From assembly GCA_951406725.2 (NCBI GenBank), contig OX597835.1, positions 26,288,001 to 26,352,000 of the forward strand: DNA of 64,000 bases, in the 5' to 3' direction. Position 1 is the first letter of the stretch, and the number at the start of each line of letters is the position of its first letter. Below, in pieces: positions 1 to 64,000 of this stretch. This DNA is from Octopus vulgaris. Its lineage: Eukaryota. The notes beneath the pieces are model-generated. The model was not told the DNA's origin, made no database searches, and worked only from the letters and a program-made list of their open reading frames with translations. The position numbers were made by a program, and so were the translations under genes.

Positions 1-225
1 TATATGTATATATAGATACACACATATATATGTAGATGTATATATATTTATATATAGATATATATATATAAGTATATACATACACACACATATATGTAAG
101 AGCGTGTGTACGTGTGTGTATGCAAGTATGCATGTATGCATCTATGAATATCTATGTGCGCGTGTTTGTGTGTAGGTATCTATGTATTATGGATGTGTGT
201 GCGCGCGTGCGCGCGCGTGTGTAGA

Positions 226-416
226 AAAAAGCAAGAATAAAAAAGCGAAAGCAGGAAAAGTCGATAAGTCGTACACATTGAATATATTGATTGCCGCTCA
301 GTGAAAGTCTGTGACGGAGAAATAGGAGTGAAAACGGCGTTTCGAGCACGGCTCTTCGTCGGAGGAAAGGAAACTTGGTGATGGGAGGAAAAGGAGGAAA
401 AAAAGTACGTGTGTCA
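226..416 (-). mobile_element. Penelope-like non-autonomous fragment with degenerate hammerhead motif
   Basis: Minus strand 366-331 reads CCGACGA-A-GAGC(cgu)GCUC-GAAAC-GCC-GU, an HHR-like core with U4C. Same layout as 27492, 45572 and 48562. Flanked by microsatellites. Confidence 0.45.
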
Positions 417-443
417 TATATTTGTGTGTACGTGTTTGCGTTT

Positions 444-499
<56 letters not shown>

Positions 500-533
500 A
501 TGGATGTATGTATACAAGTGGGCACATAAGTGT

Positions 534-676
534 TTCACGTTCCCGATCGTTTGTCAGCTGTGATGAAAAGTGAATCAAAATCGTGATTGTCACGATTTTA
601 ATTCCGTGTTTATCACAGTTGTCTGACGAATGGGAACGTGAATCTATGAGTAATAGTTCCGTGATAAATTTGCAGC
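534..676 (+). ncRNA. Fold-back hairpin (534-642) overlapping a degenerate type I hammerhead (618-676)
   Basis: About 53-nt imperfect inverted arms around aaaatcgtga-ttg-tcacgatttt. HHR-like reading: GUUGU-CUGACGA-AUGGGAAC...GUUCCGU-GAUA-AAUUU-GCAGC (GAAA changed to GAUA). Confidence 0.45.
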
Positions 677-752
677 TTTAGTAAAACGTATGCATGCATG
701 ATGTATATCTATCTATCTATCTATCTATCTATCTACCTACCTACCTACCCAC

Positions 753-828
<76 letters not shown>

Positions 829-1132
829 ATATATGATATATATATCATATATTATATATATATGTATTTATATACATGCATGTATATGTGTTTTTATGTA
901 TATGTGTGTGTGTGTTTGTGTGTAAACTCCATACCTTCGAAGTCACGTATGGAGTTTATGACGTGGAAAATAATATTATAACGAGACCCAGAAACGAAAT
1001 CAAAAGTGTGGGGAGTCTAATATATCTGGACCTTAACCAACGTGGATACACGCAGCATTGCACATACATACATGCATACATACATACATACATACATACA
1101 TACATACATACATACATACATACATACATACA

Positions 1133-1166
<34 letters not shown>

Positions 1167-1362
1167 CATACATACATACATACATACAAACAAACAAACA
1201 AAAATACCCTTTTGTTGATGTTGAAATTCCAAAGAAGGAACCATGGATCTAGGTTAGAAATCGGCTGTTTCTGTATTGGTCAAGAAACTTTTAAATATAA
1301 CTGAATAAAGACATATATACATATATACATACATGCATAGATACATACATACATACATATTC

Positions 1363-1393
<31 letters not shown>

Positions 1394-1451
1394 CATATAA
1401 GGAGATTTCTAAATATCTATATCTCTCTCTCTATCTATCTATCTATCTATT

Positions 1452-1527
<76 letters not shown>

Positions 1528-2298
1528 CACATATATATATGCAACGAGATAAAGGTTGAGACCGAACGATACATTAGGTTTCTGTAGCTTTTCACTCTTT
1601 GACACACTCTGATATGTTCTCTTCTAGTTATAAACCAACCCAATTTTCTGCAAGAAGAAAAAAAAAAGGAAAAAAAGTAAGAAACTTCGAAATTATCATG
1701 GCGCTGCCCTTACTTCCTCTCTAAATTTCCAAATGAAAGACAGCACTATCAATAATAAACGGTTAAACTATGACTAAGCCATCCGCTTCAAAAATGGCGA
1801 CTTGGCGACCTAGCGATTTTATCCTGGCGCGTACTGCAATCAGTTCAATATCTAAATTTTTCCACGATTACGACGTCGAAAACTTCACTCTAAATATATT
1901 TCATTCGTTTTGCTATTAAACAAATTAATCGTTAACATATATATTTAATGTTTAACAATTTTTTGTATTGATTTATTTTTGTATTTATCTTTTTATTAAT
2001 CCTTTAGTTTAAACTATATCAGAAATATTAAATATGATACAAAAATTCAATATCATTTAATGAAGGTATTTCGCTGTCCTTATCACAAGTATGTTTCTAC
2101 TTTTATATTTTCATTTTTATCGCAAAAGTATAAATTAATTTTGAGAGAAGAAGACCAACATAAAAACAAAATAAAACAGAAAACTAAATTGATTTAAATT
2201 AATTGTTTCAGACCTGATTAATAACATTACTAAAAGGTAATATTATGTTTGTGTGTGTGTTTATGTATATACGTAAAAGTATACACACACGCACGCGT

Positions 2299-2397
<99 letters not shown>

Positions 2398-2790
2398 CTA
2401 ATATACATAAGTACATATTCAAATATATATATATATACAAACGTACATAAACATATATATGTAAATACATGCTTATTTATATTTACATAGTATAGACACA
2501 CACACACACACGTATATATACATATGTGTGTGTACGTGCGTATGTGTGTGTATAGACATGTACATATATGTATATATATACGTATGATTTTATGAATGCA
2601 TATAATCCATAAAATGTATATACATATACATATTATATATATGCATTTATATATATATATATATAAATATGTATATATACATATATATATACATATATAT
2701 ATATATATGTATATATTCCTATGTTATATGATATGTATATACGCGTCATATGTATAAATATGTATGTGTATATGTGTGTTTATGTACGTT

Positions 2791-2837
<47 letters not shown>

Positions 2838-3141
2838 TAATATACATACGAATAAATAGACATCCCACACAGATAAATGGGATGCGTCAAATGTTGATTT
2901 CTTGGAACTTAAATTTAAATGAATATATATGTATAGATAGATAGATATGTTCGATGAGGTTCTGAAAACCTCTTGGTTTTATGGATATCACGAAAAGCTT
3001 GATTCAAGGCTCAACCCTCTGAGTCGTTTTACATGGCTTAAAATAAAACTGAAGAACAGCAGAAACATTTCAGCAACACCTCGTATATATATATATATAA
3101 TAATTCTCTAAATGAGATATAGACAGTAACTGCTCCATAAC

Positions 3142-3699
3142 ATAAGGGACTAAAGCCATCTGAATATGGCTAGAGACAGGGCAGGGTGGTGGGGGTGTTA
3201 CTGTTGCATTTAGCCCCAGGCGAACATCAACGTCGCCAGATAGGCTTGACACCATCACGGTGTCCTTTATCCTGCAAAGGGAGATAATTCCCCGATGAAG
3301 CGGAAACCACACACGGACCTAGGTTTCAAGATGTATTGCCTATCATCAACGTGTGGTAGGCCCCCGCTTCCTCGACGAACAACCCACTCTGGAGGATATT
3401 TATATATAGATTTTCAAGCAAAATACGTTTGCTGATTTCGAAAATCTGTTCGACAGCAATAATAATTCTCTCAGGAAGCGGGGGCCTACCACACGTTGAT
3501 GATAGGCAATACACCTTGAAACCTAGGTCCGTGTGTGGTTTCCGCTTCATCGGGGAATTATCTCCCTTTGCAGGATAAAGAACACCGTGATGGTGTCAAG
3601 CCTATCTGGCGACGTTGATGTTCGCTTGGGTCTAAATGCAACAGTAACACCCCCACCACCCTGCCCTGTCCCTAGCCATATTCAGATGGCTTTAGTCCC

Positions 3700-3703
<4 letters not shown>
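3142..3703. repeat. Long inverted repeat (about 230-bp arms, about 100-bp spacer); fold-back/MITE-like or inverted retroelement
   Basis: 3142-3372 is the near-perfect reverse complement of 3473-3703, with a few substitutions. (TA)n lies close by on both sides. Confidence 0.9.
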
Positions 3704-3763
<60 letters not shown>

Positions 3764-5037
3764 GGAATGTTTGGAGATGATGTACAGGTATTTTATATTC
3801 GAAGAACTGAGGTACTCAGAAAATCAGATGGTTTATATTTACAGATATTTGTTTGTATATTACATTTTTTATACATCATATAACTTAGATCATATATTAG
3901 CGGTTTCTCCCATTCTGGTGGAGTTTTCAAATCAAACTAAGTTCCTGTGTGAAAAGTTTTGACCATTTTATAGTGGTATTGAGTTTGTAGTGGTGGGGAG
4001 GAATATAAGACAGTACAAGAGGGTGATGGATGAGGAGAAAGTGAGAAAGAGAGCATGTGTGTATGTGTGTATGTGTGTGTGTGTGTGTGTGTGTGCACGT
4101 GTGTGTGTGTGTTTTTGTATTTGGAATGAGTGCTAAAGAAACAGAGGGGAAGGGAGAGGGAAGAGGAAGAAAATATTTTTTTTTGCTCTGCTGGACAGGA
4201 TGTCGACTCCAAGGGGGTTCTAAGATCTTGGGGGAAAAGATTTTCAGTTTTGACCATTTCATAGTGTTAGTGAGTGCGTGATGGCGGGGAGGTAGACCAA
4301 AAATTATATTTCTTTTTATCATTGTGAGAGAGTGTGTGTGTGTGTGTTTAATGAGGGATGGTCAAATGGTTTTTGGGGTTTAGAGAAGAGGAATTCTTTT
4401 TATGATTGTTTTGTGGAGGTGTGTGTGTGCGCGCGTGTGTGTGTGGGTGTCTGTGAGTTTGGAGAAGGGAAGAGAGGAGGAAAAAAAGGAGGAGGAAGGA
4501 GAAATATTTGTGTTGATATTTATACCACTATATATATATATACATGCATATACATAAAATATTAGAAAGAAAACACATTTTATCAATTCAAAATGAACAA
4601 TTAAATTACACCATCTAGAAAATTGCATATCATAGAAAAGTTAAAATTAAAATGACAATTAAAAAGTTAAGATTAAGTGAATTACAAAAATAATATAATG
4701 TATATAATAGGTAATATATATATACACATATACTAAATGCTCCACTATATTAAATTGTAAATTGAAAGATTTGTCCTTCAATGTATGATGAGTAAAATTT
4801 CATAAAGTTCATACTTGAAAAAGAGAGAGACTCTCCTGTGTTGAAGTTACAAATGACAGAATACAAACGGACAACTACTGAGTCTGTTGTCTGATCTTCA
4901 ACTGATTTAGTCTAATATCTCACTGATTAAATATATATTAAGTTTTATCATACAGGAGCAACTGGTTCCACAAATCAAAGTGAAACGGTTTCATTCAAAT
5001 ATTAGAATATCCTTTGTTCAATGTTGTATATATACAA

Positions 5038-5130
<93 letters not shown>

Positions 5131-5132
5131 TC

Positions 5133-5198
<66 letters not shown>

Positions 5199-5578
5199 CT
5201 GATATATAGATAAATAGATAGATAGGCAGACAGGCATTGAATTATCCAGGCAGATATTAATAAAGTTTTAAAAGAATTCGGTTAACAGTATCCAATAGTC
5301 AGACACCAGTAAGTGTGAATAGAACATGCATCCAAGGTAATTCCTTATATATTGCAATTAAATCCAAATGCATTTAGAAGAATTTCCATTAAATCAGAGT
5401 ATTGTACAAAAATCATACGTATAGAGAACATTATATCGTCGGAGTATTCACCTTATAAATCCGACAATTATTTCTATTGTATTATCATATGTATATATAT
5501 ATATATATATATATAAATATATATGATAATACATATACATATATATATATATATAAATATATATGATAATACAAATAT

Positions 5579-5648
<70 letters not shown>

Positions 5649-5721
5649 CTATCTATCTCTCTCTCTCTCTATATATATATATATAATACAAATATATATA
5701 TATACATACACAAAGAGAGTG

Positions 5722-5781
<60 letters not shown>

Positions 5782-6231
5782 AGAGAGAGAGGGAGAGAAA
5801 TAAGGCACAGAGAGAGAGAAAGTATTATTAAAATTTATATATTTTCGAAAATATATGTTAACGCAACGTAATCAAGGCGATCCAAAAATGGTGAATTTCA
5901 AACTGAGCATATGAAATATATCCAGTACACGAACCTCTACAAAAAGGACGCTTAGACGGAATTCAATCTAAGACATTTCTATATTTCACTAATGGTGACA
6001 TCAGTGGATAACGAAAACACCTGTAACATAAATATATTTAAGGAAGGTTATTTCAGTATTCAACTATTGGCGGCGTCAGTGGATAGCGAAAGAATAAAAA
6101 ACGAACAAAAATCTTACATTATGACAATTAGAAACAGTAAAATATAATCTAAACCGAAGCCTATTTTAGTATTCAATTATTCATGACATCACTGGATAAA
6201 TAAAGAATAAAACTAAACATAAGAATTCTAC

Positions 6232-6481
6232 GAGATGGTAATTACGGGCATGTTACAAGGTTCGCAGACAATATGTGGGCCCCTGCATTTGCCGGGTGGT
6301 ATCCATGACATTGGAAAAGGCCACTTGGAAGGCGTCTACGATGATGGAAGAAAGATTTTGTCAAGCAGTTTGGGTGACGATGGAAAAGATTGGCGCAATC
6401 AAGATAAAACTGGAAGCACATTGAAACAAACGGTGTATAACAGCATCTGATGGTGTGGCCGATCCTGTGATACTGTGATAG
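6232..6481 (+). mobile_element. RTE-clade LINE 3' fragment (degenerate)
   Basis: Translates with stops as GHVTRFADNMWAPAFAGWYP*HWKRPLGRR..WKKDF..RWKRLAQSR, matching the RTE C-terminal GHV-R...W.P..KR..GRP..RW signature. Ends in a short (GTGATA) tail. Confidence 0.7.
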
Positions 6482-7170
6482 AAGATAAAACAACGCACTC
6501 TCTGCGCAATATGGCTTTGTTCCTGGTGCTAGCAATTAACCCTACCAAACTAGGGTTCTAGATATCCCAAGTGACTATATATTATCACTCTTGGTTCTAA
6601 ACTTGCTCAGTGAGAACTGACCAAGTACAAACGACAAAATGGTTCCTATGAACGTCTTTTCATCTCGTGTTTGTTTTCCCGTCTCGTCTATAGCATAGAT
6701 AGACAAGATTGAATAGGTTTGAGTTATTTCGTCTGAGATGCTCGCTAATTCTTTTCATTCCATTTCCCCTTTCAATATCTGACTGATATTTAAAGTCTAC
6801 GATTGTCTAAACACGTTCGCGCAAACGAACACACATGCCTGTATATGTATATATATGTATGCCTGCTTGAGTGTGTATATCTGTCTATATAACGTATATC
6901 TCTGCGTATTTATGTATGAGATATATATTTATGTGTATGGAGATATATATTTATATATGTATAAATTCGTATATTTATATGTATATATATACATACGTAT
7001 ATATAAATGTTTATGAATACACATCTGTATATATTTATATCTATATCTGTCTCTCGGTCTGACTGTCACACTATATGACTGCCTGTATAACTGTCTGTCT
7101 GCCTGTCTAGCTGTCTGTCTCTCTCTCTATATATATATGTATATATGTATATATATATATATATACATGC

Positions 7171-7270
<100 letters not shown>

Positions 7271-7731
7271 GTATATATGTGTATATATATATATATATGT
7301 ATATGTACGTTTCTATGTATGTATAAATCTATGTATGTATAAACGTACGTATATTAGCGATGATGTAGTGTTTGAGATCGGCCAATATATCTTTTAAATA
7401 TACTTGTTAAATCAACTATTAAATAGACCTAATTATCGTTTTTGTATTAAACCTAAAAGTTGTGAATGGCTGCGCTTATCATGAATCGGTAATGGAAGAA
7501 TTTTCTCAAAAAGATTTATTATTTATGTATTCATTTATCGGATTGTCCGTTCGTCTGTAATTATTCTTCTAACCTTGAGAGGCGAACTGATAGAAACACT
7601 TCCAAGCAATTACATTCTAGTATTTTAACCAATTCACAACGATGAGAATTTAACGAGTAAGTTTCATTACAATCTCTTATCTTCCCCTTGTAAAAACTCA
7701 TTAAGTGCCATACAAAGAATATTTATCATCA

Positions 7732-7790
<59 letters not shown>

Positions 7791-7857
7791 TCCTTCTTTC
7801 TTCAAATTTTCTACCCTTTTCTCGCGGAGTGGTTTCCGTACACCTAGGGCAGAGAAC

Positions 7858-7944
<87 letters not shown>

Positions 7945-8399
7945 AACACACACATACACAGAAACACACACATACACATATATATATAAAACAGAGTTAT
8001 TAGCTCGGGATTATCAATTTGGGCAAAATACTTTATACGCTCCCTGTAAGCCCATCGAACTAACAATATTATTTAGATTAGTAAAGAACTCAGCGCATTC
8101 TTGTAGCAGGGTCCGAGATTATAATTCATCACAGTTCTACATTGTATATCCGCGGTTTCGCTCCACTTATCCTAGTTCTTACGCAAAGAGATATACAAGA
8201 CAAGATATAAAAAATGGTCAGTACATATTTTTCTATATTCTAAAAGTCTTCAAGGCTGTGTCCCCAGCATGGTCGGAGTCTAACGACCGAAACTAGTGGA
8301 AGATAACAGATACAAGATAAAAGACAAGTATTTGCAAAGGTGAATTCAAGGAAAGATTTTTTTTATAATCATGACTCATCACACACAAAAGGAATGCCA

Positions 8400-8685
8400 C
8401 AACGTCAGCAGACTACATCTGGAAACCAACGGAAAACACCACCGGTTACAGCGCTAACTGGAGGGTTCTCATAAGAGCAAAACCATACGTGATCAGATCG
8501 AAGAGATGCAGCTAATGAGTGGCAAAGTGAACGCACATTTCCTTTTTACGTCGATGAACCATGAAACATCTTTAAACACTTTGCAAATAACTATTTTGAG
8601 TTCAATACCTAACATTGTCTGATAAGAGTGTTATACCGGGTCATCATGGAGACGTTTCTTGCACCAGAACTATGAATAACAATTA
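8400..8685 (+). mobile_element. Penelope-like element 3' end (GIY-YIG C-terminus) followed by decayed HHR
   Basis: DYIWK...YSANWRVLIRAKPYVIRSKRCS resembles the PLE endonuclease tail (YIW.LK...W.IL..A.PY....RC.LC). It is followed by AUUGU-CUGAUAA...AGAAC...ACAAU at 8614-8683. Confidence 0.55.
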
Positions 8686-9102
8686 ACAGCTAATTAAATG
8701 CACAATGTCTTTCTTAGTTGGCAGCACTTGACGTAGGAAGTTTTATTTTGACCAGATATTATTTGATAGAACAGAACGAGCATAGATCGTTGACAGAAAA
8801 TGCTGATGTGAGTTCCAAACCTTTTGTTTTCCTTATAGTTAGAGCCTTGTTGAGGACCGCATTATACGCACCGGCATACAGTAATGTAGCATATATTGTC
8901 GTTGATATTGCTGTTGTTGTTAAACAACAGGACGGGTAAGGGTGATTAGGTGATGGTCTAGGGCTTAGGGGCGGGAGACCCCAGACCTTGCAAAAAAAAA
9001 CTTTGGTCGAAGGCTCTTCGTTGACGCCGAATACTACTGGGAGGTGGCCCTCGAAGTCGCTGGAAATGGAGATCTCCAGGTCCAAATTCTTGGACGGCTG
9101 AA

Positions 9103-9320
9103 GGCGGCGCTCTGGCAGAATCGTTTGCACGCCAGAAAAAATACTTAGCAGTATTTCGTCAACCTGCACGTTATGAGTTCAAACGGTTCCGAGGTCGACT
9201 TTTCCTTTTTTCCTCTTCGAGGTCAATAAAATAAGCAACAGTTGGGGAAGTGAAATAGATGTAATCACCTTACTCCCTCCCCCGAAATTGCTGGCCCTGT
9301 GCCAAAATTTGAAACCGATT
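9103..9320 (+). mobile_element. tRNA-derived SINE (family A)
   Basis: ggcggcgctctggcagaatcg (A-box-like), gagttcaaa (B-box-like) and the gaggtcgactt...ggtcaataaa central domain shared with many copies in the window. Confidence 0.75.
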
Positions 9321-10479
9321 TTTGTTACTGTTGATATTTAGCTCTACATCAGTCCATATTTACTAGACCTATGTTTAAAATATACCAGTTCTGATCATTT
9401 CTTTTGGTGGGGGGGGTATGCTTCTGGGACTAGGTTCTTTTATGTTTCCTCACTTTTCTTAGACAATGGGCAATGATTTAACAGCGACTCCTTCTGGTTT
9501 CTAACACATCAATCGACCCCGTAGAAGCTCGTTGTATTTGTATATAAGTGAGTTTGTAATTAGATATTAAGCACCGAACAAGAATCTTTCCCTGTCAAAC
9601 TTCATTCAGCCACCTTAGTACTGTGTATAAGATGCAAGTCTCTGTTTTACACATCTGTACTACAAACTTTATCAAAAACCACCCAATCCATGAACCAATG
9701 AATACATGCACAAACTAATTCATTTATGAAATAAACACTAAATACGTTTTATTATTTTCTCCAACAATTAAACGTTATTTATTCAGTTAATTCTTGTCTG
9801 TATTTATCAACGAATTTATATGAATTAATTTTGTTTTTCTTTTATTTAGTTTTAAATATTTATTTCTGCAGTTCGAGTTTCAAATATCAATTTGTAAAAT
9901 ATTTAATCCGAAATGTTCGTCTGTCATCATTAACTCGCTTTTCATAATGTTGATTATTTCCAAATTAGTCCCCCCACCCCACCATCCACACCTGCATCGA
10001 TTGGTTCATTTTCACAGTTAATTTTCTCCACCTGAAATTTCAGCAACATTTTCCAAATTTTCTTTTATCAAAATAAAAAATTTCTATGCAATAAAAAAAG
10101 GAAAAAAAAGGGGGGAGGAGCAACAAAAATAGTAAAAAAAACCCCTAACTCTCAACATTTTAAGAACAAGAACATCGTATACAATTTCGAAAGATAATCA
10201 TATTAGAGATGGAGAGGGGCGGAAATAATTCCGTTGCTTTTAGATGTTCAAATATTTAAAAAATTTATTAGATTTTTTAAAATTAATTATCTTCGAAAAT
10301 CAAATACATAAAACATTAAAATAAAAATCTGTCTTGGAGTGTTTTCTCATGCATAATCAAACTCAGTGTAACAAGTGTGTTTGCCTTTAGTCAATGCTGT
10401 TATATTTTAAAATTTATATGTGTATGTATGTATATGCATATAGGTATCTGTTACATATTTACATAGTATATATGTATAG

Positions 10480-10517
<38 letters not shown>

Positions 10518-10650
10518 ATAGTTTAATTAAGTCTAGTGGCCTGTTTCTCTGCTTACTGCGCTGTGCAGCCACTTCTTAAGATGTATCAGGCGGAGTGCAG
10601 AATGTGGAAAAATTAGGAAAGCTCTGTCTGTCCATCTATCTGTCTGTCTG

Positions 10651-10730
<80 letters not shown>

Positions 10731-10784
10731 CTAACTATCTATCTATCTGTCTGTTTGCCACTCTGTCTATCTGTCTGTCTGCTA

Positions 10785-10855
<71 letters not shown>

Positions 10856-10918
10856 ATCTGTCTATTTATCTATATGTCTGTGTGTCCGTCTTTCTGTCTG
10901 TCACTGTCCGTCTGTCTG

Positions 10919-10997
<79 letters not shown>

Positions 10998-11335
10998 GAC
11001 TGTCTGTCTGTCTGTCTGTCTGTCTGCTCTATTTATCTAGAGATAGATATGTATAGAGAGAGATATGGGGTTAATAAAGGATTTGTAACTGGCGAATTGC
11101 TTCTTAAGCTCTTTGCAGATAAACACACACCAGACTAACGAAGAATTCTTGTGAACGGTCTTGTACTCCATGTAATTCGAAATCAAATTCCATCACCAGT
11201 CAAATTTGTCAATGTATTCTTCCATTGCCCAGTTGAAAAGGTATGTTTCTACAGAGATGAGACATAAAATAGACAGAAATATTGGGTTATATGCATTTAT
11301 TTATTCATAATCTCTCTCTCTCTCTCTCTCTCATA

Positions 11336-12086
<751 letters not shown>

Positions 12087-12441
12087 TGTATATACATACA
12101 TACATACATACATACATACATACATACATACATACATACATACGTACACACATATACATACATGTGTATATATATAGGTAAAAAATTAACTGAAGAGGAG
12201 TTGGTGACTTATGTTTTCCGTTCGTCTGTTTGTTGTGTATATTTTCTTATTGTTTATTGTCCACACGTTTTTTGAATTATATATATATATATATATATCC
12301 TTCACTAAATGCCAGTCACATAAAATTGGCCTTTTGTGCAGGTGCCCCTGGCGGTACCCTTGCGTGACCACAGCCTTAGAGCTGAATGTATAAAAGAATA
12401 AATGTAAATGAATATATGCATCCAAGAATCATTTCGATGGT

Positions 12442-12510
12442 GACTGAAGTTTCGGCTTCACGAAGTCTGACGAGGGCGAGCAAGCCGAAACTTCGAAGTC
12501 ACAGTCAGTC
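12442..12510 (+). ncRNA. Type I hammerhead-like motif with palindromic stem III and upstream antisense arm
   Basis: CUGACGA (12467-12473)-G-GGC gagcaa GCC-GAAA. ACUUCGAAGU (12490-12499) is a perfect palindrome, followed by a GUC cleavage triplet ending at 12500. 12446-12458 is the exact reverse complement of 12482-12494. Stem I is poorly formed. Confidence 0.55.
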
Positions 12511-12664
12511 TTTTCCTTGTAAAAAATTAATAAAATTGTACTCTGTTAAAAAGTATCGAGTAATTCTTCACTGTAACGTTAAAAGACGTTTATATATAAG
12601 CTGACATAGAAAAACGTACATGTGTATACATATGTATATGTGTGTATACATATATATATATATT

Positions 12665-12747
<83 letters not shown>

Positions 12748-13379
12748 CATGACACATAAACAGCCACCACACATACATAGCACTATGGTGTATACAAATG
12801 TATGAGGGTGCGACTGTGTCTTTGTGTGTGACTTTATGTGTATGTGTATATGTGTATGTATAAAACCCACATGCAGGGAAATAACCTAGAATACCGAAAT
12901 GAAAAGCCAAGACACAGTAGGAATATTTATTTCCTTATCATCGTTCTATTATGGTACCATCACAATAGATATCTGTTCGTGCCGTGGACAGAGAAGAAGG
13001 CTTAAGCAGCCGGATTAATTGGGGAAAAAGAAGAAAAAACGAAACACTTTTTCTTGTGAACGATCTCTCGACTAATATTCACATTTGTGCTTAAACTCTG
13101 CCAAGAAGTGATTAAAGAATTGAACGGGATTTCCAAAGAGAACAAGAAAGAAAGAGACAAAAAAAAAGAGAAAAAAACAAAATAAGTTTCTATTGGCGTT
13201 CATGTATATTTCAGAGATCAATAACTATCAGAATCGATCGATCATTCCTTAAATCTTTCGTTAGAATTACCAATGTTGCATGACTTGTTTTAACCAAACG
13301 GATCACTATCGGAAATAATGATAAGACCTCGATTACGGAGTCTTCTTTTGTAAACAATTTCATTTTCTTCAGAACTCAT

Positions 13380-13417
<38 letters not shown>

Positions 13418-13454
13418 ACACACATGCATATATATATTTATGTATGTATGTATA

Positions 13455-13517
<63 letters not shown>

Positions 13518-13650
13518 TGGTGATCAACTCTTCACTATTTTGGCAAAATGCGACGTAAGCTGGGCTTCAACGAAGAGGTCAGAATAACCTGCAATCGTCG
13601 CAAGATAAGTTTCCGTATCCTGTGTGTGTGTGTGTGTGTGTATGAATGTT

Positions 13651-13706
<56 letters not shown>

Positions 13707-14009
13707 TATATGTATGTATGTATATATATGCATATATGTATGTATGTATACATGCATGTATGTATGTGCGTGTGTGTGTATATAATATTGTTGATCTTAC
13801 CTTCACGGAACAGTAGACTATATATATATATATATATATTTAAGTAGGTGAATGAATTATCCTATGTTTATCGTCAGCATGGAAAATTCGTTTAACCGAG
13901 AGTAAAGGAATTTTGTTAACATCTTCGTTCGACTCCATTCTTTCATATATAGTCTATATATGAGCAAAGCCATTGTCAGACAGAATTTTTCAAATAAGTC
14001 ATTGATGAT

Positions 14010-14430
14010 TTAATGTGAAGCCCTTGTATGACTCTTGAGCCCGGCCAAAAATTTGCACATTCTATTGCATAATGCACAGCTGTGCTGGTTGGCGGGCAGG
14101 CGGAACAGGTGCCACAGTATGAAGTCTTTTGACATGCCTTTTCAATCATCCGACTGAAAGGCAAACCTTTCCACAGGTTGCGTATGTTCTGTTGTGAACA
14201 ATAGCCGTATCGCAATTTACAAGGGATTAATTCCTGCGAGTTCTCATATGGCTGACCAGGCCTGCATGACTCAGTCACATCGTCCTACTTTTCACAAACA
14301 TAAAAAGCATCATTTCCTCATTTTCTAAAAGTTCATTATTTCTAAGCCTTCTCTAGTTCTTCGCGTGCTTCATTCTCTTTCTTTCAAACTTCGAACAACC
14401 ACTGTGCACTCTCTTTCTCCCATTGACATC
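14010..14430 (-). mobile_element. RTE/BovB-like LINE 3' fragment with C2H2-like fingers (degenerate)
   Basis: Minus-strand pieces read GCSKFERKRMKHAK, LSHAGLVSHMRT, TCGKVCLSVG.LKRHVKRLH and CNRMCKFLAGLKSHTR. Confidence 0.55.
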
Positions 14431-14694
14431 ATAAGAAGTTATATATTTTCGACTTAACCAACCCCAATTTCTAGCCTCCTTATTCTCTTTATCTTAATCT
14501 CATGGATTATGTAAGGGGCACGGTTGAGAAAGACACCTTTCACCCTGCCTGAAAGAGCAAAGCCGAACTGCTGGCCACTGGTGTTCGAAGATCTTTCTAG
14601 AGACACAGTGAAAAACGCATGTACCAGATTTCCAGTACTGTCCTGATACCACGATGGAAGCATGCCATCAAAGTGACACTAGGATAAGATATAC

Positions 14695-15191
14695 GAATCC
14701 CAATATGCCCATCATGACTACCCGTCTGATATGGGCACACCAGGCACATGCATCACACCCACATGAGTGCGACATGGTGGTCTCATATCAAGATAAAGAG
14801 TGTATGATCTTCCGGGTGGGGCCCATTTAGAATTTTCTTCTGGTTGAGTGGCCCATCCCGATCAAAAAAGTCCCTGTATAAGGGTCGTTTAAGGATATTA
14901 AACGAAGCATCCATGTTCCCAAAGGTGAATTATCCAAACACCAAAGAATTCCTCTCAACACATGGCTATGATGCTCCCCTACTACTTCTGCTCGTGATCA
15001 GAGATGCACATATCGTCAGCCAATAAGGGACATGCTCAACAGATTAAGGTCAAACAAGTGACAAGCAAATCTATGGCATTGAGCAGAATATTTGCTGTAG
15101 CCCATCTTTTATACCAAGACAAAACAATGTACAAGGTAACACTTCCAATCAATTAAGATCAAAGGCCATCCGAGCCACTGCCTCGTATTGC
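14695..15191. repeat. Interspersed repeat, probably LINE-derived non-coding segment, abutting (TTA)n
   Basis: Non-simple GC-richer block ending directly at a (TTA)n tract. Recognised from memory as a common octopus repeat; no second copy in this window. Confidence 0.35.
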
Positions 15192-15199
15192 TATTATTA

Positions 15200-15277
<78 letters not shown>

Positions 15278-15876
15278 TTCGTTTATTTCCGACACCCATT
15301 TTAAATTACCCTATATGATTATTTTTTTCAAAAATTTGATGACACTAACAGATTTAATTCGTTCGGAGTTAAATCAAAAGGTGCGATCAAAATTTCATTA
15401 AAGGATGTTCTCGTTTGCAAATCGGAGGAAAAAAAAGAAAAAAACGAGAACAAGAAAAAGGAAAACGTTTTTAAAACAGTTACCTTAATATGTTAGCCGA
15501 CATCGAACACAATAATATTGGAAACACGCCCCCGAAACTGGCAAACGCCTTTGTTTTATGCGCAGAAAACAAGGAGAAAAAGGAAACGGAAAAAAAAAGG
15601 GGAAAATGTTAAGGATAATATGAAATCTTTTGAAGAGGAAACAAAAAATAAAATTGATAAAATTCTATCTTGATCGAGAAGATTGAAATAATTATGACTA
15701 GCTTCAGAATTACAACCGCCTCCATCACCATCAGCACCACCACCACCACAATCACCACCACCACCACCACCACTACCACCACTACTCTACTACTACCACT
15801 ACTACTACTACTACTACTACTGCTGCTGCTGCTACTACTACTACTGCTACTACTACTACTACTACTACTACTACTG

Positions 15877-15934
<58 letters not shown>

Positions 15935-15935
<1 letters not shown>

Positions 15936-16660
15936 TAGTGTTTGCCCAAGAGCAACCACTAAGAACAAACTACATAAAATACAGAATAGACAACACATCA
16001 GAAAGTGATAAGTGCAGAATCTGTGGACAAAATGGTGACACCGTATGGCATATTACCAGCCAATGTACGCCACTAGCCTAGAAGGAATATAATTGACGCC
16101 ACGACAATATAGTCAGGCTTGTCCATTGGACACTTTGCAACAAGTATGGACTTGACAGAGCAAAAAATTGGTATGACCACAAACCTGAAGACATTGTCGA
16201 AAATAGAAATGCAAAGATTCTATGGAATTTTATGATTCAGTACAACCATGAGATTGAGAATAGGAAGCCGGACATAGTCTCAATTGAGAAAGAAAACAAA
16301 CTATGCTGGATTATAGACATAGCATACCCAGCTGACAACAAGGTATGTGATAGGGAAGAAAGAAAAGTTAAGAGATATGACAGGTTAGCTTGGGAAGTTT
16401 AGCAGTTGTGGTCAATGAAAAAGGTAGTAGTAGTACCAATAATTGTCGGAGCCCTGGGAAAAGTGAGCAAAAATCTCGAGAAGTACGTGGAACAAATAGG
16501 AGCTGCAATAAGGGTGGAGTACTTGAAGAAAACAGCACTGCCTGGAACCGCTCGAATACTCCGGAAGCTGCTCGAAAAATAAGGGATAGCACTTTAGTTC
16601 ACTGGCAGTGAACAGCTGACACTGTGGTACATCTCCAGCCTTAGAAGCTGTAGAAAAGGC
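15935..16660 (+). mobile_element. R4/Dong-type LINE, 5'-truncated 3' end (CCHC knuckle + RLE endonuclease), inserted in (TAA)n
   Basis: AQEQPLRTN...CRICGQNGDTVWHITSQC...RHDNIV...KILWNF...RKPDIV...IIDIA...VVPIIVGALG...TARILRK, with in-frame stops. (TAA)n on both sides. Confidence 0.9.
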
Positions 16661-16711
<51 letters not shown>

Positions 16712-16917
16712 GGGAAGAAGAAGTAGAAGAAGGAGGAGTAGAAGAAGTAGAAGTAGAAGAAGAAGAAGAAGAAGAAGAAGTAGAAGAAGTAGAAGAAGAA
16801 GAAGAAGAAGAAGAAGAAGAAGAAGAAGAAGAAGAAGAAGAAGGAGGAGGAGAAGAAGAAGAAGAAGAAGAAGAAGAAGAAGAAGAAGAAGAAGAAGAAG
16901 AAGAAGAAGAAGAAGAA

Positions 16918-17046
16918 TGGGAGACTAGCAAAATCTTGTGGGATTTTCCAATACAAACAGATCAGGTGCTTGAACATAACAGACCAGACCTAGTGGTGTT
17001 GGACAAGATGAACCACGTGGACTATATAGTCGATGTTGCATGCCCG
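16918..17046 (+). mobile_element. R4/Dong RLE fragment
   Basis: ETSKILWDFPIQTDQVLEHNRPDLVVLDK...IVDVACP. Confidence 0.8.
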
Positions 17047-17099
17047 GGAGAATTCATATTTGTACGGAACGAGTAGCGGTAGCATTGTTCACAAAAGTC

Positions 17100-17350
17100 C
17101 TAGACAAGGAGTATGAAACTGGAAATTCTGGCCAAGCTGTTAGCAAAGTGTTTGGCGATTGTCGTCGAGAAATTGATTGGTGATGCGCAAAAATGCACAA
17201 TCCCAAGCAGACCCATCCAAGACAATCTCCACATCATGCGATACATAATAGTGAGAGCGGGTGAAGAAGCTGGCATGGGTGAGGCCTCGACCAATTTGGA
17301 TCAATCTAAAACCTTCGCTAGGGTCAACCACCAATATCTTCTCAGTAGTT
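17100..17350 (+). mobile_element. L1/Tx1-clade reverse transcriptase fragment
   Basis: ILAKLLAKCL..VVEKLIGDAQKCTIPSRPIQDNLHIMR...LDQSKTFARVNHQYL matches RT domains 2-3 of Tx1-like LINEs. Confidence 0.75.
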
Positions 17351-17587
17351 AGCGAATAGTTACTTAGCAGAGCCATTCAGCATCATGCATTTCTTGGTTA
17401 ACTTTTGCTCTTGCCACTGCCTCGTTTTCTTTTAGATCTTCACCAGGCGCCCTGCCTCGCTCTACGCTTGATCCAGTGTCCTTTCGGGGTCGATAAATTA
17501 AGTACCAGTGAAGCACTAAGGCCGATGAATTCGACTTGTCCCTTCCTCAGAATTTCAGTCCTTGTGCCTTTAGTAGAAAAATTATTA

Positions 17588-17711
<124 letters not shown>

Positions 17712-17731
17712 CATTATTATCATTATTATTA

Positions 17732-17784
<53 letters not shown>

Positions 17785-17802
17785 TAGTTTTATTTTTATT
17801 TA

Positions 17803-19664
17803 TTTTTTTTTTTTTTTTTTTTTTTATAGCGTGCTTTCACTTCACTACCGAGCGCAGCTCTGTGTGCCTTGGGTATGTGCTGTGATTTGTTGTGATGCTC
17901 TGATGGTTATTGTATGGAAAGTGTTCTGCGTAGGATGTATGCAGTGCCTAGTAGTGCAATTTTCTGTATGTTATATGTGTTTGCAAGTCCTGGTGTTTTT
18001 GTTATGTATTTGTCTGAATATTTTTTTATCATGCCTAATGCACCTACTATGATAGGAATTGTTTCTGTTTTCAGATTCCACATTCTAGTTACCTCTATTT
18101 CCAGGTCTTTGTATTTTGAGAGTTTCTCCATTTCTTTTAGAGACACGTCATCTGCCGGTATTGATACATCAATTAGAAAGCATTTTTTTTCTTCATGATC
18201 TCTGACAACTATATCTGGTCTGTTGGCCTTAATTTCTCTATCTGTGTGTATCGGCATATCCCAGAGTATGGTTGCTTTCTGTTTTCTGTGACCTTTTCTG
18301 GTGTGTGCCTATACCATCTTTTTTCTGTTGTTATTCCATAATGTTGGCATAGCTTCCAATGTATGTAGGTTCCAACTCTGTCATGTCTGTGAATATATTC
18401 CTTCTTAGCCAGGACTGGGCAGCTAGAGATAATATGATTTATTGTTTCTTGTCCATCTCCACATATTCTGCAGTTACTTGTAATATTTCTTTTCATTACA
18501 TGTTTTTGGTAATTTCTGGTGGGGAGGCTTTGGTCTTGTGCTGCAATTAAAAATCCCTCTGTTTCTGCTTTGAGTCCTGAGCTTCTCAACCATTGCTGGG
18601 ATTTTTCTTTGTCTATTTCTTTTGCGTTTAGTTTAGTGCCAGTATTTACCATGAAGGGGCTTTTCTTGCCATCGTTTTATCATGGTTCGTTGCTGTTCTA
18701 TTTTTAGTTTGGATTTCATTTGTTTTATAGCTTTTGTTGTTTCTTCATCTTCTTCTTCTTCTTCTTCTTCTTCTTCTTCATGTTTATTAGGTGGTATGAT
18801 TTCTTGTTTGTATTTGTCAGCTTCCTTAAATACTGAGAACAGTTTTTTGTTTTGCTCGTGTTTTGCCGCTATCTGGATCAGTTTTCCTTCCTTCTGAAGT
18901 AGATATTTTTGCAGTCCTATGGTGGTTATTTTATAGTAGTTTTCCAGCTGTATAAGGCCTCTACCACCTTCTATACGTTGTATATATAGTCTTTCTATGT
19001 CAGATTTTGGGTGATGCATCCTAGATCCTGTCATTATTTTTCTTGTTTTCCTATCTATTTTGGTCAGTTCATTTCGTGTCCAGTTAAGGATATTGTAGCT
19101 GTAACTTATAACTGGGACAGCTAAAGTGTTGATACCTATTATCTTGTTTTTAGCATTGAGCTCTGTGTTTAGTATTGATCTAACTCGTCTATAATATTCT
19201 TTTTTTATTTTCTCTTTCATTTGTGTGTGTTGTGTCTTATCTAGTTCATGGATTCCTAAGTATTTGTAAGTTTGGCTTTGGTCTAATTCTTTTATTTCAT
19301 TGGTTTTATCTAGTGTGATGTTGTTACTCTTAACTAGTTTTCCTCTTTTCATGGTTACTTTGGCGCATTTTTCTAATCCAAATTTCATATCTATTTCTTT
19401 GGTAAATCCATGAACTGTCTTTAATAGTGTTTCCAGCTGTTTGTCATTTGCAGCGTATAGTTTTAGGTCATCCATATATAAAAGGTGGCTGATCGTTTTG
19501 CCGTAACATTTATATCCGCATCCAGTTCTATTTAGTATATCAGATAGAGGCGACAGTGCCAAGCAGAAAAGGAGTGGAGAGAGCGTGTCTCCCTGGAATA
19601 TTCCTCTTCTAATGGGGATGTCTTTGGTTTTCATGAGTCCCTCTTTTGTTTGGAGGTGTAGGAC

Positions 19665-19666
<2 letters not shown>
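17803..19666 (-). mobile_element. R4/Dong-type LINE, 5'-truncated, RT + CCHC + RLE, frameshifted; poly(A) tail; inserted in (TAA)n
   Basis: RGIFQGDTLSPLLF, YMDDLKLY, YKYLG, CRICGDGQETINHIISSC, RHDRV, NRPDIVV and FLIDVS across ORFs 18633-19811, 18209-18652 and 17907-18257. Poly-T at about 17803-17825 and (TTA)n on both flanks. Confidence 0.95.
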
Positions 19667-19749
<83 letters not shown>

Positions 19750-19924
19750 GTCATTGTTGTTGTTTTATTCAGTACTGACGTAATTGAAGATGCATTCGGC
19801 TCTGTTCGCAACCGAAAGTTTCACCTTGTATATAACAGTATGAAATTGCTTTACACCATTTATTCCTAGAAAGGAAGGCTTTAGAATAAGAAAGCTTACA
19901 CTTACCGAATTCGGATACATTCTT

Positions 19925-20185
19925 TTATTATTTTATTCTTTCATATCGTTCAGTCATTTGACTGCGGCCATGCTGGAGCACCGCCTTTAGTCGAACAAAT
20001 CCACCCCAGGACTTAGTCTTTGTAAGCCTAGTTCTTATTCTATCGGACTATTTTGCCGAACCGCTAAGTTACTGGCACATAAACACATTAGCATCGGTTG
20101 TTAAGCGATGTTGGGGGGACAAACACAGACATACAAACATATATATATATATATATATATGTTTGTATGTATATATATATATGTT

Positions 20186-20226
<41 letters not shown>

Positions 20227-20385
20227 GACGGGCTTCTTTCAGTTTCCATCTAACAAATCCTCTCACAAGGCTTTGGTTGGCCCGAGGCTATAGCAGAAGA
20301 CACTCGCCCAAAGTGCCACGCAGTGACTGAACCCGTAACCATGTGGTTGGTAAGCAAGCTACTTAACACACACAGCCACTCCGCC
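19925..20385 (-). mobile_element. tRNA-derived SINE (family B) with CORE-like motif and internal microsatellite
   Basis: Minus strand reads ggagtggctgtgtg...gggttcagtc...ggcactttgggcgagtgtcttc, then internal (TA)n, then the 3' tail ggcggtgctccagcatggccgcagtcaaatgactgaa. Other copies at 21400, 37190, 48003, 58570 and 60530. Confidence 0.85.
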
Positions 20386-21179
20386 TAAGATTATGTTCAG
20401 CATTAAGATATTTTGTTTTTGTTTTTGTGTTTACCAAATTACCTTATTTTTCATTTCTTTTTATTCTCGCCGAACATAAGACGGCTACGGAAATTTCAAA
20501 CCACGCGACCCCACTTCCCCGCCAAAGAAAATTCACAATGAGCAAAATAACAGCTCACAAACAAACAAGCAAAAAATATCAATTTAATTACACAAAAAAT
20601 ATTAATACTGAACACGAGCAAAATCAATTGTTTTAACAGTCAAAAATGCCAGTTGAATAACTCGAGTGAAAATACTGTCAACAACAAACAAAGCCACAAA
20701 AGTGTTAACAACAACAACAGTAGCAACAACGACGACGACGACGATCATGTTCGCGATGACGATGCTTTTTACGTATAGTCTTCGTCGAAAGAAATTATTT
20801 CCGCCATTTTGCTTAGCAACAACGTGTTTGCAAATGTACCGGACAACACAAGATATTGGAACATGATTCTTTTTGCTGGAGAAAGACATTATGTAAATGA
20901 CACACGATTCGTACGTAGAGTGGTGTTTCTCTTCATGAGGATTGTATACTGAAAAGGGTAATAAAAAAACAGAAAATGTCTGCCATTACTATTTTAAAAT
21001 AAAGGGGCTTTTCGAATGACATCAAAAGAGCAATTAAGAAAAAGACCCTGTCAGATGCGCGGATAAAAATTTTCGCCTTTTTGCTGAACAAAATATAGGG
21101 GAATGTTCTACGTCATTCTTGAGGAAAGCATGAAAAGCGAAGTTGACCTCGGCGCTAAAATAATGCATTCTGTTATATG

Positions 21180-22625
21180 CACAATGCCGCAAATTTAAAG
21201 GGAGGGGGGCTAATCTAGTATATGAATTCCAGTGCTCAACTGGTACTTATTTCATCGACCCCGAAACTGATGAAAAGTCCAGTGAAATTCAGTGTAATTT
21301 GAACTCAGAACACAAACAGAGTCGAAATGCTATAAACCATTTTGTCCGGTGTGCTAATAATCCGGCCAATCTGGGGACATTTTCGGTGGTAAAATAATGG
21401 TCGCAGTTGTGGCAGGGTTGTAAGAAGCTTGCTTCTTAACCACATGGTTCCAGGTTCAGTTCCAAGTTCAGTGCGTGTCACCTTGGGTGTCTTCTACTAT
21501 AGCCTTACGCCGACCAAAGACTTGAGGATGGATTTAGTGGACGGAAACTGACAGAAGCCCATCATATATATATGTGTGTGTGTGTGTGTTTATATATATA
21601 CATATGTGTGTGTGTGTGTGACTTTGTGTCTGTGTTTGTCCCCCCCCCAGCACCATTTAACAACCGGTGTTGGTGTTTATGTCCCTGTAACTTAATGCTT
21701 CGTCAAGACTGATGGATTAAATAAGTACCAGTTACACACTGGGGTCGATGTAATCGACTTAATCTCTTTGTTTGTCCCTGTTTGTCCCCCAATGTTTAGC
21801 CCCCTGTGAGCAGTAAAGAAATGAGAAATGTTAGCACGCTGGGTGAAATGCTTAACGGTATTTCGTCTGCTTTTACGTTCTGAGTTCGAATTCCACCGAA
21901 TTTGATAGAATAAGTCGATAGAATAAGTACCAGTCAAGTACTGGGGTTGATGTAATTCCCTTATCTACTCTTCCCTTGAAAATATGAAACCATATTTTGA
22001 AAGCAAGGCAGCGAGATGCCAGAATCATTAGCACGCCGAGCAGAACGCCTTTCTGCATTTCGTCCATCTTTCCGAATCTGAGTTCGCATTCCGCCGAGGC
22101 CGACTTTGTCTTTCATCCTTCTGGGGGTCGATAAAATAAGACCAAATCGTGTACTGGGACTAATGTATTCAATAAACTCCCCCCGACCTCGGCCATGTGC
22201 TAGAATTTGAAAGCATTATTATTATTATTAAAGCATCGATAAAGGCAGCGAACTGGCAGAATCATTAGCACGCCGTGCAAAGTAGGAATCGCGACATATC
22301 GTCCATCTTTACGTTCTGAGTTCAAACTCCACCGAAGCTAACTTTGCCTTTCATCCACCCAAGGTCGCTAAATTGAGTCCCCATTGAGTACTGGGGTCGA
22401 TATACTCAATTTGCCCTCAAAATTGCAGGCTGTGTGCCAAAATTTGAAAGCGTTGTTATTAATTAAGCAGCGATCGGACAAACTATTTAGCGGTAAATTT
22501 CTTCGGGGTCTTTACGCTCATAATCGATAAAATAATTCCCGATCAAGTTCTGGGGTAGAAGTAATCGATCTGCCCTCTCACTTGAAAACTGCTGGTTTTA
22601 TGCCAAAGTTAGAAAGAATTATTAT
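21180..22625. mobile_element. SINE cluster (families A and B, about 6 partial copies, mostly + strand)
   Basis: Repeated ggcagcga.ctggcagaatcattagcacgccg...gttctgagttc...cgactttgcctttcatcc...ggggtcgataaa...agtactggggtcgat motifs. Confidence 0.85.
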
Positions 22626-22717
22626 CGTTGTTGTTGTTGTTGTTGTTACTATTACTGCTGTTTGCTCTTGTTACCACGAAGGTGGCAGATAAGAGAACTG
22701 GACTGGCAGAGCAAGGG

Positions 22718-22759
22718 AATCATCATCATCATCATCGTCATAATCATCGTCATCATCAT

Positions 22760-22796
<37 letters not shown>

Positions 22797-24040
22797 GTTA
22801 TCATCGTCGTCATAATTATCAAAATCATTGTCATCGTCATCGTGGTGGCCAGCTTATGATGATGATCATCATCATCGCCGTTGTTGTCGTCTTCGTCTTC
22901 GTCGTCATCGTTTACGTCATCATCATCATCACCATCATCATCGACATCATCATCACCATCACCATCATCATCATCGTCCTCGTCGTCATCATCATTATCG
23001 TCTTCGTCATGATCATCATTACCATCATCATCACCATCATCACCATCATTGTCATCATCATCAATCTCACCACCATCATGGTCATCATTAGAGTCATCAT
23101 CATCATCATCGTCACCATCGTCGTCGTCGTCGTTATCATGGTGATCCCCCTCCTCCTCCACCTCCTCATCATCATCATCATCACCACCATCATCGTCATC
23201 ATTATCGTCATCATCAACATCGTCACCATCGTCGTCGTCGTTATCATCGTCATCCTCCTCCTCCTCCACCTCCTCCTCATCATCCTCACCACCATCATCG
23301 TCATCATTATCGTCATCATCAACATCGTCACCATCGTCGTCGTCGTTATCATCGTCATCGTCCTCCTCCTCCACTTCCTCATCATCATCACCATCACCAC
23401 CATCATCGTTATCATTATCGTCATCAACATCGTCACCATCGTCGTCGTCGTTATCATCGTCATCCTCCTCCTCCTCCACCTCCTCCTCATCATCATCATC
23501 ACCACCATCATCGTCATCATTATCGTCATCATCAACATCGTCACCATCGTCGTCGTCGTTATCATCGTCATCCTCTTCCTCCTCCACCTCCTCCTCATCA
23601 TCCTCACCACCATCATCGTCATCATTATCGTCATCATCAACATCGTCACCATCGTCGTCGTCGTTGTCATCGTCATCCTCCTCCTCCACTTCCTCATCAT
23701 CATCATCACCACTATCATCGTCATCATTATCGTCATCAACATCGTCACCATCGTCGTCGTCGTTATCATCGTCATCCTCCTCCTCCTCCACTTCCTCATC
23801 ATCATCATCACCACCATCATCGTCATCATTATCGTCATCATCAACATCGTCACCATCGTCGTCGTCGTTGTCATCGTCATCCTCCTCTTCCTCCACCTCC
23901 TCCTCATCATCATCACCACTATCATCGTCATCATTATCGTCATCATCAACATCGTCACCATCGTCGTCGCTATCATCGTCATCGTCCTCCTCATCATCAT
24001 CATCACCATCATCTTCCTAATCATCGTGATTGTCATCAGC
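22718..24040. repeat. Triplet-built minisatellite (about 100-108-bp higher-order unit of CAT/CGT/CCT)
   Basis: Unit atcaacatcgtcaccatcgtcgtcgtcgttatcatcgtcatcctcctcctcctccacctcctcctcatc...cattatcgtc repeated about 8 times (about 23110-23990). Confidence 0.9.
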
Positions 24041-25101
24041 AATGCTTTATTTCACTTCAAAAGAGCAGAAGTGCAGAGAGCAGAACGAGAACGAGAATGT
24101 GAATCGCCCCTTGAGACTTTGAGAAGCAACAATTGAACATTTAGATAAATCGAAGTTGATTGAATGGGTATAAGAGTGAAAGTGATGGATCAATCAGGAC
24201 AAAGACAACGGATGGTGCGGGAGGGGGTGCGCGGGTGGTGCGGGGTTTGCAGGAAGAGAGGGATTGAGATAGAGTGGAGAGATGTGGAGAAAATGCGGAT
24301 GGGGAGGAGGAGGAGGAGGATGAGGAGGGGGGAAGAGGAGAGGTTGAGGGTGAAGGGGGAGTGTGAAGAGAAGAGTTAGAGGAAAGAGTAAAGAGAGAGG
24401 AAGAGGATTAAAAGGAAGGAGAGAGAGAGAGAAATGTGTGTTCGAGAGAGAGAGAGAGAGAGAGTTAAGTGAGAAGCAGAGAGGAGGAGGAAAGAGGAGA
24501 AAGTGGAGGATGGAAAGGGAGGATGAAAGAGAGGAGGAGATGAAGGAGGTGATGGGATCGAGGAGGAGGTGTTTTGGAGAGAACGGAGAAGAGAGAGAGG
24601 CGGAAGTGAGAGAGAGAGAGAGAATGGCGAGAGAGGAGAAAGAATTGTAAGAGAAGATAAGAAAGAGAGAGGATGAGAAAGGGAGAGGAAGATGAGAGAT
24701 AGAGCAGTGAAAAGAAGAGGAGAGGAGGAAGAGGAGAAAGCGGAAGAGGATGAGAAGGAGGAAGACATGGAGACAGGAAAGAGGTGTCGAAGGGAAATGT
24801 TAAAACAAAGAACAATAAACCAAAACAAACACAATCCGAATGAATATTCAGGATGATGATGATGATGATGATGATTGTGATGGTGGTGGTGGTGTAGGCA
24901 GTTTATGAGATTATCAAAGTGGCAACCTCTCGTAACGACGACCACGACACCACCACCAACAACAACAACAAGGACACCAACATCGACAACAACGACAACG
25001 CCACCGCCTCCACCATCTTCACGACCACCTACACAACCAGCAAGAACAATAACTGCTACGGCTTTAACAAGAACAACTACACCACGGACACCACCATCAC
25101 T

Positions 25102-25290
25102 GCCGCCACCTCCACCGCCGCCGCCGCCGCCTCCGCCACCGCCGCCGCCACCGCCGCCGCCGCCGCCACCGCCTCCGCCGTCCGCCTCCGCCACCGCCGT
25201 CCGCCTCCGCCACCGCCGTCGCCTCCGCCACCGCCGCCGCCTCCGCCACCGCCGCCTCCGCCACCGCCGCCGCTTCCGCCACCGCCGCCG
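25102..25290. repeat. GC-rich (CCG)n / (CCGCCTCCGCCA)n low-complexity tract
   Basis: Direct reading; the only long GC-rich tract in the window. Confidence 0.9.
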
Positions 25291-26774
25291 TAACCGACTT
25301 CAACACCCCAACCACAATAGCGATGACAACATAACTCGACAGCAACAGAAGTGTTATAGTTTACACTGATGCTGAAAACGTTGACAGCTTGGAGCTTCCG
25401 TCATTGCCGGGCAGTTACGTCACATTGATACCATAGGGTGAGGGGAGTAGTATGAGATAAAGGGTAGAAGTGGAGGAGGAAGAGGAGAAGAAGGAGGAGG
25501 AGAAGGTGAAGGGGGAGAAGCAGCGGCAGAAGGGGAGAAAATGAAGAAGAAGGACTTCAAAGGAGGGAGAACTACGCGTCGAATATCCACGCTGTTGAAG
25601 GAGGCAACACCAGTTCGTATTTCTATCATGATTTGAAGAGGTTATGGGGTTGCTGCTGTCATCGATGCCGATGCTGCCACTACTGCTGCAGCTCAGATCA
25701 TCACTGATCCGTCCAGGACACCTGAAATGTAAGGCGTTCCAAGTGTAAACATCCCGCCTCTTATTCACAATATATCCTTCATTCACCTTCTCCTACCTCT
25801 CCTTTTCCTTTTATATACATACAAACTTCACCATTTTTTCACTTCCCTTTCATTCATTCGGGGGTCGATAAAATAAGTACCAGTTGAGTAATTGCAGGCC
25901 TTGTGCTTATAGTAGAAAGGATTTTTGTCTTCCTTTAGCCTTTAGTCGACTTTGCCTTTCCTTCTTTCAGGGTCATTAAAATAGTACCAATTAAGTACTG
26001 GGGTTGATATATTAACCTTACCCCCTCCCTGAAATCCCTGGCCTTGAACCAAGATTTCGAATTGATATTCACTCCTTAAGCTAACGCAGTGCATCATTCC
26101 TCCAAATCTCTGGGTTTGCTCGGTTTGCTATTAAAATTTGCTGTCAAAATTTGCTGGAGTTAGAATTTATGTGACATAAACTGGTTATATTTCTACGATG
26201 CACACTTTTTTTTAATACAGTTACTAATAATGTTTAATTTTATAGATATAATATAACGCGTAATCACAGGGACGTGAGTTCGAGTCTCATGGCTGGCCGG
26301 TAATAATTTTTTCTGCAATATATGGACAGTTTATCCTGTTCATGCTATTGTATTAGCATTATAATGCGTTTGAGAATAAATTTTTCTGTATCTTATATTG
26401 GGGTTTGTTTTAAACAGCGAAGGCTCCATCCGAGCGTCCATCCGAGTAAAACAGAAATCAGAGAAAGGGAGACTTATCTCAGTTAAGGTGGCAATTGGAT
26501 AATAACGTTAATACAGCGGTCATATGCATGCGACACTGCATACATACTTTTGTAAATACACAGATACAATAAACACATACACAAACACACACACACATAG
26601 AAAGAGGGGTGTGAGAAATATGCAGCTTTAAGGAGAGATGGGATTGGTCGCTTATCTGCTGTCCATCACAAAGAAGTGCTCACACACAGACACACACACA
26701 TACATACACACATACATACATACATATATACATACATACATACATACACACACATACATACATACATACATACA

Positions 26775-26805
<31 letters not shown>

Positions 26806-27457
26806 GTCTACTTACACCATTTTAAACTCGTGATTACCTGTGTGTACCTTTGTAAATGTGTGTGTCACGTCCCATAACTCTCTGTCTCTCTATTTTCGTA
26901 GGATCTTCCTTGTAGCTGTTACATTTTGTGAAATTTTATTATCACGTCAATATTTCCAAATTTGGTATATGGAAATAAGTTTTCATGTTAAGTCCGATTT
27001 TGCTATTTATGTGTTCCAGAAAAGTTGCAGAATGATGTTACTGAGGTTTAAATTTTAATCAATTTTGTCTAATCAGAAAAAGATTTGGAAGCTGGCATTT
27101 TGTGCATGATAGCTGGCATTTTTGCATGATTGCTGTCTATCATGAAATGAAAGCAAAATCATTACGAGGAGTAATTTTTATTAAACAGAGTAAAGCAAAG
27201 CATTACGATGACTAAAGTTGTAAAAACTTCTAAAGTTTTAATGAATAAAGTCATGTGAAACGGTCGAAAAGACATGTAAATAATTTAAAAAGGAAAAATC
27301 ATTCGCAAAGAAATTTTTGGGCAAAAAGTTGCACAAATCTGTCCTGATCAAGAGGCCTATCTGTCGGGGAAGGCATGGTCTGACATGGAATAAATAAAAA
27401 ATTATATAAGACATTATATTGTAGAAATTGCCTGGCAACAAGGGGCTGTTCAGCAAG

Positions 27458-27491
<34 letters not shown>

Positions 27492-27680
27492 CCATGATTG
27501 ACCGCTAACTCCAAAAGTTTCTTCTTTTTTATTTCTCTCTCTGTGTACTTCCTCGTGTTCCTTTCTGTTGAAGAGCGTAGGCTCGAAACCTAAAAGACAT
27601 TCTCACCTCCCGAGCGTCACACAAATACACCTTCTTGTTATCTATAGCCCTGTCTTCGTCTTTTGCTTTTCTGTAAATTT

Positions 27681-27685
<5 letters not shown>
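27492..27685 (+). mobile_element. Penelope-like non-autonomous element with variant HHR (CUGUUGA core)
   Basis: CUUU-CUGUUGA-A-GAGC guag GCUC-GAAA-CC-UA-AAAG at 27561-27596. Flanked by (TA)n; homologue at 48562-48840. Confidence 0.6.
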
Positions 27686-27718
<33 letters not shown>

Positions 27719-28204
27719 TGTATGTATGTATGTATATATAAAATATCGAGTTTAGAAGAAGATAGAATGTTTAAATGAGGATAATATTACTAACCAGGGA
27801 AAAGACAAAGGAGTCGATATGAAGAAAGAAGCCAGAGGTGAGGTAATAGAAGTTGAAACCCGGGTGTATGTGTGTGTGTGTATGTTTGTGTGTGTGTATT
27901 TGTGAATGAGTGAGTGTGTGTGCGTACGTGTGTGTGTGTGTGAACATTTGTGCTTGTAAGTGTGAATGCAATTATCTAAATATCTACATCCTACTGGTCA
28001 CACAATTATCACTCTGAACTCATCGATTTCTATTACACATACAATCGAACATACGTATCATAAACACACACACAGGCACACACATAAGCACACACACACA
28101 CGCACACGCACACGCACACACATGTGTATATATGCATACATACATACATACATACATACATACATGCATACATACATACATACATACATACATACATACA
28201 TACA

Positions 28205-28235
<31 letters not shown>

Positions 28236-28628
28236 GCATGTATGTATGTATGTATAAAGAAAAGAGAGGACGAATACAAAGGGATTCCGTTCTGCTACAA
28301 TGGAGAGACAACAAATTCGAGATATTACACCATGTTGACTGACCAGCAGACAAGAACATTCTCGAAAACTCGTCAGTGTAAATACACCTGTGTATCTTCG
28401 GCTGTGTAGTGATACCATCTATATATACATACATATATATATACATTTGTAGATATATACTTACGTACGGTATATGTGTGTACGTATATACGTACATATA
28501 TATATATATGTAGATATATATGCATATATGTGTGTACATATGTATGTGTGTTCGTGTACATCGATATACACAAACAATGCATACATAAATATATATATGT
28601 ACATATGTATGCATTCTGTTTGTGCATA

Positions 28629-28661
<33 letters not shown>

Positions 28662-28974
28662 ATATACACACACACGCACTCTCTCTCTCTCACACACACA
28701 CACTTATATATATATGCCCATGTGTGTATATATCTATACGTATGTATACAAATATATGTATTTATTCATGGATGTTTTTCGTATATACTTACATATGCAT
28801 ACATATACAAATTCAATGATTTATATAATTCGTTTGAGAGTGTGCGTACGTACATGTCTGTGTGCGTACGTATGTGCTTGTGTACGTGTGTATTTGCCGT
28901 TCCTTTGTGTATACCCTCAAGTTATATGTCAGCGCAAACATAATATCGAGTCTTAATTATATATTGATATTCCT

Positions 28975-29555
28975 ATTGGATTCAAATTTCGGCACAAGGC
29001 CAGCAACTCTGGAGGAGGTTGGTAGTTGGTTGCATCGACGCTATTGTCCATGTGTTGCCTATTTAAATGACCCCGAAAAGTGAAAGTAGAATCAGCCTCG
29101 GCGGAATTTGAACTCACAACGTGGACAGATGAATTGTCGCTAAGCATTTTTTCCAGTGTGCTAACGATTGTGCCAGAACGGCGCACTAATATTCGTTTCA
29201 AATTAGGCCCACGGTCAGCAGTTTTGGAGTAGAGTGTAGGTCGATTACTGCGACCCCCAGTACTCAACTGGTACTTATTTTATTTTATCCCCAAGATGAT
29301 GGAAGGTAAAGTCGACTTCGATGAAATTTGAACACAGAATGGAAAGACGGACGAAAATTAATAATCCTTTCCAGCATAGGCACAACGCCTGATATTTTGA
29401 GGCAAGTCAACTACATCGATCTCAATGTTGAATTGGAGCTTATGTCATCGTAAGGTTGAAAGGCGAAGTTGATTTTGACGGAATTTGCACTCAAAACGGG
29501 CGAAATGAGGCTAAGGATTATCTGAGGCGTGCTAAGCAGTCTTCCATCTCGCTTT
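28975..29555 (-). mobile_element. SINE family A chain (3 partial copies)
   Basis: ggcacaaggcc...cgaccc...gaaag..aaagtcgacttcg...gaatttgaac motifs repeated. Confidence 0.8.
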
Positions 29556-30322
29556 GATATAAACAGATACTAATAATATAATACAAAAACACAAATTCTA
29601 AAAGGCAGAAGCATGTAAATCCGAGAATATGTGTTAGTGATTAATGTAATCTGAAAGATGTAAACTTCAGGACTTTCACTGTTATAATGGACATACTAGT
29701 ACAGTAATACCTCACTTTTCGAGTACCGCTTTACGCGACGTCGGGTTGACGAGATTTATTTATCAAGCACAGGATCCAAATTTTAAACGAAGTGAAAAAC
29801 TTTCTACGGCCATAACAGATGCTTCTGCGCGTTCCTGAGAAATTTATAGAGTGCGAAAAGAAGCTTCTTCTAAGGAAACACCCCTAGTCTTGTTTTTGAA
29901 GACGAAATCTATATGTTTGTCTACGAATGTTTGTGAATCAGCGAATGCGTCTACCAGTGATGGTATGCGCGTATCTTGTACGAGTGAAAGGGATTCAGAA
30001 AACGATTATGATCTTGCCTTCGAAACACGCTTAAGTCTACTAGCGACAGCTGATGATTGGGGATTTTCCTTGTGTAGCTTGTCCTGTACTTTGTTTTTCT
30101 GTTGTAAATGTTTTACCCGTTTTCGTTCTCGTCCTGTTCCACGTCTCTGTCTTTCTGTTGTAAACAAATGGCTTTTCCGTTTTCGGTTCTGTTGAGTTCT
30201 ACGTCTTTTTGTGGTGTCCTGTACTTACGTATATATATTTATATATGCATGTATATATACATGTAGATGTAGGTACGTACATATATGTTTGTATGTATGC
30301 ATATATTTTATTTATTACACTG

Positions 30323-30354
<32 letters not shown>

Positions 30355-31058
30355 TGGAAGTATATTCAGTTTTCAACAGCACACGCACATACGCAAGCAC
30401 ATGCATGTATATATGTGTGTATATAGATATATACGTATATATATGCACATATGTATACATATATATATATATATATACATATATATATGTACATATAAAT
30501 ATATATATATGTATACATAGATATATTCATATTCATACATACATATTTATATATAAATATATCTATATAAATTGATAGATAGATAGAGAGAGAGATAGAC
30601 ACAATCGCAAGCATATGTATATTATGTATGTATGTAAGCATGTACGTATGTATGCCTGCATGTATGCATACACAGTCTTTTTAACTTATTAGTAATAAAT
30701 AATAAATGGAAGTAAGGTAATGTAATTAATGTAATAATGCTAATGTGAATTTGTGGATTTCTTAGCAATTCTAACAAATGACTCATCTCTGCCATTTTGA
30801 ATTTTATGTTCGAAACCGTTAGAAGTATTCTTAGCGATGTCTAGAGATTTTCCGAAATTAATAATAAGTCATTAGATATTGGCACAAACGTCTATACATA
30901 GTGCTGCTCGTATTGTTATTGTTGCTGTTCTTGAAGTCATTTTTGTTTAACCCCAGGTCATCACAGAACGTGTACAGCCATGATTAGATATAGTCTAGTC
31001 TGCCCATCTGCCTTTTTGTACATGTTATATATGTAGATACAAATTTTCAAGATTTCCT

Positions 31059-31795
31059 GGCATGATTTGAAATTAGCTTCTGTTTGTTTTCGCAAATCGA
31101 GCTCGCTTCCATCATTTGCTACCAAGTGTCCATCTTCGATGAAACCAGGGAACGTTGAAATCACGTGAACTGGTGGTCTCGTTGCTGGAGTTGGTGGGTA
31201 TTTATCTCCCCGCTAGCGCTATAAGCAAGCGTGCTCTTTATACCAAAAACGTATATGAGTGTTTCTTTCATGGTATCTACCACAGCAAAGTTTCATCTAA
31301 CAGAACGTCTACATTTGAGTGGGGATAAATAATACCTCTCGCTATTAATACTGCATCTGTCGCCAATAAATATAACTAATAATTCAGCTAACATTTTAAT
31401 AAGATTTAATAATAATATCCACATATGGCATGACTTGAAATTAGCTACAATGCCTTGCGAATTGAGCTCACTGCTATCTCTAGCTGTCGGGTATCCATCA
31501 CCGATGAGACCAAGGAACGTTGAAATCATGTGATCTGGTGTTCTTGTTACTGGAATTGGTGGGATTTATCTCCCCGCTAGCGATATAAACAAGCTTAGAC
31601 TTTACACAAAAAAGGGATATGAGAGTTCCTCTCATGGTAGCTACCGAAGTAAAGCGTCATCTAACAAACCATCCACGTTTGAGTGGGGATAAATTGAACC
31701 GCTTGATATTAATACTGCCTCTGTCTTTAATATATACAATCAATAACTTAGCTAACACATTAATAGGATTTAATAGCAGTATTCACAAAAGCAAG
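31059..31795 (+). mobile_element. Diverged tandem dimer (365-nt period) carrying one type I hammerhead per unit; retrozyme-like
   Basis: Copy 2 reads CAUCA-CCGAUGA-GAC caaggaac GUU-GAAA-UCAUGUGA-UC-UGGUG (31496-31540). Copy 1 reads CAUCU-UCGAUGA-AAC..GUU-GAAA-UCACGUGA-AC-UGGUG (31131-31175). GAAA sits at 31157 and 31522. Confidence 0.75.
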
Positions 31796-32945
31796 TCAAC
31801 GGAATATCTAGAATATTTATAGAAGGAAACATGAACTATAATGGTTTCAAATTTTAGCCCTAGGCCGTCAATTTAAGTGGGCGGGGGTGTAAGTCGATAA
31901 CATCGACTCCAGTGTTCAACTGATATTTACTTTATCAACCACGAAATTTTGAAATCCACCATAGCAGAATTTGAATATTGAACGTAAAGAACCAGAAAGG
32001 AAATGTTTAAATATTCATCAATGAATTGACGATACACGAAGTGAGAGTTGCTATGCTAACAGGGAAGAGGGGAGCTTTCAGCGACTAGATCCATTTCTCT
32101 TTGGTTTGAATTCCACCTCACGGCTATAGCCATGCTGGATTACCGCCTTGTTGAATATTATTACGAAAAGATAATCTACAGTAATATTCCGTTTTCCATG
32201 TCAAGAATTCGGCCGTTACGGTCTTCAACACCTCAACTATTGAACGAAAACCGAAGCCATAACTGAAAATGTTTAACATAATGAAATAGATTAGGGCATA
32301 GATTTCAGCAACCATAACTATGGAACAAAATTTGTGACATAATTATAATCTTTCACAACATGGTTGGGAAGCAAGCTTCTGAGAAACATAGCTACGCCTT
32401 CCAAAATCTATTTTATAGCGCTGATAAGAAACTGGCTCTGTATTTCTTTTATTTGGTCTGGAAGAAAAGGTCTAAAGTCGTGACATTGATTGGCCCTCTC
32501 TCACGAGTGGAATCGATAGATCAATGCCGTTAATATAGTCTAAGAAATGTCATTCTGTCACCAGCCACAGCGGTTAGTACTAGACCGCTGTGTGCGCTTT
32601 GTACGGCCTCTAACTCGTTTGTATTTCAGAACGCGAGAATAACTTCCGGCGTATGAAACCCCACCAACGCGCTGTCATGTCTGTTGTGGCTGTATTCTCA
32701 TCCGACTGTCAGAGACAATGTGTTTAATTGTCTCTTGCTGTAGTTCTTGCCCATCTCCACATCTTGTACAGCTATTTATTGTTTTATGCATCATTACATC
32801 TTTTGTTGTTCCTGCTTGGAAAGCTTTGATCCTGCACTGTTGCAATTAAGACGCATCCATTGTAACAAATATTTCTTTCCCTATTTTCACCCTATTTGGC
32901 TTCTTTCTGTTTTTCTTTCTTACCCTCTTCCTTCCTTTCTTTCTG

Positions 32946-32988
<43 letters not shown>

Positions 32989-33426
32989 CCCTTTCTTCCT
33001 TTCTTTCTTTCTTTCTTCCTTCCTTCCTTCCTTTCTTTCTTTCTTTCTCCCTTTCTTCCTTTCTTTCTTTCTTTCATTTTTATATTACTTCATTTTCCAT
33101 AATTTTTTTTCTTCCTCCCATCATTTTATCGTGACACTCTGTATCCACGTTTATAGATTTCTTTTTAGCCTTTTAACAAATTCTCTTGATGTTTCTTCTT
33201 CTCTCTCTCCCCTCACAGCTCCCCGTCATTTCCGTCTCTGTTTTGTAAATTTTCGTTTCCTTGAAGACAGAAAACAATCTTTTTTCGTCTTTTTGTTTCG
33301 TTCGTGTTTTCCAGCGATTAGTATTAGTTTTCACGTTATTCTTTACCAGATATATTTGTAGTCCTACAATAAATATTATATAATGGGTTTCTGGTTGCAT
33401 AAGATGCCTACCTCCCTTAAACTACA

Positions 33427-33485
<59 letters not shown>

Positions 33486-33501
33486 AACAACAACAACAAC
33501 A

Positions 33502-33540
<39 letters not shown>

Positions 33541-33591
33541 GTTTTGTATGTTGACGCAAATGGATATCCATGACAGAACTCATATAAAAAG

Positions 33592-33651
<60 letters not shown>

Positions 33652-34754
33652 TACATATATACATATATAAATGCGTGTATGTGTGTATATACCTATATAT
33701 ATAAGTGCATACCATGCATTTATATATATATATATATATATACAAACAAACACAAGCACACACACGTATATACATATCTGTGTGCGCATAATCATACATG
33801 CATATATACAACTATTTCTTCCTCCCTCTCTCGCTCGCTCCATCCGTCCATACATTCCTCATCTATCCACCCATCCATCCATCCACCCATCCATCCATCC
33901 ATCCCTGCATCCATCCATCCATCCATCCATCCATCCATCCGTACATACATGAAAGTTAGTTGCACAGACAGCTCAGCTAAGCAACACAATATTCTACGCG
34001 ATACAATATTCTTTCTATGCGAGATATTTAGCAACAAAATTTGTTCCACGGCTAAACATGTAGTAAAATTACATTACGTCTGTGTGAAATTAGTTAACAA
34101 AACAAATGAACCTCAGATATATCTCACAGCATATATATTTACCTCGTAAGACATCTAGGGGTTTCGGACAAACCTCTTTGAAGAGAATTTTGGGATTGTG
34201 TGGGCAGAGTCGATTCAAGTGGGATCAATAGCCTTGCAAAATATCTAATGCACATCCGACAATCAGATTGGTTACATCTAGATCTCCCGAATATCTCAAC
34301 GTGGTCTGAGCCTACTTCCAGCGTCTCATAGAGGGCGTATAGGGCTAGAATTTTCTTTACATTGATGGATGGTAATGGCATCAGTTGACCTCGGCGTAAT
34401 TTGAAACTCAGAGAGCAGAGAAACTGGAAAAAATATCGATCTCTCTATAATTGACCATCCTGAGAATAAGTTGAAATCTGTCTACAAAAGACTGCAAGAG
34501 ATACTGCCTACACGTACACACATACATACATACACACACACATATATATATATATACATACATACATGCATACATACATACATACATACATACATACATA
34601 CATACATACATACAAATGTGTCTATGTAAGTAAGTATGATTTGCATATATTGTATATACATGTATATATATATATATATAATACTTATATAAATAAATAT
34701 ATATATATATGTATGTATGTATGTGTATGTATGTATGTATGTATGTATCTATCA

Positions 34755-34799
<45 letters not shown>

Positions 34800-34920
34800 A
34801 CAAGATAAGGGCAGAAGAAAAATTCTAATGCCATATACGCCGAAACAAAAAAATTGTCGATAACCATTAAATTTATTCGTCTCGAAATAAACCGATAGAA
34901 ATCTCTAAAAAATTCGTTAT

Positions 34921-34980
34921 TACCGTATTGGTCCAATTTCGGGGTTAATTCACAAGAAATTTTCCCCTCTTCAGCGGCAC
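34921..34980 (-). ncRNA. Type I hammerhead ribozyme (copy 1)
   Basis: GUGCCG-CUGAAGA-GGGG(19 nt)CCCC-GAAA-UUGGACCAA-UA/CGGUA. Canonical core, stem I UGCCG:CGGUA, stem II 4 G-C pairs, near-palindromic stem III AUUGG-A-CCAAU. Confidence 0.9.
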
Positions 34981-35385
34981 ATACGCGAGATATAAATGAA
35001 ATACTTATTCATACCCACGGAAGAAGCAAGCACCAAGTCCCGAGCAGACTTAAGTACCCCAAATATATCCAAATAGAAAAATCTTCGGCGCACCTCGAGA
35101 CACGTATGATTCGAACTAGAAACTTTCACAGAGTGATAGAATCCGGAAGTGAAACACTAATCTATTTATAATTGATATAGGATAAAATTGTTTTCGGGGA
35201 AAAAATTTTATCAATGGCCAGCATATCAAAAAATGCCTTTAAAGGTAAAATTTATACATAATTTACAAGATAAGGGCAGAAGAAAAATCCTAATGCCAGA
35301 TACGCCGAAACAAAAAAATTGTCGATAACCATTAAATTTATGCGTCTCGAAAAAAACCGATAGAAATCTCTAAAAAATTCGTTAT

Positions 35386-35445
35386 TACCGTATTGGTCCA
35401 ATTTCGGGGTTAATTCACAAGAAATTTTCCCCTCTTCAGCGGCAC
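35386..35445 (-). ncRNA. Type I hammerhead ribozyme (copy 2)
   Basis: Identical to 34921-34980, 465 nt away. Confidence 0.9.
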
Positions 35446-35470
35446 ATACTATATCAATTATATATATATC

Positions 35471-35508
<38 letters not shown>

Positions 35509-36046
35509 CTCTTTATGAAGAATAAGGTCTTACAAAAGAATGTACGGAGGTTCTATGTTTTAGCTGCTCAGTAGTCTTCTTTACTTGCTGTTGATATTTA
35601 TGGCATTTCTTTTTTGTATTTGGAAGGTGGAGCTTATTTGTCGAGTATGTCATTGTGTTGTTAACATAGAAAATTGTCTATTTCATGCTTGGATGTTCAC
35701 AAGAGGATGTGGCTGGTGTAAAAGCTTTTGGTCAGTATATTTCTCTCTAGACGTTCGCTAGTCTATAAACAATTTAATTATTATATACAAAATTTTAACC
35801 TTTGTTTCTTATGGACGTAAGACTTTCCGGCTATCTACTAATCAATAATTCTTCAAATTTGTTTCAAGTATAATTATGCTATGATATATTATTTTAAGAC
35901 TGTGGACATATGCCAAAGTGGAGCATTACAAATTAAGGACGGCCACACGTAGAGACACAGACACAAACAGACATACACGCATACATATATATACATACAT
36001 TGTATATATACTTATACATATATATATATGTGTATATATATATATG

Positions 36047-36128
<82 letters not shown>

Positions 36129-36599
36129 TATCTTTTGTCTTACTTGTTGCACTCATTATACTGCGGCCACACTGGAGCACCGCCATGAGATTTAGTCGAA
36201 CAGATCGATCCCAGTAATTATTTCTGACGCGTGATAGTTATTCTATCATTCTCGTCAGCCGAACCGCTGAATCATAGAGGACATAAACACACCAACACCA
36301 GTTCTCAAGCGGTGAAGAGAGGGAGACAAATACAGATACACCATATATATATATATCATTAAAAAAAGGAAAAACACAAGAAAAAAAGCAACAACGCGAG
36401 GACGTGGTACATGCAATGTATTAGCAGCACGTGTTTCTTCTTGGGGGTGGGGTTTGGGGTGGGGGTGGGGGTTTAACTATTTACCGCACGCTCCCACAGA
36501 CCCGGGCTTCCGACTGACTTTGTTTACCTAAGTCACAGAAATCATTCTACCATCGGACTACATTTCCTTGTTCATTCAGAATATGCCATTTCTGCATCT

Positions 36600-36631
<32 letters not shown>

Positions 36632-36684
36632 TATATATATATATATACACATATATATGTATGTATATATGTATGTATGTATGT

Positions 36685-37174
36685 ATGGATGGATGGATGG
36701 ATGGATGGATGGATGGATGGATGGATGGATGGATGGATGGATGGATGGATGGATGGATGGATGGATGGATGGATGGATGGATGGATGGATGGATGGATAT
36801 ATGGATGGATGGATGGATGGATGGATGGGTGGATGGATTGATGGATGGATGGATGGATGGATGGATGGATGGATGGATGGGTGGATGGATGGATGGATGG
36901 ATGGATGGATGGATGGATATATGGATGGATGGATGGATGGATGGATGGATGGATGGATTGATGGGTGGATGGATGGATGGATGGATGGATGGATGGGTGG
37001 ATGGATGGATGGATGGATGGATGGATGGGTGGATGGATGGATGGATGGATGGATGGATGGATGGATGGGTGGATGGATGGATGGATGGATGGATGGATGG
37101 ATGGATGGATGGATGGGTGGATGGATGGATGGATGGATGGATGGATGGATGGATGGATGGATGGGTGGATGGAT
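36685..37174. repeat. (GGAT)n tetranucleotide array, about 490 bp
   Basis: Direct reading. Confidence 0.97.
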
Positions 37175-38384
37175 GTATATACATACATACCACGGGATTC
37201 CTTCATTTTTCGTCTACCAAACCCACTCTCAAAGATTTTGATGGTCCGAACTTATGATAGAAGGTACTTGACTAAGGTGTCTTATGGTGGGACCGGTCCC
37301 GGAACCATGTAGTTCCGAAGCCAACTTCATACTACACAGCCATGCCTGTATATCCTTATATCCATATATAAATACAATATGTATATGCGTGTGTGTTGAT
37401 ATGCGTGCATGGATATATATATATATATATATATATATATCTATAGGCACATATTTTGTATTGCTCGAGTGTAATATATTCATATACACATATACATTAG
37501 TACAAATGTCCATCTCTCTCCCCGCCACACACCCAAGCACACATACACACACACACGCACACACGCACACACAAGCACACACACACACACAAGCACACAC
37601 ACACACACCTACACACGTCGATACACATTTATACATTCATAGATAGCTTTTGAAGTTAAAAAGACGGGAACGCCGAGTAAGACAAGAACCTTTGAAGTAG
37701 AGTGTATATATTTTCGCAAAGTAATAAGCAAAAGAATAAATACCGTTATTGGATGTCTCGCGATGGAGAGTAACTGACCACTTAGAATTGGTGGAACCAA
37801 ATTCCAATAGAGAACGCTTTGTAGCTTTGATTGTTTTATTTGGGAATCAGGTAATAAACAACATTATTCTCACTTTGGTGAGCTCGCAGAATTTTCCTAT
37901 TCTTTTCTTATCATTTGTGGCGCTTTTACATTTAAACTTTTTCTTTTTACACACGCACACACACACACACATGAACACAAACGCACATACACACACAAGC
38001 ATGCACACACACATAGACACAAGCACATACATACCCGTAGTATATGTATTATAATACACATACATATATTATACATATATGTATATATATCATATTTTTA
38101 TATATGTATGTATGTATGGATGTATGTATGTATGCATGTATGTATGTATATATATATATATATCCTATATATGTCTCATATATATATATATAAAATATAT
38201 ATTATATTATATATATATGTATATATATATATATATATACATATATAAAATATATATATATATATATAGATAAATAGATAGATAGATAGTTAGATAGATA
38301 GATAGACAGATAGATATATAGGTAGATATGATACACACACACAATCACACATGTATATATCTATGTATATATATATGTATATAT

Positions 38385-38425
<41 letters not shown>

Positions 38426-38832
38426 CCTGATATATGTCTGAAATCTATGTCCGTGATCGTATCTGCATACGCGTGTCTATGTGTGTGTGTGTGCGTGTGT
38501 TTGTGTGTGTGTGTGTGTGTGTATGTTTGTGAGTGTGTGTGCCTTATGGGCATATGCAATTGTAGCTGTATTCTTTGCAACAACTTCGAGTATGAAGATT
38601 TGCAGACTAATCTATATGATTTAATACGCACATAAAATTGATGTATGGTGTTATAAGAATATATATATAAAAGGGTGTATTTGTGTGTGTGCATCTGTAT
38701 ATATATATATGTGTGCGTGTATGTGTGTGTGTGTATATTGCGCGCGTGTGTGTGTCTGTGTGTGCCTGCTTATGTGTCTGTGAGTTTGAGTATGTTCGTT
38801 GTTAATGGCCTACTGTGATCAGTCTTCTCCAT

Positions 38833-38872
<40 letters not shown>

Positions 38873-38925
38873 ATACATACATACATGCATACATACATAC
38901 ATACATACATACATACATACATACA

Positions 38926-38957
<32 letters not shown>

Positions 38958-39117
38958 CATGCATGCACACACACATATATATATTTCTGCACATATCTTT
39001 TATAAGTGGCAGCCGTGGAAATTCTTCGGAATGGAAAACAATTAAGAGGACCTATTTAAGAAAGAAAAGATGATTTGCATTTTTATGGCGTTCATAGTTT
39101 AGCTTTCTTTAAATGTC

Positions 39118-39517
39118 CTTTTCTACTCTAGGTTAGATCTACCCCAGTACGCAACTGGTACTTAATTTCTCTACCCCGAAAGGATGAAAGGCAAAGTCGA
39201 CCTCGGCGGAATTTGAACTCAGAACGTAGCGGCAGAGGAAATACCTATTTGTTTACTACCCACAAGGAGCTACACATAGAGGCGACAAACAAGAACAGAA
39301 AAACGGATTAAGTCGATTATATCGATCCCCAGTGCGTAACTGGTACTTATTTAATCGACCTCGGGGGAATTTGAGCTCAGAAGGTAGCGGCAGAGGAAAT
39401 ACCTATTTCTTTACTACCCACAAAGGGCTAAACACAGAGGGGACAAACAAGGACAGATAAACGGATTAAGTCGATTACATCGAGCCCAGTGCGTAACTGG
39501 TACTTAATTTATCGACC
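39118..39517 (-). mobile_element. SINE family A with internally duplicated segment
   Basis: cgacctcgg.ggaatttga.ctcagaa.gtagcggcagaggaaatacctattt...ggattaagtcgatta occurs twice in tandem. Confidence 0.85.
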
Positions 39518-39555
39518 TTTAGATATGTGTGTGTGTGTGTCTATGTGTTTGTACG

Positions 39556-39598
<43 letters not shown>

Positions 39599-39699
39599 AT
39601 GTGTGTGTATGTATGTGTGTATATTCATATTGTTCTATGTAAAGCGTTGTCTGGAAAAAAATGCTGTGTACACAAGAACAATACTTGGAGCATTGTGTC

Positions 39700-41450
39700 T
39701 AACCTATTTTCTGCTATTAAAACATGGTGGCAACGTGGGAATTTTCAATGTTAGCCTTTCGGCAATTCTTAAATATTTGAGAGGTTTTCGAAACGACGCG
39801 AACAAAATTGAGCCTAAAAATCGATGAAGTAATACCCAATGTAAATATTTGTTAGTGATCTGAATAGCGCAATGTTATCTGGAATCTCAGAGCTGCAGCT
39901 TCCTATTGTCTCAGAATTTTGATAAATGAGAAGCAATATGGACGACAAAAGAAACAGTTTTCGACAAAGCCACCAATTAACGCGAGTAGCCACCGCACAT
40001 TTTGCGTTATTTGCAATCGTTCAATCAGGTGACATAATTAAAATGCTACTTTTGAAAGATTGCATTGGAAACATTTTGTTCTATACTAACAGAACCTGAA
40101 CAATAAGAGAAACTCTTAGAGAAGCTAAAAGCTGCACGTGGCTCTCTTTGCGATTAGAATTCATTCTCTACAATGATTACGTAATAGCTTGATAATTGCA
40201 AGACTGCAGCATGTCTTCACTGATAACAGTTGACGTTCAAACAAGATAGATTCCGATTTGAAATGGAGGGAGCTTCATACATCACTGTCTACTATTTTCA
40301 ATCACAACAACTTAATCCTTGATTAAGTAACGTAGCATTTTCTATTAGCGTGGGCAAAAACCTGATGACTGTTTCGTCTTTAAGTATTAACATCTGACTC
40401 GAATACAAAGCGTCGTAGCAAAAGTCTGTACTGGCTATAATTTCATTAGAATATCTGTCGGGATAAATTCAGCAAGTCTTTGTTAAGTGCCATCAGACTT
40501 AAATAACTCATTTTGGTATTACAACGTTATGGAGAAGATGTGTTGCAAAGAATCCTGTTAATGAGGACTCGGCAAGAGATCACCGACGAGAGAAAAGCCT
40601 GCAGTGTCGGTAAGACTGGAGATCGAAGGCTGATGCCGCCATATTTGATAAGTAAGGCGGTCTGTTGCCATCTAGTGTTGTCGAATTGAACGTTGCATAT
40701 CTCTTTCTACGGCCACCTTATGGAGAATAAATCCACTTACATCAAACGTAAACAAGCTTTTATTACTGAGGTAAAGTCATTGAAGTCTGCATTTCAGCTA
40801 TGGAGGAGCGCTTGAAAGTTTTCAGCATGCAACTGTATATTGTTCACTTCAGGTGTTTCTGTAGTTTTGCATTAGCCTTGATGTTTCTCCACTGCCTCAC
40901 ATAAATATTGATCTTAACTAGAGCTAGTGTGAGAGGGCGACTGAATGGTCGTGAGTATGTCAGAAGAAGCCACCATAAGCAGTAATGATCCAAGTAGCAG
41001 CCCTCTGAGGCACTCGGCTAAAGATTCAGTCCTCAGAGAGAAAGAGCACCTTTGGCAGCAAATACCCTAAATCCAACCGTTCAAAAAATCGTGCAGAAAT
41101 TCCTCTAGTTTTTCTATACGACTGTATTTAGCTTTATCGAAGACCTAACCACAGTCAAGATATATCTCATTTACATTTATATGGATTTTCTGTTGTTGCA
41201 GAACCCGGTTGTAATGCTGTCATAACTGTGTGAGACAGTTCCATCTTTGGCGGTGACTGTGCTGCATATAAGCGAGTTGTGCTCTTCTAGGAACATGATA
41301 TAAATATCAATGAAATTCATCGAAGCAATATTTGGAATTGCTTGTCATAGATGAAGAATTACCTTGGATGTTTAGTCTAGTTGCACTTACTGGATTCTGA
41401 ATGCTTGATAGCGTTAGCCAAGTTTCTTTAGCACTGAGAATTTTATAGAT
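39700..41450. other. Microsatellite-free block, possibly a decayed DNA-transposon (hAT-like) coding relic
   Basis: About 1.7 kb of complex sequence with no ORF of 60 aa or more and no SINEs. The family assignment is a guess. Confidence 0.25.
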
Positions 41451-41484
41451 ATCTGCTTGGATTTATTAATTCCTTTTACTTCTC

Positions 41485-41532
<48 letters not shown>

Positions 41533-41689
41533 AACATACATACATACATACATACGTACATGCATACATACATAGATACATACATACATGCATACATACA
41601 TATGTGCATACATACACACACACACATACATACATACATACATACATACATACATACATACATACATACATACATACATACATGCATAC

Positions 41690-41728
<39 letters not shown>

Positions 41729-42024
41729 AACAGTAAAAATAAATACAAACATGGACAAGAACGTGAAACGCCAAGGAAACGACACAAGAACCACAGGACG
41801 GGACATTCGAAGCCCCCAGTCATCAGTCAAGAACCAGATTATCTTCGCAATTTCGGCTGATTAATCTTGAGATTGCTCCGATCTGGGCAGCCCCCGAGGG
41901 AAATCTAAGCCAAGCGCATTAGATCCCTTGGAAGAAAGCTTCGAATGTATACAACACAAGGACGGAAAACCAACGATGTACACGAATAAAAATACAGAAT
42001 ACGTGACAACAATAAGGAAAGCAC

Positions 42025-42028
<4 letters not shown>
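41729..42028 (-). mobile_element. Structured non-autonomous element (Penelope-like) between (TA)n tracts
   Basis: 300-bp insert in (TA)n. Minus strand has GGCUG...CAGCC-GAAA, a CUGAUGA, and an 11-bp inverted pair acattcgaagc/gcttcgaatgt. Confidence 0.45.
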
Positions 42029-42059
<31 letters not shown>

Positions 42060-42582
42060 AGTCATTTCGCTAATACAATGTGGCAGTCTTATACAGGCCG
42101 ATGTTACTACTTTTTAGCTCCAGGAAAACATCTTCTACAATTGACTACCGACGCATTGTCTGTGTCCGTATACCGTGGGCAAGGGACTTTATGGCTCCGT
42201 TTCTAGCGTTATCGGTACCTGTAATTCAATGGTTCCTAGGATATTTACCTTACTCAGTACAAGACAGTCGCCGGCTAGAGATGTTTCCATGGGGCTAAAA
42301 AGCAATAACATCGTCCTATGTAGGACTGCCACATTGTGTTGGCGAATAGATTTTGCTTTTCGTTACTGATGCTGCATATTTCTCTCAGAGATTTAAAACT
42401 AGTTGTATTTCTCTTTATATATATATTTAAAGGGAAATATATACATATTCAAAACTTACGAGTTGGTGTAGATAACATCCGGCCTACATATGTTTCATAC
42501 CTAGCGGTACCTGGGAAGTGGTAAATTATCCAAACAAATGTTAGACCACAAGTTACTCTTCAGGCCAAGGATATCGTCATTA

Positions 42583-43845
42583 TACGAGGGACATTCAATA
42601 AGTAATGCACCTGACCCACTTGCAGAAATTTTGAAAGTGCAATTATTTATATCTCTATAGATTAAGTGGCAAATTACAGCTCTGAACTAATTGTGGTTTC
42701 TGATTTACAGGTGTTTTAACTGAGTCAAGTGTGAAATGGAGCCTGTTGAGTGTCGAGCAGTGATCCGGTTTTTGTATTTGAAAGGACGCACACCACGGGA
42801 GACTTTTGATGAAATGAAAGTAACTTATGGTGATGATGCCCCATCATATGACCTTGTTAAACGCTGGCATCGTGAATTCAAACATGGTCGGAACTCTGTG
42901 GAAATAGCTCCCAGATCTGGTCGCCCCCCCCCCCCCTTCTGCCATTGATGAGGCATCTGTCCGTCAAGTTGGGGCTGCCATTTTGGAAGATCGACGCATA
43001 ACTATTCGCCAAATAGCCCATGAGGTCAACATTAGTACCAGGTCTGTGGAAACTTTCATCCATGACCATTTGCATATGCAAAAGGTGTCTGCCAGATGGA
43101 TTCCCAGGTTGCTCACACCTTTCCAGAAGCAAGAACGCGTCGAGTGCTCGAGGATGAATTTGGAGACGTGTCAAGAAGATGAGTCAAAATCTTTGAAAAG
43201 ACTGATTACACAGGATGAAACCTGCGTCCATCGCGATGATCCAGAGACCAAAGCCCAGTCAATGCAGTGGAAGCACCGTGACTCACCTCCTCCAAAGAAG
43301 GCAAGGGTGCAGCTCTCCGCTGGCAAGGTCATGCTCACAGTCTTCTGGGACCAGGACGGAGTAGTGATGACAGATTTCCTGGCAAAGGGTACCACAATTA
43401 CAGGAGCCTATTATGCTTCACTTTTGAGGAAATTAAGAGAAGCTATCAAAATCAAGAGGTGGGGCAAGATCAGCAAAGGCATCCTCCTCCTGCAGGACAA
43501 CGCTCCGGTCCACAACTCTCTTGTCGCCAGATCAGAAGCACAGGCGTCCGGCTATGAACTCCTCCCCCATACCCCTACTCTCCTGACCTAGCACCCTCTG
43601 ATTTTCACCTCTTCCCAGCCATGAAGTTGTTTTTGAAAGGAAAGCGTTTCCCAGATGATGCAGCCTTGATTTCTGAAGTCACGTCGTGGTTGGAGGACCA
43701 AGCTGGGGTCTTCTACAAAAACGGTCTCCAGAGCTGTATTAAACGATGGGAGAAATGCGTAACTCTGGGTGGTTCCTATGTAGAAAAAGACTAATAACTG
43801 TGCCAAGTTTCGTTGCTCTACTGCTATGGGAAGTGGGTCGTGTCA
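42583..43845 (+). mobile_element. Mariner (Tc1/mariner, D,D34D) transposon, near full length, frameshifted transposase at 42736-43795
   Basis: Left TIR TA-cgagggacattcaataagtaatgcacctgacccact and partial right TIR agtgggtcg. Protein motifs: CRAVIRFLYLKG..RSGRP, WIPRLL, ITQDET, VFWD, LQDNAPVH, and a shifted YSPDLAPSDF. Confidence 0.95.
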
Positions 43846-44599
43846 ACTTTCAAGTTGGTTTAGCGTATACTGATTTATCTTTCCTTTTGCACAGCTTCCA
43901 TAATACAATTCTTGGAAACAACTTGTCTTTTGTTCTTCAGTGTTTTTATTATTTTTTGTAAAGAATCTAGTGCTATTTCAACCACGCAGATAAATCTACA
44001 AAATTTTTATTGGAAATATCGAAAGACACAACAATTTCAATTTGCTATCTTTGCTTATTGTTGGGTTCTTTTGCCAAACATGATTTGATGCGATAACGGC
44101 AACATCATGTGGGTGTAATTCTTCTTTTTATGCCTTTGCTGTTATCACATTGATTTCTAACAATATTTCAAAGAAATATAAAAAGTGAACGACTATTTTG
44201 ACAGTCTCATTCTCGATTAATATTAGATTATCTTCATCAGGTGATCCCAAGATAATTATTGGTTCAGTTCTGCGTAAAATTAGTGAATAAACTACATGAT
44301 ATCTTATTTTTCTAATCAAGTTCTTGATTAAACTTCACAATGCTTCTAAGCTAGTAACAATGTGAAATATATCGTAGTTATATTTATTCATGTCAAAACT
44401 ACACCAATCGGTTTTACTTGATGTGATATACAAATGCAGAAGAAATTATGATCAACACGAGTTTATATCAGTTGTTCCCTCCATATATTTCACCACTGTA
44501 GTAATCTGAGGCTCGTGCATTTTTGATGTTCTAAGTGCAACTAGATGCAAGCTCGGTCTTGCAATAGCTTTTGATCCGTGTAAAAAATAATGGATTCAC

Positions 44600-44782
44600 A
44601 TTGTGGCACAAGGCCAGTAGATTCGGAGTAAAGTTTAAGTAGGTTACATAAACCCCCCAGTGCCCAAGTGGTACTTATTTTATCGACTACAAAACGATGT
44701 AAGACAAAGTCGAGCTCGACGGGGACTTTGAACACAGAACAGGGAGATGGACGAAATGTCACTAAGCAGTTTCCTTGGCGAA
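44600..44782 (-). mobile_element. SINE family A fragment
   Basis: ggcacaaggccag...ggtacttattttatcgac...caaagtcga...ggacgaaat..ctaagca. Confidence 0.75.
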
Positions 44783-44962
44783 TCAGTGCAAAAAATGATG
44801 CAATAAAAATTTTCCTCTAATGAATTGGTGTGATTCAGTATCCAGTTGCATTTGTATCACCGACAATTGAGGATGCAAATAACCAGAATGAGAAAACGTA
44901 CATGGGTAGCATGTGATATAAGCTGCATCTTTTGGCTATTATACTCTTACACACACACACAA

Positions 44963-45005
<43 letters not shown>

Positions 45006-45010
45006 ATAAA

Positions 45011-45559
45011 AATGCAATGCGAAAGTATTGCTTTCCAGTAAAAGATAGCCCGTAAGGGTAAAATTATACATATAAAAGTAAATAAATGTTACAATCTGAA
45101 AAATGGAAAACCTAGAATCGGATAATGCAGTACCGCTTTCAGACTCTTCAAATACGTTTGACAACGTGGATTTGATTTGTCCTCATCAGCTGCATCTACC
45201 TGGACAAAATTTCATATGATGCCACATCTATGCCAGTACACTCGTCTGAACGCCAAAACGTTAACAGAACGATAACAGTGAAGAAGTTTCAATGAAAATA
45301 ATAATGCAATACGAAAGTATTGCTTTCCAGTAAAAGATAGCCCGTAAGGGTAAAATAATACATATAAAAGTAAATAAATGGTACAACGAGGCACGGATAT
45401 TTACTGCATTATCCGATTCTAGGTTTTCCATTTTCATGTTTGTTGCACACACGCGTCTTTACTAGTATATACGCAGTGAAGCTATACTATAGCGTCGTAT
45501 TTATTACGATTGCTATTTTCCAGTAAATATCGGTGCCTCGTTGTACCATTTATTTACTT
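45011..45559 (-). mobile_element. Hammerhead-bearing non-autonomous retroelement with partial tandem and 5' inversion
   Basis: Direct repeat 45011-45094 / 45303-45386. Inverted pairs 45097-45132 vs 45402-45436, and 45368-45406 vs 45521-45559 (38/39 identity). (TA)n flanks. Confidence 0.85.
45124..45196 (-). ncRNA. Type I hammerhead ribozyme
   Basis: GAUGCAG-CUGAUGA-GGAC(34 nt)GUCU-GAAA-GCGG-UA/CUGCAUU. 7-bp stem I, canonical core, minimal stem III one change away from the palindrome ACCGGU. Confidence 0.85.
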
Positions 45560-45571
45560 ATATATATATAT

Positions 45572-45761
45572 ATTCCAAAAAGCGAAGAACAAACACGAAG
45601 GAAGGGCGTGGTACATGTAAAGTATTAGCAGACGCTCAAGGGAGGAAAGAAAGGTGGTTTCACGTTTCGAGAAAACCTGTTCTTCAGAAACAGGAGACAG
45701 AGGAATGTCCAATAGAAAGAAAGAGGGAGCAAAAAAAATCGCCAACGATTCACATGTGGTT

Positions 45762-45768
<7 letters not shown>
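45572..45768 (-). mobile_element. Penelope-like non-autonomous fragment with minimal HHR-like motif
   Basis: UUU-CUGAAGA-ACAGGUUUUCUC-GAAA-CG-UG-AAA at 45690-45658. A related fragment lies at 36361-36428. Confidence 0.5.
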
Positions 45769-45843
<75 letters not shown>

Positions 45844-45989
45844 TATCAATTTGGAGGCTTTTGTTCCCATCAATTTTAACTGTACCTTTAAATCCTTCTT
45901 AAGCCCTTTTCATTGCACTTTCTGTGTGTGTTGTTGTTAAACAGAGGAAGAGGAACATTACAAAAGGTTGCATGCTTGTTGTACTCCCG

Positions 45990-46387
45990 CTCGGTCTCAG
46001 AACATTCAATGAAGCCTACCATAGTTTTGAGAGAATAGAGTGATTTATCGAAGGCTTTTGGTGGTCGATCAAAAACAATTCACTTTCCTGACGAAACTTG
46101 TTAACTCTACGAATAACAAAAGATAACACAAAACAATATTGATTCCTTTGGCTATTTTTGGATGTTGTCCATCAACTATCTGACCGCAAATCTAAACTCC
46201 ATGTTTTTGTGCACAGACAGTGTAAGAACTGCAATGATATCTCTTCATTCTTTACCAATTTTCCGAAATTCTGCTGCTATGTCATCTGTTCCAGGACAGC
46301 TATTCTTCAGATATTTCATGCCTACATTTCAATTGTTTTCTTTGTATGTGTGTATGTATGTGTGTGCATGCACGCGTGTGTATGTGT

Positions 46388-46443
<56 letters not shown>

Positions 46444-47420
46444 GTGTGTATATATATATATGCGTGTGTGTGTGTATGTTACTTTTAGGCATTGGCAGTA
46501 GAGCTTTTCCTACTATTAAGATTTTTTATATCGCTTTGCGGATTCCGTCCTTTTGATTAGGTTCTGTTTGACTAACATCTATTGTCTTATTCTATAAGTT
46601 GAAGCCGCATTCTTTCCCATCATTCTTTTATATCTTTCACTTCATAAAACATATCACCATCTTTGTCTTTGATAACATCATTCCTTGCTGCAAATCTTCA
46701 TGTTATTAGCTTCACTGCTTTGTAAAAATTTGTAGCAACATTATGTTATATTCTTCTTGTAAATTTTTTCATTGAAATTTCTCCAATTTCATCTGAAATT
46801 TTTGTTGATTTTTTCCTGCTTATCATTCTTGTATCATAATATTTTTCTTTTCTTCCTATCATAGTTTAAATTTTACGGCTCAGCTGTTGGTATCATACGT
46901 TCGATTTATAGGATGTCGTAACATTTCCTTTCACAGATCTTTCTTTCGGCAGTTTTATGCATTGTCTTTTCTCTTATCCACTTCAATAGTTTTTCCTTTT
47001 TATTTCTATAGCTTCTTTCCTAATAATAATAATAATATTTTCTCTTATTTTCCAAAACCACTTTATTCCACAATTCCTCCGGGTGGTTTTGCTTTTCTTC
47101 TTCAAATTGCCAAAGAGTGTTCGAATAGTTCTTATGTATATATTTCTATTACGCCATTATATTAATTTCAAATGTTTGTAAGATTGTATCTTGTTTGTGT
47201 ATCAACATTTTTTTATTACACTGAAAAACGCAATTGAACTTTGGTAACAAGAAGGCAAAATATATTGTTGCTGTCGGCATTAGGATATGTTCTAGATTTT
47301 TATTTATCTCAAAGCATTATTTTTCCATTTCATCATTGTTGGAATGTAAAGCAATTTCTTTGATTACCAATCCAGCGATCAGAAGATTTCCAAGTGTAAA
47401 AGAGTCTATAATCTTCTTTT
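45990..47420 (-). mobile_element. Highly decayed LINE (RT-region remnants)
   Basis: Minus-strand remnants MKYLKNSCPGTDDIAAEF and KAFDKS, with many stops. Confidence 0.4.
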
Positions 47421-47455
47421 AATATATATGTGTATATGTGTGTATATACATACAT

Positions 47456-47552
<97 letters not shown>

Positions 47553-48002
47553 CATACACTTATATATACATATATATACACATATTTATAAATGGGTATA
47601 TATATATATATATATATATGCATTTATATGTACGTATACACATGCGTATGCACATACACTTACATACACACACACACATGCTCACAAACACACACACATA
47701 CACACACAATTATAACTGACCTCTCCCACTCACCGTATTGACTTCTATACCAGAAAATATTTATATATATATATTTTACAAGCCTCACAATACATGCAAT
47801 AACACACACGTGTGTATATGCGTACCTGTATGCGCGCGCATGCGTGTGCATGTGTGTGTATTGATGGCTATATATCTTCGTATCTTGTTTAACTTTTGAA
47901 AATTTCTCATTTTAGTACACTTTTACAGAAACTTTCTTTTTATATGACGCTTAAAATGCGGTCACTCTCCCGCTAGAAATGGTAGCTAAATTTTACACAT
48001 AT

Positions 48003-48358
48003 AGGCACAGGCATGACTGTGTGGTAAGAAGTTTACTTCCCAACCAGATGGCTCCGGGCTCAGCCCGACTCCCTGGCACTATCGCTAAAGAAGTGCCCGA
48101 CTTCCTGGCACCCTGGGTAAGGAAGTGGCTTCTACTACAGCCTTGTGAGTGGATTGGATTTGGAACCCCACAAAATCCCATTGTCTATATATATATGTGT
48201 GTGTGTGTGTATGAGCTTGCGTGTGTGTGTGTGTATGCGTGTGCGCGAGCACGTGCGGTTGTGTTACTCCGTCACCACCCCCGCTTGGCAATCTGTGTCG
48301 GTGCGTTTACCTCTCCGTACCGTAGCGGTAATAGAGTGACCGAGATAATAAGCACCAA
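48003..48358 (+). mobile_element. SINE family B
   Basis: aggcacaggcatgactgtgtggtaagaagtttacttcccaacc...ggctcagcccgact...ctactacagccttgtgagtggatt. Confidence 0.75.
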
Positions 48359-48561
48359 TCCTATATATATATATATATATATATATAATGTTACATGCGT
48401 GCGGTACCTATGAATAATGATATGTAACTAAATTCTGTTTTTAAATGACTTGCTTTGAAGTTTTGCATTCGGTACAATTTGTTTATTTTAGTAGTTTTGA
48501 CTGCAAAAGTCCCTCCTAGCGTGCGGTACCTATGAATAATAGTACCCTCTATATAATATAT

Positions 48562-48840
48562 GTCTCACGTTTGATCTTTGACTTCTGGCCGAAATCAGAT
48601 CGCCATGTTGATTCGCTAGCCTCTGCACGCATTTTTTTTCTCTCCTTCTTTCTGTGTTTCTTCTCTGCGTATCTTTCTGTTGAAGAGCGTAGGCTCGAAA
48701 CGTTAAAGACTTGTTCTATTTATATTCCTGAGCGCCATACTAATATAATTGTTTGTTTGTATTCCACCTGCCTTCGTCTTTTGTTTATTTCCGTAAACCT
48801 GCCTACGTCTTTTGTCTATTTTCATAAAGCTTCCCGTTAT
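48562..48840 (+). mobile_element. Penelope-like non-autonomous element with variant HHR (CUGUUGA core)
   Basis: UCUUU-CUGUUGA-A-GAGC guag GCUC-GAAA-CG-UU-AAAGA at 48672-48709. (TA)n on both sides. Confidence 0.6.
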
Positions 48841-48858
48841 ATATATATATATATATAG

Positions 48859-49850
48859 GATGAAAGACAAATTTCAACTCAGAGTGTAAAGATGAGCGAA
48901 ACGCTTGTAACCATTTTGGTAAGCGTTCTAACCATTCTGCCATCTCGCTGTGTTAACGATAGTAATAATACTTTTGGTTTCAAATTCTGGGACAAAGCTA
49001 GCAACATTTTTGCACGGAAGTGGGAAATTCAATTACATCGACCTCGGGGTTTGATTGGTGCTTGTTTTATCAACTCGATATAACGAACGGCAAGGTCCAC
49101 GTCAGCAGAATCTGAATCCGGGACACAATGAAGGAAGAAATTTCGCTACCACTTTATTCGGCGTGATAACCACTCTGCCAGCTGCTGTCTTAGCAATGAT
49201 AATAATAACCCTTTCTCCTAAAGGCACAAGGCCAGAAATTTGGTGGGAGGAGACTAGTCGATTACATCGAGCCCAGTGAAACACCAGTACTTAATTTATT
49301 GATTCCGAAAGGATGAAATGCGAAGTCGACGCCGGCGGGATTTGAACTCAAAACGTAAAGACAGAAGAAATACTGCTAAGCGTTTTTTCCCAGCGGGCTA
49401 ATCATTCGGCCAGCTCGCCTCATAACCTTAACAATAAAAATAATCCTTTCTACTATAGGCAAAAGGCCTGAAGTTTTTGGGGGGAGTGGGAAGGGACTAG
49501 TCGATTGAATCGACCCTCAGTATTTCACTGGTACCTAATTTGTTGCCCCCCCCCAATGGATGAAAAGCAAAGTCGACCTCGGTAGCATTTCAAAACAGAA
49601 CGCAAAGAGGGACGAAATACCTATTTCTTTACTACCCACGAAGGGCTAAACACAGACAGGACAAACAAGGACAGACGGATTAAGTCGATTATATCGACCC
49701 CCATTGCGTAACTGGTACTTTATTTAATCGACCCCGAAAGGATGAAAGGCAAAGTCGACCTCGGCGGAATTTGAACTCAGAACGTAGCGCTAGACGAAAT
49801 ACCGCTAAGCATTCCGCCCGGCGTGCTAACGTTTCTGCCAGCTCGCCGCC
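48859..49850 (-). mobile_element. SINE family A chain; last copy near-intact
   Basis: 49700-49850 reads aactggtact...atcgaccccgaaaggatgaaaggcaaagtcgacctcggcggaatttgaactcagaacgt...ctgccagctcgccgcc. Confidence 0.9.
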
Positions 49851-49915
49851 TTTGCCTTAACGACGACGACAACAACAACAACAACAACAACAGCAACAAC
49901 AATAATAATAATAAC

Positions 49916-49971
<56 letters not shown>

Positions 49972-50897
49972 TAATAATGATAACAACAACAACAACAAAA
50001 TTAGCAATAAGGTTAACATCAATACCAACTAAAATTACAATAACAAAAAAATTCTGACTTCGATAACAATAATAACACCAGCAGGTACATGTTCTACAGT
50101 GACAACAAGAGATCTGACTACAATAATGACACCAAAACCGACAAAACGACCACAGCAATAACAGCATGTCAACAAAAACAATAAAACAACAAAAAATGTC
50201 GACAAAAGCAACAAAATTATCAACAAAAACAATAATAAAACAACAATGTCAACAGAAACAAAAACAATAATAAAACAACAATGTCAACAGAAACAAGAAA
50301 AATGTCAACAAATATAATAATAAAACAATGTCAAGGAATACAATAACAATAAGAACAAAAAATGACAACAAAAACGGCTAAAATGTGAACAGAAATAATG
50401 AAACACAAAAAATGTCTACAAAAACAATAAAAGGAAAGATGTCAACATAAACAACAAAAAAGTCAACAAAAACAACAAAAGTGTCAACAAAAGTAATAAA
50501 ACACAAAAGCTGTCTACAAAAACGATAAAACAACAGACGTCAACAAAAACAACAAAAACGTCAACAAAACAATAATAAAACAAAAGGAACAGCCGTAAAC
50601 ATAACAGTAAGAAGAACAGTAATTTAAAAATGTATAAAGATCTGTAACCAATGGCCCTAACAACAACAACAACAATACCAAAATCAACGACAGAAAAATA
50701 ACAACAACAGGTTCGAATCCCCTTATTTTTTCCGCCAATCACAAAACGTCTTCCATGATTTTCATTTTATATTTGTTTACTTAACTTTATTGTTCTTATC
50801 TTTTATGCTTTACTTTTTGCTGTTTTAGTTTTAGTTTTTTTTTGTTGTTTCGTAATTAAAATAAACTTAGCTGGCAGGAAATGAGGTGACATCTTTA

Positions 50898-51384
50898 TAC
50901 ATACATACATACATACATACATACATACTTACATACATGCATACATACATACTTACATACATACATACATACATGCATACATGGATACATACATACATAC
51001 ATACATACATACATACATACATTCATGCATGCAAAAATACCTACCTACATACATACATACATACATACATACATACATACATACATACATACATACATAC
51101 ATACATACATACATACATTCATGCATGCAAAAATACCTACCTACTTACATACATACATACATGCATACATACATACATACATACATACATACATGGATAC
51201 ATACATACATACATACATACATACATACATACATACATACATGCAAAATACCTACCTACATACATACATACATACATGCATACATACATACATACATACA
51301 TACATACATACATGCATGCATACATACATACATACATACGTACATGCATACATACATACATACATACATACATACATACATACA

Positions 51385-51415
<31 letters not shown>

Positions 51416-51590
51416 CATACATACATACATACATACATACATACATACATACATACATACATACATACATACATACATACATACATACATACATACATAC
51501 ATACATACATACATACATACATACATACATACATACGTACATGCATACATACATACATACATGCATACATACATACATACATACACATAC
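50898..51590. repeat. (TACA)n array with higher-order variants
   Basis: Direct reading; atgcaaaaatacctacc recurs three times. Confidence 0.95.
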
Positions 51591-51843
51591 ATATATATGT
51601 GTATATACCAATCTATGTATGTATATATATATTTACATACATGCATACATATATATATGTCTACGCATACGAACATGTATACATATATATATATACATAC
51701 AAATATACATGTATACAATTATACATATACATACAAATATACATATATACATCCGTATATACATATATATATATATGAATATGCATATATTCCTATATAC
51801 ATGCACATATATATATATATATATGCATATATGCATAAGTATG

Positions 51844-51883
<40 letters not shown>

Positions 51884-52108
51884 TATGTCTGTGTTTCTGA
51901 GTGTTTGTCGGTAATATATGCATATACATACATACATACATACATACATACATACATACATACATACAAGTAATAACGTGAATGTGACTTAAGCTTACAA
52001 TTTCTTTTTTGTTTAGAAGCAAATTTTAGTCGCTTTTCGCGGATTACCATGATACAATATATTTAATTTAGACTTTCTCATCAAGTAAACGCTATTACTA
52101 TTACCACA

Positions 52109-52207
<99 letters not shown>

Positions 52208-52220
52208 GCTGCTATTACTC

Positions 52221-52319
<99 letters not shown>

Positions 52320-52600
52320 AACTACGCCTGCTGGTACTGCTGCAACGGATGGGATCACCTCTCCTGATACTAGATGTAGAGTTATGGCTGATATTAATAA
52401 TTGCATAAGTTTCGTCAACATCATCAATTCATCAATATTGCCATCACTACAGGGATTATCAAGCCCGTAGATATTATAATCATCATCATCGTCGCCATCG
52501 TCATCGTTGTCGTCGTCGACGTTTTTATCATCACCACTGCCATCATCGTAATGATGATCGTCATCATCTCCATCGCCACCGACATCGCCATCGGCATCGC

Positions 52601-52637
<37 letters not shown>

Positions 52638-52778
52638 GTCATCATCATCATCATCACCATCATCATCATCGCCATCGCCATCAACATCATCATCATCTTC
52701 ATCATTTCATCATGAACATCGCCATCGCCATCAATATCATCATCATCATCATCACCATCATCATAATTTCATCATGAA

Positions 52779-52823
<45 letters not shown>

Positions 52824-53216
52824 TTCATCATCATTTCATTATCAATATCGGCATCGCCATTATCATCGTCACATCCGCATCATCTTCATCATCATCGCCA
52901 TCGTTGCCATCATCATCATCGTTTAATTATGTTTCTTGTTTCCTGCAAGCCCTTTCCCGGTTCTACGCACGTTTTTCCTTTCCTCCTTGATTATTTCGAA
53001 GTATTTTCTTTCTTTTTCCCTTTCCCTTATTCCTCATTTTTTTTCTGCCTGTTGCCTAATCTCCTCATCATCCTATGTCATTGTCCCATTTTTCCGTCGC
53101 CATCCTTGTGTTCCACCATTAAATTTAGGAAGGGGTGCAGCAAACAGAAACTGGAATCAGCTCCAACAATGATCGAACAAATATAAATACGAAGGTAGCG
53201 AGAATTAAAGCAACAT

Positions 53217-53278
<62 letters not shown>

Positions 53279-53341
53279 GTTAATGTATATATATACATAC
53301 ACATATATATACACATATACATATATGTATATATGTGTGTG

Positions 53342-53418
<77 letters not shown>

Positions 53419-53612
53419 TGAGAGGTTTGTGTATACACACTCGCACATACACACACACACAAGCATGCAACCTCACCGCCATTCCAAACATCACTACCAC
53501 CACCGCCTTCACTACTGAATCAATGATTAAATAAATAAAGATTTCTTCCCGAGGAGACAGAGCGATAAGTAAATATTAGGATGATGATGATGATGATGAT
53601 GATATAATGATA

Positions 53613-53666
<54 letters not shown>

Positions 53667-54092
53667 TCCTTTCTGGCCGCAGGGATTTGAAAACAAGTTA
53701 GGAATGAGATGTACAAAAGAAAATAAGGAGAAAAGCAGGAGGTTGCATCGAGATCGATATAGACAAAAATTTGCTTCAACAGTTGCCGTGTTCTCTTTTC
53801 TGATGTAGTTACGGCTCCTCTATTATTTTTTAAGCTGCAGCGTAACACCCTTCAACGCCTTCCAATTCGTGGCGAAGACTCCAGCATGAAAGCACCAGGA
53901 CAGGCACGGGAATGGCATGCTTGCTCAACCGATTGCGCGTTGTCAAAACGTTTCCATTATCACTTTTTACAGTTGCCGCGATAGTCGGTTCTCTCGTGAG
54001 CCTTAATTTAATGATGCTGTTATGTCCATACGTTATTTGACACTCTACATATCCCCGCGCTGCCTCTTCTAGGAGACATCTTTATTGTCGCT

Positions 54093-54126
<34 letters not shown>

Positions 54127-54645
54127 CTATCATCATCATCATCAACTTCTCGTTTGAAACAGCTGTTATTTTTGGGATAATTCTCTCAGGTAGAGAGCCG
54201 GCATTTTTACAATAGATAAAAGCATGGGACTGTGCCTTTTGATTTTCCCCATAGATTGATTCATGTCAAAGTTTCTGTTATTTGGATGTACATTTGCAGA
54301 CAATGGCCACTGACCCAGAATTCAAACACTTCCTGTTGACAAAGTAGGTGTCTAAATTCGAAAGTAGTTGAAGGTGTTGTTGTTGTTGCTGTTATAATTG
54401 CTATTTGTTTTTTCGCAAATTTCATTTTATGAATTTTTTACTATAGAACTTAGAGGTTAATAGAGAAACCGTTGTTACTCACATTGTTGTCGTTGTCCGT
54501 CTATCGACATGTATTACACATCGCCCCCATACGTTGATTGTTATTTATATGTGGTTGAATGTCAAGCTTCTTACCACACAGTCACGCCTTCGCCTACACT
54601 GCCAGCCACAACTGCGCTTTCATATATGTGCATGCATATATATGA

Positions 54646-54705
<60 letters not shown>

Positions 54706-56139
54706 GAATATGTGTGTGTATGCGTGTGTTTGTGTTTGTGTGCGTTTATGTGCTATGACTGAAAACTCTCTATGTATTTGGTACACACATAATTAAATAT
54801 TCCTAATACCTTTCCGTTTCCCTAAAATATATTATCTGTTTGCCGTGACATAAAATAAATAAATTCAATTTCCATGTCAGTTAAAAAAAATCCTGTTTTT
54901 TCTCCCATTTTTTTCCACATAAAAGATGGGATCTTACTCTCTGTATATCAAAGTTCCTACTATAACCGCATAGACTAAGATTTCGGCCAACTTCAAACAA
55001 AATTACTCCTTCATTGAATAAAAATGGCGGCCTCTTCTCCTCCCGCGACGCTGACATTTGATCCACTAAAGAGCAGTTTCGATTTACATGAAACCCTAAT
55101 ACACATAAGGCAACGGCATCTTTTCTTTTTCTCTATAGTTTTCATTATCACCTATTGATAGTTTGCGCATGATGAATGCTTGCTTAATTTCTAGCATCTA
55201 CTCACCAAAGACAAAGGTTATACAAAATTCAACAAGCCAGTGTAAATTGCATACAAGATGGCGTTACTAATTGCACAATTTGTAACCTGCCATATATAAG
55301 CTCGCTATATAATAAGCGACGTGCAGACTGCTATTATCCAAATGATATGGAAAGGGAAACGATTTCATTCTTTTGTTGTCTTTCTCGTCTTTCTTATTAT
55401 TTGTCCCTGTACGCTTTCTCACCCCCTCTTTGTCTCTTCCCTTCTCTCTCGCTCTCTCGCACCTTTCACACCCGACAACTACCAGCAGCCGACCGTTAAC
55501 TGTCACCCGTTAGTTACCCTTTCCAATAACCGATTCTTACATGACCAGTGTGAAATATGATTCCAATATAATCAGTTTCTCCTCTGACTTTCTCTCTATC
55601 GCTGTCTCCTCTTTCTCTCTCTTTCTCTCTGTCTTTCTCTTTCTCTCCGTGTCTTTGTCACTCGCTGTCATTCTCTATTCTCTCTCTCTCTTTCTCTCTC
55701 CCACTCCCTCTATTGTTAGATATGGACGCTGAAGAACACGCCGTCACTACTTTAGTAAATAAGAATTATTACACCCTTTGATTTATATACGTGCATGTAC
55801 ATATGTATATGTATATGTGTGTGTGTGTGTGTGCGCGTGTGCATGTGTGTGTGTTTGAAAGGATGTCCCTATGTACGCATACGCATAAATACAAGGGAGA
55901 GAGAGAGAAAGAGAGGGATTATATATATATTTATATGTATGCATGTATGTATGTATATGTATATATGAGGTAATATATAATATGCATATATATGATATAT
56001 ATATTACATATATACGCATTGTATATACACGCATACATAGACACACAGACATATGCACGCACACACATACACACACTCACACATATATATACACAATATC
56101 TATTTAGATTTGGTAATGCAGCGTATATTAGTATAAACG

Positions 56140-56224
<85 letters not shown>

Positions 56225-56271
56225 CTTCACATATGCATACACACATGCACACCACACACGCTCATACATAG

Positions 56272-56722
56272 ATGCCGTGTCATAGAACTCTTTATGAGCA
56301 CCTCTTGAAGAAATGTGATATTAATCCCCACACAATATCCATCCAGTTTGTTGACCATCTCACACCTCGAGGTCGGAAGTGTACATTCAATAACTCTATA
56401 GAATTGGTCATATTTTCGAGCCGCCATATTATTACATCAGTTAATTGTCAGCAAAGCGACAGAATACTTCGCCATATTTCATTCCGTCCTCTCAACTTCA
56501 TTAGTTCAAGTCACACATTGCTCTTCTTTTTATCCTCGTTGTCTAGCTTCAGTAATAAAATATCTCCTTTCATTTTGCATGATATTAAATAGAGTGTTTT
56601 CTGATGCTATTAGATTTGATGTGTACATAAACGGGGGTTGGCTGCTCTTTTCTCTGCTATTGCTCAAGTGATGTAGCCATCTCTGATGAGGCTCCAATAA
56701 GGATCGAAAATCGATTAAGTCT
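56272..56722 (+). mobile_element. Probable Penelope-like 3' end (GIY-YIG tail) followed by hammerhead motif
   Basis: RTLYEHLLKKCDI...IQFVDHL...SIELVIF...SVN loosely fits the PLE endonuclease tail. HHR: CU-CUGAUGA-GGCUCC aauaa GGAUC-GAAA-AUCGAU-UA-AG at 56681-56719, with the palindrome AAUCGAUU. Confidence 0.55.
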
Positions 56723-56796
56723 CTTCGTCTTTTCTATCAATCTACGGAGAAGTTAGGTAAATTGGACTATGTCTCCTAGGTAGTTTTACATGTTTT

Positions 56797-57390
56797 ATCC
56801 TTTCTGCTATAGGCAACAAGGCCTGAATTTTGTGGGTAAGTCGATTACATCGACGCTAGTACGCAACTGGTACTTATTTTATCGATCCCAAAAGAATAAA
56901 AGGCAAAGTCGATCTCGCCCGAAATTTGAACTCAGAACGTAAAGACGGACGAAATACTGCTAAGCATTTTGCCCAACATGCATACGATTATGTCAGCACA
57001 CCGCTTTAGGTTTACATTTATTATACCATAATTTGATACTGTGTGGACTAAGTTCCCAGTTGAGAGGCCGCTGATATGATATAAAATATTGAACACTTAT
57101 AGCAGTCATGGCTGTGTGGTACAAAGGAGCTTACTTCCCAGACACATGGTTCCAGGTTCAGTCCAACAGCATGGCATCTCGGGAAAGCGTTTTCCATAAT
57201 AACCCCGAGCCGTGCAAAACCTTAAATTAGCGATTCGGTACAAGATATCGCTAGAATGAGCACCTGGCTTGAAAAAAGAAAGTACTGTGGCCGATTCATT
57301 TGACTAAAACAACACTTCATGGCGGTGTCCCAGAAAGGCCGCTATCTAATGATTGAAGCCAGTAAAATGATACAGGATAAAATATAAATA
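56797..57390. mobile_element. SINE A (minus strand, 56797-57005) and SINE B (plus strand, 57100-57390)
   Basis: Shared motifs with the other copies. Confidence 0.8.
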
Positions 57391-57963
57391 AGCTCTTACT
57401 GCTACCATATATTAATCCCGAGCCCAGTGCAAACAACAAAGTTATCACCTGACACGTTATTTATGCTCATATTCTCACGCCCATTGTCCATGAAATGAAT
57501 ACAGCATATATCTGAAGAAGTCTTGCGCGTACCACAGCCGAAACATTGTGACCAAAACAACCAAGCGGTAGACCCTTGACTGGGTGTATTAGAATATGGT
57601 AACAATACGATTTACATATGAGAAATTCAGAACGTAATTTACCAAATGCTTTCTTTCTCTCATTCTGTTACGTGTTAGGTTTCTATCATTAGACTACGGC
57701 CATGCCGAAGCACTGCCTTTAATGTTTTTAATTGAACAATCGATTACAGTACTATTCTGTTTTTGTACTTGTCATACTACCTCCTTTAATTGAATCGCTA
57801 ATTACAGAAACGTAAATAAAACCAGATGTCAACCGATGTCAGCACACACACATGCACACACTACATTCACAATTTATTGATATATATATATATGTATGTA
57901 TATATATAATTTTATATATATAGATATTCAGATATATATATACATACACACACACACACATAC

Positions 57964-58029
<66 letters not shown>

Positions 58030-58033
58030 TCAT

Positions 58034-58066
<33 letters not shown>

Positions 58067-58328
58067 CAGTATATATAAAATTATATATATATATTTATCC
58101 ATCGAGATGTAGGAAGTGAGATAGCTTTAAGTAATCCACATTAAATATAGAGAAAAACAATTTTCAGGGACAATAGTGCTTTACTGAGACGGGACATTTG
58201 TGCATTTTTTTCGTTTCGAAGAACGATAAGCTGAAAAAAAAAAGTGTTCTTTCTGTTTGCTACGGTAGGCGACCAGGGTTGCCCGGTGTGCAAATAAGAA
58301 TACAAGAGTTACGGAATGGAGCAGGTAA

Positions 58329-58556
58329 GATCCGGGCTACAAATGTTTCATAGTGGGTGGAATCTCAGAAGTGGTAAAAATCCAAGCGAGGTGTACACCA
58401 CCGACTACTCATCAGGCGAAGTATATCTTGCTTAATTTTTTCAAGATACTTAATGAAAATGTCCTTGGCCTGAAGTGTAGCCGGTGGTATACACCTTGCT
58501 TGGATTTTTACCACTTCTGAGATTCCACCCACTATGAAACATTTGTAGGCCGGATC
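58329..58556. ncRNA. Inverted pair of hammerhead motifs forming a about 228-nt hairpin
   Basis: Arms 58329-58417 and 58468-58556. The left arm (minus) reads GC-CUGAUGA-GUAGU...ACUAU-GAAA-CAUUUG-UA-GCC. The right arm (plus) has the same motif with core CUGAAGU. Confidence 0.75.
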
Positions 58557-58569
58557 GAAAGGGGTTTGT

Positions 58570-58853
58570 AAACACACTAACACCAGATGTCAAGTGGTGG
58601 TAGGGGACAAACACAGATACAAAGACATACACGTAGGCACGCACGCACGTACACACACACAGGCACGCACGCACACACACTTTTATGACGAGCATCTTTC
58701 CGTTTTCGTCTACCAAATAGATTCAGAAGGCGTTGGTCGGCCCGAGGCTCTAGTTGAAGGAACTCGGTCAAGGTGCTACGCAGTGATAATAACGAGCCTG
58801 GAACCATATGGTTGAGAAGCAAACTCCTTGCCACACAGTCACGACTGCCCCTA
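58570..58853 (-). mobile_element. SINE family B
   Basis: ttccgttttcgtctaccaaa...ggtcggcccgaggct...ggaaccatatggttgagaagcaaact. Confidence 0.75.
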
Positions 58854-59630
58854 TGTTAGTGACATTTTAGAAAAACCAATTTACATCGGAGAAGAATCAT
58901 AACATCAGTCTGAAACAAATATATCTTCTGCTGTGGCGTAGCATCGACCAATGTCTTGTGGTAGACGGACACCAAGATGAAGATACAACTCCGAAACGAA
59001 CAATTTATAGCACTGGGTAATATTTTAAAAAAATATCTTTATTATATATGAACATCTAGTGTAACCGTAATGTCTGCTATATCAACCTTATAACAGAACA
59101 ATATAATAAATCTGCTCTCATAATTTATGTTGTGAAATGAGGTAAAACTATCTTTGTGTACGATACTTGTTCGAAATCAAGAACATGACAAGGAATATAG
59201 TTTATCTATGGGTGTTTATTGTTATTAGCGTTGTTATCCATTTAGGAAACCGTTATAAATTAGAAATGTGTTGTATAAGAAACAAATGCGCTTCACTAAA
59301 CAAACAAACCGAAGACAGCATTAGTGAAAGAAAATGGCGGTGGCAGCTAAGCAACCTTTTCTCTGGAGGTCAAACGACTGCTAGTCCACGCTGTGGGGGG
59401 GGGGGTTTAAGGACGTACTAACTATCATGCCGAGCTGAAAGTATTATGTGAATGTAGAGATATTTATATCATTAGATTATATCTCACTGAAGCGTTTATT
59501 TATTGGAGATATTATTTCGTTGTGTGATATTTCATCTTTCGGGGATTAAGTATTTGACACGTGTTGCTGAAAACTACTGAAAACTACAATACATCGTAAT
59601 TGTGTACCTGCACAGATTTTTCTCGCTTTA

Positions 59631-59931
<301 letters not shown>

Positions 59932-60084
59932 AGCACATACCACACACGAAGACACCCTGTATGTCTCACTTCCTTATATATCATGTATGTATGGGTTTTC
60001 ATATACTATATAATAATACATACATCTACACAGAGACGCACACACACATATATGTGTGTGCGTGTGTGTGTACCTGGTTTGATC

Positions 60085-60528
60085 AATACGTATCCGCACT
60101 GTTACCATAGCAACGAAGCTAAAGGACGCCGATTAAAGCCAGTTGGCACAGATTGACCGTTAACTCTATTGTGTCACGTACTAAGTTTTAACGTTGTAGC
60201 TCACATCTGCTGTTTACAGCAGTACATGGAAGGAAGGTGTGTAGCGTGTGATCGTTGCATTAACCATGACATAGAAAGCTGAGCAGAGAATACGAATGAA
60301 ATTTTACTAAAAGCCTGGCGATACCTGCTCCGAGGCTTACGCAAAGTTTTCAAAAGTTTTCGTCGTTCTTGGCACAATCAAGGAAATCTTGTGCAACTGA
60401 AGCCTGCGTGTTCTTTTAGTCAGATGAAAACAGTTTTGACTCAAACTTGGCAGACACGCGTCTCATACCCAAATCTTCAGTGATAATGGACTGAACTGAA
60501 CCCGTAACTAACCTGTACATCATCTGAT
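60085..60528. mobile_element. Mariner relic with internal inversion
   Basis: Plus strand 60266-60360 reads MT*KAEQRIRMKFY*KPGDTCSEAYAKF (N-terminal HTH). Minus strand 60528-60356 reads VQSIITEDLGMRRVSAKFESKLFS. Confidence 0.7.
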
Positions 60529-60531
60529 AAC

Positions 60532-60862
60532 TCGCGGGCAAGTGTCTTCTACTATAGCCTCGGTCCGACCAAAGCCCTTTGAGTGGATTTGGTAGAGGGA
60601 ATCTAAAAGAAGCATGTCGTATATATATATATATGTGTGCGTGTATATGTTTGTGTGTCTGTGTTTGTCCGCCTCCAAAATCGCTTGATAACCGATGCTG
60701 GTGTGTTCACGTTCGTGTAACTTAGCGGTTCCACAAAAGAGACTGATAGAATAAGTACTAGGCTTACAAAGACTAAGTTCTGGTATCGATTTGCTCGACG
60801 AAAGGTGGTGCTCCAGCATGGCCGCTGTCAAATGACTGAAACAAGTAAAAGAATAAAAGAAT
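60532..60862 (+). mobile_element. SINE family B, 5'-truncated
   Basis: gggcaagtgtcttctactatagcctcgg...ggtggtgctccagcatggccgctgtcaaatgactgaaacaagtaaaagaataaaagaat. Confidence 0.85.
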
Positions 60863-61242
60863 ATGTGCATGTGTATGTGTATGTGTGTGTGTGTGTATGA
60901 CTCATCTGTCTGTATTTTATTATACGTCTTTCTCAAGTCATCGCCATTTTGTCAGCCTCTTTCGTTTCTATTTATGCAAAGATACTCATACACATATAGA
61001 CACGAACGCACAAACACACGCAACCATACTACACATGTATACATATAAAAGATAGCTGAATATATGTATACATACATATGTGCGTGTGTGTTTCTCTGTG
61101 TATGTGTGCGTTTGTGTGTGCGCGTGTTGTGTTTCTGTGTATGCGTAATTATAAATTCGCTTGTGTGAGATTACAACGAAAAGGAACAACAAAAATACTC
61201 ACCCTATAATATACATACATGTGTGTGTATGCGTGTGTATGC

Positions 61243-61281
<39 letters not shown>

Positions 61282-61308
61282 CGTACACACATATGTGTAT
61301 ATATATAT

Positions 61309-61371
<63 letters not shown>

Positions 61372-61679
61372 GTATGTATGTATGTATGATTTGAAGCTGA
61401 CACTTCGAACCCTGGTTACTGAAATGTTTCATGTTCGGTTTATCAAACCACATATAAATATACGATATGACAGCTTATTTGATAAAGAGAAAACTGAACC
61501 GGTAACTACCAGCAATTCCCAGTCAAAATGTATAAGCGTACATACATACAAACATACATACAGACATGCATTTATATATACGTACATACATACATGCATC
61601 TATGTATGAATATGTGTGTGTGAATACACACACACACACACACACACACACGTATATATATTTATACATATTGTATATT

Positions 61680-62600
61680 CCAGGGTGAGTCAAAAATTAA
61701 TGCCAGTTTGTTTAGGAAAGGTGTAATTACCAACACAGGAACATGCATCATACATCAAAATGGAGCTGGTCCTCTGTGGATCACATCCCTACTACTCAAC
61801 ATAGTCACCGTTTCTCTCAATTAGCAATGTCCCACCTTCGAATGAGAGCATGTATCCCTGCCCCGTAAAATTCTGCTGACTGTTCTTCTTCACTACAGTT
61901 TTCACTTCCTCCTCACTGGAATAATGTTTGCCTTTCAAACACTCTTTCATGGGGCCGAAGAGATGATAGCCTGAAGGCGCTAAATCTGGTGAGTATGGAG
62001 GATGCGGTAAAGTCGTCCACCCGAATGAGGTGATTGTCTCCCTTGACCTGATGTTTGATGTTGTCGAACATTGCCATACAGAAGGAGAACATTGTTGATT
62101 GGCAAGTTGGATCTTACACGTCGGATACTTGCTCTGAGCCTCGTCAGGGTCTCAATGTAGGCCTCAGAGTTTACGGTTTTGGCAAGCAATTTTGGCAAGC
62201 AATCGACCAGAATGACACCTTGAACATCCCAAAAGACAATCGCCATGTTTTTTTTCAGTTGACTTTTTCAGTGGTGGTGACGTAGAGTGGCGCCATTTTA
62301 TTGACTGATTCTTTGATTCCGGTTTATAATGATGAACCCATGTTTCATTACCTGTTACGAGCCTTCGAAAGGCATTTGTCATTTTGACTTTGTTCCAGAA
62401 GTTCACTGCAGGCATTGACCATGTCAATCTTGCGTTTGGTAGTCAGCTCTCTCGGTACCCAACAGGCACACATTTTTGAAAAGCCAAGTGATTCGACAAT
62501 GTTGGTAATTACACCTTTCAAGGTTTTCTGCCAACTCATCAAGAGTTATGCGCCTGTCTTCACTGATTAGAGCATCTGCTTTTGCTTTATTGTCAAATTT
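61680..62600 (-). mobile_element. Mariner relic (degenerate transposase)
   Basis: ISEDRRITLDELA, KMCACWVPRELT, VTGNETWVHHYKPE, VFWDVQGVIL and PYSPDLAPSGYHLFGP spread over several frames. Confidence 0.9.
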
Positions 62601-63086
62601 GTGTGTATGTATGTGCATGTGTGTGCCTGTGTCTGTGTCTGTGTGTGCGTGCCGCAAGAGGCGAATTCCAGCAATATTACATACATATGGTAGCCGATAA
62701 CAGTACACGAACTTTGGAATGTATGCTATACGTTTACTACCCTGATAATATTAAATAATATTGACTTCAATTCCACACGGGATAAAGTCGCTCTCATACA
62801 CAAACAAAAGTACACACGCACTCACACACACATACACACACATGTGTGTGTGTTCACATCAATTTTTTCTGGTGTAAATCCGAGTTGAATAGCGTCCCTT
62901 AATATCCGAAATATATAAAAGTAGTTGGACGAATAGATCTCGATTAAATAAGAAGGAGACGGATGTAAAGTTCTATTGTATTTAATGCCAGATGAATGAG
63001 GCGGTAGAATGGCCGGAGTGCAATGACCGACGTCGAAGACGAAGTAAAAGAAGAAATATCTGTTGGCTGTGATATATGAATAGGAC

Positions 63087-63147
<61 letters not shown>

Positions 63148-63330
63148 CACGGACAAAGAAAGACAGAGCCGGAAGGAGAAATATAATATGGCGGCTAGGT
63201 CATACGTTTTTATTGTATCATTTTAATTGCTTTCACGTACAATGTACTCCCATTGATGTCTATGACGATATAATAAAGTTGTCCCAGCGTATTGCTCGCC
63301 GTCGCATGTATATTTATATGAATGTATATA

Positions 63331-63489
<159 letters not shown>

Positions 63490-63794
63490 GTGTACATGAT
63501 TTAGTGTGTAATTATGGTATAAAAGTACTGAGGAGGTCTTGGATAATTATAATAATGGAAGATATAATAATCATACGTTCTTATACTAAAGGAGACACAC
63601 ACACACACATGTGTGTGTGCGTGCCCGAGCGCGCGTATGGTTCTGTGTGTGTGTGCGTGTAATCTCACGTGCATAGGAGTATGTCTATAAAAATGGTAAT
63701 ACGGCAGTGTCTTCTCTGACTAACTATTGAAAACGATTCCTCACGGAGTAGATCTTACAAACACCGGAGAGAAATATACATACATACATACATA

Positions 63795-63863
<69 letters not shown>

Positions 63864-64000
63864 GGATGTATATATATATATATGCAGATATATATATACA
63901 TATATATATATACATACACACACACATATATATACATGTCTGTATATGTGTAATATAAGGTGTCTTCAAGCAAAATACAATACTCTCCTATACACACATA

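Follow-up and report, generated by a model that had tools for sequence, protein, structure and literature searches.

The window, a 64,000-nt stretch of the Octopus vulgaris genome (contig OX597835.1, positions 26,288,001 to 26,352,000, within assembly GCA_951406725.2 of 2.8 Gb in 227 contigs), contains a short non-coding insertion bounded by (TA)n tracts. The minus strand of this insertion carries two identical type I hammerhead ribozyme motifs, spaced 465 nt apart and lying inside 192-nt direct repeats. No coding frame of 120 aa or more is found within it when frames are taken from stop to stop. Its features are given below in window coordinates. Positions within the repeat unit are numbered from q1 (35449) to q465 (34985), with the ribozyme cut between q59 and q60.

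34793 to 35462, no single strand: whole insertion, flanked by (TA)n tracts and comprising a long minus-strand arm (1.41 units) and, from an opposite arm, a 14-nt tip
34793 to 35449, minus: main arm of 657 nt, made up of one 465-nt unit (35449-34985) and a 192-nt partial unit (a pseudo-LTR-like partial tandem), ending at the "short" 3' end site
35258 to 35449, minus: 5' direct repeat, 192 nt
34793 to 34984, minus: 3' direct repeat, 192 nt, with 4 differences from the 5' repeat
35386 to 35444, minus: type I hammerhead, copy 1, predicted cut between 35391 and 35390; the commonest type, 25 of 69 motif matches
34921 to 34979, minus: type I hammerhead, copy 2, predicted cut between 34926 and 34925
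34926 to 35390, minus: 465-nt cut-to-cut monomer, as a prediction only
35168 to 35257, minus: "tail", the 90 nt separating the short and long 3' end sites of the family
35180 to 35246, minus: tail motif common to other families, consisting of an ACCU/AGGU hairpin, AUGCUGGCCA and a GAUAA...UUAUC terminal hairpin; a candidate RT-binding site
35449 to 35462, plus: tip of the second (inverted) arm, which stops at the "long" 3' end site and is the reverse complement of 35167-35180; assigned from direct comparison and the family pattern
34750 to 34795, plus: left flank, TATCAATTTA(TA)18
35460 to 35507, plus: right flank, a (TA)n tract with one interruption

Both ribozyme copies read, along the minus strand, stem I 5' UGCCG, core CUGAAGA, stem II GGGG/CCCC, GAAA, stem III AUUGG-A-CCAAU, the triplet AUA and stem I 3' CGGUA, so that the core elements CUGANGA, GAAA and NUH and all three stems occur in hammerhead order. 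Comparison of 34793-34984 with 35258-35449 at an offset of 465 gives exactly 4 differences (34824/35289, 34834/35299, 34877/35342 and 34888/35353), none of them within the ribozyme, and an independent repeat search recovered the same direct-repeat pair with 4 differences and the same spacing. The original prediction, made from the letters alone, of a (TA)n-bounded non-coding insert with direct repeats of about 190 bp, identical canonical hammerheads and four repeat differences falling entirely outside the ribozyme is borne out by these comparisons, and the cuts that it placed between 35391 and 35390 and between 34926 and 34925 would, on the sequence, indeed release 465 nt. The unit is low in G+C (35%). 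The left flank at 34750-34795 and a similar run at about 35467-35507 form a possible long target-site duplication of 41-46 nt. As had also been noticed, 35449-35462 and 35167-35180 are exact reverse complements of each other; the suggestion that the former caps the 5' end proved wrong, and this piece is better read as the 3' tip of another arm, one primed in the opposite orientation.

The unit belongs to a dispersed family. A 22-nt ribozyme word spanning stem II, GAAA, stem III and the cut site has 361 exact matches in the genome and its reversed control has none, which argues that the motif did not arise by chance and that the unit is not single-copy, in keeping with the family that had been proposed. 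When the 670-nt insertion served as query, 2752 first-look candidates were obtained, and full-length matches among the 40 that were scored are 87-97% identical. A position-ordered sample, selected by the tail motif, consists of older subfamilies that match the unit at 68-90%. The description of the family as young therefore holds for the window copy, which is among the younger ones and has close relatives at 85-97%, and fails for the family as a whole, which is not simply young. The two repeats at this locus differ by 2.1%, against 4.1% (278/6725 sites) over 30 such arms, a divergence that places the window copy among the younger insertions. Under the octopus calibration quoted in PMC13282606 (a distance of 0.09 equals 25 million years), 2.1% would correspond to an age of about 3 million years, provided that the host and rate of that calibration apply. 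Contigs from two runs with other organism labels also match the element (X16, 418/1952, and X18, 187/948, at an identity of at least 99%), and contigs of runs X1 and X13, whose RNA origin is a guess and which have no bearing on expression or circles, cover parts of the unit. In the literature no description of the family was found; it may stand under another name in repeat libraries (Repbase, Dfam or the library of PMC13282606) or in the supplements of PMC7229834 or of a 2026 preprint discussed below. The word "ribozyme" has no occurrence in the available text of PMC13282606, the Octopus vulgaris repeat paper.

The anatomy of the insertions is the most telling property of the family. Arms were mapped in 60 loci, from which 7 repeats of the same insertion were dropped to leave 53 insertions. 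Most aligned pieces (86 of 101) end at one of two positions 90 nt apart, q192 ("short") or q282 ("long"), and these defined ends mostly run into (TA)n. Opposite arms are adjacent and fused 5'-to-5' in 40 of the 53 insertions, a count whose BLAST threshold lies above the 14-nt inverted arm of the window copy. Where both ends of an arm pair are defined (n=29), 28 pairs combine one long and one short end, one is short+short and none is long+long, which departs from an even split with p 5.6e-8. L017 and L019 seem to be a single insertion in duplicate, and counting them once gives 27 of 28. A further 11 pairs have an end elsewhere. The window copy fits the pattern, its main arm ending short and its 14-nt inverted piece ending long. 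Arms are unequal, with scattered 5' truncation points and fixed 3' ends; they extend up to 2.6 units, the longest measuring 1141 and 1220 nt, and no long arrays occur among the 53 insertions. Nor do these include any convincing target-site duplication of unique sequence, the 4 weak candidates all being simple sequence.

Judged from sequence, this arrangement of arms is the tail and inversion signature of Penelope-like elements (PLEs). Insertions of PLEs are described as partial tandems together with an inverted and 5'-truncated copy, with the tail confined to one end and microsatellites as targets (PMC8557442), and two internal reverse transcriptase (RT) start sites have been reported for a PLE whose insertion involves cutting and extension of both target strands and whose protein is predicted to be a dimer (PMC11167929). 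The strict pairing of one short with one long arm may be new, as may the sharing of a tail element by several families. This tail motif has 2801 exact matches in one form and 2905 in another, and it is common to families whose units are otherwise unalignable, here called B, C and D. An alignment of 9 tails retains the ACCU/AGGU hairpin (broken in D), AUGCUGGCCA and the terminal GAUAA/UUAUC hairpin. The motif is a candidate RT-binding element. Family B has a non-coding tandem unit of about 450-480 nt with the same tail motif and the same two 3' ends, together with its own hammerhead-like motif, in which an additional A separates stem II from GAAA and stem III is palindromic. The loci of these families are as follows.

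L107-L109, L114, L121, L122, L124, L126-L128, L133-L162, L170-L176, L181 and L182: family B
L163, L164, L167 and L168: families C and D, likewise short, two-armed and bearing the tail motif, known from their ends

The element is probably a non-autonomous PLE of the animal non-LTR retrozyme kind, mobilised by PLE proteins. The original prediction had proposed a non-coding family of retrozyme type mobilised by a Penelope-like RT, and the copy number, the two fixed 3' ends, the pairing of arms and the read-through of the cut site described below all speak for it, as do, at the level of sequence, the (TA)n targets and the covariation of the ribozyme fold. Non-LTR retrozymes with circular RNAs have been described in coral, mussel and axolotl (Cervera and de la Pena 2020, PMC7229834), and the octopus family resembles them in its non-coding, low-G+C tandem unit with one type I hammerhead each, its dispersed copies and its co-occurring autonomous PLEs. 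The 465-nt unit lies above the 150-450 bp of that account; its copies mostly have fewer than two units per arm, in contrast to the long arrays of those retrozymes, and its circles are predicted. The available text of PMC7229834 does not describe insertions made of two arms with a pair of fixed 3' ends in (TA)n, and the words "octopus" and "cephalopod" have no occurrence in its main text.

A July 2026 preprint by Li, Clavereau and Pollet (10.64898/2026.07.22.740005), whose unit range of 51-972 bp includes the present length, concludes that animal retrozymes derive, as non-autonomous elements, from PLEs. Its data are mainly vertebrate (31 vertebrates, 3 insects, 1 coral and no mollusc) and its evidence consists of co-occurrence and pLTR homology; as far as its available text goes, it leaves the mechanism of mobilisation to be elucidated and did not look for the PLE link in non-vertebrates. 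Eight of nine Xenopus retrozyme dimers failed to cleave in vitro in that study. The octopus family leads to the same conclusion on origin and mobilisation, and its two consecutive complete hammerheads correspond to the core of the definition of an active element given there, whereas the evidence here is insertion structure, with no pLTR homology to a partner found among 42 GIY-YIG loci.

Structural parallels are also found among EN+ PLEs such as Neptune, Poseidon and Naiad (PMC8557442, PMC11167929, PMC4209133). As in the octopus family, their copies form partial tandems and carry at the 5' end an inverted copy that is itself 5'-truncated; only one end bears a tail, RT starts at two sites, the targets are AT-rich or (TA)n, and stem III is a palindrome that lends itself to dimers. 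Unlike them, the element described here has no ORF, its tail is 90 nt long rather than 30-40 nt, and its ribozyme is canonical rather than minimal. Non-autonomous PLEs of Chlamys such as MRC1 (PMC8557442) are likewise short non-coding passengers that form pLTRs and head-to-tail copies; as described in the available text they are without canonical hammerheads and share 3' sequence with their own autonomous family, whereas no such partner appears in the 42 GIY-YIG loci. Both the retrozyme class and its link to PLEs are thus already published, which makes the discovery a modest one, and it is the family itself for which no description was found. Mobilisation of animal non-LTR retrozymes has the standing of a proposal, and the octopus family bears the PLE insertion signature in nearly pure form.

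A plausible cycle, in which cleavage, its dependence on dimers, the circle and the identity of the RT are all presumptive, would begin with read-through transcription of a two-ribozyme locus, giving an RNA with its two palindromic stems III paired. Cutting at both sites would release the 465-nt monomer, which a host ligase would probably close into a circle, to judge from the mussel, coral and axolotl retrozymes. A PLE protein acting in trans would then bind the conserved tail region and nick both strands of a (TA)n target, and each strand would prime a cDNA, one starting at the short site and the other at the long site, which lies 90 nt downstream. These cDNAs would run back through the ribozyme, for up to 2.6 units, and would finally be joined 5'-to-5'. 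Taken whole, this amounts to insertion of retrozyme circles by a PLE protein dimer seated on one conserved RNA element, priming two strands at two flanking sites, strictly one each, and rolling through the ligated ribozyme; we offer it tentatively. The tail element would on these terms be a portable "carry me" signal, and the copies would be direct genomic footprints of PLE transposition from a circular template. In this genome the tail element is common to at least three families whose units cannot otherwise be aligned. The family points to a defined RNA element of 70-90 nt and two start sites, which should render mobilisation testable with purified PLE protein, like that of the anole element.

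The nature of the template can be approached through the 5' extents of the arms. Among 36 arms with a defined 3' end, which were not selected for length, 25 reach the cut site and 24 of those pass it; the pile-up of 5' ends at this site that would mark a linear cut template is absent (1 of 25 arms). This read-through argues that the template was not the bare cut monomer, leaving a ligated circle or uncut RNA. Non-majority bases are shared between repeats within one arm at 82 of 6725 sites (1.2%), between opposite arms at 35 of 5786 (0.6%) and between insertions at 0.19%, and some shared variants are confined to a single insertion (several each in L004, L009 and L027). Sharing within arms points to repeated reading of one monomer, as would occur on a circle; jumping between templates, gene conversion or a local duplication could equally give this result. 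Recurrent differences between 5' and 3' repeats, the mark of a linear dimer master, never exceed 4 of 30 arms, and many of them lie in T-runs or CpG. A ligated circle is somewhat more probable than not as the template. Reads across the junction, once proposed as a test for circles, were rejected for this purpose, since the joined sequence is the genomic ribozyme itself and looks the same as the genomic sequence across the cut site.

A serious contender, held at somewhat less than an even chance, keeps the same PLE mobilisation and dispenses with the circle: the template would be linear RNA transcribed from partial-tandem loci and left uncut, or the RT would jump between linear monomers, and the ribozyme would only trim read-through transcripts or be a retained part of a PLE. 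A precedent is the anole PLE, for which uncut RNA is the main template in vitro, ribozyme mutants still insert with insertion unchanged and RNA-seq contains no reads that terminate at the cut site (PMC11167929), so that read-through does not require a circle. The limit of 2.6 units per arm, the lack of long arrays and the weakness of the monomeric stem III agree with such a scheme. Against it stand the private variants found in both repeats of one insertion in L004, L009 and L027, which need a monomer to be read twice and would not come from uncut dimers of an aged locus (though template jumping or gene conversion could produce them), and the mussel retrozymes of similar size, which are mostly circular (PMC7229834).

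Whichever RNA serves as template, mobilisation in trans calls for a PLE protein, and intact Neptune-like PLEs with RT and GIY-YIG domains, ending in (TA)n, are present in the same genome. The partner search scored 150 of 6136 GIY-YIG candidates, and all examined elements are of one type with a C-terminal endonuclease. Among the 42 GIY-YIG loci obtained from these, in no PLE family does the unit or the tail motif form the element's own 3' end, and the 3' ends of the Neptune-like elements found carry other ribozyme variants and no tail motif. No PLE ORF leads into the tail motif at motif-selected loci (30 + 20) or at family B loci (30). Copies adjacent to PLEs in L091 and L093 (this family) and L096 (family B) were considered as a link to a partner and rejected, as they look like neighbours in shared (TA)n tracts.

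The same scope bears on a quite improbable alternative, in which there is no independent unit and every copy is just the 5'-truncated end (pseudo-LTR) of an ordinary autonomous PLE with an overlooked ORF. All the insertion marks are of PLE type, as this would require, and the protein search scored 150 of the 6136 candidates. That said, every long arm continues upstream of the ribozyme into the end of a further unit (q465 joining q1), for up to 1220 nt and never into coding sequence, and no PLE match leads into any locus tested.

Two further elements were seen at the PLE loci. A young Neptune-like family (L092-L096, L098 and L099) has RT and GIY-YIG in one 781-aa frame. Upstream, and overlapping it, lies a second frame of up to 479 aa for which Pfam gives no clear match. 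This family also has pLTRs, ends in (TA)n, a tail of 35 nt and a hammerhead-like motif of minimal form, the U3/A8 variant. At L069:454 (plus strand), together with an inverted copy, there is a two-armed element with a minimal hammerhead-like motif that adjoins a Neptune-like PLE end.

The ribozyme itself escaped the Rfam check that had been suggested for it: there was no hammerhead match in the whole window at gathering score, and a search of 34700-35550 at E<=10 returned 12 matches with no hammerhead family among them. The family hence supplies a canonical hammerhead that Rfam misses. Motif searching gave 69 hammerhead matches in all loci collected by then, 25 of them of the same type as the window copy. 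A covariation alignment was built from 16 of the 69, the window copy and 15 from loci L091 onward that span subfamilies, the rows being selected by a motif that fixes the core. Over 13 pairs (the innermost stem III pair was left out) and 195 cells, pairing is kept in 96.4%, against 91.0% in shuffles (0/500 as high) and 31-48% when slid. Two-sided changes occur in 4 of the 13 pairs, one in stem I, two in stem II and one in stem III; three of these four set one subfamily apart, so they represent few independent events. Within the limits of so few events, stems I, II and III appear to have been maintained through compensatory change across subfamilies.

Conservation of the core was counted separately on BLAST alignments whose rows were not selected by motif. 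Differences from the majority amount to 16/1029 (1.6%) in the core and 2.9% in the stems, against 875/29641 (3.0%, or 2.6% without CpG) outside the ribozyme. The extra conservation of the core that had been expected across copies is therefore present, as a mild effect of the kind to be expected where most copies decay neutrally. That the family is a DNA repeat of satellite or MITE-like type, dispersed through recombination or by a transposase and bearing a chance hammerhead-like motif, is very improbable: many copies do resemble inverted repeats and Rfam gives no hammerhead match, whereas the unequal arms, scattered 5' truncations and fixed 3' ends, and stems I, II and III that still pair via two-sided changes, all count against it.

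Predicted folding energies bear on how a PLE-mobilised retrozyme of this kind would cleave. Stem III has +1.8 kcal/mol within one copy, where 4 bp close a GAC loop, and -8.9 kcal/mol as a duplex. The original prediction that stem III should pair better between the two copies agrees with these values; the 1-nt loop on which it was premised is not obligatory, as the weak alternative of 4 bp and a GAC loop is available. For the 670-nt RNA, a double hammerhead folds at -160.1 kcal/mol, two single ones at -157.2 and the free minimum at -163.3, and the free-minimum fold also pairs both stems III. In a lone ribozyme the active fold is not that of lowest energy, and the stem III pair probability is about 0.05. 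Cleavage through a dimer of ribozymes is favoured by these models, and metazoan hammerheads with a palindromic helix III are known to cleave as dimers (PMC4209133). Folded as a circle, the 465-nt monomer has -110.9 kcal/mol, with a z of -2.6 against 60 shuffles.

The window holds other repeats as well. At 45160-45200 on the minus strand lies an unrelated hammerhead-like motif of minimal PLE type, with CUGAUGA, a long stem II, GAAA, almost no stem III and a 7-bp stem I; it sits in a small element at about 45050-45570, made of direct and inverted pieces ending at (TA)n, which has a 78% relative in L018. Translations judged by eye indicate, at 17907-19820 (minus strand), a disrupted non-LTR retrotransposon whose frames resemble an RT and a C-terminal nuclease and, at 42908-43591 (plus strand), a Mariner-like transposase fragment. 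Outside the window, a repeat ending in a hairpin and CTAG, presumably Helitron-like, abuts family copies in TA tracts at L056:2500-2540 and at a loose end in run X1.

Follow-up and report, generated by a model that had tools for sequence, protein, structure and literature searches.

A non-LTR retrozyme of Octopus vulgaris with two paired, fixed 3' end sites and a small excess of 5' ends at the predicted hammerhead cut

Does a genomic copy of a hammerhead-bearing repeat retain the 5' end that the ribozyme gave to its RNA template? This question is raised by an inverted element in a 64-kb stretch of the Octopus vulgaris genome (64,000 nucleotides; subsequently designated the window, to which all plain coordinates refer), in which one arm begins where the hammerhead of the other arm is predicted to cut. 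The first-pass annotation had read the locus as the fossil of an RNA template whose 5' end was made by ribozyme cleavage and which was then copied with a template switch or a second priming event. Rfam at gathering thresholds returned 0 families anywhere in the 64-kb window.

Positions within the repeat unit are given as c-numbers, c1 being the first base past the predicted cut. On its left the element adjoins a (CA)n/(TA)n microsatellite (44949–45004), its likely target, and it starts at 45005 rather than at 45011, where it had been placed initially. Unit mapping resolves a long arm on the minus strand, which consists of c154–c429 (45131–45406; 5'-truncated at c154), c1–c36 beyond the predicted cut (45095–45130) and, past an internal deletion of 137 nt (c37–c173) that had already been noticed in the distal partial copy, c174–c263 at the distal end (45005–45094). 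The 3' end of this distal part, on the 45005 side, represents the second fixed end site of the family (c268 class) and adjoins (TA)n. The inverted arm on the plus strand (45404–45570) comprises c1–c203 with a deletion of 36 nt (~c28–c63); it starts at the cut and terminates 3' at the principal fixed site of the family (c203 class). There it merges into a (TA)n run at the right end (45560–45572), which is partly common with the AT-rich end of the arm, and the outer ends of both arms thus merge into (TA)n. As claimed, the plus-strand arm from 45404 repeats the post-cut sequence, 45402–45434 being the reverse complement of 45132–45100 at 33/33 bases. Joining the arms indeed gives the proposed monomer of 393 nt, but the true cut-to-cut unit measures ~429 nt, the difference being due to the 36-nt deletion in the inverted arm. 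No stop-free frame of at least 150 aa was found over 45005–45570.

At the junction both arms have 5 nt in common (TACTG, 45402–45406), which in the inverted arm extend across the predicted cut (c428–c3), as the annotation had stated. Because the copy combines a GUA cut site with a 5-nt overlap, the junction may lie anywhere from 2 nt before to 3 nt after the cut (c428 to c4), and owing to this spread the window copy alone is not callable as a cleavage fossil. A cleavage origin of the start of its inverted arm appears to us evenly balanced. Immediately to the right of the element, a short TA-tailed fragment (45573–45765) carries a weak minus-strand core resembling that of a hammerhead (45692–45633); the fragment is probably the terminus of a different TA-targeting element, and text resembling this fragment also flanks L177, a diverged relative of the family. 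Judged by eye, the window additionally contains a LINE-like reverse transcriptase (RT) fragment (18209–19820, minus strand) and a mariner-like transposase fragment (42908–43591, plus strand).

The element belongs to a dispersed repeat family. One 20-mer had 705 matches genome-wide at no more than 1 mismatch, and in the 2.8-Gb assembly the best 40 candidates, the window copy itself aside, were 92–96% identical. The unit length of 429 nt was derived from 14 cut-to-cut monomers (range 413–433 nt), and the GC content of the region is 0.34. In a mapped sample of 232 loci, representing 289 distinct segments, tandems reached ~2 units, the longest family segments measured ~840 nt and two whole hammerheads were present in just 5/289 segments. 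The sequence at 45404–45520 does follow the hammerhead in other copies, in agreement with the monomer order proposed initially. When folded as a circle, the unit reached −124.5 as compared to −84.7 ± 5.3 for shuffles, and short inverted repeats are present within it. Each unit carries one type I hammerhead, is short (429 nt, within the 150–450 bp of non-LTR retrozymes), low in GC, arranged in tandem and non-coding; LTR, PBS and PPT were not apparent by eye, and the RT plus GIY-YIG ORF of an autonomous EN+ Penelope-like element (PLE) is absent from the element, which has no ORF. The family is a non-LTR retrozyme, and the element a typical representative of a class already described. Metazoan non-LTR retrozymes, as presented in the accessible text of Cervera and de la Pena 2020 (PMC7229834) and of Li, Clavereau and Pollet 2026 (bioRxiv 10.64898/2026.07.22.740005), share with it the non-coding low-GC unit of 150–450 bp with one type I hammerhead each, a helix III of a single pair capped by a palindromic tetraloop as in dimer-cleaving amphibian motifs, and a proposed link to PLEs. 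In contrast to these, the octopus copies for the most part lie scattered as partial tandems in (TA)n, with fixed ends and often inverted arms.

Matching sequences from sequencing runs are contigs without an RNA label on record and are uninformative on RNA ends. Two contigs starting exactly at c1 were considered as RNA 5' ends and discounted, since the C/A variant that directly precedes the cut is expected to interrupt assembly graphs at this base. Deletions of ~c35–c62 or c28–c63 recur beside a hairpin (c40–c57) in L033, in L035 and at window position 45431, and the deletion in the long arm of the window copy likewise begins at c37; skipping by the RT is a possible cause of these recurrent deletions.

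The hammerhead of the window copy lies on the minus strand (45196–45124) and, as described initially, is of type I with a 7-bp helix I, intact core boxes and a 4-bp helix II; the predicted cut is GUA/C at 45131/45130 and the fold has a z of −2.65. The label "canonical" applies to this type and core but not to the copy's place in its own family, as the palindrome of helix III is gone. A family census showed that helix III consists of one pair with a palindromic CCGG loop, GAAACCGGT followed by C or A being present in 92/122 motifs (GUC as cut-site type in 75/122, GUA in 17/122), while the GAAAGCGGTA of the window copy, which has a GCGG loop, occurs in 1/122. Predicted self-pairing amounts to −3.3 kcal/mol for the window copy and −9.7 kcal/mol for the family palindrome. 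Hammerheads with such palindromic motifs cleave as dimers according to the accessible parts of two reports (PMC4209133, PMC7229834), and the ribozyme of the window copy with its GCGG loop is therefore predicted to be impaired. The diverged relatives L156, L176 and L177 retain helix I pairing through changed letters, and two of the three (L156 and L176) also retain the palindrome in this manner, which suggests that selection acts on the fold. These three loci are older relatives of 66–83% identity with the same layout and altered hammerhead helices. The window harbors a second hammerhead repeat between (TA)n tracts (34797–35450, minus strand; 465-nt spacing), whose motifs at 35444–35386 and 34979–34921 have a paired helix III; an 18-mer pattern of this repeat has 436 genome-wide matches.

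Throughout the anchored and mapped copies, 5' ends are variable and 3' ends are fixed. Among 137 single-arm loci, the 3' end is at c203 in 115, at c268 in 8 and elsewhere in 14, and (TA)3 directly follows 166/176 c203 ends and 59/65 c268 ends (225/241 together). Head-to-head junctions number 63 including duplicate loci and 60 after known duplicates were dropped; the latter comprise 40 c203/c268 pairs, one c203/c203 pair, one c268/c268 pair and 18 with an unclassified end. Hence, 40/42 classifiable inverted pairs join one end of each kind, and the window copy complies with this rule. These data speak for the second priming event of the first-pass annotation, at a fixed second site (c268 as opposed to c203), and against its alternative of a template switch at the cut. 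Overlaps of 2–6 nt were present at 29/63 junctions, indicating that a short overlap is normal there. We also compared the two arms or units of 93 loci with columns covered twice: over 9750 columns, 393 differed, 325 shared a non-consensus call and 13 shared a rare call. Both arms or units of a locus derive from the same variant, which fits circular and multimeric templates alike.

Further features are those of Penelope-type insertions, i.e. a 5'-truncated partial tandem with an adjoining inverted copy, a one-ended tail extension of ~65 nt and a microsatellite target. The tandem-plus-inverted layout with a tail at a single end has been described for PLE insertions (Craig et al. 2021, PMC8557442), and Frangieh et al. 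2024 (PMC11167929) report that in vitro the PLE protein of the anole nicks both strands and extends them from two internal RT start sites. Together with Cervera and de la Pena 2014 (PMC4209133), these sources, as far as accessible, describe EN+ PLEs as having truncated 5' ends, partial tandems, an inverted copy that is itself shortened at its 5' end, a one-ended tail, a preference for microsatellites, two internal start sites of the RT and a hammerhead, all as in the octopus family. The latter differs in having no ORF and a tail of ~65 nt as compared to 30–40 nt in the PLEs described there. With hardly an exception each arm of a pair uses a start site of its own, in contrast to the anole PLE in vitro, for which no strand difference was reported. 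We infer that the inverted pairs arose when a PLE enzyme initiated synthesis once on each of the two strands.

Two other origins of the inversion were weighed against the same pairs. In the twin priming model of L1, the second primer finds its internal site by chance, close to where the first cDNA ends. Twin priming by a LINE enzyme would account for head-to-head arms joined via short microhomology, and LINE-like RT fragments do occur in the window (18633–19820). This model is at odds with the fixed second site at c268 in 40/42 c203/c268 pairs, with the ~50 nt of unit (c154–c203) by which the arms of the window copy overlap and with the lack of a visible poly(A) tail, whereas partial tandems and a tail at a single end are in line with PLEs; we consider twin priming very improbable. 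The second origin is an inversion after insertion at the DNA level, by fold-back or repair and with no RNA end involved. The internal deletions in both arms and the short inverted repeats within the unit would be compatible with such an event, but the deletions differ between the arms, and both outer ends lie at the two standard 3' end sites of the family against (TA)n, like those of 40 other pairs. An origin of this kind is likewise highly unlikely. Two-site insertion of PLE type remains the preferred reading of the inverted pairs.

We then asked how 5' ends are distributed relative to the predicted cut. An unbiased sample was drawn by anchoring on two exact 20-mers and taking for each of them the first 100 matches listed; it contained 179 arms and excluded the window copy. 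In these arms c1 was the commonest single 5' start, with 7/171 arms at risk as compared to 0.7 expected. Genome-wide patterns yielded 9 starts at c1 (8 without the window copy) and 230 read-through copies, i.e. 8/238, 7 of these 8 starts being already contained in the 179-arm sample, so that the two samples overlap. Thus, ~96% of copies read through the cut position and ~3% start exactly there. Starts at c1–c3 are scattered over the family tree, and L286 provides a second inversion junction at c1. The annotation had tied inversion breakpoints to the cut. In this respect no enrichment was detectable (3/118 arms within c428–c4 as compared to 1.66 expected, P 0.23), and the modest enrichment exactly at the cut concerns 5' ends as a whole. 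In a second hammerhead family present in the window, 2/100 arms started at its cut, both of them inverted, and two other odd rows were read-through; this family is uninformative.

The main competing explanation accepts the same element and two-site insertion but regards the cut-site junction as coincidental: cDNA ends would join at any short AT-rich microhomology, the GUA variant supplying TA before the cut and, in the window copy, a TACTG/CAGTA match to c154–c158. Indeed, the 5'-join hazard per nt rises with TA microhomology from 0.003 (0 nt) to 0.010 (2 nt) and 0.026 (3 nt), and among TATATA-joined starts (~23 places read by eye) c7 with 6 starts outnumbers c1 with 4, which shows that TA microhomology matters. 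Hotter AT-rich positions per arm at risk also exist (c131, 4/28). Flank-joined c1 starts are preceded by TA in 6/7 cases as compared to 3/27 other C/G starts (P 0.0004), a phase that would follow from copying of GUA-type templates to 2 nt beyond the cut. A mostly-GUC subfamily has 1/80 c1 starts and the remainder 7/158 (P 0.27). The coincidental reading further agrees with the inversion arms, which are not enriched at the cut, and with the window copy, which is GUA-type with a 5-nt overlap.

As GUA-type templates carry TA just before the cut, we corrected for TA microhomology. Read-through copies are ~34% GUA-type, as counted over 79/79 and 100/151 matches listed, and a matched TACTG site at c322 served as control (3/171 starts). 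The corrected expectation at c1 is 1.9 as compared to 8 observed (P 0.0009, or 0.009 with control uncertainty). An overdispersed model gave P 0.009–0.013, or 0.14 if every template were GUA-type, and the uncorrected comparison of the cut with c322 (8/238 versus 3/171) is non-significant (Fisher P 0.37). Although only ~34% of templates are GUA-type, the c1 rate of 3.4% is twice that of the TACTG site carried by all templates (1.8%), and the background just upstream of the cut (c361–c429) is low, ~0.002 per nt, both of which argue against coincidence. So do c1–c3 starts in GUC-type copies, which have no TA overlap: L006, L101, L044 and L090 are of this type by their own or their partner's hammerhead, L300 is by its own, and L144 probably is by subfamily. 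Typing by nearest neighbours was correct for 134/162 copies and is too noisy for single ones. On balance, we regard a purely coincidental cut-site junction as possible but rather unlikely. The preferred reading is that a few templates had ribozyme-made 5' ends; judged from these sequence counts this is likely, and the cut-site count is suggestive, not decisive. Two observations are added here. Inside the hammerhead (c361–c429), 5' truncation at 0.002 per nt is ~3x rarer than in c241–c330 (0.008). L153 (G000:C1:14003033) starts at the cut twice, with the first few post-cut bases followed by a TA run and the same start again, and looks as if the enzyme had slipped at the template end.

A precedent for a ribozyme cut that shapes genomic 5' junctions, with variable joins primed by microhomology, is found in R2 elements with HDV-like ribozymes (Eickbush et al. 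2013, PMC3774820). According to the accessible text, the R2 cut defines the end of the full-length element, whereas the octopus hammerhead resides in a non-autonomous element and its cut would explain ~3% of arms. In a literature search covering the main text of openly accessible papers, no paper was listed that maps copy ends of retrozymes or PLEs to the hammerhead cut. The cut-site count of copy ends appears to be the new part, the element itself being of known class.

As a candidate mobiliser, the genome contains a young high-copy RT family (L148:2-934 and L263–L282; 150 scored matches, many of 98–99%) with open frames of at least 750 aa, TA-tailed ends, several head-to-head pairs and the Pfam domain RVT_1. 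Its C-terminus, judged by eye, is presumably GIY-YIG-like. A pattern search found no hammerhead in the L148 and L263–L282 loci, and comparison of the 429-nt unit with 20 loci of this one RT family, as a test for a pLTR, gave no match except a copy of the octopus family that chances to lie in L263. In this respect the family may differ from EN+ PLEs, the pLTR region of the one autonomous family compared giving no match. A search for an autonomous partner through the flanks, among the matches listed, and in one RT family yielded no shared sequence.

Taken together, the account that we favor, with somewhat better than even confidence, is that of a hammerhead repeat inserted through priming at two sites in the manner of PLEs, for which ~3% of templates were linear cut RNAs, the arm of the window copy being evenly poised between such a template and chance. 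From the layout of the copies we infer an RNA intermediate and a PLE as the enzyme. Rare loci with two hammerheads would be transcribed and their RNA cut as dimers into 429-nt monomers, most of which would be ligated to circles, a step that has been demonstrated for other retrozymes in the accessible text of PMC7229834. A Penelope-type reverse transcriptase/endonuclease would introduce a nick into (TA)n and begin cDNA synthesis at c203 of the unit RNA; in inverted events additional priming would occur at c268 on the opposite DNA strand. The two cDNAs would stop at variable points and join head-to-head via microhomology, which comprises 5 nt in the window copy. Circles or uncut multimers would make up the majority of templates, and a small share (~3%) would be linear RNAs with a 5' end from dimeric hammerhead cleavage, on which the cDNA runs off at c1.

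The function of the hammerhead in PLEs has been called unclear (Craig et al., PMC8557442), and for the anole PLE the accessible text reports that cleavage is unnecessary in vitro and that 0 RNA-seq reads begin at the cut (Frangieh et al., PMC11167929). Against this background, a single-base excess of 5' ends at the cut would constitute indirect in vivo evidence that cut RNA sometimes serves as template, while heavy read-through would favor circles or uncut multimers as the main template. The rule of one end of each kind strongly constrains models of the origin of PLE inversions and lends itself to direct testing. A more far-reaching possibility, which we put forward tentatively and rate slightly below an even chance, is that hammerhead cleavage inside the cell has left traces in the genome that can be counted, with ~3% of copies having run off a cut end and ~96% having gone round a ligated circle, and that a dimer of the PLE enzyme primes the two strands at two fixed sites of the retrozyme RNA. 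If this is true, copy ends would measure the ratio of linear to circular templates and would also explain the one-ended tail of PLEs.
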